This document shows, piece by piece, positions 1 through 64,000 of a stretch of DNA of 64,000 bases (positions are counted from its first letter, which is position 1; each line of letters opens with the position of its first letter). Under the pieces are notes generated by a model. It was not told where the DNA came from. It saw only the letters and a program-made list of their open reading frames with translations, and ran no database searches. This DNA comes from an uncultured Methanomicrobiaceae archaeon. GTDB lineage: Archaea > Halobacteriota > Methanomicrobia > Methanomicrobiales > Methanoculleaceae. Made by a program: the position numbers and the translations under genes. The stretch covers positions 1 through 64,000 of the forward strand of contig CAWGXH010000004.1 of assembly GCA_963826525.1 (NCBI GenBank). Reading direction: 5' to 3'.

Positions 1-37
1 GTCAGGGAGCCCTCATTCGAAAATCGGCGGCACCCCT

Positions 38-965
38 TCACCCCACCTCTCCCACAATCCGCAGGATCTCTTCCATCGACGCATGCGCCGCCGCGATCAG
101 CGTGCCGTCGAAAATGTGGGTCTCCAGGCCGAGCTTGCCCTTGTAGCCGTCGCGGCGAGCGCCGCCATGATGGCCTTCCAGTCTTCCTTTTCCGGGCTGG
201 CGGGCATCACGCCCTTGGCCTTCACCTGGATGTTCAGCAGGCGTTTGGGGCAGCAGCTTCGTAGCCGTCGGGATACGAGTTTCCTTCCCGTATGCGTTGT
301 GCGGGTCCCAATTCATGCCACCCACTTGGACCGGAATCAGCTTTCATGATGTCGGCCAGTTCCGCGGACGTGCCGACGTTCTGCGAGACATCTCGTTCTC
401 AATCAGCAGGTAGATCTTCTCTTTTCCGGCGGTCTCGCGCCATCTCGCCGAGAGTTCCGGCAACACGCGGAAACGCGCTCCGCGGGTCCCGAGCCGGGTG
501 CCGTAAACACGCGGACCTTGTCGCAGCCCATGCTGTGCGCGCAGCGGATGGCCTTCTGAAGTCGTCCATGCGCCGGTCGAAGCGCCTTCTCGCCGCCACG
601 CTGCTCCGCGCGCCCCGGAGCCTCCGGCCGCCTGCGCGCGGGCTCCATGCCCGGCCAGGTGAACTTCATCAGGCTGGTATTGACGAACGAAACCTCGAGG
701 CCTTCGCGCTTGAACCTCAGCGCGTCCGCCTTGATATCGGCCTCGTTGCAGGGTGAAGTATTCCTTGCGGGTCTCCGCCCGGTGCCGGTCGCGGATTTCC
801 ACGCTGCGTCAAGCCATACTGGTGCGCGAAGGCGATAGAGTCGTCGGTGGTGTCCCCGATCTCGTCCGTGATGGCGCTGATGCGCGACTTATCCCAGGGG
901 GTTCGCGCGCGCAAGGGCAGGGCGCAAGCGGCGCCGGCGGCCGCCAGAAGTTCTCGCCTGGTCAT
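38..965 (-). CDS. Sugar phosphate isomerase/epimerase (xylose isomerase-like TIM barrel) with twin-arginine signal peptide; broken by several frameshifts; bacterial
   Basis: N-terminus MTRRELLAAAG (Tat), ISAITDEI, IENE, NWDPHNA and LGLETH motifs are spread over ORFs 717-965, 344-802, 403-669 and 38-325. Confidence 0.7.
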
Positions 966-1004
966 AGTGGGATTGTACTGCGTGCGGAGCCTCCGTGGTG
1001 GGCG

Positions 1005-1081
1005 TGGTAGGCACGGGCGGATTCGAACCGCCGACCTGTCGCTTAGGAGGCGACCGCTCTATCCAACTGAGCTACGTCCCC
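1005..1081 (-). tRNA. tRNA-Arg (anticodon CCT) with encoded CCA
   Basis: Reverse complement reads GGGGACGTAGCTCAGTTGGATAGAGCGGTCGCCTCCTAAGCGACAGGTCGGCGGTTCGAATCCGCCCGTGCCTACCA, with D arm, GTCGC/GCGAC anticodon stem and GTTCGAATC T loop; one G-G mismatch in the acceptor stem. Confidence 0.95.
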
Positions 1082-2328
1082 ACGCTCTTTTCTATCGTAG
1101 CGTTCGAGGCCCTTGCGGCCAATGTCCGTGCGGTAGTGCATGCCTTCGAAGCGGATCTTCCGCACGCCCGCGTAGGCGCCGTCGATCGCGTCCGCAGGTC
1201 CACCCCGCCGGCGGTGACCCCTAGCACGCGCCCGCCGGCGGTTTCGAGCCCGTCGCGCCCATGCCGCGTTCCCGCGTGGAACACCGTGGCTCCCGCGGCT
1301 TCGGCCGCTTCGATGCCCGCGATGGGTTTTCCCGCCTGGTATCGCCCGGGATATCCGCCCGAAGCCATCACCACGCACACGCTCGGGCCCGCGCGCCACT
1401 CGATCTTCGCCGAGGCCAGGTTCCCCTCCGCCGCCGCCATCAGCCCGGCAGCGAAATCGCGACCCATGCGGTGCATCAGCGGCTGGGTTTCCGGATCGCC
1501 CATCCGGACGTTAAACTCCAGCACCTTGGGCCCGCTGCCGTCATCATCAGGCCGGCGTAGAGAAAACCCGTGAACCCGGTGGCCTCGACCGTCGGGCGGA
1601 TAATGCGGTCCATGAAAATCGCGCTCTCGCGCGGCGGTGAGAATGCGCGGCGTCGCAATAGGCGCCCATGCCGCCGGTGTTCGGGCCGGTGTCGCCGTCG
1701 AAGACGGCCTTGTGGTCCTGCGTGGCGCGAGCGGCAGCACGTCGCGGCCGTCGCACAGCGCGATGAAGCTGACTTCTTCGCCGCGCAGGAACTCTTCGAT
1801 CACTAGCGGCCCTTTGAGCGTGGCCAGCGCCTGCTCCGCTTCGGCGCGGTCGTGGGCCACCACCACGCCCTTCCCCGCGGCCAGCCCATCCACTTTCAGC
1901 ACTACCGGGAACCCGAAGCGGTCCAGCGCTTGCCGGGCGTCTGTTTGCGTTGTCGGCGGTGACGAACTCGGCCGTGGGGATTCCACTTTGCACAAAAAAG
2001 TACTTTGCAAAACTCTTACTGCCTTCGAGTTGCGCGGCCGCCGCGGTCGGCCCGACGAACCTGCCGTCCACTTGCGCGAAACACATCCACAACTCCCTCA
2101 ACCAGCGGGACCTCCGGCCCCACCACCGTCAGGTCCGCGCCGAGCGCTGCGGCCATCGCCAGATAGCCTTCGGGCGTGGCGCGATCCGCGACCGGGATGC
2201 AAGCTGCCGAACCTCGCTATGCCCGGATTGCCCGGCGTGGCAAATACCTGTTGACGACCGGCGACTGTGCTCAGCCTCCATGCCAGCGCGTGCTCGCGTC
2301 CTCCGCCGCCAATCACCAGTATTTTCAT
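1043..2328 (-). CDS. purD: Phosphoribosylamine--glycine ligase (bacterial); several frameshifts; 3' end uncertain because the last frame runs into the tRNA
   Basis: [61 protein letters not shown] and GGRVLGVT motifs across ORFs 2098-2703, 1547-2101, 1072-2010 and 1043-1399. Confidence 0.93.
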
Positions 2329-2346
2329 TTCGATACAATGATAGCA

Positions 2347-3878
<1,532 letters not shown>

Positions 3879-3886
<8 letters not shown>

Positions 3887-4098
3887 ACGCCGAGCTTAAG
3901 ATCCGTATTCAGAATAGCGCAGATATCGAAGACGTTCTCGATAGCGTACTCGATGCGCTTGTAGATGCCGTCTCTGACAATGCCGAGATCCAGGAATGCA
4001 TTGACAGTATCGGGAAGATGCTCCCTGACCAGATCGACGCTCTCTTCCATCTCCTGCAGTTTGATACGGATCACCGTATCCCGGAGGGCTCCCGTCAC
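3879..4098 (-). pseudogene. HepT-like (DUF86/HEPN) RNase toxin, 3' part cut off at the junction
   Basis: IYKRIEYAIENVFDICAILNTDLKLGVP matches the DUF86 N-terminal half; overlaps the upstream MNT gene by 4 nt; the RX4H motif region is absent. Confidence 0.8.
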
Positions 4099-4490
4099 AC
4101 GATCGCCTCTTTGCCGATATAGTCATACAGCCGGTGTTTGAACGCGTCGAACTCCCGGATCGTCTCGAGAGCGACGTCGTAGAGGAACCGCTCGTCGGGA
4201 CAGTAGACGATGCGTCCCCGCAGAACCTCCACCCGGACGTAGAGCGGCAGGTTCCCGAAGATCTGGATATCGTACCGGTCGTCGAAGAGTTCGGAGAGCG
4301 CGAAAAACCGGAACCGTTCTCCCTCCTCTCGGTCTCCGTCGTAGTATATGCAGAGATCGACGTCGGAGGAATCCCTCGCCCGTCCTTCGGCAACGGAGCC
4401 GTAGAGGATGATAAAGCGGACCCTGTCGAAACCCTCGAGGGGCCTGAGCCGCTCGAGTGCATGCCGGACGAGTTCTTCCGCCGTTCTCAT
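4095..4490 (-). CDS. Minimal nucleotidyltransferase (MntA-like antitoxin)
   Basis: IILYGSVAEGRARDSSDVDLCI (GS-x10-DxD) and LPLYVRVEVL; ~131 aa starting MRTAEEL. Confidence 0.9.
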   Translation of the reverse strand: MRTAEELVRHALERLRPLEGFDRVRFIILYGSVAEGRARDSSDVDLCIYYDGDREEGERFRFFALSELFDDRYDIQIFGNLPLYVRVEVLRGRIVYCPDERFLYDVALETIREFDAFKHRLYDYIGKEAIV

Positions 4491-5004
4491 TCCACAGTCC
4501 CTCGTCCATAGGTGGCATCTCTCTCCCATTAACGTTTCCGCCGGAGCGCTTCCGGCATCGCGAGCGGGGTGTGCCTGATGCCCCCCGGAGTCCGGTATCC
4601 CGCTCTTCCACATATATCGACCCGGATGAGCAGGTCTGCCGGCCGTTTCGTCATGCCCTGATATGTGGTTGTAACGCTTTTTAGAACCGAATTCCGGAGC
4701 GTCCGCATGCTCCTTTCGGCATGCCATATCTATATACCGGCACGCATGCGGTTGCCGATGTTTGCAGAAGATGAACATTCGATTTTTCGTCAATGGAGAA
4801 TTCCTGGGCACGGAATCACGCCGTGGAATGGTGACGAGCAGTTTATCTCCATCGGCATCACGCAGAGCACGGAGGCTCCTGCCGGGGAGGCGCCTTCCAC
4901 CAGCCAGAACCCCCGCCCTTCCGCAGAACACCTCCGGGCCGCATGCACAATAGGTATCTAGCATAAGAGACGGAATGATCATGCACAGAGGCAGAGAAGA
5001 AGGC

Positions 5005-5475
5005 ATGATCGTTGTCGGGATTGATCCGGGGCTGGCGAGGGTCGGGTACGGCGTTCTCAGCAGAGGCGACCGGCACCCGACACCGCTCGCGTTCGGCTGC
5101 ATCGAGACCGACAGCGACCGGAGCACGCCCCAGCGCCTCCGGGAGATCTACGACCGGATCTCGGCAGTCCTCGACGAGTACGAACCCGCGTGGGTCGCCG
5201 TCGAGCAGCTCTTCTTCACCCGGAACGTCACCTCCGCGATGCACGTCAGCGAGGCGCGGGGCGTCCTCCTCCTCGCCGCGGAGCAGCGGGAGATCCCGAT
5301 CGCGGAGTACACCCCGAACCAGATCAAGCAGGCGGTCACGGGATCGGGGCGTGCCGACAAACAGCAGGTGCAGGAGATGATGCGGCGGCTTCTCCGGCTG
5401 CAGGAGATCCCGAAACCCGACGACGCCGCGGACGGCCTTGCCATCGCCCTCTGCCACATGAATATGCTGCGATAA
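5005..5475 (+). CDS. ruvC: Holliday junction resolvase RuvC (bacterial type)
   Basis: VGIDPG, VAVEQLFF, EYTPNQIKQAVTGSGRADK and DDAADGLAIALCH. Confidence 0.97.
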   Translation: MIVVGIDPGLARVGYGVLSRGDRHPTPLAFGCIETDSDRSTPQRLREIYDRISAVLDEYEPAWVAVEQLFFTRNVTSAMHVSEARGVLLLAAEQREIPIAEYTPNQIKQAVTGSGRADKQQVQEMMRRLLRLQEIPKPDDAADGLAIALCHMNMLR

Positions 5476-5477
5476 CT

Positions 5478-6066
5478 ATGATAGCCCATCTCTCTGGAGA
5501 ACTGGCATCCACCGGCGATAAGTGGGTGGTGATCGATATCGGCGGCGTCGGCTACCGGGTCTCCGTCACCCAGCCGACGCTGCAGGCGCTCCGGCGAGAC
5601 CGACGGCCGCGTCCGGGTGCACACCCACATGGTCGTCCGCGACGACGACATCCAGCTCTACGGGTTCCTCCACCAGAGCGAACTCGAACTCTTCCGGATC
5701 CTGATCGCCGTCTCCGGGATCGGCCCCCAGATCGCGATGAACATCCTCTCCCAGATCTCCTTTGAGGAGTTCGCGATGGCGATCGTCGGCGAGGACGAAA
5801 AGGCGCTCACCCGGATCCCCGGGATCGGGCAGAAGAGCGCGAAGCGCCTGATCCTCGAACTCAAAGAGAAGATGAAGAAGCACCCCCGGGCAACCGCCGG
5901 CGGCAGGCGGGCGGCGGAGGCCGACGATGCGGTGAGCGCCCTGATATCGCTCGGGTTCTCGCCGCGGGAGGCGCAGGAGACGGTCGACGCGGTCCTGCCG
6001 GGCCTCAACAGCCCGAGCGTGCAGACCCTGATCCGCGCGTCGCTCGCCCGCCTGCGGGAGCGCTGA
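5478..6066 (+). CDS. ruvA: Holliday junction branch migration protein RuvA; one frameshift near 5590
   Basis: [21 protein letters not shown], then [27 protein letters not shown] and ALISLGF. Confidence 0.95.
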
Positions 6067-6070
6067 TACC

Positions 6071-7063
6071 ATGCAGAGACTCCCTTCACCGAAAGTCCTT
6101 GCCGAAGAGCAGGACGACGCCACGATCCGGCCGGGGCGCTTCGACGAGTTCGTGGGCCAGGCGCAGATCAAGGAGACCCTCGCCATCGCCATCGACGCGG
6201 CAAAGCGGCGCGGCGAGACCCTCGACCACATCCTCTTCTCAGGGCCGCCGGGGCTCGGCAAGACGACGCTCGCCCAGATCATCGCCCGGGAGATGGGCGT
6301 CGCCATCCGGAGCACGACGGGGCCGGTGCTCGACAAGCCCGGCGACCTTGCCGCCCAGCTGACCGCGCTCTCCGAGGGCGACATCCTCTTCATCGACGAG
6401 ATCCACCGCTTGAATCCGGTGGTCGAGGAGATCCTCTACCCGGCGATGGAGGACTCCTGCATCGACGTCATGATCGGCGAGGGGCCGGGAGCCCGGGCGG
6501 TGCAGCTCCCGCTCGAGGAGTTCACCCTCATCGGGGCGACGACGAAGGTCGGGCTGCTCGGCTCGCCGCTCCGGGACCGGTTCGGGTTCATCTTCCGGCT
6601 CAATCTCTACGAGGTAGCCGACCTCGTCAAGATCGTGCTCCGGAGCGCCGGGATCATGCAGACGCCGATCACCCCGGAAGGCGCGCTCGAGATCGCGAAA
6701 CGGAGCCGCGGGACACCGAGGATCGCAAACCGCCTGCTCCGGCGGGTGCGGGACTTCGCGCTGGTCCGCGGCGACGGCAGCATCGACGCTCCGACGGCCG
6801 ATCTCGCGCTGACCATGCTCGGGATCGACGGCCTCGGCCTCGACGACCTCGACCGGCGGATCCTCTCGGTGATCGCGGACGACTTCGGCGGCGGGCCGGT
6901 GGGCGTCAAGACGATCGCGATCTCGATCGGCGAGGAGGTGCGGACGGTCGAAGAGGTCTACGAGCCGTACCTCATCCAGATAGGGTTCATCAAACGGACG
7001 CCCCAGGGCAGGGAGACGACGGAGGCCGCACGGCGGCATCTCAAGGCGCCGGTCCGCGGCTGA
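6071..7063 (+). CDS. ruvB: Holliday junction branch migration helicase RuvB
   Basis: [48 protein letters not shown] and EPYLIQ..RTPQGR. Confidence 0.98.
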
Positions 7064-7157
7064 CGATACGGAACGGCTGGTCGAAGATCCATACAGGAGC
7101 AGCCCGATACACACACTTCGTAGAACTGGAAATTCTGCCAGGAATCCGGCCTATCGC

Positions 7158-7398
7158 ATCGCGGGGGAGGGATCGGGAGGGGGCAGCCCCCCTCCCGGCA
7201 GATAATAGCGGAGTGATCTCGAGCACATCCCAAAAATATTCGAGGATGGAACGATCGATCTGGATCGACGCACTCCTCTCGGGTATATCAGCAAAAAAGT
7301 GCATCAGAGGCAGAACCTGCAAGGTCCCGGATATGCCTTGGGTATCGCGTGGGAGGAAGGTGCGGGAGGGGGTCTCCCCTCCTGCCAGAGAGTATTGG
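7158..7398. repeat. Two degenerate copies (7158-7211, 7344-7398) of a ~55-bp GC hairpin repeat
   Basis: Shared pattern ATCGCG.GGGAGG.A...CGGGAGGGGG-loop-CCCCTCC.G.CAGA.A.TA..GG; 24 bp of copy 2 recur exactly at 33482-33505. Confidence 0.7.
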
Positions 7399-7410
7399 GC
7401 CCGAGTTCCA

Positions 7411-7753
7411 TCAGGTGGTGGAGGGAGAGGAAGCCTTCACGTCCGAGCCCCCGTCATCCGCAAGGGTCCTGACACCGTAGTAGATCGCCGGCAGGGTGTT
7501 CTTTCCCCGCGGGCTCGGCGAGGACGGTGCAGTCGCACCCGATCTCCTCGAGCTGATCCCGGATCAGGAACCGGTGATCGGCGTTGGTGACGATGCAGAT
7601 CTCTCCCGGCGAGGAGAAGAGGAGCGACCGCTTCACCGTCTTCTGAAAGAGCGATTCGTCATCGAAGAGTTTGATGAACTGCTTCGGGTACTGCTCCCGG
7701 CTGAGCGGAAAGAGCCGGGTGCCGCTGCCCCCTGCGAGAATAAGGGTCTTCAT
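7411..7753 (-). pseudogene. N-terminal fragment of mannose-1-phosphate guanylyltransferase
   Basis: MKTLILAGGSGTRLFPLSREQYPKQF...EPAGK/NTLPAIYYG, then loss of similarity and a stop after ~110 codons, next to the hairpin repeat. Confidence 0.8.
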
Positions 7754-7839
7754 GAGTGCACTCCCTGCCTGCGGTACCGCATGGGACTGCGAGTATTTCA
7801 CGGGATCAAATAAAGGCAGGTGGTCGGTGGAGACCGGGA

Positions 7840-8307
7840 TCACTCCCGCAGGATCTCGACCCAGCCCGGCATCCGCGCCCGGGCGCCCGGATCGAGCGTA
7901 TCGACCTTCTCAAACGCCTTCGCCGCGTCGCGGAAATTCCCGATCTTGCCGAGGCACTTGCCCGCATTGAGCCAGGCCTCGACGGCGGCCGGGGCAGCAT
8001 CGGTCGCCTTCGCGAAGGCTGCCGCCGCATCGGGGAAGTTCCCCTCCCGGACGAGGACGACGCCCAGGTTGTTCCAGGCGGCAGCGTTGCCGGGATCGAC
8101 GGCCAGAGCCCGTTCGAAGGCCGCCCGTGCCTCGGCAGCCCGGTCGAGCCTTCCAAGGATAACACCCAGACTGTTCAGTGCCGCTGCATCGCGGGGGTTC
8201 TCCCTGACCCTGGCCTGAAGCCTGGCGAGGGCATCGGCATCGTTCTCCACGGGACGGCGCGGCGTTCTCCGGGGGGGCTGTGCATTCGTGGCGGGGGACA
8301 TGGTCAT
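7840..8307 (-). CDS. Tetratricopeptide repeat protein
   Basis: Repeated units ALNSLGVIL..A...F.RAL..DP, AWNNLG and AWLNAG. Confidence 0.85.
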   Translation of the reverse strand: MTMSPATNAQPPRRTPRRPVENDADALARLQARVRENPRDAAALNSLGVILGRLDRAAEARAAFERALAVDPGNAAAWNNLGVVLVREGNFPDAAAAFAKATDAAPAAVEAWLNAGKCLGKIGNFRDAAKAFEKVDTLDPGARARMPGWVEILRE

Positions 8308-8753
8308 ACCTCGTTATACGAGCGTATCGGCAGAGGACACTTAAATGTGTATCGATAGTGAATTCACCGGGTTTCACGGCAAAGGGAGCATCGGAGCGAG
8401 CTGAACGGACCTTTACATCCCGGAGCAATGCGAGAGGCATCAGGATATCCGCACAATCTGGTATTTAACCGTAACGAATAAAGAATCCTGCGATCCAAGG
8501 GTACTGGAGGAATCCAACGCATCTGAAATGGCATAATACCCCGGGGGGAATGCAGAGCAGGACAGGAGAACATACGGGAGCCTTCGGCGTCACGGGAGGG
8601 AAAATCGCATAGGAGACTTTTCCCGGAAAAATCGGTATCTGAGCAGCATTCCGCGATACCGCCACTCCATGCGGGCACCACCGCCGGCGTGTGCACCCTC
8701 CCCGTAAAAAGAGTGCCCGAACCCTTCAGGTGTCGCCGCACCGCAGGGCGCGG

Positions 8754-9818
8754 TCACCGTCCAAGGATTTCGGCAATCCGCCGGCTCGCATCCCCGTCTC
8801 CGAAGACGGCCCGCTGTTCTCCCGCAGGGGCGAAATCGCGGATAGCGTCGAGGATAGCCGCGGTATCGGTGCCGACGAGGACGTTCCAGCCGTCCTCGAC
8901 CGTCTCGACCCACTCGGTATTCTCGCGGAGGGTGACGCAGGGCACCTTCAGCAGGTAGGCCTCCTTCTGCACCCCGCCCGAGTCGGTGAGGACGAGCCGG
9001 GCGCCGGCGAGCAGCCGGAGCATATCGAGGTAGCCGAGCGGTTCGACGAGCCGGATGTGCGGGGCGGCGGCGAGCCGGTCGTAGAGGTTGTACTCTCGGA
9101 GGTACTTCGCGGTCCGGGGGTGCAGCGGGAGGACGAGCGGCTCGTCGAGCGCGGTGAAGGCATCCACGATCCGTTCCAGGTTCGCCGGATCGTCGGTGTT
9201 GCTCTGCCGGTGCACCGTCGCCACGAGGTAGCCCCTCTCGGTGAGATCGAGCGTGGCGAGAATCTGCGATCGCTCCTCCGCGATCGCCCGGTTGTACAGG
9301 AGCGCGTCCAGCATCACGTCCCCGACGAGGTGGACGCCGGCGGTCACGCCCTCGGCACGGAGGTTTGCCACGGCCGTCTCCGTCGGGCAGAAGAGCAGAT
9401 CCGCAACGTGGTCGCTCACCACCCGGTTGACCTCCTCGGGCATCTGCCGGTCGTAGCTCCGGAGACCTGCCTCGACGTGGGCGACCGGGATATGGAGCTT
9501 TGCCGCCGCGAGCGACCCCGCGAGCGTCGAGTTCGTATCGCCGTAGACGAGCACCAGATCCGGCCCCTCGGCGAGGAGCACATCCTCGATAGCGGCGAGC
9601 ATCGCCCCGGTCTGGCGGCCCTGCGAGGCGGAGCCTATCTGCAGGTTGTAGTCCGGCTTCGGGATGCCGAGCTCGTCAAAGAAGACATCCGACATCCCGT
9701 GGTCGTAGTGCTGGCCCGTGTGGACGAGGACTTCCTCGTGCCTACGCCGGAGCTCCCGGGAGACCGGGGCGCACTTGACGAACTGCGGACGGGCGCCGAC
9801 GACCGAGACGATCTTCAT
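8754..9818 (-). CDS. wecB: UDP-N-acetylglucosamine 2-epimerase (non-hydrolysing)
   Basis: VGARPQFVK, HTGQHYD, GDTNST, HVEAGLRS and TDSGGVQKEA. Confidence 0.95.
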   Translation of the reverse strand: MKIVSVVGARPQFVKCAPVSRELRRRHEEVLVHTGQHYDHGMSDVFFDELGIPKPDYNLQIGSASQGRQTGAMLAAIEDVLLAEGPDLVLVYGDTNSTLAGSLAAAKLHIPVAHVEAGLRSYDRQMPEEVNRVVSDHVADLLFCPTETAVANLRAEGVTAGVHLVGDVMLDALLYNRAIAEERSQILATLDLTERGYLVATVHRQSNTDDPANLERIVDAFTALDEPLVLPLHPRTAKYLREYNLYDRLAAAPHIRLVEPLGYLDMLRLLAGARLVLTDSGGVQKEAYLLKVPCVTLRENTEWVETVEDGWNVLVGTDTAAILDAIRDFAPAGEQRAVFGDGDASRRIAEILGR

Positions 9819-11247
9819 CCGTTCACCGGGTGATTGTTCTTATCGCCCCTGCCGATCCCCTTGTAGACGAAGCCTGCGGCGATGAAGGCATCGGGGTCGA
9901 GGACGTTCCTGCCGTCGACGATCACCGGGTGCTCCTGCCCGGTCAGCCTCCGCACGCGGGCAGGATCGAGCCGCCCGTAGAGATCGTGGCCGGCGAAGAT
10001 CGCGATCGCGTCGGCGCCGGCGAGCACCGCGTGAAGATCGGTCTCGATCGGGATGCCGACGTCCTCAAGGGCGTAGGGGTCGTGGACGGCGACCGTCGCT
10101 CCCGCCGCCGTCACGAGATCGTAGAACGGCTCGGCGGGGGTGTTCCGGGCATCCCCGGAGTTCTTGATGAACGCCCAGCCGAGGAGGGCGATCTTTGCGC
10201 CGGCGAGGGGCTTTTCCACCCGCTCGAGCCCCTGGCGGGTCAGCGTCGCCATGTGCCGGGGCATGAAGTCGTTGATCGCCCGGGCGACGCCGAAGATCGA
10301 CTCCTGCCCGTGGGGATAGTCGAGGTCGCCGCCGAGCATCTGCGCCCCGCGTTCGAGGTGCCAGGTATCCTTCGTCAGGCAGTGGCCGCCGACCCCGGCG
10401 CCCGGCCAGAGGATCGCCCGGGTGATCCCCTCGCCCTTCAGGGAGTCGACCCCGGCGCGGACGTCGTAGACGTTGACGCCCATCGCCTCGCAGTGCAGGG
10501 CGAGCTGGTTCGCAGCGGCGATCTGCAGGTCGCGGAACGCGTTCTCGGCGGTCTTCGTCACCTCGGCGGCGGTCGCGGTCATCGGGATGATTTTTCCAAC
10601 AGTCAGCACCGGTGCGTAGAGCTCGATCGCCCGTCTCGTCGAGACCTCGTCGATCCCGCCGACGATCCGGTCGTGCTCCCGGATGTTCCGGAGCAGCCGG
10701 CCGACCATCACCCGCTCGGGGGCGTGGGCGAGGGCGAAGTCGACGCCGGCGACGAGCCCGGACTCCTCCTCGAGGATCTCCTTCGCCATGCCGGTCGTCG
10801 TGCCGGGGGTGATCGTCGACTCGAGGACGACGAGCGTGCCCGGCGTCAGGTAGCGGCCCGTCTGGCGGAGCCCCTCGACGAGCGGCCGGAAGTCCGGGAT
10901 CAGGTCTTTCGGGTCGGCAAACGGCGTCTGGATCGCGAGGGTGACGGCGTCGCACTCGGCGATCTTCGCAAAGTCCGCGGTGCACCGAAATTTTCCGGCG
11001 CCCACGGTCTTCTTGATCAGGTCTTCGAGCCCCGGCTCCTCGCCCTTCAGGGGAGCTCGCCCCGGTTGAGCATGGCGATCTTATAGCCGGAGGAGGGGGA
11101 GTCGCGCTGGAAGCCGTAGACCTGTTCGATAGAGAGGACGTCGGCGAAGAGGGCCGCCGCCGGAATCCCGACGTAGCCCATGCCGATGACGCCGACCCGG
11201 CGGATCGGCCCTCGTGCGTCGATGTGTGACTGTAATGGAGATGTCAT
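9815..11247 (-). CDS. Nucleotide-sugar (UDP-GlcNAc/ManNAc) 6-dehydrogenase family; one frameshift near 11050
   Basis: GMGYVG Rossmann motif, LESTITPGTT, HAPER, KTAEN, GAGVGGHCLTKD and DGRN. Confidence 0.9.
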
Positions 11248-11259
11248 GGTGGTACCTGC

Positions 11260-12165
11260 TCACGATGCCCGGCCGATCTCCTCGCAGATCGCGAGGTTCG
11301 CCGCCGCCTGATCGGGGGTGATGGGGAATGATTTGCCCTGCTTCGCACAGTCGAGGAAGGTCGCCAGCTCGACCTTCAGCGGTTCGACCTTGTTGACGAG
11401 CACCTTCTCGATGATATTCTCCTGGACGTAACGCTCGTTCTCGGAGGAGTAGCGTTCGGGCTTCCGGTAGACGTAGACCTCCTGGGTCATGAAGTCGCCC
11501 TCGATCGTCATATCCTCCTGCTCGATGTAGACCGACCGGATCTTCTTCGACGACTTCCGGCTCGCCGAGAGGTAGACCGGCGTCGTCCCGAAGGTGAAGA
11601 GGGCGCTGCAGACGTCCGCGGTGCCGCCGGTGGTGAGGGAGTATGCCCCATCGAAGAGGACGTTCCGCATGATGTCGATGTCGTGGATCATCAAATCCTC
11701 GACGACCGAGGCGTCCGTGATCCGCCCGGAGGCAGGGTTGTGCCGCTTGAACTCGACGTAGAGGGGGGTATCCATGATCTTCCGGATCTCCTCGACGATC
11801 GGATTGAACCGCTCGATATGCCCGACCCCGACCGTGAGATCGTCCGGGATCTTCGCGAGCAGGCCCCGGCTCTGCTCCGCCGTCGAACAGATCGGCTTTT
11901 CAAGCAGCATCGCCACGCCACCGTCGAGCACCTCCGACGCGACCGGAAAGTGAAACCGTGTGGGGACACAGACGCTCACCGCATCCACCCGCTTCAGCAT
12001 CTCGGCGAGACTATGAGAGACCACGGCATCGTGTCTCCGTGCAAGGTCTTCCGCAGCCTTCTGGTTGAGGTCATACACATACAGTGAATCGACACGTTTT
12101 AACTCAGAATAGATGCGGACGTGGTTTCTTCCCATGACGCCGACACCAATAACACCTACATCCAA
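11260..12165 (-). CDS. Gfo/Idh/MocA oxidoreductase (WbpB/WlbA-like sugar 3-dehydrogenase)
   Basis: GVGVMGRNH, LEKPI, VGHIERFNP and DLMIHDID. Confidence 0.88.
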   Translation of the reverse strand: MDVGVIGVGVMGRNHVRIYSELKRVDSLYVYDLNQKAAEDLARRHDAVVSHSLAEMLKRVDAVSVCVPTRFHFPVASEVLDGGVAMLLEKPICSTAEQSRGLLAKIPDDLTVGVGHIERFNPIVEEIRKIMDTPLYVEFKRHNPASGRITDASVVEDLMIHDIDIMRNVLFDGAYSLTTGGTADVCSALFTFGTTPVYLSASRKSSKKIRSVYIEQEDMTIEGDFMTQEVYVYRKPERYSSENERYVQENIIEKVLVNKVEPLKVELATFLDCAKQGKSFPITPDQAAANLAICEEIGRAS

Positions 12166-12727
12166 TCAAATTCCCCCCGGTTCATCAATCGAGCTCCGGT
12201 TGTGTCAGATGAGGTCTGCATAGCATAAAATAATTGTTCTGATTGGCCGTTACGGACCGAAAATCGAGAGAACCGTGGGGGCGTGCGCTCCCCGTTCCGG
12301 AGTAGGCAGGCCTTGTTCCCGGTGCTCGGAGCGGCGGCGCTTCGGCGGGACGGTGACCCACCTGATCGTAGAGACGCTGCCGTCCGCAGAGCTGACAGAT
12401 CGGCCAGATACATATCCACCTCACCGGCACCCCCGGGCAGTGAAGAGCCCCATCAGAGAATTACGCCATTTTCATAGGCGGTTACCGGAGAGCAGGGCAG
12501 CCCGTTCCCCCCCGGAGTGCGGAGAAGACGCCTCCGGCACTCAAGCCCGCTAAACCTCTTTGAAAGACCCTTTTGCGCCCGGAGCATCCCCGGCCAATCC
12601 GCTCGAAAATTCGGGCGAAATCCTGGATTGCCGGTTATCCTGCTGGCTCTCCGGTTCAGGGAATAGTAAGGAACCAGGGAAAGTAATATAAAGGTGCCAG
12701 ACAATCCTGACGCCGAGGAGCGTCCCT

Positions 12728-13378
12728 GTGGATCTTGACTTGCACATTCACTCAAAGTACTCCTACGACTCTTTTGCAAGTCTTCATAGCATACTGAAAA
12801 CAGCACACAAGCGAGGGATTGAGGTCGTTTCGATCACCGACCATAACACGATGGCGGCATATGCACGCTCCGAGCTGAAGAAAGAGGCACGGCGCTACGG
12901 CATCACCGTTATTCCGGGGATGGAGATCCACACCGATCGCGGCGATCTCATCGGACTGTTCCTGGAGGAGGAGATTGCATCGCGGTCATTTCAGGAGGCC
13001 GCCCGGGAGATCCGGTTCCAGAACGGCATCCTCCTCCTCCCCCACCCCTACCGGAGACGCGGCGACCCCGCAGCGCTCGTGGCTGATGTCGACCTCGTCG
13101 AAGTGATCAACGGACGGTCGAGGATGGAAGGGAACAGCAGAGCGGAGGCACTCTGTGCCGCCGCAGGGAAGCAGCCGGTAACCGGCAGCGACGCCCATGC
13201 ATGCTTTGAGATCGGCAGGGTGGTAACCCGGATCGACGCGGACGGCAGCGATCCCGAAGACATCCGGAGGGCGCTCCTCTCTTCTCGGAGGAGATGCATC
13301 GGCAGTCCGCGGCAGTACTATCTCTCCCACGGCATGAGCCGCTGCATTGCGAGGGTAAAGCAACTGGTGAACGTATGA
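12728..13378 (+). CDS. PHP-domain phosphoesterase
   Basis: DLHIHSKYS, ITDHN, PGMEI, LPHPY and GSDAH. Confidence 0.88.
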   Translation: MDLDLHIHSKYSYDSFASLHSILKTAHKRGIEVVSITDHNTMAAYARSELKKEARRYGITVIPGMEIHTDRGDLIGLFLEEEIASRSFQEAAREIRFQNGILLLPHPYRRRGDPAALVADVDLVEVINGRSRMEGNSRAEALCAAAGKQPVTGSDAHACFEIGRVVTRIDADGSDPEDIRRALLSSRRRCIGSPRQYYLSHGMSRCIARVKQLVNV

Positions 13379-14607
13379 AGGTGTTTGTCACTGACGGAGG
13401 GGAACGGGCGAGTCTTGCAGTCGTGCGGTCGCTCGGTAGGAGAGGCGTCGAGGTTCACGCCGGGGAGCACTACCGGTTATCTGCCTCGTCGCTCTCAAAG
13501 TACGTGACAAAGAGCGTTGTTCATCCGAGTCCGCAGGAGGACTGCCACGCATACATCGACTGGATGGAAGACTTCCTTGCCCGGGAAAACTACGACGTAC
13601 TCTACGCAACACGGGAGATAAGCACCCTGCCGATCTCGTACTACAAAAAGCGGCTCGAGCAGTACACCCGGGTGCCGTTCCCGGACTATGATCGGATGAT
13701 ACTGACCCAGGATAAGGCAAAGACGTTCAGGCACGCGATAGAGGCGGGAGTTCCCATCCCGAAGACCTACTTTGTGGAGAGCATGGACGAACTCGAGGCT
13801 ATCGCGGAGGAGATCGAGTACCCCGTCGTCGTGAAGTCGCGCTCGAAGACGATGTGGAACGGCGGCAGGCCGTTCACCCTCAAAGTGCAGGCTGATAACT
13901 ATGTGAAAGATAGGAGCGGCCTCGCCGGGATCTCGGCGAAGATCCTCGAGAAGAGCGGAAAGATGCCGTTGATACAGGAGTATATTCCCGGCGAGGCCTA
14001 CGGCGTCGAGATGCTCCTGCACCACGGCGAACCGCGGGCGCTCTTCATGCACAAACGGCTCCGGGAGTACCCGATAACCGGCGGCGTCAGCACGATGCGG
14101 GAGAGCATCTACGACGAGAGGTTGAAAGAGCCTGCCGCCAGGCTGATGAAGCACCTGCGGTGGCACGGGGTGGCCATGGTGGAGTTCAAGGTGGATTCAC
14201 GCGACGGCATACCGAAGCTTATCGAGGTGAACGGCCGCTTCTGGGGTTCGCTCGCGCTCCCGGTCGCCGCAAAGGTCGACTTTCCCTACTACCTCCACCG
14301 GATGATCCTCGACGGCGACGTGCCCGCGAAGATCGACTACCCCACCGGCGTGCGATGCCGGTGGCTGATCTCCGGGGACCTGTTGTGGCTCACCTCCTCG
14401 CTGAAGACCGCACGGAGCAAGACGGCGGTGCTGCGCGAGTTCCTCCGATACCCCGATGCGTACGACGATATCCTCTCGCTCGACGACCCGCTCCCGATCC
14501 TCGGCGCGATGAACGGCAGTCTCCGTGGGCTCCAGTATACGGTACGGCGGATGATGGAGCGGAGCCGGACCGGAGCGATGGATACCCGGTGTGCGAAAGA
14601 TATCTGA
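13375..14607 (+). CDS. ATP-grasp carboxylate-amine ligase family protein
   Basis: DKAKT..A...GVPIPKT, YPVVVK, LIQEYIPG, MVEFK and LIEVNGRFWGS. Confidence 0.85.
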   Translation: MKVFVTDGGERASLAVVRSLGRRGVEVHAGEHYRLSASSLSKYVTKSVVHPSPQEDCHAYIDWMEDFLARENYDVLYATREISTLPISYYKKRLEQYTRVPFPDYDRMILTQDKAKTFRHAIEAGVPIPKTYFVESMDELEAIAEEIEYPVVVKSRSKTMWNGGRPFTLKVQADNYVKDRSGLAGISAKILEKSGKMPLIQEYIPGEAYGVEMLLHHGEPRALFMHKRLREYPITGGVSTMRESIYDERLKEPAARLMKHLRWHGVAMVEFKVDSRDGIPKLIEVNGRFWGSLALPVAAKVDFPYYLHRMILDGDVPAKIDYPTGVRCRWLISGDLLWLTSSLKTARSKTAVLREFLRYPDAYDDILSLDDPLPILGAMNGSLRGLQYTVRRMMERSRTGAMDTRCAKDI

Positions 14608-14677
14608 GAGCAGCACAGGCAGCAGAAAATAGGAGCGGGATCGGTCGTTCGATCCCGTCAGGGGGAGAGGCGGTTAT

Positions 14678-15604
14678 TTACTGCTTCCGGAACCAGGCCG
14701 CCGTCTCGGCGAGCCCTTCTTCGACTGTATACTGCGGGTCGTAGCCGAAGGCTTCACGGGCACGCGAGATATCGGCGAGCGAGTCCCTGATGTCGCCTGC
14801 CCGTAGCGGCTCGTAGACCGGCGTGACCCGGACACCGATGATCTCCATCAGGATGGCGGCGAGCTCGTTCAAACTGATCCTTCTGCCGCAGGCGATGTTG
14901 AAAACACCCTGCGCATCGCTCTCCATCGCTTTCATGTTCGCCTGCACGACGTCCCTGACGAACGTGAAGTCGCGGGTCTGCCCTCCGTCGCCGTAGATGG
15001 TCGGCGCCTCGCCCCGCTGCAGTTTCGTGATGAACTTCGGGATGACGGCGGCGTACTCGGACATGGGGTCCTGCCGGGGGCCAAAGACGTTGAAGTAACG
15101 CAGGAAGGCCGTCTGGATCCCGTAGAGCCCCGAGAAGACCTTGCCGTAGTACTCGTCCGTGAGCTTCGAGACCGCGTAGGGGGAGAGGGGGTTTGGCGGC
15201 ATGCCCTCGTGCTTCGGGAGAACGGGGGTGTCGCCGTAGACCGAGGACGACGATGCGGCGACGACTTTCCGGACGCCACAGTCCTTCGCCGCGACGAGGA
15301 CGTTGAGCGTCCCGGTCACGTTCGCCTCGTTCGAGGTTATGGGATCGTTCACCGACCGCGGGACGGAGGGGATCGCCGCCTGGTGGAAGATCCCGTCGGC
15401 ACCCGGGAAGAGGTCCATCAGGAGGGGCAGATCGGTGATGCTCCCCTCGACGAAGGTCACCCGCTCGTTGCCGGCGAAGTGCTCGGCGTTCTCGCGCCTT
15501 CCGGTGGATAGATTATCGATGATGACGACGTCGTGCTTCTCCGCAAGTGCATCCGCAAGATTCGACCCGATAAACCCTGAGCCGCCCGTAACGATGTATC
15601 GCAT
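14678..15604 (-). CDS. NAD-dependent sugar epimerase/dehydratase (WbpP/GalE-like SDR)
   Basis: TGGSGFIGS, SSSSVYG, YAVSK, RYFNVFGPRQ and GDGGQTRDF. Confidence 0.93.
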   Translation of the reverse strand: MRYIVTGGSGFIGSNLADALAEKHDVVIIDNLSTGRRENAEHFAGNERVTFVEGSITDLPLLMDLFPGADGIFHQAAIPSVPRSVNDPITSNEANVTGTLNVLVAAKDCGVRKVVAASSSSVYGDTPVLPKHEGMPPNPLSPYAVSKLTDEYYGKVFSGLYGIQTAFLRYFNVFGPRQDPMSEYAAVIPKFITKLQRGEAPTIYGDGGQTRDFTFVRDVVQANMKAMESDAQGVFNIACGRRISLNELAAILMEIIGVRVTPVYEPLRAGDIRDSLADISRAREAFGYDPQYTVEEGLAETAAWFRKQ

Positions 15605-15656
15605 ATCACACAGAATGGTCGTCCTTCCATTTCATTCTTACTCCCCGGAGGGGGGC

Positions 15657-15783
15657 GATAAACCGGATACTGCACTATGGGATCTCGCGCCCGTGCGGAG
15701 ATCGGCATCTCACCGGAGCCGCCGGGCACCCGGCGAGGGATCCGCCCGACGACCCCGATCGATATAGCAGCATCCGGTTTATC
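15657..15783. repeat. 127-bp cassette bounded by 17-bp inverted repeats
   Basis: GATAAACCGGATACTGC (15657-15673) and GCAGCATCCGGTTTATC (15767-15783) are 16/17 complementary; internal hairpins GATCTC/GAGATC and GCCGG/CCGGC. Confidence 0.75.
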
Positions 15784-15795
15784 CATCACGATCGA

Positions 15796-16717
15796 TCACT
15801 CGTCACGCTTCGTATCCGAGAGCGGGAAGAACTCCTGATAGACCCTTCTGCGCTCGTCGATATCCGTATGCAGGTAGATTTCGGTCGTTTTGATCGAGGT
15901 GTGCCCGAGGTTCTCCTGCACGACCCGGAGGTTCTTCGAGCGGCGGTAGAGCTCGCTCGCGTAGGAGTGCCGGAGTTTATGCGGCGTGATGCCGTCGGGA
16001 GCGTACTTCTTGAATATCCGCTGCACGGTGCGGGGCGAGAGGTGCTTTCCCTGCTGGCCGATGAAGAGCGGGCCGACGATCCGGTTGCCGATATACCGCT
16101 CGACCTCGGCGAGCGTCTCCTCGTCGATGAAGACGACCCGGATCTTATCGCCCTTCCCTTTGACGCGGATGGTGCGCTCATCGAAGTCGATATCCTCGAC
16201 GTTGATGGTGCAGAGCTCGGAGACACGGACGCCGGTGGCGTAGATGAGCCGCACGATGAGACGATCTTCGTCGTCCTCGATCGTCCGCATGAGGCGGATC
16301 ACCTGGCTGTGCTTTAAGTATTTGAGTTCCTGATTCTTGATGCGGGGTCGGTCGATGCCGAGCAGAGGGTTCGTCGTAACGGCGCCCTGCGCGTAGAGAT
16401 AGGAGTAAAACGACGAGAGCGTCGAGATCACCCGGTGCAGCGTCCGGGGCTGATACTCCTGCCGCTCGACGAGGTACGAGAGGAAGTCCGTGACCAGCGC
16501 CGGTGAGACCTCGACAGGCGCATCGAGCCGGGCGAGGGCAAAGTCCGCCTCGGAGAACGAGACGGCATCCCCGCCGGAGGAGCCCCGGAGCCAGACGTAC
16601 CTGCCGAACTGCCGGACGGTCTGGTCGTAGCTCATCGACCGTTTTCGGCGAGTAATTCCGCATCCGGAGGTAGTATGCGAAGCGATTGAGCCATTCCGAG
16701 AAAATACCGCAATCCAT
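15796..16717 (-). CDS. xerA: XerA-type tyrosine recombinase; one frameshift near 16630
   Basis: N-terminal YLRMRNYSPKT domain; catalytic R (TGVRVSEL), K (KGKGDK), HKLRH, LGH and TEIY; no flanking mobile-element genes. Confidence 0.85.
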
Positions 16718-16741
16718 CGTTTATTTAGTCTAATCTCTACG

Positions 16742-16750
16742 TAAATAAAT
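16742..16750 (-). promoter_or_regulatory. TATA box of xerA
   Basis: Minus-strand ATTTATTTA about 25 nt upstream of the ATG at 16717. Confidence 0.6.
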
Positions 16751-16778
16751 TTGTCGCAGAATATCTGTTCTGCGACAC
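16751..16778. other. Candidate dif-like Xer recombination/binding site (11-6-11)
   Basis: TTGTCGCAGAA-TATCTG-TTCTGCGACAC with 10/11 inverted arms; the inner arm CGCAGAA resembles the E. coli dif XerC arm CGCATAA. Confidence 0.65.
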
Positions 16779-18588
16779 TCGGTAACAGGACTCACCTGGC
16801 CAAGACCGAGAGAGGGCATCGAGTATCCGCGAGAGTGCGAGGATGCACGAGGAGGGCACGGAAAACCGATTATTTCCGGATTTGGAGGAGGAGAGAGCAG
16901 CAAATAAGAGAGCCCGGATCAGAAAAAGTATTGGATGGCCGTAACGGAGTTGATCGTGGTTCCGTTCATTGTTTAGGAGGTAACGGGGACGATGCCCCAC
17001 GGGATCCCGGGGATGGACCCCGAATAGAAGAAGGACGCTCCATATTAAAATCCCCCGCCGTGCAGGGCGAAACTGAACGGGCCGGCGAAACGTCATCCCG
17101 TCCGATGCGAGGCCCCCGTACCGCCCACATATAAATGACCCGTACAGATGCGTTTTGAGCGAGGACCGGGCGCATGCCCACATGATAACACCAGAAGACA
17201 GGAGATCTCCCGCCAGGAGCAGAATACGAGGGTGGCCTCAAAGGAGGGAGACGAGGGTGCCGGCACCCGCCTGCGACGGAAATGCACAGAGCGGCCGTCC
17301 CGGGGATCGACGAGGGATCCCGAGACCATGCGTCCGGATGCACTACCAGGGGAGCAGTAGGCCGGAGGAACTCTTGCAGTTCGCATGCGGAGAGAGGGCG
17401 GCCCGAAGGGTTTCACCGCCGAGGAGGGGCCCCGAGAAGCATCCCGTACACCGTGCCGCAGAAGATCTTCACCCATCGCCCTACCGGAAAACAGCAGATC
17501 TCCGAAGAGGAGAGCGTATGCATTCGCCATACAGGCACCGCGTTCTGTTGCACATAACGCACGAAAACGTAGCAAGCACCCGCACTCATTCCGGACGGCG
17601 GCAAAAGATCACCCTACCCACTCACCAAGGAGCCGCAAACCGCACCTACGAGCAATACACGATACCATTTTCGCCCACAATGCACCCTGGGGAAATAGTG
17701 CAGCTCCGAGGCCTGGCGCGACCGCATCCCTACCCGGCGAACCATCCCCGCACGGACCCGACGTAACCCGCAATCAGGCGGTAAACGCAAGAGAGTTCGA
17801 GTCCGGAGAGAGATTGCCATGCGGAACGGAGAATGACCCGGGAGAACTTTCATCGAGGGCACCTCAACCGATCATGAAAACATACAGTTGCAGACTCACC
17901 CGATGGAGATCGGATTCAACCCCTTCCACGATACCCGGCACCCCGGAGGCACCCCGGGCGGCGGATAAGCGCCGATCTTCCACATCCTCCGTCCACAAAA
18001 CGCATGCAGCCACCCGGGAGAGCCGGAGCGGGCAATCGCCATATGAGAGGAGAAGTCCCCCGTTCACCCCTTCGGAGATGCCGCAGTGAACCCGGAAACG
18101 AGAACGGAAAGTTCCGGGAAATGATCACACCGAGTTACGTATCTGCACGAGGGAGTCCACAATGACCGTGCCCGCCACAGGATTTCGTGCGGGGCCGCGC
18201 CCCCACACGTTGCAGATGAGGCCATGCTATCTTGCAGAATTATACCGGCGTGAGATCCCAGAAGTAGTGGCCTCCCGATGGGCGATGAACTCGAGAGAAC
18301 CGATCTTCTCTGCCCCTACTGGACGGAGCGGAGTTTTCCTGCAGCAAATCGGCCACCCCACCGCATTCAGGGCGGGCCGACCTGACGAATCCACCTATTT
18401 TCGCGTATCACAATCCGGCTGATAAGCCAGATCCCATACACAGACAGGCAGCCCGAAGTTTCCGAAAAGCCCCCGAAAACACCTGCTCGGCGGATCAGGG
18501 ACGGAGTTCGGAGCCCGAAAAACAGAATGCATAAACCATATACCGCTATATGTTGTACAGGGTTGAGGAGGCTCATGGTCGACCCATC

Positions 18589-18689
18589 GTGCAGGGGCTC
18601 CCGGCAGTCGAGAGCCGCACCTGTGCCCGCTCGTTCGGTCCCGCAGATCCGGATACACCGGAGAGTGCTCTACCAGGAGAGCGATGCGG
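18589..18689 (+). ncRNA. Putative structured 5' leader of the DUF5806-like gene
   Basis: Long hairpin GTGCAGG-GGCTC..GAGCC-CCTGTGC followed by a three-way junction CCGCA[TCCGG/CCGGA][GCTCT/AGAGC]TGCGG. Confidence 0.45.
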
Positions 18690-18749
18690 CGTAAAAGGGC
18701 AGAAAACCAGCAAGATTGAATACCATAACGTACCAAGAGGGTAAGCAAA

Positions 18750-19313
18750 ATGGAAGAACCTGCAGACCAGAAAGACCCGAAGAAGTATCAGAAATTCAAG
18801 AAAGTGGACGGTGCCACCTACCAGCGGGTAAACCAGTTCCTGCGAAAACACACCTATATCACTGCCCGGGAATGGGCGATCGCCCGGCTATGTGCGGATT
18901 TCAAATCGACGAGCGGATCGGAGATGACCTTCATCGGCGAGCACCTGCCGGAACTCTGCCCGTTCATGGTCGAGACCTACTCGCCGCAGGCGGTAAACCA
19001 GGCCAGAAGCGCATTCAAAAAGAAGGTTAAGAAGGCCGGTGCAACATTCTTCTACGGGGCGATGTGCGGATTCTTCACGGCCGACGAACTCGACGAGATC
19101 CTCTTTGAGGCAAGCGAAGTCGCACGGTTCCTCCTTGAGGTCGAAGGAACGTCGCTTGATATCGACGACGAGATCGATGTCGAGGATCGGATCACCGACG
19201 TGATGCGAGGCGTGGCCGAGGCCGCATCGGTCATCTTAAAGACCCGGAAGCAGCCCGGGGACTCGGACGAAGAGACCACAATCTCCGAACGTGACGAAGA
19301 GGATACTGTATGA
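18750..19313 (+). CDS. Conserved euryarchaeal protein (DUF5806-like)
   Basis: TYITAREWAIARLCADF, LPELCPFM..YSPQAVNQAR and GATFFYGAM, recognised from haloarchaeal/methanogen homologues. Confidence 0.8.
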   Translation: MEEPADQKDPKKYQKFKKVDGATYQRVNQFLRKHTYITAREWAIARLCADFKSTSGSEMTFIGEHLPELCPFMVETYSPQAVNQARSAFKKKVKKAGATFFYGAMCGFFTADELDEILFEASEVARFLLEVEGTSLDIDDEIDVEDRITDVMRGVAEAASVILKTRKQPGDSDEETTISERDEEDTV

Positions 19314-20078
19314 AGATCATCCATATTGTCGGCCTGTCGAATACCGGCAAGACCACCTTTGCCCGCGAGCTGATCGGCAGACTGAAAGAGCAGGGCAGCG
19401 TCGGTGCGGTCAAACACCTCGGCCACCACCCGTATGCCCTCGAGGAAGGAAAGGACACGACGGGATTCTATGAATCGGGGGCTGCTATATCCTGCGGCGT
19501 CGACGAAGAGAAGGCGGTCTCCGTAACCCGCGAGGCGGATCTCGAGCAGGTGCTCCGAACCTTCTGCGACGGCGGCAGTCGAGTACGCCATCGTCGAGGG
19601 ATTCAAAACGCGGCAGTTCCCGAAGATCGTCATGGGCGATCTCGCCGCCGAGAACGTCATCCTGCGAAACCCCGCCGTCGACGAGGTCATCTCGTCCCTC
19701 GACCGGTTCGAGGATTACTTCACGATCGAAGGACTCGTCCGGGAGCTCAGGCGGGAGTGCGACACCTCCCGTGCCGGCGCCATTCTCACCTTCAACGGCC
19801 TCGTCCGGGAGTGGACGGACGGTGAGAGAACCGAGTATATGGACTTCGACGACGAGATCGACGAAAAAATCAAGAGTATCAAAGCGGAGATGGAAGCTAT
19901 CGACGGTATCATCGGCGTCCGTTTCCACCACCGGAAGGGGAGACTGTATGCCGGAGAAGATATAACGTATCTTGCTATACTGACGGAGCGCCGGCAGGAA
20001 GCCTTCACCGCCGCGATCGCGGCGATCGACCGGCTGAAGCGCGAAGTTCACAATCCCGGGGAGATGAAAACAGCATGA
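19310..20078 (+). CDS. MobB-MoaE fusion (molybdopterin synthase catalytic subunit with N-terminal MobB P-loop domain); frameshift near 19575
   Basis: GLSNTGKTT and AVKH, then GAILTFNGLVRE, HHRKGRL and IDRLK. Confidence 0.85.
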
Positions 20079-21427
20079 GCAACCAGAAGCAACTATTCGG
20101 AACAAACGGCGTGCGAGGCGTGATCGGGGAGACGATGACCCCGGAGCTCGTCCTCAAGATCGGTGCAGCGCTCGGAACACTGCGGAAGGGACGGATCGCC
20201 GTCGGAAGAGATACGAGAACATCCGGTGAGGCACTCGTCCACGCCGTGAAGGCAGGGCTGCTGATGGTCGGGTGCGATGTGGTGGACCTCGGGGTGCTCC
20301 CGACCCCGGCACTGCAGTATATCGTCAGGCGGCACTTCGACGGCGGCGCCGTGATCACCGCCTCGCACAACCCGCCCGAGTACAACGGGGTGAAGATCAT
20401 CGATGCCGACGGCACCGAGATGAGCGATGAAGATACCATCGCGATCGAGAACCTGTACTTCGCAGGCTCGGCCGCTGCCTCGTCATGGGACCGGGTGGGA
20501 AGCGAGGTCGTAGCGCACCATATGGTCGAGGAGTATATACAGGGCATCGTCGATCACTTCCCGCCCGGAATCGGAGCCGGGATGACCGTGGTCGTCGACC
20601 CGGGGTCAGGCCCGGCCGCACTGACCACCCCGCTCATCCTCTCGCGGATGGGCTGCAGGGTGCATACTATTAATGCACAGATGGACGGCACCTTCCCGGG
20701 AAGGCTGCCGGAGCCGACCCCCGAAGGGCTGCAGGGTCTCTCGGAGATGGTGAAAAGCCTCGGTGCGGACTATGGGGTGGCGCACGACGGCGATGCCGAC
20801 CGGGCGGTCTTCGTCGACGATAACGGGCACTATGTCGAGGAGAACCACGAGTTTGCCCTGATCACAGACCATGTCTGCAAGCAGAGGAAGGGCGTCGTGG
20901 TCACCCCGGTCAGCACCTCCCGGATCATCGAGGACGTTGCCGGAGCGAACGGATGCAGTATCGAGTATACCCCCGTGGGGAGTATCTACGTCGCCCGGCG
21001 GATGCTCGGACTGATCGAGGACGGCGTGAGCGTCGCCTTCGGTGGCGAGGGGAACGGGGGATTGATCTACCCGGGCCACCAGTTCTGCCGCGACGGCGGG
21101 ATGACCGCTGCCATGATGGTGGCGGTACTGGCCTCCCGCCCGGGCGAGAAGCTCTCTACTGTGCTCGCCGGGCTTCCGGCATACCACTTCATCAAAGACA
21201 AACAGATGACGCCGGAGCCTGCGGCGATCGTCCGGGCGATCGATGCGGCTTTCGCTGACGATGTAAAGGATCGGACCGACGGCATCAAGATCATCAGGGA
21301 CGATGCCTGGGCACTCGTGCGGGCATCGGGCACCGAACCGATGGTCAGGATTATGGTCGAATCCCAGGACAAAGCAGTCGCAGAAACCTTATATCGCACT
21401 ATCCGACAGGTCCTCGGCACCGGGTGA
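20075..21427 (+). CDS. glmM: Phosphoglucosamine mutase / phosphohexomutase
   Basis: LFGTNGVRG, ITASHNPPEYNG, DGDADR, GGEGNGG and RASGTEP. Confidence 0.92.
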   Translation: MSNQKQLFGTNGVRGVIGETMTPELVLKIGAALGTLRKGRIAVGRDTRTSGEALVHAVKAGLLMVGCDVVDLGVLPTPALQYIVRRHFDGGAVITASHNPPEYNGVKIIDADGTEMSDEDTIAIENLYFAGSAAASSWDRVGSEVVAHHMVEEYIQGIVDHFPPGIGAGMTVVVDPGSGPAALTTPLILSRMGCRVHTINAQMDGTFPGRLPEPTPEGLQGLSEMVKSLGADYGVAHDGDADRAVFVDDNGHYVEENHEFALITDHVCKQRKGVVVTPVSTSRIIEDVAGANGCSIEYTPVGSIYVARRMLGLIEDGVSVAFGGEGNGGLIYPGHQFCRDGGMTAAMMVAVLASRPGEKLSTVLAGLPAYHFIKDKQMTPEPAAIVRAIDAAFADDVKDRTDGIKIIRDDAWALVRASGTEPMVRIMVESQDKAVAETLYRTIRQVLGTG

Positions 21428-21633
21428 CATGACCCTCTCCCTGGAAAGTTCACCCCATATTTAACCCTTGGATCGAGGAGAGTACCCACCCAGGCAACAA
21501 AACCCGTAATGGGAGCGATTCAACGAGATTTGTTCGTTTTCAATCAGAGAGCTTTATTGTGGTATGAGGATAACATTTTTATCAGATAGCGGACATCCAT
21601 GATACAGAACCTGGCGGGAGAGCGCTGATCAGA

Positions 21634-24600
21634 ATGAACGGAGAACTGCAGATGAAACAGAAGATAAGCTCCGCAATCTCGAATGGGGATGTGCGTGAGA
21701 TTGAGCAGATCGTCAAAGACATCTCTGAGACCCAGACGCGGAAAGAAAAGAGGACACTCTACGAAGAGATGAATGCCACGCTCGTGGAGACGGCATTCGA
21801 TAAGAACCACCCCGATCTTCTGGGTCAACTGATAGAACCCGATAAGGAAGAGGTATATGGCCTTATCCGCCGGGTTGCCGGCATCTATATCGAAACCAGA
21901 GATGACGGGTGGTTCTCCGCGATCTTTACTCTCGCCGATAAACTCGATCGAAAGAGCCATCAATCGGAGATCCTTGCCGAAACGGCACGGGATATGATCC
22001 AGGCAGGCGTCGACTCCCGGGACTTTCACTATATAGAGAAGGGCGGTGAAGTCTTCAACCAGATCAGCATCCGCAAATACCGCTCCGCCATTCTGATCGA
22101 TATCGTCCCGCTTCTCATCGAGTTCGCAGTCCGTTCCCAGAGCATTCCCATCATGAACAGCGCTCTATCCATGCTCTCGGAGATAGGAGATATCTCAAAA
22201 CAGTCACGCCTCCATGCCGATGTCGCACGGGCAATAGCAGCAATCGGCATCGAGCAGGGAGACCTCGACACCGTTATCCTCGGCCTTCGAAGCGCCACCG
22301 AGATCAACCAGAAGATCCGCCGCACACACTGTATTGCAGATATCGTGGATGCTGCATGGAAATCATCCTTAAAGAAGGAGATCACCGACATCGAGCATGT
22401 ACTCGATGCGGTCTCGGATATCCCCGAAGAGAGGCTTGTGGAAGTACTCGCCATCCTGACGGAGCAGACTCCTCGACCGGCAGCGCGACAAGAAGCAGGT
22501 CTACGCAAAATTGCTCAAGATCGACGCCGAGAAACCGTACGGGGGCCAGACGATCGTCCTCGAGCTCTTAAAGAAGGCGGAGCGGAGTGGAGATCGCTGG
22601 TACCTTGAACGTGCTTTTGAGTTCAATACCAGAGCCGGCGCAGCAGGCCAACTCCCTATCGAGGAGATTGTCCTCTCGGGGATAGCGGTCGTGGAGAAGA
22701 GCGGCAACCCGACAATACTGCTCGATATCACACCGCTCATCGAGTCGTCCTGCGACGCCCCGAAAGCGACCCAGCTCTACCGGCAGATCACCGATGCGCT
22801 CTCACGGATGGGCGACTTTTATCATGCCATCGAGGTGATGAAGAAGGCGAGCAGCCGTGTCCAGAGGATCAACGCCCAGTTCTACGACACCGGCGTCCGC
22901 CTGATCAAGGAGGGAATCAACCGCGACGAGATCGACCTCGTCAAGGAGAACATCCTCGGCGCACTCGATATCGATATCGCCGACTCGCTGATCCACCAGG
23001 CGGTCACGGACTTCTGCAAGGAGTATTCGTTCGAGGATATTATCAGGCATATCCCCTCGATCAAGGAGCTCGTCCGGTCGCACCACGCTCAGGATCACCT
23101 CCTCATGGAGAGCAATAAGATCCTGATCGAACGTGGTTTCATCCGCCAGATGGACCCGTCGTCGCTCGTCAACCTCGCCGCACAGATCAACCAGCAGAGC
23201 CTGCGCGAACAGGCGATATCCACGATCGTCATCGAGATGGCAAGGATCGGCGTAACCCAGAAGAACCGCGATCTGCTCCGCCGTGCGACCGGCCTCACCT
23301 GCGAGATCCAGAACCAGCAGGCACGGGCGGAGGCGATGGGAGGAATCGTCGACCATGCAGCGGTGCTCGCGGTGGAGGACGGCGACCTCGATCTGCTGCA
23401 CGGGATGCGGGTGCTCTCAAGCTCACTCCTCGAGAAGGACTACTGCCTCTTTGCGATGGGCAAGGTCATTCACGGCCTTATCATGTACGGCATCGAGCAG
23501 CTCTCGCTCCAGGCACTGGACGAGGCAACCCAGATTCTCAGCCAGATCACGGACCCGTCCCTGCAGCGGCAACTGATCGACCCGCTCATCGAAGGATACA
23601 TCCGGGTCGGCAGCCTCCGGATGGCAGAAGAGGTCGGGCAGGGGAAAGCACGGATCTTCGAGCACATGATGGAACCGTTCGATCTCGCTCTTCATCTGCT
23701 GAAGACCAATACGCCTCGCGACGAGATCTCCATCAAGATCGCAAGTTACGTCGATATCATGCTCGAGTACACGCAGGTCTACGAAGATCCGATGTTTGTG
23801 ATCCCGATGTCGTACTTCACTCTTGAGATCGAGGGAGAGTATGAGCGTAACGCGATGCTCCAGCGGATTCTGACGTATTTCGGCGCATTTACACGGGATT
23901 TTGACTCTGCCGACCCCTACGAGGTCGTGGCGTACCTGCTCGAGAGTGTCGACGGGGCGATCTCGTCGCCTCCGGTCCTGGAACTGATGTATCGCCTCTT
24001 CGATCAGACCGGGAATATCTACGCCCAGTATTCCGGGATGTACCGGATCGTCAGTGCGTATACGACGCTCGGCAACCAGGTAAGGAGCGAGGAGATCATC
24101 GAGAAACTTCACGGCGCCATCGCGACAATCCCGGAAGCCGCTATCCGTGCGGTCATGCTTGCCGATCTTGCCGGCCTGATGGCGGGCACGAACGAGGCCA
24201 GGGCACGGGCATACCTCGATGAAGCGCAGGAGAACCTCGACCATATCGAGCCTGAACGTGAGGCGTTCGTTCGAAAGAACCTGATCTACGCACTGAAGAA
24301 CATCCACGGCGTCAACCGGCAGGAGGGGGACGTCGATCGGGCGGTCGAGCAGGTCGGAAAGATAGGCGATCCCGTCGAGTACGTCGACGCCCTTGCCGCC
24401 GTCTTCGAGATGGTCACCGAACCGGCCCAGCGTAAGGAGATCCTCTCGGCAATGTGCCATACGGTGGTCAGTATTCCGATGCCGCACGTCCGCCTCTCGA
24501 TGCTCTTTGATATCACCCGGTTCGCCGAAACATACGGGGATGAAGAGGACATCACCGATCTCTTAAACGGTATCGACGAGACCGCAGGGCATATCCAGAT

Positions 24601-25201
24601 ACCCTTCATCTCGGCCATGGCTCAGCAGCGGATGGCGCAGATGCTCTTTTCGCTCTACCGGAAGAGCGGGAAACCCATTATTCAGCAGCGTGCCGTCGAC
24701 CTGATCTCGACGATCCCGGACGACCGGATCCGCTACAACCTCATGGTGCAGCTCGAGCAGGCCATGCCCCCGTCGTGGAGAAACACCGTCTACGGGAAGA
24801 TCCTCGAGTCGCGCAACAAGATCAGGACCGGGGAGTATACGACGAAGGACATGGTCTCGCTGGATCGCGCCATCCGCTCGGCTCCCGACCGGGCGAAGCG
24901 GGCGACCTACTATACGGAGCTCTTCCTCTTCTCAAAGAACGCCGGACAGGAGGAACTCGCTGAGAGGATGCTGCTCTGCGCCCTCGAAGAAGCACGGATC
25001 ATACGGCCGCTCTCACGGCGTGCATACGTCCTCGGGGATATGGCGTGCAGGATATGCGCCGAACGATACGAAGACCGGTGCAGGGAGATCGTCGATATGG
25101 CCGTTGCCGAGGCACTGAATATCCGCGACTCTGCGATCCGGGACGAAGTCTACGACGAACTCGATATGTCCATGCGGCTCATCCAGGAGCACTGGCTGTG
25201 A
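21634..25201 (+). CDS. Very large (~1190 aa) all-helical repeat (HEAT/TPR-like) hypothetical protein; frameshift near 22470
   Basis: ORFs 21634-22608 and 22511-25201 have host-like codon usage and join by one indel; recurring amphipathic helical units such as A..I.....R...L..I; no transmembrane or catalytic motif seen. Confidence 0.75.
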
Positions 25202-25485
25202 AGACACTCGAACTCCTCATCTCCGGCCGGGTGCAGGGAGTGGGGTTTCGAGCCTGCATCAAGAAGATTGCGATGAACCTCGGCGTATGCGGCGAGGCGA
25301 TGAACATTCAGGACGGGAGGGTCAGGATCGTCGCTACGGGCGAGCCCGTCCTGCTTGATAAGTTCATCTCCATGCTCTACAGCTGTCCCCGCGTCGTCAT
25401 CAGGGAGATCGCCCAGGGAGAACTTCCACTCACGTATTTTCAGGAGTTCTCAGTCGTCCGGGCTTCTTATCAGTATACTACCTGA
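25198..25485 (+). CDS. acyP: Acylphosphatase
   Basis: ISGRVQGVGFR and N-x-x-DGRV catalytic motifs; GTG start overlaps the upstream stop. Confidence 0.9.
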   Translation: MKTLELLISGRVQGVGFRACIKKIAMNLGVCGEAMNIQDGRVRIVATGEPVLLDKFISMLYSCPRVVIREIAQGELPLTYFQEFSVVRASYQYTT

Positions 25486-26403
25486 TACTCTCTATTCTGC
25501 AGAAAAGCGTCCTGGAGCAGTTTCACCTGGGAGTCGATGCGGTTCTGATCGACGGAGGCGTGGAGCGCTTCAACGAGGCGGCCGGCACAGTCGTCCGAGA
25601 GGTAACACCGTACCGCCCCGCACTCATAGTCCTCCGGGACCAGGGCACCCGCATGCGCAAGAACGACCCTGTCCACCATTGCGACTTTCTGCGGCTCGAT
25701 AAGGTCATAGACAAGGCTCCCGGCACCCTCATGCAACAGGCCGAGGTCGGGACTCAGATGAGCGCCGATGACGGAGACGCAGGCGTTGCCAAAGAGCATT
25801 GCATACCCGAGCGAGAACATGGCATTGACCGGGTCACGATTCGGACGGGGTGTCCGTCTCCGGTAGCCGAGTTCTGCCGGAACCATTCGGGCAAATATCT
25901 CGTAGTACATAGTCTGCCGTAAGCCGATGAAGGCGCCGGAGTTCGTCCATGGTGATCAGGTGCGCGAGCTCGGCGCGGGCCTGATGGAGCAGGAAGAGTT
26001 CACCTTCGTAGAGCAGATCCCCGCCCGCCGCCTCACAGGCCTGCTCGATGAAGAGAAGCCGGGACTGAACCGCAGCCGACGCGATGGCCTGTGCATACCG
26101 GTGCGGGGCCGCACGGGCCTGAGCGGCCTGGATCTCTTCGTCGAGGATATACCCGGGAGCGCGGAGATACCCGGTCGGCGTCCCGTCGATGTCAAAGAAT
26201 GAGATCGCAGAGCCGGCTTTGAGGAGGTTGACCACTGCAGACGTGTGGAGAGTATGGCCGCCCACAATGAGCAGGTGCTCTACGGCCTTCAGCGGGTAGC
26301 GGCGGGTGGTGCTACCCTGCGCAACGATCAACTCGCGTGCGGTGGCCTTGACGTGGCTGCCATAGCCGAATACCGGAAGCCAGGGGATCGGCGGTGTCTG
26401 CAT
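25470..26403 (-). CDS. cas1: Solo Cas1 (no cas2 or array), first catalytic Glu replaced; frameshift near 25910
   Basis: N-terminal beta domain (HLLIVGGHTLHTSAV..LLK.G..ISFFD..G), R..RPNRDPVNAMFSLGYAML, GLLH and LVYDLIEP. Confidence 0.88.
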
Positions 26404-26692
26404 GATACTTCGCTCGTTTGTACTTAAAGGAGATTGTACGGCAGTTTTCATTGATGAATGCATCGATCAAGCGGTGTTTTCCGGGAAGACGTGCTTCGCT
26501 TCGAACGGCTGCTCCTACCCTGCTGCATGCTAGCATTTGACAAACCTTTTGTGTACGTGGAAGGCACTATACTGATACATACCGGTTGTCCCGGCTCCAT
26601 GCCACCTCTCGCCAACCGTGGAACCGGCGTACCGACAAGTATATCCGGGCGGCCCTTCACGGACGCCCACCCGATCAGGGGCACGATCCGAT

Positions 26693-27984
26693 ATGTTCTG
26701 GAATAAAGCGATGGAGACAATCAGCGCCGGAGACCTCGAACTGCTCCAGCTGAAACGGCTGAAGTGGACGCTCCGTCAGACACAACAAGTTGAGCTGTAC
26801 CGAAGAAAGATGAAAGAGGCAGGGGTCGTCCCGGACGATATCAGGTCGCTCGACGACCTGCAGAAGATCCCCTTCACCACGAAGAAAGACCTGCAGGCAG
26901 GCTATCCGTTCGGCCTCTTTGCGGTGCCGCAGAGGGAGATCGTACGTATTCACACGACCTCCGGCACGACCGGGAAACCGACCGTCGTCGGGTACACCAG
27001 AGCAGACCTCGTGAACTGGTCGGAACTCATAGCGCGGAATATGGTGATGGTCGGCCTAACGGATGAGGACATCTTCCAGAACGCGGTTAATTACGGCCTT
27101 TTTACCGGCGGACTCGGGTTTCACTACGGTGCCGAGAGGGTCGGGATGACCGTCGTCCCGAGCGCCACCGGCAATACGAAGCGGCAGATCGAGATGATCG
27201 AGGACTTCGGGGTTACCGCCATCCACTGCACGCCGAGCTACGCCATGCACCTTGCCGAGGTAGCGGAGTCGATGGGGGCGGGGCTTGCCACCCTGAAGAC
27301 CGGAATATTCGGTGCCGAGGCCTGGTCGGAGAGCATGCGCGACGAACTCGAAAGTAGGCTCGGCCTTACGGCATATGACTCCTACGGCCTCTCCGAGATG
27401 TACGGGCCCGGAGTGGCGTTTGAATGCTGAGGAGCGGGACGGACTTCATATCTGGCACGACAGTTACCTCGTCGAGATCATCGACCCGGTGACCGGCGAG
27501 GTGCTCGGCCCGGGCGAAGCGGGGAGAACTCGTCATCACGCCGCTCGTGAAAGAGGCCATGCCGCTCCTACGCTACCGGACGGGGGATGTCACCATGCTG
27601 ATGGAGGAGGACTGCGCCTGCGGGAGGGGACGGAAGATTGCCCGGATCACCGGCCGAAGCGACGACATGCTCGTTATCCGCGGCATCAATGTCTTCCCTT
27701 CCCAGATAGAGCACGTGCTGCTCTCTCTCCCGGAGGTCGGAGAACAGTTCATGGTATATATCGACCGCGTCAAACATCTAGATGAGATGACGATCGAAGT
27801 GGAGATGAGCAAAGCAAGCTTCTCCGGCGAACTGCAGGACCTTGCACGGGTACAGCGGCACGTTGCGGGAGCGCTGCACAGCACTCTCGGCCTCCGCACA
27901 ACCGTGAGGCTCGTGGAGCCGGGGTCCCTCCCACGGTTCGAGGGGAAGGCGCGGCGTGTCGTCGATCGGCGGGGGGCGATCTGA
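26693..27984 (+). CDS. Phenylacetate--CoA ligase family protein; two frameshifts at 27425-27520
   Basis: TTSGTTGKP, GLFTGGLG, YGLSE, RYRTGD, GRSDDMLVIRGINVFP and LPRFEGKA. Confidence 0.9.
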
Positions 27985-29285
27985 TGGTGACCTGGAACCC
28001 GCAGATGGAGAAACTTCCCCGGGATGAACTGCAGCGACTGCAGTTCAAACTGCTCAAGACGCAGGTCTACCGGCTCTACAGTTTCAGTGAGTTCTACCGG
28101 ACCCGGATGAAGGAGGAGGGCGTCCACCCCGACGATATCAGGTCGCTTGAGGATGTCCGTAAACTCCCCTTCATGTACAAGCGCGATCTTCGCGACAACT
28201 ACCCCGACCGGATCTTCTCCGCCTCCCGGGATGAACTCGTCCGCTACCATGTTTCGTCGGGAACGACGGGGAAACCGACCGTCGTCGGGTATACCCAGCA
28301 TGACATCGAGAACTGGACGGAGTCGCTCGCACGGGCATTCACCTCCTGCGGGCTCGGCCGGGGCGATGTCATCCAGGTCAGTTACGGCTACGGCCTCTTC
28401 ACCGGCGGGCTCGGGGCGCACTACGGGGCAGAGCGGATCGGCGCGACCGTTCTTCCCACAAGCGTCGGAAACACCGAGCGGCAGATCGAGTTGATGCAGG
28501 ATCTCCACGTCACGGCGATCGCCTGCACGCCCTCGTACCTCCTCCACATGGGGGAAGTGGCCGAGAAGATGGGTATCTCCATCAAGAACGATACCGACCT
28601 CGCGACCGGCATCCTCGGCGCCGAACCCTGGTCGGAGCAGATGCGCACGAGGATCGAGGAGTGGCTCGGTATAAAGGCCTACGACATCTACGGCACGAGC
28701 GAGCTCTCGGGGCCGATGTTCATGGAGTGCGCCGAACAGCAGGGTATCCACATCTGGGGCGACCTGGCGCTCGTCGAGATCATCGACCCCGAGACGGGCG
28801 AGACACTCGGCCCGGGCGAGCGTGGAGAACTTATCGTCACCATGCTCCAGAAAGAGGCGCTCCCGATGATGCGCTACCGGATCGGAGACATCACGGTGAT
28901 GGACGACGAGCCATGCGCATGCGGCCGCACCCATCCGCGGATCCGGCGTATCTCCGGCAGGGTGGACGATATGCTGATCATCAGGGGGATCAACGTCTTC
29001 CCCTCGCAGATCGAGCATGCCCTCATGGAGATCCCCGATATCGGCAGGCACTTCCAGATTGTTGTGGACAAGAAAGGAGCGCTCGACACGCTGCTCGTGC
29101 GGGTGGAGCTTGGCGAAGGGGCGTTCTCCGACAAGATCACAGATCTGATGGTCTTAAAAAAGGCGGTCGAGAACCGGCTCCGATCCTCGCTCAATGTGGC
29201 GGTGGGTGTCGAACTGGTGGAGCCGGGATCGCTCCCGAGGTTCGAGGGAAAATCGAAGCGAGTGGTCGACAGGAGGTCGATGTAA
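27984..29285 (+). CDS. Phenylacetate--CoA ligase family protein (second paralogue)
   Basis: SSGTTGKP, YGTSE, RYRIGD and GRVDDMLIIRGINVFP. Confidence 0.93.
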   Translation: MVTWNPQMEKLPRDELQRLQFKLLKTQVYRLYSFSEFYRTRMKEEGVHPDDIRSLEDVRKLPFMYKRDLRDNYPDRIFSASRDELVRYHVSSGTTGKPTVVGYTQHDIENWTESLARAFTSCGLGRGDVIQVSYGYGLFTGGLGAHYGAERIGATVLPTSVGNTERQIELMQDLHVTAIACTPSYLLHMGEVAEKMGISIKNDTDLATGILGAEPWSEQMRTRIEEWLGIKAYDIYGTSELSGPMFMECAEQQGIHIWGDLALVEIIDPETGETLGPGERGELIVTMLQKEALPMMRYRIGDITVMDDEPCACGRTHPRIRRISGRVDDMLIIRGINVFPSQIEHALMEIPDIGRHFQIVVDKKGALDTLLVRVELGEGAFSDKITDLMVLKKAVENRLRSSLNVAVGVELVEPGSLPRFEGKSKRVVDRRSM

Positions 29286-29287
29286 CC

Positions 29288-29719
29288 ATGGAGAAGTCGT
29301 ATATCATCAAACAGATCTCAGTCTTTTCAGAGAACCGGCCAGGCAGGCTTGCCGCCGTCGCCGAGGCGCTCAAAGAGGCCGGGATCAATATCTTTGCATT
29401 CAGCATCGCGGAAGCGGACGGGTTCGGAGTCGTGCGGGCGCTCGTCGACCGCCCGGACGACGCTCACCGGAAACTGACCGATCTCGGGTTTCGGGTGTCG
29501 TTCACCGACGTGATCGGGGTGAAGATGCGGGACGAGCCGGGTGGGTTATCGGAGATCGCAGGCGTTCTCGGGGATGCCGCAATCAACATCGAGTATGCCT
29601 ACGCCTACAGCGGCAAAGACGCCGCAGTACTCATCCTGCGGGTCGACCAGGTCGGGGACGCCGTTCGGAAACTCCTCGACCGCGGCAGCGATCTCCTGAT
29701 GGCCTCTCAGTGCCGGTAG
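29288..29719 (+). CDS. Tandem ACT-domain protein
   Basis: KQISVFSENRPGRL..GINI and DEPGGL..INIEYAY; typical partner of paaK-like genes. Confidence 0.9.
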   Translation: MEKSYIIKQISVFSENRPGRLAAVAEALKEAGINIFAFSIAEADGFGVVRALVDRPDDAHRKLTDLGFRVSFTDVIGVKMRDEPGGLSEIAGVLGDAAINIEYAYAYSGKDAAVLILRVDQVGDAVRKLLDRGSDLLMASQCR

Positions 29720-29727
29720 AGGCAGAC

Positions 29728-31015
29728 TCACCGTTTCTCCCATTTTAAGAGTTCCATTACATCGGAGAGCGTCCGGCCACGACGTATCTCCTCACGAATA
29801 CGCTCTTCGGTCTTCCGAACCTCCGTCGCCCGCCGTGCTATCTCGTATGCCCGCTCCTTCGGGACGACGACGACACCGCTCTCGTCGCTGATGATCCAGT
29901 CGCCGGGGCGGACCTCCTGCCCGCAGCAGACGATCTCGGTGTTGATCTCCCCAAGGCCCTTGGGCTCACCTGCGTTCGGTACGGCGAGCTCTCGCGAAGA
30001 GCGGAAACTCCATCCGCCTGATGTCGTCGACGTCGCGGGCGGCTCCGTCGATCACCACCCCGGCAATGCCCCGATTTTTGCAGGAGAGGGTGGCAAGTTC
30101 GCCCCACGGGGCGATGTGGGTTCCCCCGTCGTTGCTGATGACCAGCACGTCGCCTTCTCCTGCGATGTCAATCGCCTCGACGGGTTTTGCCCAGTCACCG
30201 GCGACCGTCCTGACCGTCACGGCTCTCCCCACCATCCGGGCCGCGCCCGATATCGGGAGAAGACCCGTCATCGCTCCTTTTCGGTGCATCGCATCCGAGA
30301 CGTTCGGCGCCGAGACATCGGAGAGGAGGCGACGGATAGCGGCATCGGGGCTTTCCACCAGTGGGGGGCGCACCTCCGGGCGGTCGATGGCCGCCCTGAC
30401 CGCGCGTGCAGAGGCCGTGACGTCTGCCGATCGGATGATGGTGCCGCCGACGATGACAATCCCCGCGCCGGCCGTGACCGCTTCCGCGGCAGTTGCCGCA
30501 TCGAGCCCGCCGGCGACCGCTATCGGAATACCAACCTCGCCGGTGAGGCGGGAGAGGAGGTCGAGCGAACTTCTGCCGAGCATCTGCTGGTCGATGCCGA
30601 CATGGGCGTTGATGTAGTCCACACCCATCGCTTCGAGTTCGCGGGCACGCTTCACCGGGTCGACGACGTTGATGAGGTCGGCCATCAGGCAGACACCATA
30701 CTTTCTCGCAGCGCGAACCGCCTCGCTGACGACCGAGTCGTCGGCGTCGGCGAGGATGCAGACGATGCCTGCACCGGACTTTGCCGCCATCTCCACCTCG
30801 AGCGCACCGGTGTCGGCGACCTTCATGTCGGCGACGATCACCCGCTGTGGGAAATGCTCCCGCATCACCCTGACGGCGGCCATACCCTCGCTCTTGATCA
30901 GGGGCGTTCCGACCTCGATCCAGTCCGCTCCGCCCAGAACCGATTCCTCGGCGATAGCCACGGCGCGTGAGAGATCGAGCAGATCGAGAGCAACCTGGAG
31001 AACCGGCTTTTCCAT
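29728..31015 (-). CDS. 3-hexulose-6-phosphate synthase fused to an RraA/HMG-aldolase-like domain; frameshift near 29980
   Basis: [22 protein letters not shown] and VAGGL, then NVSDAM, WGEL, DGAARD and DESGVVVVP. Confidence 0.88.
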
Positions 31016-31262
31016 ACCGGATAGATTCGACCGGCGGATATATCTGATGCTCGGTCAGGCGGGGAACCGGCCGCCCTCATGCCGCTCATTGAACCGCACC
31101 ACTCCCGGCCGGAGCCTGCCGGAGCGTTTCCATACGGTAACCGGCAATTCGCGTCCGCCTTTTTCGGAGAGCGGCGCACCGGGCGGAGATGTAAATGCAA
31201 ACCCTTTATGTGCGGAGGAGCAGAGTTAGGTTAGAGAAGCGTCTCCCCGCTTCATCCGGGCT

Positions 31263-31841
31263 ATGAGCATGCACGATGATACGGCGCAGAAGAGTTATGG
31301 AAGATCCAGATCGCTTTCCAGGTGCAGATATCGTCATCTTCTGATACTCATTCTTGCAGCGGGGCCGTCATGCTGCCAGACGGTCGATGCGGAAAAGGCG
31401 GAAGTCCTCATCCTGCACTCATACCACTCCGATATGGATCTCGTAGAGCTCGAACAGGACGGCATCGAGAGTGTCTTCAAAGAAGGCGCCCCTGTTCCGG
31501 TGGAACTCCGGATCGAGCATATGGATGCCAAACGACCCGAAAATGGGATCTGTTTTGATTACCTTGCTGACCTGTATCGGTATAAGTACCAGAGCACGCC
31601 ACCCAACGTGATCATCGCCTGCGACGAACCTGCCTTCGAGTCCGCTCTCGCCGGTTTCGACGAATCGAAGAATGGTGAACGGATCATCGATCAGGTCAGG
31701 CAGATCGATGCTATCGTCGCCGAGCTCGACAGCGGCCGGATCGAGTCCGAGAACGTCCGGCAGTTCCTCCACCGCAATTACGGCCTCGACGGGAGAGATC
31801 TGCCGCCGGACGACCGGGACACCGGAGAACGCGACTCATGA
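31263..31841 (+). CDS. Short sensor-protein remnant (extracytoplasmic sensor N-terminus fused to a signalling-protein C-terminal tail)
   Basis: Signal-like segment, VLILHSYH, EHMDAKR and YKY..PNVIIACDEPAF, then directly IDAIVAELDSGRIESENVRQFL. Confidence 0.5.
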   Translation: MSMHDDTAQKSYGRSRSLSRCRYRHLLILILAAGPSCCQTVDAEKAEVLILHSYHSDMDLVELEQDGIESVFKEGAPVPVELRIEHMDAKRPENGICFDYLADLYRYKYQSTPPNVIIACDEPAFESALAGFDESKNGERIIDQVRQIDAIVAELDSGRIESENVRQFLHRNYGLDGRDLPPDDRDTGERDS

Positions 31842-31861
31842 CAGGAGGTTCTGGTGAGAGC

Positions 31862-33056
31862 ATGGAGCAGGATACGCACTACCGGCGACGCCTCCCGACG
31901 GAGGTCGAAGAGCGGATCGCAGCCTACATAACGGCAAAAGAAGGGCTTCTGGCCAGGTTCGCAGCGAGGAGCGGAGACGGCATTCGGAGGCGGGGAGGTA
32001 GGCAGGAGGATATCCGGGCTCGATACTCCCGTGATGCCGACCGTATCATGCATACCAAGGCCTACGCCCGCTATATCGACAAGACACAGGTATTCTACCT
32101 GGTCAGAAACGACCACATCACCCACCGCGTCCTCCACGTCCAGCTCGGTCTCGAAGATCGGACGGACCATCGGCAGGTCCCTTCGCCTGAACGAGGATCT
32201 CATCGAGGCCATCGCTCTCGGTCACGATATCGGCCATATCCCGTACGGCCATGCAGGGGAGGCATGCCTCTCGGAGATCTGCCGAAAGGCGGGTATCGGG
32301 TCGTTCCGGCATAATGTTCAGAGCGTACGGTTCCTCACCGGGATCGAAGACTGCGATCTGACGCTCCAGGTGCTGGACGGGATTCTCTGCCACAACGGAG
32401 AGGCGTACGACAGCAGGATGGTGCCCCTGCCAGGAAAGACCTGGGACTCCTTCGATGAGGAGATCCGGGACCTCTCCGAGGGCGGGGAGGGCCGCCCGCC
32501 GATGACCCTCGAGGGGTGCGTCGTCCGGTTCGCAGATACGATCGCCTACATCGGCCGTGATATCCAGGATGCACAGGAGGTCGGCCTGATCGGCGATACG
32601 GTGGAGATGCCTGCCCGCGTCCGGGAGGTTCTCGGCGAGAGCAATCGATCCATCATCGACACCCTGATCAAAGACCTGATCGAGCAGAGCGACGGTGAAG
32701 CGGAGCCTCTCATCAGCTACAGCCCCGACGTCGCGGAGGCGCTCGCCGAGCTGAAACGCTTCAACTATACTCATATCTATCACCATCCCCTGGTGACGGC
32801 GGAGCTTTCCAAGATACGGCGAATGTACGATACGATCTTCGCCGCATACCTCGAAGACCTCGAGCGCGAACGAAAGGAGTCGCCGATCTACACCGGTTTT
32901 CTCGACACGGGATGGATCAGTCCCGAGTATCGCAGGAATACCGGTGACGCCGAGATCGTCAGGGATTTCATCGCCGGCATGACGGACCGGTACTTCGAAC
33001 GCCGGTTCGAAGAGATCGTTCTGCCGAAACGAGTGGACTGGAAGTTTCAGGGATAG
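31862..33056 (+). CDS. HD-domain dNTP triphosphohydrolase (dGTPase-like); frameshift near 32150
   Basis: RDADRIMHTKAY.RYIDKTQVF, HRVLHV, GHDIGHIPYGHAGE, ADTIAY..DIQD and DFIAGMTD. Confidence 0.88.
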
Positions 33057-33481
33057 GGCTCTTCTGAACGCCTGCATACCCGGGCGGAGGAGCGGCAGTC
33101 AGGGAGAGACAGCGTGGGCATGCTCGCCGCTCCGGTTCAGCAAACCATAAATACACGAAATCCGGCCAAAATCCGGCCGAATTTAGACCTTCACAGAAGC
33201 CCGTAGACGGCGGTTCTCCCTGTCGGTAAGGGTATCCATCCTCTCAAAATTACCCCCGCTCATATGGCCATTATAACTCAACAATTCTTCCATTTTTCTC
33301 GAATCGGACGGTAATTTTTCGTTTCCTTTCAGTGCCGGAATCAGGGCCCTGAAATCTTCGTTAAAACCGGAAAAGGACGCTATTTTGACTTGTTTCAGGA
33401 ACGGCGAGAGGGCGACCCCCTTGGGTACGGGTGCTGCCCAGGTCCGCGAGCCCGATCCCCGCCACAACGGAGAAGGAGAGA

Positions 33482-33505
33482 TCCCCTCCTGCCAGAGAGT
33501 ATTGG
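33482..33505. repeat. Third copy of the hairpin-repeat core
   Basis: TCCCCTCCTGCCAGAGAGTATTGG, identical to 7375-7398. Confidence 0.75.
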
Positions 33506-33813
33506 AACGACCTCGGGAGAGTGGCGGGCACGAATGCCCGGTCGGCCGTCTGCAAGAGGTGTTCTGTAAAGCCGGGGACAGTGCACCTGCTTCCGACCAC
33601 CTGCAGAATTCCGCTCTCGTTCGGGCGGTCTCCAGGCTTCCAGGATGTGAACGTGCAGGATCGCACCGTCCGGCACCGAGAAGGGGGAAACTATTAAGCA
33701 TGAGCGTGCCGGAGATGCCGGAATCCGAACCGAACGCTTCACCGGTGCGAGGATAGAAGAGCAGGGCTCATGCGGTCCGGAGAGGCTTTCGTGAGGAAGG
33801 AGAGGCGATCGAC

Positions 33814-34773
33814 ATGGTTGAAATCGGATACAAACTTGCAGGTGAAGAGCATGGACCGCTGGATCTCGTCTGCTATGCACGGCAGGCCGAGGATGCCGGG
33901 TTCCCCTTCGCCATGATATCGGACCACTACCATCCCTGGATCGGCAGAGAAGGACAGAGCCCCTTCGTCTGGGCAACCATCGGCGGGATCTCGCAGGTGA
34001 CGACCAATCTTCGACTGGCGACCGGCGTCACCTGTCCCACCGTCCGCATCCATCCTGCCATCATTGCCCAGGCGGCTGCGACCGCAGCCGCCATGATGCC
34101 GGGCCGCTTCATACTGGGGCTTGGCACCGGAGAAAACATAAACGAGCACATTTTAGGCGACCGATGGCCTCCCGCCCCCGTGCGGACCGAGATGCTCGAA
34201 GAAGCAGTGGAGATCATCAGGAACCTCTGGCAGGGCGGCATGAAGAGTTACTACGGCTACTTCTATACCGTCGAGAACGCACAGGTCTTCACCCTCCCGG
34301 AGAATCTCCCGCCGATCATGATCGCCGCCGAAGGGCCGATAAGTGCGTCGGCAGCAGGCAGGATCGGTGACGGGTTCATCAATGCGGGACACGAAGCCGA
34401 GAAGAACCTTGTTGCTTTCAGAAAGATGGGAGGCGAAGGAAAACCGGCATATCTGGAGATGTCGGTCTGCTGGGGAGATACCGAGGAGACCGCCCGGCGG
34501 ACGGCATACGAACGGTGGCCCACCTCGGCAAATACAGGGGAGATGAACAGGATTCTGCCGACACCCGCCCACTACGAACAGCTTGCAAAGATGGCGACCG
34601 AAGATGATGTGGCCGCGCACGTTCCGTGCGGCCCCGATCCCGAACCGATGATCAAAAAGATCGAAGAGGGCATACGGAAGGGCTTTGATAACATCTGCAT
34701 CCACCAGATAGGGCAAGAGCAGCGGGAGTTCCTCGAGTTTGCCAAAAAAGAGATCCTGCCGCACTTCTCCTGA
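33814..34773 (+). CDS. F420-dependent LLM-class oxidoreductase (G6PDH-like family)
   Basis: ISDHYHPW, TGVTCPT.R.HPAIIAQA, LGLGTGENINEH and IHQIG. Confidence 0.9.
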   Translation: MVEIGYKLAGEEHGPLDLVCYARQAEDAGFPFAMISDHYHPWIGREGQSPFVWATIGGISQVTTNLRLATGVTCPTVRIHPAIIAQAAATAAAMMPGRFILGLGTGENINEHILGDRWPPAPVRTEMLEEAVEIIRNLWQGGMKSYYGYFYTVENAQVFTLPENLPPIMIAAEGPISASAAGRIGDGFINAGHEAEKNLVAFRKMGGEGKPAYLEMSVCWGDTEETARRTAYERWPTSANTGEMNRILPTPAHYEQLAKMATEDDVAAHVPCGPDPEPMIKKIEEGIRKGFDNICIHQIGQEQREFLEFAKKEILPHFS

Positions 34774-34799
34774 CAAAGGGAGGTAAAAAAGGAGAGATA

Positions 34800-36343
<1,544 letters not shown>

Positions 36344-36545
36344 AGTACTATCATTCCTGAAGCAGGAGGCATTGCCCGGTTCCCGCACATCCTCTCTCCT
36401 TCCCGGCGCCGGGTGAAAAACCCTGCAGGGGAGGATGAAATGGTACCCTTCGGCACTCGCATCCGTGCAGGCGATAGAGACCGGCGCGGCAGGACAGGGA
36501 CGTATTCACGGAGAGCGGGAGAGACCGGCATGCCATCTGTTAGAA

Positions 36546-36559
36546 GGAAGTAGTTTTCC
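36546..36559. promoter_or_regulatory. NrpR operator
   Basis: Perfect GGAA-GTAGTT-TTCC, 6 nt downstream of a minus-strand TTTAAA box (36566-36571), upstream of amt-glnK. Confidence 0.8.
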
Positions 36560-36701
36560 ACCAGGTTTAAACATTATCTTTTTCACGGCGAATACGCCCG
36601 CCCCCGACCGAAACCCCACACGAGCCGGAGAACTTCGTGCCCGGAGAGCGCGGAGGGACAGCGATCCGCATACAGGAGGATAATGGAAAAGGAGGGAGAA
36701 T

Positions 36702-37040
36702 CTAACCGCCGGAGGACTCGGATTCGTCCGTCCTGACCTTGTGGATCGTCTCGACCGGCATGACGATGATCTTCCCGTCGCCGAACTTTCCGGTCCTCCC
36801 CGCATCGCGGATGACCTGAATGACCGTATCCACATCGGCAGCCCGAACGACCATCTCGAGTTTCAGCTTCGGAATAAGATCGACCGGCATGCTCTTCCCG
36901 CGGAACTGCAGGGAGATACCCCTCTGCGCCCCGCGCCCGCGGACCTCGGTCACAGTCATGCCGACGATACCCTTTGCTTCGAGCTCCGCCTTAATGTCAT
37001 CGAACTTCTCCGGCCTGATAACCGCAATAACCATTCTCAT
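36702..37040 (-). CDS. glnK: P-II nitrogen regulatory protein
   Basis: AVIRPEK, GMTVTEVRGRG and TGKFGDGKI. Confidence 0.95.
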   Translation of the reverse strand: MRMVIAVIRPEKFDDIKAELEAKGIVGMTVTEVRGRGAQRGISLQFRGKSMPVDLIPKLKLEMVVRAADVDTVIQVIRDAGRTGKFGDGKIIVMPVETIHKVRTDESESSGG

Positions 37041-37050
37041 TTCAAACACC

Positions 37051-38246
37051 TCACATCTGTGTCGACTCCCCGTGCTGGGAGATATCGAGACCCACATACT
37101 CTTCTTCCTCCGAGACACGGAGACCCAGCGTCATATCGACGATCTTGGCGAGGGCGAAGGTGACGACGAACGCGTAGACGACCACCACAGCCACATCGAT
37201 CATCTGGATGACGAACTGATTGACGTTGCCGTAGAGCAGGCCGTCGACACCGCCGACTGCCGCAATCGCGAAGATACCGGTTGCGAGCGCACCCCATACA
37301 CCACCGACGCCGTGCACCGCCCAGGCATCGAGGCTCTCATCGAGACCCCGGCCGACCCGGAAGAGCAGGGCTGCGTAGCAGATGATACCGGCAACCGCAC
37401 CGATGGCGATAGCGCTCATCGGATCGACGAAACCCGCTGCAGGAGTGATCGCCACAAGGCCCGCGATGGCACCGCTGATCATCCCGACCGAACTCGGCTT
37501 TCCACGGATCCAGGCAGCGAAGAGCCAGGCAGAGCTCCGGCAGCAGCTGAAATATTCGTCACCACGAACGCATTTGCCGCAAGACCGTTCGCTGCAAGAG
37601 CGCTTCCCGCGTTGAACCCGAACCAGCCGAACCAGAGAAGTGCCCCGCCGAGGAGCGTCATCGGGATGTTGTGCGGCTCCATACCGTAAGCGCCGAACCC
37701 GACACGCTTACCGATGACGAGTGCCAGGGCGAGCGCCGCAAACCCGGAACTGATATGGACGACCGTTCCGCCGGCGAAGTCAAGCGCACCGAGCTGCGCC
37801 GCCCAGCCACCGCCCCATGCCCAGTGAGCAAGCGGGTCGTAGACGAGCGTCGTCCATAAAAGGCCGAAGACGATGAACGAACCAACCTTCACCCGCTCCG
37901 CAACGCCGGACGTCACGATGGCCAGCGTCAGACCCGCGAAGACGAGCTGGAAGACCATGAAGAGCAGATCGGGAATGCCTTCGCCGCCCATGCCCACACC
38001 CTGCAGGGCGAAGAACTCAAGGCTCCCGATCAGCCCGTCGATGTCGGAGCCGAAGGCGAGACTGTACCCGAAGACGACCCACTGGATCGTGACCACCGAG
38101 AAGGCGATGAACGCCAGCGCAATCATCGAGATGAAGTTCTTCCGCCGTACAAGACCGCCGTAGAACAAGCCCACGCCCGGAGTCATCAGCATGACGAGCG
38201 CCGTACAGATCAGGATAAATGCAGTATCACCCGTATCAATAGCCAT
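37051..38246 (-). CDS. amt: Ammonium transporter; frameshift near 37530
   Basis: [17 protein letters not shown] and DAWAVHG across ORFs 37479-38246 and 37051-37482. Confidence 0.95.
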
Positions 38247-38288
38247 TGTTAGACTCCTCCACCGTTCACGAACAACACCTTGTAGGAA

Positions 38289-38302
38289 AGAAGTGTACTT
38301 CC
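38289..38302. promoter_or_regulatory. NrpR operator (one mismatch)
   Basis: Minus-strand GGAA-GTACAC-TTCT, 6 nt downstream of TTTATA (38309-38314); same geometry as the 36546 site. Confidence 0.7.
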
Positions 38303-38486
38303 TGCAGATATAAATTTATCTAATGAGCACGCCCCGCGGCTCCTGAACAACCGGAGATGCACCACGATCGGAGAGTAGGGACGGCTACCGGCTTTCTCGA
38401 AAGAAAAGAGAAGATTACGAGTCTACCGCACCATAGTCGGCAGCACGATGCGAAGAGTTGAAAAATAGCGAGTGAGGGCCGGGTAG

Positions 38487-39018
38487 TTACTCGGCGGGCT
38501 GGTAGCGCTCTTCGAAGGTGATATCCTCGAGGAGCTCCTTCTTTGCAATTGTGATCTCTTCCGGGTATCCGGCAGGCACGAGCGAGACCAGCGTGTACGC
38601 ATCGGGAACATTCAACAGCTTTCGGATATCCTCGGCGTACTCCTTCTTCTCTCCCGCCACCCAGCAAGACCCGACACCCCACGCCTGGAGCCCGAGCATG
38701 AGCTGCATCGTGGCTGCACAGCAGTCCTCGAGGTAGTACGTCGCATCTCTCTTCCCGAATACGGCAAAACATACCCGGGCATCCGCGATGAACCGGCCGT
38801 GAGTCTGCAAGACCCGCGATCTTTTTGAGCGTCTCCGGATCCTTCACCGTGCCAAAAAGCCAGGGCTGCTCGTTCCGGGCAGTCGGCGCAAGGCGCGCAC
38901 AGTCGAGGGCGTCCCTGATGATCTTCTCCTCAATCGGGTCGCTTTTGTACTTCCTGACACTGTGCCGGCTCCGGATCACGGTAATTCCAAGATTTACAGT
39001 TCCGCCTATCGGACTCAT
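38487..39018 (-). CDS. Nitroreductase family protein; frameshift near 38810
   Basis: IRSRHSVRKY, APTARNEQPW and DCCAA..LML..GVGSCW. Confidence 0.9.
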
Positions 39019-39093
39019 GGTTGGAGGTGGGCATTCATCAGGTAAAAAACCTTGGAAAAAAGGGCCGCGAATCCCCGGGAGAGGGAGAGGGCG

Positions 39094-40290
39094 TCAGAAG
39101 AGCCCGCCGATCATCTGCACGATGTTATTGAAGCCCTGGAGGATGACGACCTTCGGATCGATCCCGAGGAAGGGGAAGATGAAGATGAAGTAGGCGAACG
39201 TTCCGAGGGTGCTGCCGAGGTTGGCGAGGGCTGCAACGAGCACCACCCGGAAGAGCGGAATTTTGCGCATCTCCGAGAGGCTCTCGGCCTCGATGATCCT
39301 CCGCAGTTCGCCTGCGGTAGGCTTTCTGATCTTCGCCTCGACGATTGCCGCAAACCAGCCCGCGGCGAGGAGTGGGTTTAAGGACGTGATCCAGGAGACG
39401 CCGAACGCCGTCAGCGCCGAGAGGGGATGGCCCCCTGCAGCCAGCGTGAAGCCGGCAGCGAGCACCCCGTTTATCAGGACCCAGTAGAGGAGCGCGGTCA
39501 GCAGGACGTCGAGCCCGACTCCCGAGAAGGCGATGGCTGCGAGCAGGGCGAGAAAGAGCACCGTCACGAGGATACCGAAGATCTTTGCGAAGGGAACCGA
39601 TCTGACCTCGGCAGTTAGACCGCTCATCGGCGGGAGCGTTCCGGGCTCCCTGAGATACCGCTCGACACCGTGCACGTGACCGGCACCGATGACCGCAAGG
39701 ACGCGTTCGTACCGGCTCCCGAGCGAGATGAGCTGGTGCGCGAGGTAGGCGTCACGCTCGTCGATGAGCGCCGCCGCCCCGTTCGGGGAGAACTCCCGGA
39801 ACTCCTCGAGCGCCGCACTCACCACATCCTGCTTCGTCAGCTCGTCGACGTCGATCTCCTTGCCACCGATGCCGATAACCGAGGCGATGAGGACGAAGAA
39901 CATCTTGATCTTCTCCCATATGGTCATTTTGCCCCAGAACCGCATCAGAGTGATTCGGATGTCGCGATCGATGAGGGCCACATGTTTCTGGTGCGCCTCG
40001 GCCTCTTCGATGGCCGCAAGCATCTCAGCACCGGGCCTGACGCCCGTATCGGCACCAATCCGCTGCTGAATATAGGCAAGCAGCCATTGGACGAGCACCC
40101 GGGTAAAGTTCCCGCCTTTCAGGATATCGGAGATGGAGGGCTCCGGGGCATCCTCTTTCAGGGCGGCATACCGCCCGGGGTCGAGTTCCACCCCCACGAT
40201 ATCGGGCTCGAACTCTTCGATCGCATCCCTGACCTCCTGCACACTCTTCGCCGAGACGTGTGCGGTTCCGACTATCCTGATCTCAGACAT
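39094..40290 (-). CDS. TraB/GumN (TIKI) family membrane protein
   Basis: IVGTAHVS..S, VELDPGR, PGAEM, DRDI, LIDERD and GAGH; C-terminal transmembrane helices. Confidence 0.9.
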   Translation of the reverse strand: MSEIRIVGTAHVSAKSVQEVRDAIEEFEPDIVGVELDPGRYAALKEDAPEPSISDILKGGNFTRVLVQWLLAYIQQRIGADTGVRPGAEMLAAIEEAEAHQKHVALIDRDIRITLMRFWGKMTIWEKIKMFFVLIASVIGIGGKEIDVDELTKQDVVSAALEEFREFSPNGAAALIDERDAYLAHQLISLGSRYERVLAVIGAGHVHGVERYLREPGTLPPMSGLTAEVRSVPFAKIFGILVTVLFLALLAAIAFSGVGLDVLLTALLYWVLINGVLAAGFTLAAGGHPLSALTAFGVSWITSLNPLLAAGWFAAIVEAKIRKPTAGELRRIIEAESLSEMRKIPLFRVVLVAALANLGSTLGTFAYFIFIFPFLGIDPKVVILQGFNNIVQMIGGLF

Positions 40291-40826
40291 CGAGCACCTT
40301 CATTCCTTCACTATCTATGACGACTTTCTTCCCGCGAGGCAGATCCGCACCCGCGTAGATGTTCCCGGATACGCTCCTCTTCGAGCATCTCGGCACTGCG
40401 CCGCTCGAGCAGCACGGATGCAATCCCATGTGCGTCTCCACCGGGAAGCGGGGTGCCGAGACCCGGACATGGCGATACCAGAAGATCCTCACCGTCGAGC
40501 ATGAACGGATATGTCCGGCAGATCCAGGGGCGGTGAGGGTAGACCGTGCACCGCCCGCCTGCAAGAAAGATACAGGCGTCGTCCCTCCGCCTGATGCACC
40601 AGGCAAAAGTATAGCACTTTCCGTCGGCATCCTCGATGAACTCCGGATACGGTTCCGCGACCTCGTCGAAGGTCATGCCGGTGGCTGCCATGATCGCCCT
40701 GACCTCCCGCGGGCTGACGGCGACGAGGTTCGAGTCTTCGCTCACTGCCCGGCAGCACTCGTTGCAGCCGGTGCAGGCAAAGCCGATGCCCCCGAGGGTC
40801 TCGGCAAGCACCCTTACTCCCGACAT
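40283..40826 (-). CDS. YkgJ-like CxxCxxCC cysteine-cluster protein; frameshift near the 3' end
   Basis: FACTGCNECC, CIFL...CTVY..RPWICRTYPF and CPG. Confidence 0.85.
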
Positions 40827-41368
40827 ATCCTGTCGAAGTTTTCGAAGGCGAGTCGACCGTTCTCGGTATGACTGACCTCGGGGTGCCACTGGAGCCCGTA
40901 GAGATGTTTATCGATGTCGGCCATCGCCTCGACGCCGCAGATATCCGACCGGGCGAGGAGCGTAAAGCCTTCCGGCATGGCGGAGACTTCGTCGGCATGC
41001 GATGCCCATACGTGGATGCGGCCGGGGTAGCCGTCGAGGAGATCGTTCTTCTCGATGATATCGACGTCCACCGCCCCGTAGCCGCCGCTCATCCCTTTCG
41101 TCACGGTCCCGCCTCGGGCCGTAGCCATAATATGCAGCCCGAGACAGATCCCGAGAACCGGAAGGCCGAGATCGAGGTATTCTGCGGCGATACCGGCACG
41201 TGCGAGGGTGGGGCCGCCGCCGAGGATGATGCCCCTGCAGCCTTCCGCCACCTCCGCCGCCGGCGTTTCGTTGGAGATCATCGTGGCCTCAATATCCATA
41301 TCACGGAGCGAGCGAAGGATCAGATGATTGAACTGCCCGTAGTTGTTGACCACATAGATGGGTAGCAT
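40814..41368 (-). CDS. guaAA: GMP synthase subunit A (glutamine amidotransferase)
   Basis: NNYGQFNHLI, LGICLG, SHADEV and QWHPEV. Confidence 0.93.
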   Translation of the reverse strand: MLPIYVVNNYGQFNHLILRSLRDMDIEATMISNETPAAEVAEGCRGIILGGGPTLARAGIAAEYLDLGLPVLGICLGLHIMATARGGTVTKGMSGGYGAVDVDIIEKNDLLDGYPGRIHVWASHADEVSAMPEGFTLLARSDICGVEAMADIDKHLYGLQWHPEVSHTENGRLAFENFDRICRE

Positions 41369-41410
41369 TGTTGATCACAGTATTACGAGTTTGGGATACA
41401 TAGTCCTTTG

Positions 41411-42423
41411 TCAGTCTGTATTCCCGGACGAAATCGAAGATCGTCTTTGAGATCTGCTCCGGAGAAAATCCCATCAGGGAGGCAAGCACCATCGCGCCTC
41501 CGGCACCCATCCCCTCCTTGACCTCGCCGATGCAGTAGCGAGCAAGCCCGACGTGTCCGAGGTTGGCGAAGTTCGGATCGACGTAGTAGGCGACGGTCCC
41601 GACCTCCTCGACAGTGCGCGGGAAACTTGCCGAGGGGTCGTCCCGGACGTAGACGGTCGTCGCCAGGGGAGGAGGATTCTTCCCGAGCGCTTTGAGGACG
41701 GCGGCGACGGCGAGCATCTGCGTACCTCCCGCAAGGAGGAGACGACCGCCATACGTGCTCGCGATCCCGGCAGCGACCGGCATCATGGGATCGCCTGCAA
41801 GCCTGATAATGTCGAGCGGGTCGCTCACCCCGGCGTCCTGGGTCCGGGCAAGCACCTCGCGGCAGACCTCATCTTTGAGCGTCACCGGATTCTCCACGTA
41901 ACTGCTGCTGACCCGGGCATCGTATCCGAGCGCCTGTAAGACACAGAGAGCGGTCGTGGTTCCCCCGGGAACACACTCCCCGAGCACCAGAAGGTCGCTG
42001 CAACGCGAGAGGAATCTCCCTGCCATCTCGCCCCGCCGGAAGAGGGAAGCAGCCTCCGGGACCGCATCCCCATACCGGGGGTCGCCGCCTGGGCTTCCGT
42101 ACATATCGAGGCACGGCACGCCCGGTTGATGCCGAAGCCCTGCATTGATGAAGAGCGGGATAATGCCCGTCATCTGCATCATGGAACGAGTAATGGAGGC
42201 CGGAGTCGGGCAGCCCGTGGGGGTGTTCGGCTTGAAGGGCATACTGGCGACCGAGCCGGTTGCCACCAGTCTCCGCGTCCAGGATCGGCGTCAGCAGCGT
42301 CTTTTCGGGGGTCGGCCCTGCACCCGAGATTCCGGGAACCGTAGAGAGCATCGTATTGCCGAGCACCAGTGCCATCAGAGGATTTTTTGCAGTAATGTCG
42401 GGAGACTCCGAGAGGAACGGCAT
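41411..42423 (-). CDS. cobT: Archaeal CobT-type nicotinate-nucleotide:benzimidazole phosphoribosyltransferase; frameshifts
   Basis: [32 protein letters not shown] and VKEGMGAGG. Confidence 0.85.
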
Positions 42424-42568
42424 GAGTATCGCTAACAGTGTATCTGCTCGCGATACATGAGGGTTGCCATCCCGATGCCGCGGCAGTGCCGAAAGATACC
42501 GTCACTGCGAGAGACTGCACCGCCGAATGCAAACGAGCAAATAGCCTGCTCATCAAACACTGGTTCAT

Positions 42569-43003
42569 ATGTTCGATATCGAGCAGAGACTGCAAGAGAA
42601 GGGCATCGAACGCAGCGTGATCGTCGCCTCGGCCATGGAACTCTATGTACCGCACGGCCTTGATGCCGCGGCGGCCGCCGTCCGGCTGCACGAAAAGATA
42701 GGAAAGGCGCTTGAAGATCCGAACGTCTCCTCGCTGCTCCTCGGCGCTCTCCTCCTTGAGGACGAACTCTACTGGAAACGGCAGAACTCCGAGATCGCCG
42801 ACGACCCGGTCTTCCTGCTCTCCGACGAGATCATCGGCATGGCGATCGCCGAGGTGATCGGCGGGACGTACGCACGGTTTGAGTTCACCCGCTACGACCA
42901 GAAGAAACCCGGGATTCTGGCGACGCTCGGCCCCTTCCTCGACGATGCCGTCGCCGGACTCATCGCCGGGTGCACCTCGCGCCTCTACAGTGAATGCGTG
43001 TGA
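42569..43003 (+). CDS. cobZ: Alpha-ribazole phosphatase CobZ-like protein
   Basis: DPNV, DPVFLLSDEIIG, FEFTRYDQKKPGIL and GPFLDDA; lies between cobT and cobS. Confidence 0.8.
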   Translation: MFDIEQRLQEKGIERSVIVASAMELYVPHGLDAAAAAVRLHEKIGKALEDPNVSSLLLGALLLEDELYWKRQNSEIADDPVFLLSDEIIGMAIAEVIGGTYARFEFTRYDQKKPGILATLGPFLDDAVAGLIAGCTSRLYSECV

Positions 43004-43710
43004 AATCGATTCGCGCCCTCCTGCAGTTCTGCACGACCCTCCCGCTCGGGCATGCCGCCGACTTCGATGAGTTCGCCCGCAGGTCGTACCTCTATCCGGT
43101 TGCAGGCTACGTCATCGGCGGGATTGCCGCCCTGCTTGTCTTCGGGATAGAATCTCCGGTTCTGGCGGCAGCGGTCGCACTCGCCGCCGTTCTGATCCTG
43201 TCCGGGGCAAACCACTTCGACGGGCTGCTCGACTTCGGTGACGGCCTGATGGCTCACGGGAGCCGGGAGAAGAGGATCGGGGCGATGACCGACCGGAATA
43301 CGGGAGCCGGAGCCGTGGCGGCGGGAGTCGTGATTACGCTCGTCGCATTCGCCGGCCTGCAGACGGCAGCATCGGTCTGGGCTGTCATTCTGATCGCAGA
43401 GGTCTGTGCAAAGCTTGCCATGGCATGGCTGACGGTGCTCGGGAGGCCCTTCCGCGAGGGGATCCACAGTTATCTCCACGGATTTGCGAAGCCTTCGTTC
43501 CTCATCTATGCGGCGGCGCTCTCCCTCCCGCTGCTGCTGCTCCCCGTTCCTCCGGTTATGCCGGGCGTCGCCGTCGCCGTCACCGGTGCAGTAGTCACGG
43601 GAATGCTGGTTCTCTCCCGGCACCTCTTCGGCGGTGTGAACGGCGACGTCGTCGGGGCCGCCCATGAGATCACGCGTGCCGGCGTCATCCTGGTGCTGGC
43701 ACTCCTGTAA
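42994..43710 (+). CDS. cobS: Adenosylcobinamide-GDP ribazoletransferase
   Basis: HFDGLLDFGDGL, MTD...GAG and FGGVNGDVVGA; hydrophobic. Confidence 0.92.
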   Translation: MRVKSIRALLQFCTTLPLGHAADFDEFARRSYLYPVAGYVIGGIAALLVFGIESPVLAAAVALAAVLILSGANHFDGLLDFGDGLMAHGSREKRIGAMTDRNTGAGAVAAGVVITLVAFAGLQTAASVWAVILIAEVCAKLAMAWLTVLGRPFREGIHSYLHGFAKPSFLIYAAALSLPLLLLPVPPVMPGVAVAVTGAVVTGMLVLSRHLFGGVNGDVVGAAHEITRAGVILVLALL

Positions 43711-43750
43711 GCACCTTTTTCTAGCCGGGTAGCAGTAGGTACCTGGTACC

Positions 43751-44623
43751 ATGATGCACGAGTTTGGCCTCCATGCCAAAGGGGGGGTCATCACCGAGCG
43801 GAACGCAGATTTCGCCACCCTCCGGCTTCGCATTCCGGCCGGCGTTCTTTCGGCGGAACAGCTCAGGGAGATATCCCGCATCGCCGACGAATTCGGCGAC
43901 GGCACGGTTCACCTCACAATGCGCCAGACGGTCGAGATCCCTCACGTCGACCCGGAACGGCTGGAAGGCGCCAGCAACGCGCTCGAAGAGAACGGGACAC
44001 CCATCGGGGCCGAGCGTGACGAGGTCGTCAATATCATGGCCTGCCCCGGGACGGAGCGGTGCAAGTATGCCAATATCGAGACGATTGATCTTGCAAAGAA
44101 GATCGACGAGCGGGTCTTCGGCAAACGGGTGCCGACCAAGATCAGGATCTCCATCTCCGGATGCACGTACATGTGTAACAGCCCTCTCTTAAACGAGATC
44201 GGGATCATCGGGCGGATCCGGCCGCTTCGAACCCCCGGGCTCTGCACGGGGTGCGGAACGTGCGTCGAGTACTGCCGGGAGTGTGCCATCGCCCTCAAGA
44301 ACGGCATCTCCATCCTCGACGAGCAGAAATGCGTTCAGTGCGGCATCTGCATTCACTCATGCCCGTATGAACTCTTAAAATCGGAGTTTGCCCACTACCA
44401 GATCACCGTAGGCGGGCGGCGTGGAGCAGAACCACGTGTGGGGCGCGAACTTGTCGAGGTCGAGACCGAAGAGCAGGTTGTCGACGTCGTCGATCGGATC
44501 ATCTACTGGGTATACCGCACCGCATGGAGCGACCGGCTGCTCGGCGATCAGCTCGACGAGATCGGATTCGACAGGTTCAGAGAAGAGATCAAAAAGGAGT
44601 TCAGTAGCGGTACAGCGACTTAA
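43751..44623 (+). CDS. Sulfite/nitrite reductase-like siroheme-[4Fe-4S] protein with inserted ferredoxin (Dsr-LP)
   Basis: RLRIPAG, HLTMRQ, ACPGTERC and SGCTYMC siroheme ligands; two CxxCxxCxxxC motifs. Confidence 0.85.
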   Translation: MMHEFGLHAKGGVITERNADFATLRLRIPAGVLSAEQLREISRIADEFGDGTVHLTMRQTVEIPHVDPERLEGASNALEENGTPIGAERDEVVNIMACPGTERCKYANIETIDLAKKIDERVFGKRVPTKIRISISGCTYMCNSPLLNEIGIIGRIRPLRTPGLCTGCGTCVEYCRECAIALKNGISILDEQKCVQCGICIHSCPYELLKSEFAHYQITVGGRRGAEPRVGRELVEVETEEQVVDVVDRIIYWVYRTAWSDRLLGDQLDEIGFDRFREEIKKEFSSGTAT

Positions 44624-44921
44624 ACCCGGCGTTCTCATCGTCGCTGCACTCGATCGCCGATCCGTCCCTGACGATGGTGTTGAACATGATCGCTGCATTC
44701 ATGAGATTCTCGTCGGGGTTCATCCCCTGCCGAACACCGCTCAAGGCCTGCTGCTGCGGCGTCGGAATCGTCCGGCTCCCCATCCGCACCCCTTTGCAGT
44801 GCCGACAGTAACCGCAGTGGGAGTGGACCGACACTTCACCGTCTGCGCACATGACGGTGGTGCGACTCCCTTTCTCATCCCGGTGAAAGTCAAGAGTCTT
44901 CATAGTACGAAGAACGTACAT
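44601..44921 (-). CDS. Small Cys-rich conserved hypothetical protein
   Basis: 106-aa ORF with C-x9-CxxCxxC...C and host-like codon usage; divergent from tuf. Confidence 0.65.
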   Translation of the reverse strand: MYVLRTMKTLDFHRDEKGSRTTVMCADGEVSVHSHCGYCRHCKGVRMGSRTIPTPQQQALSGVRQGMNPDENLMNAAIMFNTIVRDGSAIECSDDENAGFKSLYRY

Positions 44922-45080
44922 TTCCAGAGGATAAGATTCTGTCGATTATACCGGTTTTTTCCAGATTGCATCTCCAACAGATCCATAGAAATGCTTTATA
45001 TCCAGAACATCCTACGTATAAGATACTCGATTAAGCAGGCTGTTCGAGCTGACAGACCTATCTTGAGTGGAGGATAAATT

Positions 45081-46358
45081 ATGGCAACTGAGAAGCCGCA
45101 CATTAACTTAGCAGTTATTGGCCACATTGACCATGGCAAGTCGACGACTGTGGGTCGGCTGCTGTTCGAGACGGGAGCGGTACCGCCCCATATCATCGAG
45201 AACTACCGGAAGGAGGCTGAATCCAAGGGTAAGGGCTCTTTTGAATTCGCGTGGGTTATGGACAACCTCAAAGAGGAGCGTGAGCGTGGTATCACCATCG
45301 ACATCGCCCACAAGAGGTTCGACACCGACAAGTTCTACTTCACCATTGTAGACTGTCCCGGACACCGCGACTTCGTCAAGAACATGATCACCGGTGCATC
45401 CCAGGCAGACGCTGCACTGCTCATCGTCGCCGCACCCGACGGCGTGATGGAGCAGACCAAGGAGCACGTCTTCCTTGCACGTACGCTCGGCATCACCCAG
45501 CTGATCATCGGCATCAACAAGATGGACGCCGTCAAGTACGACCAGAAGCGCTACGAAGAGGTCAAGGAGCAGGCTCTCCCAGCTCATCAAGATGGTCGGA
45601 TACAACCCGGCAAACGTCGCTTTCATCCCGATGAGCTCCTTCAAAGGCGCAAACATCGCCTCCAAGAGCGCCGAGACCCCCTGGTACAACGGCCCCACGG
45701 TCCTTGATGCACTCAACCTGCTCAAGGAGCCCGAGAAGCCCACGAACCTCCCCCTGCGTCTCCCCATCCAGGATGTCTACTCCATCTCCGGTATCGGAAC
45801 CGTGCCCGTCGGCCGTATCGAGACCGGGATCATGAAGAAAGGAATGAAGGTCAACTTCATGCCCGCCAACAAAGAGGGTGAGGTCAAGACCATCGAGATG
45901 CACCACGAGGAGCAGAACGAGGCACTCCCCGGCGACAACGTCGGTTTCAACGTCCGTGGTATCGGGAAGGGCGACATCCGCCGTGGCGACGTCTGCGGTC
46001 CCGCCGATGTCCCGCCAACCGTGGCAGACGAGTTCACCGCGCAGATAGTGGTGCTCCACCACCCGAGCGCACTGACCGTCGGTTACACCCCGGTCTTCCA
46101 CTGCCACACCTCGCAGATTGCCTGCACCTTTGTCGAGCTCGTCAGGAAGCTCGATCCCCGCACCGGCCAGGTCAAGGAAGAGAACCCCACGTTCCTCAAG
46201 ACCGGCGATGCCGCGATCGTCAAGATCAAGCCAACCCGGCCCATGGTCATCGAGAAGGTCAAGGAGATCCCCAGCTCGGACGGTTTGCAGTCCGCGATAT
46301 GGGCTCCACGATCGCTGCCGGCATGTGCATGGATATCACCCCCAAGCAGATGAGATAA
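45081..46358 (+). CDS. tuf: Translation elongation factor EF-1alpha; two frameshifts (~45570, ~46270)
   Basis: [48 protein letters not shown] and [10 protein letters not shown]. Confidence 0.97.
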
Positions 46359-46387
46359 CTTATCTCTCAATATTTTTGGTGAACATC

Positions 46388-46696
46388 ATGCAAAAAGCCA
46401 GAATACGTCTTTCCGGAACGGACTTTGAGAAGATTGAGATGGTATGCAATCGGATCAAAGAGATTGCAGAACGCACAGGCGTCAATCTGGCAGGTCCCAT
46501 ACCGCTCCCAACGAAGCGACTGGTTGTACCCATCCGCAAGAGCCCCGACGGCGAAGGAACCGCCACCTGGGACCGCTGGCAGATGCGCGTGCACAAGAGA
46601 CTGATCGATATCGATGCAGATGAACGAGCCCTCCGGCAGCTGATGCGTATTCAGGTACCGAAGGACATCGGCATTGAGATCGTCCTGGAAGGCTGA
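46388..46696 (+). CDS. rpsJ: 30S ribosomal protein S10 (uS10)
   Basis: GPIPLPT and [25 protein letters not shown]. Confidence 0.98.
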
Positions 46697-46708
46697 GGTG
46701 AGAGCGGC

Positions 46709-48318
46709 GTGACGGCCGCTGGATTCTACGACAGGATCCGTGAACAGCTCTCCTACGAGAGACTTTTTTTCCTGATTTTTCTGATCGCCGTATTCCTGCG
46801 GTTCTATCAGTTGGACTTAAAGTTCTTTCATCACGACGAAGCTATTCACGCATGGTTTTCGTATCGCCTGCTGACCGAAGGGATCTATACCTACGATCCC
46901 ATGTACCACGGGCCGCTGCTCTACTACGTCACGGCAGGGATGTTCTCCATCTTCGGGGACTCCGATCTCGTGGGCAGGCTCGTACCGGCACTTCTCGGGG
47001 TCGCGCTGGTCCCGCTCCTGTACCCGATCTACAAACTGGGGTACTTCGATAAGAAGCAGACGCTCATAGCGGCGCTCTTCGTCGCCGTATCTCCTGAGAT
47101 GGTCTACTTCTCACGGTTCCTTCGAAACGACATCTTCATCCTCTTCTTCACGCTGGTACTCCTTGTAGCCCTCCTCTACTACTTCGAGAAACGGGAGACG
47201 AAGTACGCTCTCATTGCCGGCGCCGCAGTAGGCCTCGGAATGTCCAGCAAGGAGAATATGCCGATCGTGGTTCTGATCTTCGGCTCATACCTCCTCTACC
47301 TGATCGGTACGCGGCGTCTCGAGCTTCCACGACGGTGGAAGACCGACCTCCTCCTCGGAGCCCTCGTTACAGTGGGGATTATGGCAGCCTTCTACTCCTC
47401 GTTCGGAGCTCACCCGGAGGTGCTCGCGGACGGGTGGCTCCGCGCCATCGAACACTGGGCGGCAATGCACCAGCAGCAGCGCCTCGGAGGACCGCCATAC
47501 TTCTATATCATCTTCTTCCTCCTCTACGAGGTGCCGATCTTCATCTTCGGCCTCATCGGAGTCGCCCAGTTCCTCACGGGGGACGGACGCGGCGCCCGGG
47601 CTGTCCAAAAGATACACCGGTTCTTCGCGCGAAAGGCCGATGCTGCAGCACTCCCGCCGGAGAGCCTCGATGAGGTGGCCAGCGGCAGGGTCTTCGATCG
47701 GCGGGAGGAGTTCATGCGGTTCTCCATCTACTGGCTGGTGCTCTCCATCGGCGCCTACGCCTACATAGGGGAGAAGGTGCCGTGGCTAATCATCCATCAG
47801 CTGCTTCCCCTGATCTTTGTCGCCGTGTATGCGATGACGACGAAGAAGGCAGCCGTTGCGGTCGTTGCGAGTATCTTTCTCGTCGCCATGACAGTGCACG
47901 TCGCGTACACACCGACCGATATCAATGAACCGATCGTGCAGGTGCAGAACTCCGAAGACCTCCGGGAGGTCATGGCGATGATCGACGCATCGGATAGCGT
48001 CGCCATCGCATCGGATACCTACTGGCCGCTTCCCTGGTACTGCCGGGGAGACCGGGCGGCGAAACTCTCCTACTACGGCAGTAAAGTCGACGAGAGTACC
48101 AGATCTATTCCCGTGACTTCGACATGGTTATCGCCTACGATCAGGACACCTACCCATCGCTTTCCGGCTACGACAAAGAGCGCTACAAGCTCAGTTACTG
48201 GTTCTCGTACTCCGATAACCAGGACCGGCTCGCGGAGTACTACCTCCTGCGGGACGGGAAGACGGGGAGCATGAACATCGATGTCTTCACGAAGAACGCA
48301 ACGTCGCTGTCAGGCTAA
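46709..48318 (+). CDS. Agl23-like GT-C fold membrane protein (TIGR03663-like); frameshift near the 3' end
   Basis: HHDEAIHAWF, YDPMYHGP, FSRFLRND, SKEN, EKVPWL and WPLPWY; many transmembrane helices. Confidence 0.82.
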
Positions 48319-48616
48319 GACATTCCAACTGCACTCTTTTTTCTTCCCGCCTTTCGGCAGGGTATAAACAGATCCCGGAACCATCGAAGAGGCCGCGTTG
48401 GCCAGAAAGCTCACTGACGAGAGGGGCACTCCCGAAGACTCCGTACAGGTCGACCGATAGGCATCGATCATCCACGCTTTTTCGCCCCTGAAACCACACG
48501 GAGAACACTCATGAGGTCAACACCCCGCGATGTCGCTGCGAACCCGGGCAAGCAGGGTGAAGAGAGAGCGTCTGGAAAAGGGCAGCGGGCATCTGTCTAC
48601 AGAACAGGGGAGGGCG

Positions 48617-48844
48617 ATCCGGGAAGACCGGTTCGCCCGGCCAGTCCGAAGGGATAGGGAACCGGAGCCCGCCGGGTGATGAAACCCGTACAAAGGCCGG
48701 AATGCAGAGGGGAAACCGTCCCCTCCCCCGGGAGTCTGGCGGCGCCGGGGGTTCGCGTGATGAGGAGGGCGCTCTATCCGGGGCGTGCAATCTTCGCACT
48801 ATAGAAGAGAACCTGCCAGGCGGTATTGGCTGCCGTCTCCGGAT
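48617..48844. ncRNA. Candidate structured non-coding RNA of unknown class
   Basis: Closing helix ATCCGG(GA)AGAC/GTCTCCGGAT encloses at least six nested hairpins; lies in a 580-bp gap between convergent genes. Confidence 0.5.
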
Positions 48845-48895
48845 GAAGGGTCGTATGAGAATGCAAAAAAGAGTGAAACAGAGGGGGATAGCATT

Positions 48896-49995
48896 TCAGC
48901 CGAGTTCGTCCCATTTCCCGCGTCTGCGATAGACGACAACAGCGCCCACGACAAGCAGAATCAGGACGACACCGACACCGATGTAGAGGAGGATACTGCC
49001 GAAGTTAAAGGAGAGACCGTCGCCGATCTCGGTTCTGAGGGCAGTAGCGTCATTGAGAGCTTCTGTCGCCTTCGTCTCGGCGTCACCGGCCTTTGTTCTG
49101 GCAGCAGCGTAGTTTCCCTTCGTGAGTTCGTCCGATGCCGTCGTGTCGTACTGCACGGCGCTCTCCCGCGTGGTGATAACAGCAACGACTCGTGCATCAG
49201 AGCCCATCGAACGGTTGTCCTTGAAGTAGGTGATAAGATCGTCCACCTGCTGGATCGTCGCCGCCGCATCGCCGACGTCCTTCTCGGCCCACGCCTTCTC
49301 GAGCAGAGTCGCGGCGTCGTCCATATTAGTCTTGGCGGTAGCAAGGAGCGTAGCAGCCTGGGTCGCGCTCGCCGCCTCGGCACTATCGATGGCAGTGGAC
49401 GCCGTATTGTACTTGGCCGTGGCTGCCGTCACATCGACGCCTTCGGCAGCCCTCTGATCGATACTCGCCTTCAGATCGGAGAGCTGCTTCTCCCGCGCTG
49501 TGAGCTGGCTTGCGACCTCTGCGGGGTTCAGAACGTCGCGGGTGACGACGTGATCGTCGACGACCCGTCCATTTGCCATATGCTCGATCTTGATGACCTC
49601 GACAGTTCCCGTTGAGGCGGATGGTGCCGCCCCCGCAGCTGAACGTCGAGCTCGACGTCACCCCCATAGTCGAGTTCGAACTCAGTGAGCGTGGGGTAGA
49701 AGCCCCCTTTGGTGACCGTGTTGATGGCAACGCCATCCCGGTAGATGGTAAACGTCCATACGGGGTTCTGCAGTCCGGTGCTGAAGTCAAAGGACTCGTC
49801 GTTTCCCTGACTCGACCCCGTCGTCGTCATCGAGTATGCAATCTTATAGTGCGCCGTGACCTGCTGACCCGGTTCGAGTGCGCCGCTCGCGGGACTGACA
49901 GTCTCCGTAGTGATAGTAAATGCCGATGCTGCCTGCACGGCACAGACGAGTGCCAGCAGGAGAATGATGACTCTGTAAATTGATCTCACGTGCAT
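48896..49995 (-). CDS. Secreted, C-terminally membrane-anchored protein (beta-rich N-domain, Ala-rich helical stalk); frameshift near 49620
   Basis: Signal peptide MHVRSIYRVIILLLALVCAVQAASA; coiled-coil-like region; transmembrane helix followed by RRRGKWDELG. Confidence 0.75.
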
Positions 49996-49999
49996 CACC

Positions 50000-51169
50000 T
50001 CATTCGAATAATGGTTCGATACCTTCGTCAAACATTGAAGAACGCTTATCCTTCGCTCGCAGTACATCTTCTTTGGTTGCTTTGGCGATCTCCAGGAGGT
50101 CGGTGATCCTCGGGGCGTTTTCGATGGTAGCGAGGACGACCACGGCAGCGATGTAATCGCTCGATACCGGATAGTCGCCGCCACGCACCTCAACCCCGGC
50201 GATGTTCTCCTCGACCCAGCTCTTGGACTTCTCGACACCCTTTCTGTCCATCTCCTGCGGCGGTCCTGCCAGGAGAACAAGAGCACGCTCCGCCGACGAG
50301 TAATCGCACGGCAGAGTAAGGCGCCCGAGCATGGCACGCCTGACAAGAGCGATGATCTTGGCCGACTTATCCTCGCCCGTCAACAGCACATCCTCAGCCT
50401 TCTCCTTCTTCTTCATAAAGTTACCGAGGATGCCCTGTTTCTGCTTGATGCGTGGGTTTATTCTCTCACTGATAGCATACCCGACACTGCTGATGCCACC
50501 GCCGCGCAGCGTATTGATAATCTCGCTCGAATCGACGACCATCTCACCGACACCGGCCGTACCGATCTCACCGGCACGGAAGAGCACCCCGAAACGGCGG
50601 ACAATCTCATCGTTTAACCGGTTGTAGGCATCCTTGACACTCTCGCCCTCGTTCTTCCAGGCGCTGTTATCGAAGAGGAACGTATTATCCGCCTCGTTGA
50701 CGAGGGTGCTGAGACTTCTGGCGGCGTTATAGGAGTACAGACGACCCTCTTCGGGCGCCGGCAGAATACCGATAGCATAGACCGGTTCCCGGTAAATTCG
50801 CTTTAAGTGACGGGCGAGCACCGGGGTGCCACCCGAGCCGGTACCCCCGCCGAGACCGGAGACGATGACGAATGCATCGATATCGTGCGTCCCCCGGGAG
50901 TCGATGGCGTTGATGATACTGTCGATCTCGTCCGCCGTCACCCGAGCCCCGGTGACGTTATCGGTGCCGACACCGTGTCCTTTCACCACGGTCTGCCCGA
51001 TCAGCAGTCGATCCTTCATCTCTATACTCTTGATGCCCATCAGGTCAGTCCGCGCCGTATTCACGGCGATTCCCCGGAAACTTTGGGTCGGCATTTTTTT
51101 GTCCTGTTCTATGAACATATCGACAATTTTGCCGCCGGCCTGACCAAATCCTATGAAAAAGACCCTCAT
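50000..51169 (-). CDS. cetZ: Tubulin/FtsZ-superfamily protein, CetZ-like
   Basis: IGFGQAGGKI, KGHGVG, GLGGGTGSG, FDN, VVDSSEIINTL and GRLTLPC; C-terminal IEPLFE. Confidence 0.85.
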   Translation of the reverse strand: MRVFFIGFGQAGGKIVDMFIEQDKKMPTQSFRGIAVNTARTDLMGIKSIEMKDRLLIGQTVVKGHGVGTDNVTGARVTADEIDSIINAIDSRGTHDIDAFVIVSGLGGGTGSGGTPVLARHLKRIYREPVYAIGILPAPEEGRLYSYNAARSLSTLVNEADNTFLFDNSAWKNEGESVKDAYNRLNDEIVRRFGVLFRAGEIGTAGVGEMVVDSSEIINTLRGGGISSVGYAISERINPRIKQKQGILGNFMKKKEKAEDVLLTGEDKSAKIIALVRRAMLGRLTLPCDYSSAERALVLLAGPPQEMDRKGVEKSKSWVEENIAGVEVRGGDYPVSSDYIAAVVVLATIENAPRITDLLEIAKATKEDVLRAKDKRSSMFDEGIEPLFE

Positions 51170-51282
51170 CTGGTTACACACCCTCTGTTCGGCTAACAGG
51201 TAGTATTGACGTTTATGTATAAAGACGTTTTATATTATTCAACTCAAAAACCTTCTCATAGTTTTTACATACCGGGTGAACA

Positions 51283-52519
51283 ATGAAGATTTGCATAATT
51301 GGCGGAGGATTATGCGGCCTTACGGCTGCACGGGAACTTGCCGACAGGGCGGAAGTCACCCTTGTCGAGAGAAGACCGATCCTCGGCGGCTGCCTCGCAT
51401 CGTATAGCATCGACGGCTACTCCATCGAACAGTACTATCACCACTGCTTCACCGACGATTCCCGCCTTCTGAACCTCTTTAACGAACTCGGAATTGCGGA
51501 TCGGCTCGAGTGGCTTCAGGGCACCACCGGGTACTATGCCGAGAGCACCGTCTATCCGCTGACCACCCCGACCGAGATCTTCAAATACCCCTACCTTTCG
51601 CTCACCGACAAGGCACGCCTCGCATGGCTTACCCTCCGATCGAAACGCTTCGATCTCGAATCGCTCGACACCGTCACCGCGAAAGATTTCATCCTCGAGA
51701 ACCTCGGCTCCGGCGTCTATACATCGTTCTTCGAACCGCTCCTGCGCAGCAAATTCGGGGAGCGCAGCGATGAGGTCTCGGCGGCCTGGCTCATCTCCCG
51801 GATAGCCATCAGGTCGAACCGGGGCGCAGGCGGGGAACGCCTCGGATACATACGGGGCGGCTTTGAGTGCCTCATCGATCGCCTCGGAGGAGGATCTGGT
51901 TCGGAAGGGCTGCTCCATCACCACCGGCAGACCGGCTTTGGCGATCGAGCGGCAGGGTGCACGCTGGCTGGTGAACGGCGAACCATATGATATCGTGCTC
52001 TCCACGATACCTCCACAGGAGACGGCACGACTATCCGACATGGATATTGCCCCGATCCCGTATCAGGGGGCGGCATGCATGACGCTCGCCCTCTCCCGGG
52101 ACGTTACGAACGGCATTTACTGGCTCAATATGAAAGACCCCGCCCCGTACGGCGCCGTAGTCTCGCATACGAACTTCGCCCCGCCCGAGTGGTATAACGG
52201 CGACCGCCTGATCTACCTCGCCTCCTACTTTGCAGGAAGCCTCCCCGGAACCTTCGAAAGGACGATGCTCACCGACTTCTGCAGGCGTTTTGGCGTGCAG
52301 GAGAGCGAGGTTCTCTGGCATCGGATGGCTGTCGACCCCTATGCAGGACCGATCTACACAACCGGCCTTCGCCGGCAGATCCCGGACTACGAGCAGCACG
52401 GACTGTTCATGGCGGGGATGTTCAGCCTCCCGAACTATCCCGAGCGGAGCATGGAGGGATCGGTGGTCGCAGCAGAAGAGGTCGCACGCCGGATACGCAC
52501 GAGGTCTCTCGATGAATGA
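51283..52519 (+). CDS. NAD(P)/FAD-dependent oxidoreductase (protoporphyrinogen oxidase-like fold); frameshift near 51890
   Basis: IIGGGLCGL, LGG, EQYYHH, VSAAWL and YPERSMEG. Confidence 0.85.
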
Positions 52520-53231
52520 GATAGAAGTCAGCTGCGTCCTTCCGGTCTACAACGACCGCGAAGCGCTTACGGTTGCCGTTCCTCGATCGGTCGAATGCCT
52601 GGAAACGATTGCTCCGGGGAAGTTCGAGGTGCTCGTCGCCGAAGACGGCAGTACCGACGGAAGCGCGGAGCTCGTGGCCGGCCTTGCCCGAGAGGACAAC
52701 CGCATCCGCCTCCTGCACAGCGACGAAAGGCTCGGCCGGGGAAGAGCCTTGAGCCGCGCATTCACGACGGCGCGCGGCTCGATCGTCTGCTACTACGACG
52801 TCGACCTCGCCACCGACATCCAGCACCTCCCCGAGCTCATCGGTGCTATCCGCCAGGGATACGATATCGCTACCGGCTCGCGCCTGCTCCCGACGAGCGA
52901 TATCGTCAGGAGCGGCGACCGTGAGATCGCAAGCAGGGGATATAACCGACTGGTCAGAACGATCCTGCGGAGCAGCCTTTACGATCACCAGTGCGGGTTC
53001 AAGGCGTTCAACCGCGCACGCCTCCTCGACCTGCTTCCCACCGTATCGTCGAACCATTGGTTCTGGGATACCGAGGTGCTGGTTCGGGCAGAGCGGAACG
53101 GATACCGAATACGTGAGTTCCCGGTCAGGTGGCGGCAGGGTGCGGGAACGACGGTAAGGCGCAAAGACATCGTCGAGATGGGAACGGCGATCCTCTCCCT
53201 CTGGTGGCAACTGCATGCTGAGAAGAGTTAG
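52512..53231 (+). CDS. GT2 dolichyl-phosphate hexosyltransferase (AglD/Alg5-like)
   Basis: LPVYN, EDGSTDG, DVD, GSR, DHQCGFKAF and WFWDTEVL. Confidence 0.9.
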   Translation: MNEIEVSCVLPVYNDREALTVAVPRSVECLETIAPGKFEVLVAEDGSTDGSAELVAGLAREDNRIRLLHSDERLGRGRALSRAFTTARGSIVCYYDVDLATDIQHLPELIGAIRQGYDIATGSRLLPTSDIVRSGDREIASRGYNRLVRTILRSSLYDHQCGFKAFNRARLLDLLPTVSSNHWFWDTEVLVRAERNGYRIREFPVRWRQGAGTTVRRKDIVEMGTAILSLWWQLHAEKS

Positions 53232-54189
53232 CGCGATCGTCCTCCCTACTCTGGTAGCGGTGGCGATCATCGCCTACATGCTCTACCGGGTCTGGGGCAG
53301 CCTCCTCGTCACGCTCGAGCATATCGTTCTCCCCTTTCTCTTCGCCGCCGTCGTCATCTGCATACTGGCGTGGTTTCTGCGGGGAGTGCGTTACCGCTCC
53401 ATCCTCCGAGGGCTCGCGATAGAAGAGGGCGTCTGGTTCTCGACGGCGTGCATATTCATCTCCCAGACCGCAAATCTGATCGTTCCTGCCCGTCTCGGGG
53501 ATTTTGTCCGGATGCTCATCCTCAAGCACGAGGACGACGCCACCTACTCGCAGGGATTCTCCTCGATCGTCGTCGAGCGTATCTTCGACGTCCTGATGAT
53601 AGCAGTGCTCGGCCTCATCGCGCTGCCTTTCGTCCTCAATGTGCCGGACTGGTTCGTAACGGTCATCGCCCTCCCCATCGTGGCGGGAGGGGTTTTCTTC
53701 GTCTTCCTCCTCTACTCAGGAAGATTCAGTTCGGAGAACAAATACATCGGGATGCTTCTCCGGGTGCTCGAGGAGGTGCGCGAAGCGTCGCTCCACCCGA
53801 GGGCACTCGCCGTGCTCAGCGCATCCTCGCTCCTCATCTGGATCCTCGATGTCTTCGTCGCGGTCGCGGTCGTGGCGATGTTCCAGGAGACGATCCCCTT
53901 CCCGGTGGTGGTGCTCGCGATCGTTATCGGCAACCTCGTCAAGGCTGTTCCGATCACGCCGGGCGGCGTCGGCACCTACGAGCTCGCGCTTGCCCTGACC
54001 TTCGAGGTCGCGGGAACCGCCGCAGCCACGGCGACTCTGATAGCCGTTATCGACCACCTTATCAAAAATATGGTCACCCTGGTCGGCGGTGTCCTGTCCA
54101 TCTACTACTTCGGCGACTGGTCGGTCGCCCTGATGAAGAAGGCGTTCAACAAAGAACTCGATATGGAGGAGTCGTTTGGCAGCAGGTGA
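53215..54189 (+). CDS. Lysylphosphatidylglycerol-synthase TM / flippase-like membrane protein
   Basis: ANLIVPARLGDFVR, ERIFD and PITPGGVGTYE. Confidence 0.88.
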   Translation: MLRRVSAIVLPTLVAVAIIAYMLYRVWGSLLVTLEHIVLPFLFAAVVICILAWFLRGVRYRSILRGLAIEEGVWFSTACIFISQTANLIVPARLGDFVRMLILKHEDDATYSQGFSSIVVERIFDVLMIAVLGLIALPFVLNVPDWFVTVIALPIVAGGVFFVFLLYSGRFSSENKYIGMLLRVLEEVREASLHPRALAVLSASSLLIWILDVFVAVAVVAMFQETIPFPVVVLAIVIGNLVKAVPITPGGVGTYELALALTFEVAGTAAATATLIAVIDHLIKNMVTLVGGVLSIYYFGDWSVALMKKAFNKELDMEESFGSR

Positions 54190-56182
54190 ATCGCAGATAC
54201 TCTTCGTGCTGGCCTGGCTGGTCACGATAAAGGTGCTCCAGCTCGGAGCCTGGCCGGCTCTCGACCGTACCTTCGGGCGGCTTGCACCGGCGATCGCCTA
54301 TCCGGCCTCAATCCTGATCTTTGCCGCCGCATCCTGGTACCTGGGGCTCGTCGGCCTTCCGGTCTGGCTTGCCCTCCTCCCCTTCGCAGCCCTCCTCGGC
54401 TACGGCGGGTACACGGGATTTTACACCCGTGAGAGGCTTTCAGCGGGTGCACGCTGGGATATGGTCTTCCTGATACCCTTCCTCTTCATGCTCGAGGTGC
54501 GCTACATCAACCCGACCATCTCGTACGCGGAGAAGTTCATGGATCACGCCTTCATCGCGTCGATCATGCACACGCCGACGGTTCCGCCCCTCGATCCCTG
54601 GTATGCCGGGGGGACGCTCGCCATGTACTACTACTTCGGATACTGGATCTTCGGAGCGTTCGGCCTTGCCACCGGTGTCCCCTCTCCGGTGACCTTCAAC
54701 CTCGTGCTCCCGACGGTCTTCGGTCTTGCTGCCGTATCCCTCTACGCTCTCGGGCACCTGATAATGGAACGTTACCGGTGGCTCCTGCTCCTCCCTCTCT
54801 TCATCCCAAACCCTTCCGCGATCTACCAGATGCTGATCGGCAGCACCTGGTTTGACGTACTCTGGCAGAGTACACGGACGATCCCCGATACCATCAACGA
54901 GTACCCGATCTTCTCGATGCTCTGGGGCGACCCCCACCCCCACGTCATCGGGATCTTCAACCAGGTCTTCCTGCTGCTGATCCTCGTCTTCGCCCTCGTG
55001 AAGTGGGAGGACCTTGCCACGAAGGGGCGACTCGTCGTCTGCGGCCTTGCGGCGGTGAGCCTTGGAGCAATGCCCGGGATCAACACCTGGGATGTCCTCG
55101 TGTACGCCCCCATCGTCGTCATATTCGGCATTCTCATCTGGTGGCGCTCCGACAGAAGCCTCTCGGGGGCAAAGCAGTCTTGGATGCTGCTTCTTGCCGT
55201 GCCGCCGCTCTCGATTGCGCTGTATCTCCCCTACTATCTGCAGCTCCAGAGTGCCGGGGTCGAGGGGGTCGGGATCGTGCCGACGCCCTCCGACCCGGGT
55301 GCGTTCCTGCTCGTTCACGGGTTCTTCCTCGCGATCCTCTTCGCCTACTGTGCACGCGATATCGTAAAAAAACCATATATTCTCCTCGTTACAGTGCCTT
55401 TTCTGGCGACGGGCTACTTCGCCGCCGCCATTGCAGCCGTTCCGCTCGCCTACCTCCTTGCCCGGCGCCGCCTCACGGTACCGGAGCGACTGGCCGTCAT
55501 CGGCCTCGCCATCATCCTCATCACCGAGATCTTCTACCTGAAGGACAACATGGGCGAGACCTATTACCGGATGAATACGATATTCAAGTTCTACCTGCCG
55601 GCATGGATCCTGATGGGCACCGCCGGTTTCGCCATCATCGCAGGGTGGCTCGATAAAGCCGGGGTTATGGATCGGATATCGGAACGCTCCGCCCGGGCAC
55701 TCCCGGTGCTCGCGGTAGTGCTCCTTCTCGCCGCCCCGTTCGCGATTAACGTCGACTTCGGCTACGGCACCCATACCCTCGACGGGCTTGCATACCTCGA
55801 TAGTGCGCACCCCGGCGACGCAGCGGCGGTGGCGTATCTTCGCAGCCTCGAAGGTGATCAGCGGATCGTTGAAGCGGAGGGCGGCGACTACACCTATTGT
55901 TCGCGGATCTCATCGTTCACGGGCATTCCCACCATCATCGGGATGCCGTTTCACGAGTATATGTGGCGGAACGACTGGCCGTCCGTCGCGGAGCGGACAG
56001 ACGACGTCCGTGCAATCTACGAAGAACCCTCGCGCACCGTCGAACTGATGCGGAAGTACGACGCTACAATCCTCTACGTCGGCGATCCGGAACGGGAGAA
56101 GTACCGGGTTTCGCTCCCGGCGGAAGGACTCATCGAGATCTATAACAAGCAGGGCGTACAGATCTACCGGGTAACCCCCTGA
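54176..56182 (+). CDS. DUF2298 (YYY) membrane protein, probable GT-C fold
   Basis: EKFMD, PPLDPWYAG, YYYFG, TINEYP, GDPHPH, NTWD and RMNTIFKFY. Confidence 0.85.
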   Translation: MAAGESQILFVLAWLVTIKVLQLGAWPALDRTFGRLAPAIAYPASILIFAAASWYLGLVGLPVWLALLPFAALLGYGGYTGFYTRERLSAGARWDMVFLIPFLFMLEVRYINPTISYAEKFMDHAFIASIMHTPTVPPLDPWYAGGTLAMYYYFGYWIFGAFGLATGVPSPVTFNLVLPTVFGLAAVSLYALGHLIMERYRWLLLLPLFIPNPSAIYQMLIGSTWFDVLWQSTRTIPDTINEYPIFSMLWGDPHPHVIGIFNQVFLLLILVFALVKWEDLATKGRLVVCGLAAVSLGAMPGINTWDVLVYAPIVVIFGILIWWRSDRSLSGAKQSWMLLLAVPPLSIALYLPYYLQLQSAGVEGVGIVPTPSDPGAFLLVHGFFLAILFAYCARDIVKKPYILLVTVPFLATGYFAAAIAAVPLAYLLARRRLTVPERLAVIGLAIILITEIFYLKDNMGETYYRMNTIFKFYLPAWILMGTAGFAIIAGWLDKAGVMDRISERSARALPVLAVVLLLAAPFAINVDFGYGTHTLDGLAYLDSAHPGDAAAVAYLRSLEGDQRIVEAEGGDYTYCSRISSFTGIPTIIGMPFHEYMWRNDWPSVAERTDDVRAIYEEPSRTVELMRKYDATILYVGDPEREKYRVSLPAEGLIEIYNKQGVQIYRVTP

Positions 56183-56323
56183 ATAAACGCAGCCGGGTCA
56201 GTGAGAGCCCGACAGGGAAACGGCGACTGCCTGATCGGCATCATCACGCTTCCGGAGAGAGGGAGCAGGAATTCACCCGGATAACAAACATTTATCCCTC
56301 CGGTAATTGAAATAATATAGTGA

Positions 56324-56380
56324 CATTCGATCATCAACTGATGAATGATGAAGGAGACGAGCTGCTCCTGAATGAGGTGA
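56324..56380 (+). promoter_or_regulatory. rpl7ae 5' UTR kink-turn (putative autoregulatory element)
   Basis: GAT bulge + GA-AGGAG-loop-CTCCT-GA (56347-56371) immediately before the GAGGTGA ribosome-binding site. Confidence 0.6.
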
Positions 56381-56383
56381 GTT

Positions 56384-56752
56384 ATGGCAAAGGTATACGT
56401 TAAATTCGAGATTCCGGATGATATCCAGAATAAGGCGCTTGAAGCACTTGAGATCGCACGCGACACCGGTAAGGTCAAAAAGGGCTCAAACGAAGCGACC
56501 AAGGCAGTCGAGCGCAGCATTGCCCAGCTGGTTCTCATCGGCGCAGATGTTGAGCCTGAAGAGATTGTGATGCACCTGCCCCCCCTCTGCGACGAGAAGC
56601 AGATCACGTACATCTTCATCAGCAAGCAGAACGATATCGGCGCCGCAAGCGGCCTTGATGTGGGTTCCGCGGCTGCTGCGATTGTAAAGCCCGGCAAGGC
56701 AAAGGAACTCGTCGAAGAGATTGCCAAGCAGGTCAGCGCACTGAGAGCGTGA
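56384..56752 (+). CDS. rpl7ae: 50S ribosomal protein L7Ae (eL8)
   Basis: [13 protein letters not shown] and [12 protein letters not shown]. Confidence 0.97.
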
Positions 56753-56762
56753 GGTAATTTCT

Positions 56763-56972
56763 ATGGCAAACGACGGAACGCCTGCAGAAGTGATTGAAGT
56801 CATCGGCATCACCGGGATGCACGGTGAGGCACAGCAGGTAAAGTGCCGCATTCTCGACGGACCGAACAAAGGGCGTATCATCACCCGCAATACGGTAGGC
56901 CCGATCCGGGAAGGCGATATCCTCTCGCTGCTCGAAACCGAGCGCGAGGCCAAGAAACTCTCGAGACGGTGA
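56763..56972 (+). CDS. rps28e: 30S ribosomal protein S28e
   Basis: [16 protein letters not shown] and LETEREA. Confidence 0.97.
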
Positions 56973-56977
56973 AGTGA

Positions 56978-57169
56978 ATGGTAGAGACATACGTGTGCAA
57001 TTTCTGCGGGGAGCAGCTTGAGCCCGGCACCGGCAAGATGTTCGTCCGCAAGGACGGAGCCCTCTTCTACTTCTGCAGCACCAAGTGCCAGAACAACTAC
57101 AAGCTCGGCAGGGTGCCGCGCCGTGTCGAATGGACGGCCGCCGGGCGCAAGGCACGTGGAAAAGAGTGA
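56978..57169 (+). CDS. rpl24e: 50S ribosomal protein L24e
   Basis: CNFCG..EPGTG.MFV..DG and FCSTKC. Confidence 0.97.
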
Positions 57170-57175
57170 TGCAGG

Positions 57176-57625
57176 ATGGACCGCACCTTCGTTATGGTCA
57201 AGCCTGACGGCGTGCAGCGCGGGCTCGTCGGAGAGATCGTCTCCCGATTTGAGTCCAAGGGTCTCAAGATGGTCGGAGCCAAGCTCGAACGGCTCCCGGA
57301 GGAGCGCGTCGCCGACCAGTACCGCGAGCACCTCGAAAAACCCTTCTTCCCGGGGTTAAAGCAGTACATCATGAGCGGACCTTGCTTCCTGATGGTCTTT
57401 GAGGGCAAGAACGTGGTGCCGATCGTCCGCCGGATCGTCGGCGCCACAAACCCCGCAGAGGCCGAACCAGGCTCCATTCGCGGAGATCTTGCTCTCGATA
57501 TCGGGCGGAACGTGATCCACGCATCCGACTCCCCCGAGAGCGCCGACCGTGAGATCGGCATCCACTTCAAACCCGCAGAACTGGTCGCTTACACAAGAAT
57601 CGACCAGGGCATGCTGTACGAGTAA
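57176..57625 (+). CDS. ndk: Nucleoside diphosphate kinase
   Basis: [22 protein letters not shown] and NVIHASD. Confidence 0.97.
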
Positions 57626-57652
57626 TATCCCAAAACGGGGTATTCTTTTTTT
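57624..57652 (+). terminator. Hairpin plus T7 tract terminator after ndk
   Basis: AATATCCC-AAAAC-GGGGTATT followed by TTTTTTT. Confidence 0.6.
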
Positions 57653-57858
57653 CCGAATCCACAATGCACCGAGCGGAGCCGTTTTTACGCCGTGCATGAC
57701 TCTGAACCGTCGTTCGGGGAAGCCGCGGTGCCGGAACAAAAGCAGCCCGACGGAAAGGGAGCACCGGGCCGTTTCATCCCGCCAGGGAGCGGGATTCTTG
57801 CTCCCGTACCCTCATAAAACCAAAAGCCCTATATCAAAATCTGCCGCACATATGGACG

Positions 57859-58509
57859 ATGGCGGGCGATCTGCTGAGCTTTATACTCTTAAGCTTTTCC
57901 TCGATGATCATCGTGATCAATCCGCTCGCCGCCACCCTGATCTACGTCTCGCTCACCGAGACCATGGATCGCGAGAGCAGGATCAGTACTGCATGGGAGG
58001 CGAGCAGGTTCGCCCTTATCGTTCTCCTCGTCTTCACTATCGCCGGAGGGTTCATCCTGCAGCTCTTCGGCATCACGATCGAGGCGTTCAGGATTGCCGG
58101 AGGACTTCTGCTCTTCGGTATCGGTATGGAGATGGTCTACGCAAAGACCTCCCGAACGAAGATGACCGCGACGGAGAAGTACGAGGGGCAGGAGACCGAC
58201 GATATCGCCGTCATGCCGCTTGCAATACCCATGATCACAGGGCCGGGCGCCATTACGACCGCGATCGTCCTGATGAACGAGGCAATGGACATGAACATCC
58301 TGGCGCTCCTTATCGTTCCTCTCTCGGCCATCGTCTCCATCCTCATCACCTACTACATGATGAAGAACGCAGACTACATCACCAAACGTATCGGGCAGCG
58401 GGAGTACCGGGCGGTCAACCGGCTTATGGGAATGCTGCTCATCGCAATAGCGGTGCAGTTCGTCATTCTCGGAATACAGACCGCATTTCCACTGCTCAAA
58501 GGAGGGTAA
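57859..58509 (+). CDS. MarC family membrane protein
   Basis: INPL, FGITIEAFRIAGG, PLAIPMITGPG and RLMGMLL. Confidence 0.92.
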   Translation: MAGDLLSFILLSFSSMIIVINPLAATLIYVSLTETMDRESRISTAWEASRFALIVLLVFTIAGGFILQLFGITIEAFRIAGGLLLFGIGMEMVYAKTSRTKMTATEKYEGQETDDIAVMPLAIPMITGPGAITTAIVLMNEAMDMNILALLIVPLSAIVSILITYYMMKNADYITKRIGQREYRAVNRLMGMLLIAIAVQFVILGIQTAFPLLKGG

Positions 58510-58513
58510 CTCT

Positions 58514-58723
58514 ATGGATACACCGGATCTGACAACATCGGGGGCACTACTCACCAGTCTCAGCATCATCGCCGGGGGCATCATCATCGGGGCGATGATC
58601 TTCCGGATACCCGTACCGCTCGCACCGTACATCATGGTGACGCTTGCACTCCTCGTCGTCATCGGCGCGGCCGCCCTTCTCGCAGGCTGCAGAGAGTGCG
58701 GAGAGAGAGCATCGGGGAAATGA
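58514..58723 (+). CDS. Small two-helix membrane protein
   Basis: 69 aa with two hydrophobic segments; GGAGG ribosome-binding site; stop overlaps the next start. Confidence 0.6.
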   Translation: MDTPDLTTSGALLTSLSIIAGGIIIGAMIFRIPVPLAPYIMVTLALLVVIGAAALLAGCRECGERASGK

Positions 58724-59520
58724 CCACGATCGGCATCGCCCAGGTGGCAAGCTTCGGTCGCGACCCGGCGGAGAACCGCCGCCGGGCAGATGTTCTGGCC
58801 GGCAAGGCCGCCGAAGCGGGAGCAGAACTCGTCTGCTTTCCGGAGCAGTTCGCCACCGGCTGGTCACCGACAGTCCCCGCCGGAAGCGGGGAGACGGCAG
58901 AAGGCCCGACGGTCACCGCGCTCCGGGCAACGGCGCGCGACCATGGGATCGCCGTTCTCGGATCGTTTCTTGAGTACACGAGTGAGCGACCCCGTAACAC
59001 CGCCGTCGCGATCGACGCGGCGGGCAGTATGCTCGCCACCTATGCAAAGATGCACCTCTTCTCGCCCGGGGGCGAAGATTGCCACTGCACTCCGGGAGAT
59101 GCGATCGCCACCTTCACCGCGGGCGCCATGACCTTCGGGATCGCCGTCTGCTACGATCTCCGGTTCCCCGAGCTCTTCCGGGCGTACGCCGGGGCAGGCG
59201 TCGACTGCGTTCTTGTTCCCGCCGCCTGGCCGTGCAGCAGGCTCGCTCACTTCGAGATCTTCGTCGGCGCCCGTGCGCTTGAGAACCAGTACTACGTTGC
59301 CGGGATCAATGCAGGCGGGTCGGGACGCCCGGGTGACCCGCAGTGCGGATCGTCCCTCGTGGCCGATCCCGAAGGCACCGTCATCGCCCGCGGAGGCCGC
59401 GGGGAGGACCTGATCGTCGCGCCGCTTGATCCCGACCGGATCCGCGATACGCGAAATCGCATTCCTGCCCTGAAAGACCGCAGAAGTGACCTTTATCACA
59501 GATTGCTCTCTAATAGATAG
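58720..59520 (+). CDS. Nitrilase-family carbon-nitrogen hydrolase
   Basis: Catalytic triad motifs FPE, YAKMHLF and VCYDLRFPE; RALENQ. Confidence 0.9.
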   Translation: MTTIGIAQVASFGRDPAENRRRADVLAGKAAEAGAELVCFPEQFATGWSPTVPAGSGETAEGPTVTALRATARDHGIAVLGSFLEYTSERPRNTAVAIDAAGSMLATYAKMHLFSPGGEDCHCTPGDAIATFTAGAMTFGIAVCYDLRFPELFRAYAGAGVDCVLVPAAWPCSRLAHFEIFVGARALENQYYVAGINAGGSGRPGDPQCGSSLVADPEGTVIARGGRGEDLIVAPLDPDRIRDTRNRIPALKDRRSDLYHRLLSNR

Positions 59521-59528
59521 AGACATCC

Positions 59529-60284
59529 ATGCGGGGGAGCCAACACGTACTCATCAGCATCTTCTCGGTCGGCATCCTGCTGGTACCGGTAGTCCCGATA
59601 CTCGGCGTGGAGCTGACCCTCGTCGCCCTGCTCGGTGCATTCGTCGGTGCCCTCGCCCCCGATGCGGACGCAACCGACGCCGCTATCTTCCATAGGGAGA
59701 TTCGCGGCCTGAAAGGGGTTCACGGACATATCATCAATACTGCAGCTCTCGTTCTCCCCATATTCGGATATACCATCAGGTATCTCATCTACTACCCGCT
59801 CTCCCTCCTCTTCCTCGCTGCATTCGGGAAGCGCTACCGGCACCAGCACCGCGGTCTGCTCCACTCACTGATCGGGATTGCCATGACCACCTTCGTACTG
59901 CTCGCCTACATCTGGGCGATCTTTTTCTGGTGCGGGTGGGAGCCGATGCCACGGATCCCTCTGTTCGGGATCGCTTTCTTCGCCGGCTGCTTCTTCCACC
60001 TCATGGAAGATACCTGCACCCCGTCCGGGGTTGCCTGGCTCTACCCGTTCAGCCGCGTCCGTACCTGCGGAGTGATCCGGACCGCGAGTATGCTTGAGAT
60101 CAGGCCGGGATCATTCGCTCTCCTGCTCGGCCTGATCGGGGTGGCGACCGCCGCCGCAGCACTGCTCGAACTCGTCCCGATCCAGGAGCTCGCGCAGATC
60201 TCCGTCGGAGCACTCATCCTCCCGTGGCTCCTCTTCCTGGGCGCCTCACGCGTCCGGCACGGGAGAGCGAAGGGTGCGGCCTGA
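59529..60284 (+). CDS. Membrane-bound metal-dependent hydrolase (YdjM/DUF457-like)
   Basis: N-terminal H, APDAD, HRGLLHSL, HLMED.CT..G and LYPF. Confidence 0.85.
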   Translation: MRGSQHVLISIFSVGILLVPVVPILGVELTLVALLGAFVGALAPDADATDAAIFHREIRGLKGVHGHIINTAALVLPIFGYTIRYLIYYPLSLLFLAAFGKRYRHQHRGLLHSLIGIAMTTFVLLAYIWAIFFWCGWEPMPRIPLFGIAFFAGCFFHLMEDTCTPSGVAWLYPFSRVRTCGVIRTASMLEIRPGSFALLLGLIGVATAAAALLELVPIQELAQISVGALILPWLLFLGASRVRHGRAKGAA

Positions 60285-60360
60285 TATCCGGCGGCGATGC
60301 CTGCGGCCGGGATCGCCCGGCTCCCATATCTATACGTACTCCGGGGAACAACATTTCTGC

Positions 60361-61577
60361 ATGTACCGTCTCGTCTGCGTTCACTGTGATGCAGCTTCAT
60401 GCACCCGATCAGATCATCTATACCTGCGAGCGATGTGGTCACCTGCTGGCCGTCTGCTACGATATCGATACCCTCACCATAGAGAGAGAGGTCTGGGACC
60501 GGCGGCCCCTCTCGGTATGGCGGTACCGCGAGCTCCTGCCGGTCAGGGGCGAGCCGGTCACCCTCCAGGAAGGCGGCACACCGCTCTACCACCTCAAAAG
60601 GCTTGGGGAAGAGATGGGACTTACCGAGCTCTACGCCAAACACGAAGGCATGAATCCGACCGGTTCGTTCAAAGACCGCGGCATGACCGTCGGCGTCAGC
60701 ATGGCACTCGAACTCGGCAAGACGAGCGTTGCCTGCGCGAGTACCGGAAACACCTCCGCAAGCCTTGCCGCGTACGCTGCAAAGGGCGGTATCCCGGCGG
60801 TCGTGCTCCTTCCTGCAGGGAAGGTGGCGGTCGGGAAAGTCGCACAGGCGCTGATGCACGGCGCCCGGGTCATCTCCGTCCGCGGCAACTTCGACCGCGC
60901 CCTCGAGATGGTGCACGAGCTCTGCATCTCCCACGGGCTCTACCTGTTAAACTCGGTCAACCCCTTCCGACTCGAAGGCCAGAAGACAATCGGCTTTGAG
61001 GTGATCGACCAGCTGCACGGGAACGTTCCCGACAGGATGGTTCTTCCGGTCGGGAACGCCGGAAACATCTCCGCAGTACACAAAGGCCTGCAGGAGCTGA
61101 TAGCGCTCGGGTTCATCGACCGGCTCCCCATGATGACCGGAATTCAGGCGGCAGGCTCTTGCCCGGTCGTCAAAGCTCATCGAGCAGAATCTCCCCGAGC
61201 TGATCCCCGAGCAAAATCCCGAGACCGTGGCGACCGCCATCAGGATCGGCGCTCCGGTCAACGCCGAGAAGGCACTCACCGCCATTCGGCAGACAGGCGG
61301 CATCGCGGCATCGGTGACGGACGACGAGATCCTCACAATGCAGCGTGACCTTGCCCGGAAAGAAGGAATCGGCGTCGAACCGGCATCCGCAGCGTCGGTC
61401 GCCGGTGTACGAAAACTGATCGAGAGCGGCATCATCGACCGTGACGAACGGATCGTCTGCGTGGTCACCGGACACTTGCTGAAAGACCCGGAAACAGTGG
61501 TGAAACAATGCGAACCCCCAACCGAGATCGATGCAGATCTGCAGTCTTTGCTCTCTGCATTGCATTTGCACTCATAA
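60361..61577 (+). CDS. thrC: Threonine synthase; frameshifts near 60395 and 61175
   Basis: N-terminal CxxC/CxxC, VWRYRELLP, EGGTPL, NPTGSFKDRG, CASTGNTSAS, PVGNAGN and TGHLLKDP. Confidence 0.95.
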
Positions 61578-62119
61578 CCGTCCCGGCAGGCGCCCTCTCC
61601 GCAGAGTTCCAGATACTGGAGAACGGCACTGCATACCGGGCAAGTATGGAGATCACCGGAACCGAGCATGGATTCTGGGAGCAGGGAATGCTCGGCGAGC
61701 GTGTTCCGCTTGGTGTGGAGGATCTTCAGGTGATCGGCGCAGACGGTCCCGTTGACTTCACGTGGAGGGATGGCGGCACCATCACCTTCCCCGAAGGCAA
61801 CTATACCGCCACCTATCGCGGAGCCATCCGGAATAACCACCTGCAGGCACTCTTCAACGAGCCGTATACGGTCACCGTCACCCTTCCGGAAGGGCTCGAC
61901 GTCCGAAACCCGCTCCTTGCCATGATCAGTCCCGGCGGGGGGATCGGTGGCGGGGAGAATGACACGCTCACAGTCGCATGGTCGCGGACCACCTATATCG
62001 AACTGCGGTTTTACGACCCCGGGCGCGAGATTCTACTCAATACCTTTGTGACCATCTGGGTTGTGATGGCGGTCGTACTGCTCTTCCCCTATCTTCTGAC
62101 CCGGCTCAGAGAGGAGTGA
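61508..62119 (+). CDS. Conserved euryarchaeal membrane protein (DUF5803-like); start uncertain
   Basis: Signal-like segment, LPEGLDVRNPLLAMISPGG, ELRFY and a C-terminal transmembrane helix. Confidence 0.65.
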   Translation: MRTPNRDRCRSAVFALCIAFALITVPAGALSAEFQILENGTAYRASMEITGTEHGFWEQGMLGERVPLGVEDLQVIGADGPVDFTWRDGGTITFPEGNYTATYRGAIRNNHLQALFNEPYTVTVTLPEGLDVRNPLLAMISPGGGIGGGENDTLTVAWSRTTYIELRFYDPGREILLNTFVTIWVVMAVVLLFPYLLTRLREE

Positions 62120-62168
62120 CCTTTCGGAAGGCAGTGTAAAAAAAAGGCTCGGTAGGGCTCTTTTCGCC

Positions 62169-63068
62169 CTACTCTTTCTTCTTGATATCGATGCCGTACT
62201 TCTCGGCATTCCGGTCGGCGATAGCCTGGATCTTGGCGATCTCGTCGTCCCGACGCTGGGGCTTGAAGAGGTGGCGGAAACGCTTCTGGGTGCTGAGATA
62301 CTGGTCGACGGGTTTTCGGTTCACCTTCTTGGCTTTGGTGACGACACCGTTCTCCATCTCATAGTTCACCCAGAGGCCGGTTTCGATCGCGAGTTTGGCG
62401 ATGTTGAGCGTCTCACCGGCCTCAAAACCCCACCCGGTGCAGCAGGGTGTGTGTACCTGGACGTAGGTGGGCCCGGGAGTGTTTATCGCCCGCTCCACCT
62501 TCTTCATGAAATCCTGCGGATAGGCGATGGACGCAGTAGCAACATACGGTGCACCGTGGGCGGCGAGGATGCCGGGCATATCCTTCTTCGGCCGCTGGTT
62601 TCCGGTCGAACACGATCCGGCGGGGCTCGTCGTGGTGCTGGCATCGTATGGTGTCGCACCGGACCTCTGGATACCCGTATTCATGTAGGCCTCGTTGTCG
62701 TAGCAGATGTAGGTGATGTCGTGACCCCGCTCGAAAGCGCCGCTGATACAGAGCACCCCGATATCGAAGGTGGCACCGTCACCGCAGATGCAGATAACCT
62801 TCTCGGAACGCCCCTGTTTCTTGAGCGATGCTTCTATCCCCGATGCAACGGCGGCGGCATTCTCAAAGAGCGAGTGGATCCAGGGGATCTTCCATGCCGT
62901 CTCCGGATACGGTGTCGAGAAGACCTCCATACACCCGGTCGAGGCCACGGCGATCGCGTTCTCACCAGCGGCGTTCAGCAGGAGCCGGGCCGCAAGCGCC
63001 GGGCCGCAACCCCCGCAGGCACGGTGCCCGGACTCGAAGAGTTCGCATCCCATCGCTTTATCCGTCAT
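62169..63068 (-). CDS. porB: Pyruvate:ferredoxin oxidoreductase beta subunit
   Basis: [38 protein letters not shown] and PCCTGW. Confidence 0.93.
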
Positions 63069-64000
63069 TAGAGCACCTCCGTCCGCAGTCCGTAGAACAT
63101 ATCTCCAACACCCTTCTCCGCGAGATCGACGACCCCGGCGATATCCTTCGTTCGGACGTCCCGGCCGCCAAGACCGATAATATAGTCCTTTACCGTGATA
63201 CCCGTACCGGCCAACGCCGCCTTCACCTCGGTGCCGACGGCACCGCCGCCACCGATCGAGATGTTCTTGTCGAGCACGGCGACGGTGGAGACACCGGAGA
63301 GCGCCTTTGCGAGGTCAGCCGCCGGGAACGGCCGATACGTCCGGATCTTCGCTAAGCCCACCTTCCGCCCGGCATCACGCATCTCGTCGATGGCATCCTT
63401 GGCGGTGCCGCAGATCGACCCCAGGGCCACAATTGCGGTATCCGCATCGTCGAGGCGGTAGCCTTCGACGAGCGTGCTGTAGTCACGGCCGAACTGCTCG
63501 CCAAACTCGGCTCCCGCCCGCCTGATGGCGTCTCCTGCCCGGTGCATCGCCTGGTCGAGCTCGTAGCGGAACTCCATGTAGTACTCCGGTGTCGCATACA
63601 TCCCCATGCTTATCGGATCTTTCGCGTCAAGCCGGTGGTAGGGCGAGAACGCCGGCAGGTATGCGTCCACATCGTCCTGCGAAGGGATATCGACCGGCTC
63701 GTAGGTATGAGAGAGGATGAATCCGTCGAAACAGACGAACGCCGGGAGGAGGATGTTGTGATCCTCGGCAACTTTATAGGCGATCATGTGGAGGTCGGTC
63801 GCCTCCTGATTATCCTCAGCGTAGAGCTGCATCCATCCCGAGTCACGCAGCGAGATGGAGTCCTGCTGGTCGTTCCAGATCGAGAGCGGTGCTCCGAGCG
63901 AGCGGTTGACGATCGACATCACGATAGGCAGCCGCATCCCGGCCACGTTGAAGCAGACCTCGAACATCAGGGCGAGACCCTGCGAGGTGGTTGCCGAGTA
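63068..64000 (-). CDS. porA: Pyruvate:ferredoxin oxidoreductase alpha subunit (5' end outside the window)
   Basis: [39 protein letters not shown] and GLGGRD. Confidence 0.93.

Follow-up and report, generated by a model that had tools for sequence, protein, structure and literature searches.

The 28-bp palindrome beside xerA in the window, that is, the whole stretch of 64,000 nucleotides analysed here, is very probably the XerA recombination site (dif) of this Methanoculleus-like methanogen and, in diverged form, that of the Methanomicrobiales, as comparison of the sequences suggests. The type of xerA/dif system is already known, and what is new is its definition for the order Methanomicrobiales. 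Passages of two papers describe the archaeal system as a single XerA together with a single-copy, 28-bp site in which a 6-bp spacer separates imperfect inverted repeats of 11 bp each (PMC2958812; PMC8371274), sections of PMC8371274 and PMC3646895 treat the mechanism of XerA, and part of PMC5357621 reports a xerA/dif module in some archaea. An earlier note on this DNA had proposed such a module, and its proposal is supported by conservation across the order, a spacer of fixed length and variable sequence, co-varying arms, single copy number, the displaced sites of one family (f6), inserts at the site in relatives, and host-type sites on viral contigs. The note's remark that it knew of no defined dif site for Methanomicrobiales agrees with our literature search, in which no publication was found to name XerA together with Methanomicrobiales, the work returned on dif sites, xerA and methanogens not being on this order.

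The site and the xerA promoter

The features at the 5' end of xerA are as follows.

16751..16778, unstranded: dif-type site of 28 bp with 11-6-11 geometry, linked to xerA in 39/41 relatives
16751..16761: gene-proximal arm, reading TTGTCGCAGAA (plus strand) or TTCTGCGACAA (minus strand), the better conserved of the two and next to the TATA-like box
16762..16767: 6-bp spacer, TATCTG on the plus strand, the presumed strand-exchange region, of invariant length
16768..16778: distal arm, reading TTCTGCGACAC (plus strand), which varies more than the proximal arm across the site family
16742..16749, minus strand: TATA-like box TTTATTTA in the xerA promoter, separated by 1 nt from the site, with an AT-rich box there in relatives
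15796..16717, minus strand: xerA, split by a 1-base insertion near 16636

Read on the minus strand toward xerA, the site is GTGTCGCAGAA-CAGATA-TTCTGCGACAA, followed after 1 nt by TTTATTTA and then by the xerA ATG at 16717. Re-reading of the letters confirmed the 11-6-11 palindrome with 10/11 arms that had been claimed at 16751-16778, as 10/11 positions of TTGTCGCAGAA and TTCTGCGACAC are complementary, and the inner 10 bp form a perfect inverted repeat. It had also been claimed that the palindrome abuts the xerA TATA box, which holds with the box 1 nt away, and that 34 nt separate it from the start codon, where our count from the edge of the site to the ATG gave 33 nt. The centre of the TATA-like box lies ~28 nt 5' of the ATG, so that the xerA mRNA is probably leaderless. 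A second AT-rich inverted repeat, which the note had placed between the site and the gene, is indeed present as TTTATTTA (16720-16727) and TAAATAAA (16742-16749), but its repeat character is lost in two genomes of the same genus; it is the TATA-like box plus the AT-rich start region and nothing more. A 151-nt contig (X4) built from sequencing runs spans 16688-16838 and differs from the assembly at 2 positions, both outside the site. Four DNA runs contain small shares of this DNA, and none of the short contigs built from them reaches the extra base in xerA; no RNA run was listed.

The xerA gene in the assembly begins at 16717 with an N-terminal piece of 27 aa (MDCGIFSEWLNRFAYYLRMRNYSPKTV) and continues in another frame as a 279-aa ORF (16635..15796), while both parts are joined in a single frame of ~305 aa in the orthologues. 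Relative to two genomes of the same genus, there is one extra base near 16636 (16630-16640), which creates the ATG of the 279-aa ORF. Other genes of the assembly, including several cdc6 paralogues, are likewise split between frames, so the frameshift in xerA may be an assembly error. The 279-aa ORF scores 274 bits against the NCBIfam XerA equivalog NF040815 (cut-off 220), matching from profile position 19, and contains the catalytic motifs ATGVR, GKGDK, HKLRH, LGH and EIY; leaving the frameshift in the assembly aside, the xerA product carries the R-K-HxxR-H-Y set that marks a recombinase. Only two PF00589 matches were found in the genome of the window. The other tyrosine recombinase lies at C9:339-836, on a contig of 23.7 kb with a GC content of 0.56 that also carries a cdc6 paralogue (C9:22822-23676) and looks like a plasmid or provirus.

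Anatomy and copy number of the site family

The consensus of the site family is TTTGCGCAGAA-TrkkTA-TTCTGCGCAAA, or TTTGCGCAGAA-N6-TTCTGCGCAAA together with lineage variants. Among 22 distinct sites, positions 5, 10-11 (AA), 17-19 (A, TT), 24 and 27 are invariant, and the gene-proximal arm is more conserved than the distal one. The spacer measures 6 bp in 39/39 sites and occurs in 14 distinct versions among the 22 distinct sites, being variable at its centre and constant at the base that adjoins the proximal arm. The arms change together, for example as GTCGC...GCGAC, TGCGC...GCGCA, or TTGCGG...CCGCAA in Methanoculleus. Mirrored arm positions are complementary in 80.6% of cells, a figure inflated by kinship among the sites, compared with 73.9 +/- 1.7% after shuffling, and 0 of 2000 shuffles reached 80.6%. 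A site of dyad symmetry whose spacer is fixed at 6 bp but free in sequence, with invariant bases at its borders, has the look of a tyrosine recombinase core site, according to a section of PMC8371274 and established knowledge.

The genome of the window contains one exact copy of the site. A check for a single copy had been suggested in the earlier note, and in the genus of the Methanoculleus-type site (g6) one site per genome was detected in 18/18 genomes with at most one mismatch allowed, always beside xerA. Elsewhere among the genera, no site but the xerA-linked one was matched on both strands; the remaining hits there are on one strand with one mismatch, several of them inside conserved coding sequence. 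A supposed second site 25 kb from xerA in genome G036 was dismissed as a chance match, as it lies within a 1134-aa ORF among housekeeping genes.

Two further palindromes outside the window deserve mention. One of a second type, TGTCGCACAA-AAGTTT-TTGTGCGACA, is situated at C3:426580 (C3:426526-426606), just 3' of a Fic-domain gene and with two further direct half-sites beside it, and its right half plus flank is directly repeated (40 bp) 4 kb away at C3:430613-430651. The motif family is thus not strictly single-copy in the genome of the window. This second-type module also occurs in G004, where the homologous stretch next to it again includes the Fic gene. G026 has the repeats of the module, and G001, G002 and G036 gave no match to it. 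The module may represent either a Xer-type site borne by an element or an array of operators. The other is an inverted repeat, TTTGCGACAC-C-GTGTCGCAAA, at C4:1857384-1857404, 22 nt from the end of a 1.86-Mb contig, which has the same GCGACA core in the opposite arrangement.

Conservation across Methanomicrobiales

The xerA gene was matched in 40/41 related genomes and the 11-6-11 site was linked to it in 39/41, the two exceptions being G037, where the contig begins 55 nt before the match, and G040, which gave no xerA match. In 30/30 fetched loci the site occupies positions -61 to -34 of the start, and of the 35 genomes measured, 32 have 33 nt between the site and the ATG. A scan of named genomes returned 80 loci, all of them from Methanomicrobiales (Methanoculleus, Methanoregula, Methanolinea, Methanofollis and other MAGs). 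The full site stands at the promoter in 78 of these records, 75 of them in register, two displaced by one base and one with a single inner change; the remaining two retain the proximal half alone at the promoter and have a full site 150-220 bp upstream, and all 80 records contain a full site within 220 bp of the promoter position. Alignment of the regions upstream of xerA, another check proposed in the note, thereby brought out conserved arms around a 6-bp spacer of variable sequence, both in the relatives (39/41) and in the named records (78/80). The strict pattern AGAA-N6-TTCTGCGMMA was present in 189 of 401 sampled genomes of the order; Methanoculleus and other lineages whose arms have diverged are among the genomes without it.

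The palindrome by itself is not significant, since 86 inverted repeats of 11-6-11 geometry with at most one arm mismatch are spread across the 3.06-Mb genome; the weight is carried by conservation, position and copy number. These 86 repeats of equal quality are what could be said for a chance match in an AT-rich promoter. The conservation data refute that reading, as the same architecture recurs at the same place in the six families and 44 genera of the sample while controls with the reversed pattern stay near zero, and its probability is next to nil.

We also considered that the palindrome could be only an operator of xerA, bound by XerA or by another dimeric regulator, with the real dif elsewhere. 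The constant spacing of 33 nt in most of the genomes and the proximal arm next to the TATA-like box speak in its favour. In family f6, however, three genomes have the site 639, 1011 and 1144 bp 5' of xerA, in ORF-poor DNA, where it is still kept, which argues that it is more than a promoter element. A regulon operator would be expected to recur in further promoters or to have a regulator gene next to it; the site is single-copy, and the neighbouring 2 kb are ORF-poor and contain no regulator gene. We regard the operator-only reading as very improbable. A regulatory role in addition to recombination is another matter: in five of the six families the gene-proximal arm lies, with the fixed 33-nt spacing, at the position expected for the BRE of the xerA promoter, and judging by this position XerA may repress its own gene.

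Inserts at the site and sites on viral contigs

A dif site at xerA is interrupted in some relatives. The clearest case is a genome of the Methanoregulaceae (G041).

G041:C8:143133-149218: insert of 6.1 kb (L188), GC-rich, between the halves of dif

The order at this locus is a full site, TTTGTCGCAGAA-TAGGTA-TTCTGCGCATT, then 6.1 kb of DNA, a hybrid site, TAACCTGAGAA-TAGGTA-TTCTGCGCAAA, and xerA. The full and hybrid sites are in direct orientation and have the identical spacer TAGGTA, with one arm different in each, while the uninterrupted site of related records is TTGTCGCAGAA-TAGGTA-TTCTGCGCAAA. This is the pattern that would be expected if a circle carrying TAACCTGAGAA-TAGGTA-TTCTGCGCATT had recombined with dif inside the common spacer. 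The GC content of the insert is 0.55-0.62 against 0.40-0.48 in the flanks. No PF00589 match was found in the insert, and the sole match on that contig is xerA; seven further matches are present elsewhere in the genome, so that another integrase acting in trans may have moved the insert. None of the 15 chosen ORFs of the insert (the locus has 68 ORFs of at least 50 aa) matched Pfam or PHROGs, a search of 401 genomes of the order for one of its proteins gave a single genome, and no relative of its 176-aa protein was found among the viral contigs. The insert may be an archaeal IMEX or a small provirus.

Similar patterns were seen in three other records. In G042 the ends are as in G041, with the contig breaking inside the element. 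In two Methanoregula-type loci (L147 and L159), the promoter retains only ...ATA-TTCTGCGCAAA; unrelated DNA separates it from the full site TTGTCGCAGAA-TAGGTA-TTCTGCGAAGT, 150-220 bp further upstream. The proximal arm is thus retained even where an insertion has replaced the other half. IMEX are foreign elements that lack a tyrosine recombinase and lie between a full and a hybrid Xer site. G041 presents this combination, its hybrid site having one degenerate arm and the spacer of the full site. IMEX such as CTXphi, TLCphi and the gonococcal island have been described for bacteria, whereas the present cases are archaeal. Our literature search found nothing on archaeal elements that use XerA, and the topics of IMEX and of dif and proviruses yielded bacterial work and general reviews.

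Host-type dif sites were furthermore found on five IMG/VR viral contigs (L191 and L193-L196) of 9-69 kb, three of which have terminal repeats. A 41.5-kb contig with terminal repeats carries AATGTCGCAGAA-TAGGTA-TTCTGCGCAAT, and the other four have Methanoculleus-type arms with other spacers; one of these four, of 69 kb with terminal repeats, is rated 100% complete, and another, of 62 kb, is rated 90% complete. No xerA was found within 2-3 kb of the viral sites and no PF00589 match in the five records, so the search among viruses that the note had suggested returned five integrase-less viral contigs with host-type sites. The site is near a head-morphogenesis gene at one locus and near an HNH endonuclease at another. 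In L194-L196, short direct repeats (CGTGATAGAT) flank the viral site. A sixth contig, L192, was not counted, since the pattern that picked it out has just 18 fixed bases and the hit falls on the first part of an ORF; the consensus pattern TGCGCAGAA-N6-TTCTGCGCA was found on 0 viral contigs.

Viral sites without xerA nearby, and inserts bounded by full and hybrid sites with a common spacer, are further points against a palindrome that serves as an operator and nothing else. The idea of the earlier note that mobile elements hijack Xer at this site is supported in relatives by the inserts and the viral sites; at the site of the window itself no mobile element was detected.

The ORF-poor gap beside the site

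The distal side of the site faces a long gap.

16779..18749, unstranded: ORF-poor gap of 1,971 bp, with an A over T skew of 0.28, a GC content of 0.59 and no Rfam match
18750..19313, plus strand: conserved neighbour gene of 187 aa, which bounds the gap in 8/13 regions compared

In relatives the gap measures 1.1-2.3 kb and has a similar skew in six of the seven measured, while its sequence is unalignable even between genomes of the same genus with 93-98% identity in the flanking genes. No Rfam family was matched in 10000-24000 at the gathering threshold, nor in 16600-18900 at E up to 1; the only tRNA of the window is at 1005-1081. The gap contains no further full copies of the site and no convincing ORFs, it has no other copy in the genome, and a repeat search within it returned short two-copy families only. 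A lone half-site, GTGCCGCAGAA, is located at 17452-17462, 674 bp into the gap, with a 10/11 match to an arm. Comparable half-sites are absent from the regions of 10 of 12 relatives, while G002 and G014 have a single half-site apiece.

Such a neighbourhood raises the question of whether the site is mainly an attI- or attB-like capture site of a XerA-like integrase, the 2-kb region being a graveyard of captured DNA and dimer resolution a secondary function. The NCBIfam label of the NF040815 family, 'site-specific tyrosine recombinase/integron integrase', would suit this reading, as would a gap that cannot be aligned between close relatives and the insertions at the site elsewhere in the order. 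Against it, xerA belongs to the core genes, present once and in conserved synteny in 40/41 genomes, most genomes have exactly one site, and the gap has one 10/11 half-site as its sole trace of the motif; repeated attC-like sites between cassettes, as in an integron, were not found in 16779-18749. On balance we consider a capture site of this kind unlikely.

Taking the palindrome as the dif site of XerA, we find it quite possible, if tentative, that the xerA-dif of Methanomicrobiales is also a docking site for integrase-less mobile DNA, an archaeal counterpart of bacterial IMEX, with the viral contigs coming from viruses of Methanoculleus- and Methanoregula-like hosts. The site of the window would then be the entry point, and the fast-evolving, strand-skewed gap of 1-2 kb would be the product of this traffic or else a chromosome-organising spacer like the boundary in T. 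kodakarensis. By analogy, the gap recalls the large intergenic region around the dif of that species.

Position on the chromosome

The note had proposed placing the site relative to oriC and the skew switch. In 10/10 complete genomes it lies 92-170 degrees from the main (best) orc1/cdc6 gene, but no skew switch coincides with it, as neither GC nor AT skew changes sign within +/-200 kb of the site in the two genomes inspected (G013 and G038). In the genome of the window, GC and AT skew both change sign at the main orc1/cdc6 gene at C4:749,294, which likely marks the replication origin, 733 kb from the site; contig C3 of this genome shows no clear skew switch. The site is not at the compositional terminus. 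Sulfolobus dif lies outside fork-fusion zones. A position off the terminus is not decisive in archaea; the dif of Thermococcales is at 120-142 degrees and not 180 degrees from oriC, as given in part of PMC2958812. A second cdc6 paralogue (~260 bits) was observed 44-107 kb from xerA-dif in 6/10 complete genomes (G013, G026, G031, G033, G036 and G038).

Comparison with known systems

The systems of Thermococcales and Thermoplasma (P. abyssi, T. kodakarensis and T. acidophilum) have the same geometry, a single recombinase and a single-copy site. A section of PMC2958812 places dif apart from xerA in Thermococcales and near xerA in Sulfolobales, whereas the site of the window is fused to the xerA promoter. 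In T. kodakarensis, dif is the XerA ChIP peak, and the intergenic region around it, AT-rich and 1.9 kb long, acts as an SMC boundary (PMC11840125, in part), while the site of the window borders a 2-kb gap that is strand-skewed and has a GC content of 0.59. A putative dif upstream of the xerA operon is reported for Haloferax volcanii and Halobacterium salinarum in a portion of PMC11840125. The linked modules of Sulfolobales, Haloferax and Halobacterium, compared here by their description, likewise have the site near or upstream of the recombinase gene, and the fixed 33-nt promoter overlap with conservation across the order is shown here for Methanomicrobiales only.

The most conserved feature of archaeal dif is stated, in a passage of PMC11840125, to be a TAA-N(6-8)-TTA core. 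All 22 distinct sites have RAA-N6-TTY instead, and the site of the window has GAA-N6-TTC. The missing TAA/TTA core, together with a location away from the skew switch, could be counted in favour of an operator with the real dif elsewhere. A search for a canonical TAA-N6-TTA dif, however, gave C3:570144 as best candidate, between two divergent promoters, and this was rejected: in the 41 relatives it produced control-level matches except for one hit with 1 mismatch, so the sole canonical candidate is not conserved beyond control level. The TAA/TTA core is a sequence habit of the known examples and not a mechanistic requirement.

The XerS/difSL system of streptococci and lactococci is likewise one of a single recombinase whose gene adjoins its site, as parts of PMC2958812 and PMC5357621 describe. 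It differs in being bacterial, in its atypical 31-bp site, in its location at the terminus and in its dependence on FtsK, none of which applies here. E. coli dif, for which the K-12 sequence was taken from NC_000913.3, shares the 11-6-11 geometry and the inner CGCA.AA / TT.TG, and four relatives share its spacer TGTATA; it differs in its two recombinases (XerC/XerD), FtsK control and terminus location. The statement in the note that the inner CGCAnAA is common to the window's site and the E. coli XerC arm is correct against this reference. Identity to E. coli dif is 13-20/28 across the sites and 16/28 for the site of the window, a value of at least 16/28 being reached by 600 other 28-mers of this genome, so that the likeness is not distinctive here.

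Proposed mechanism and meaning

On the model of P. abyssi and T. acidophilum XerA, one XerA monomer would occupy each 11-bp arm, two occupied sites would synapse, and strands would be cut and swapped where the arms meet the 6-bp spacer, by which a chromosome dimer would be converted into two monomers. From the sequence features described above we infer that XerA binds and cleaves the site; its role in the resolution of chromosome dimers is suggested by homology. Integrase-less viruses and small elements would use the same site, and at least one of them would have inserted between the halves of a chromosomal site.

A concrete dif consensus for the whole order provides an annotation landmark and a substrate for XerA biochemistry, and the site may find use in methanogen genetics for marker recycling or integration. 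As the site is fused with the promoter, autoregulation of an archaeal Xer recombinase can be put to a direct test. The newest part of the finding is the apparent use of the site by integrase-less mobile DNA: the inserts and the viral sites suggest that XerA serves viruses and small elements of archaea in the way that XerCD serves bacterial IMEX, which, if true, would explain how integrase-less proviruses enter methanogen genomes.
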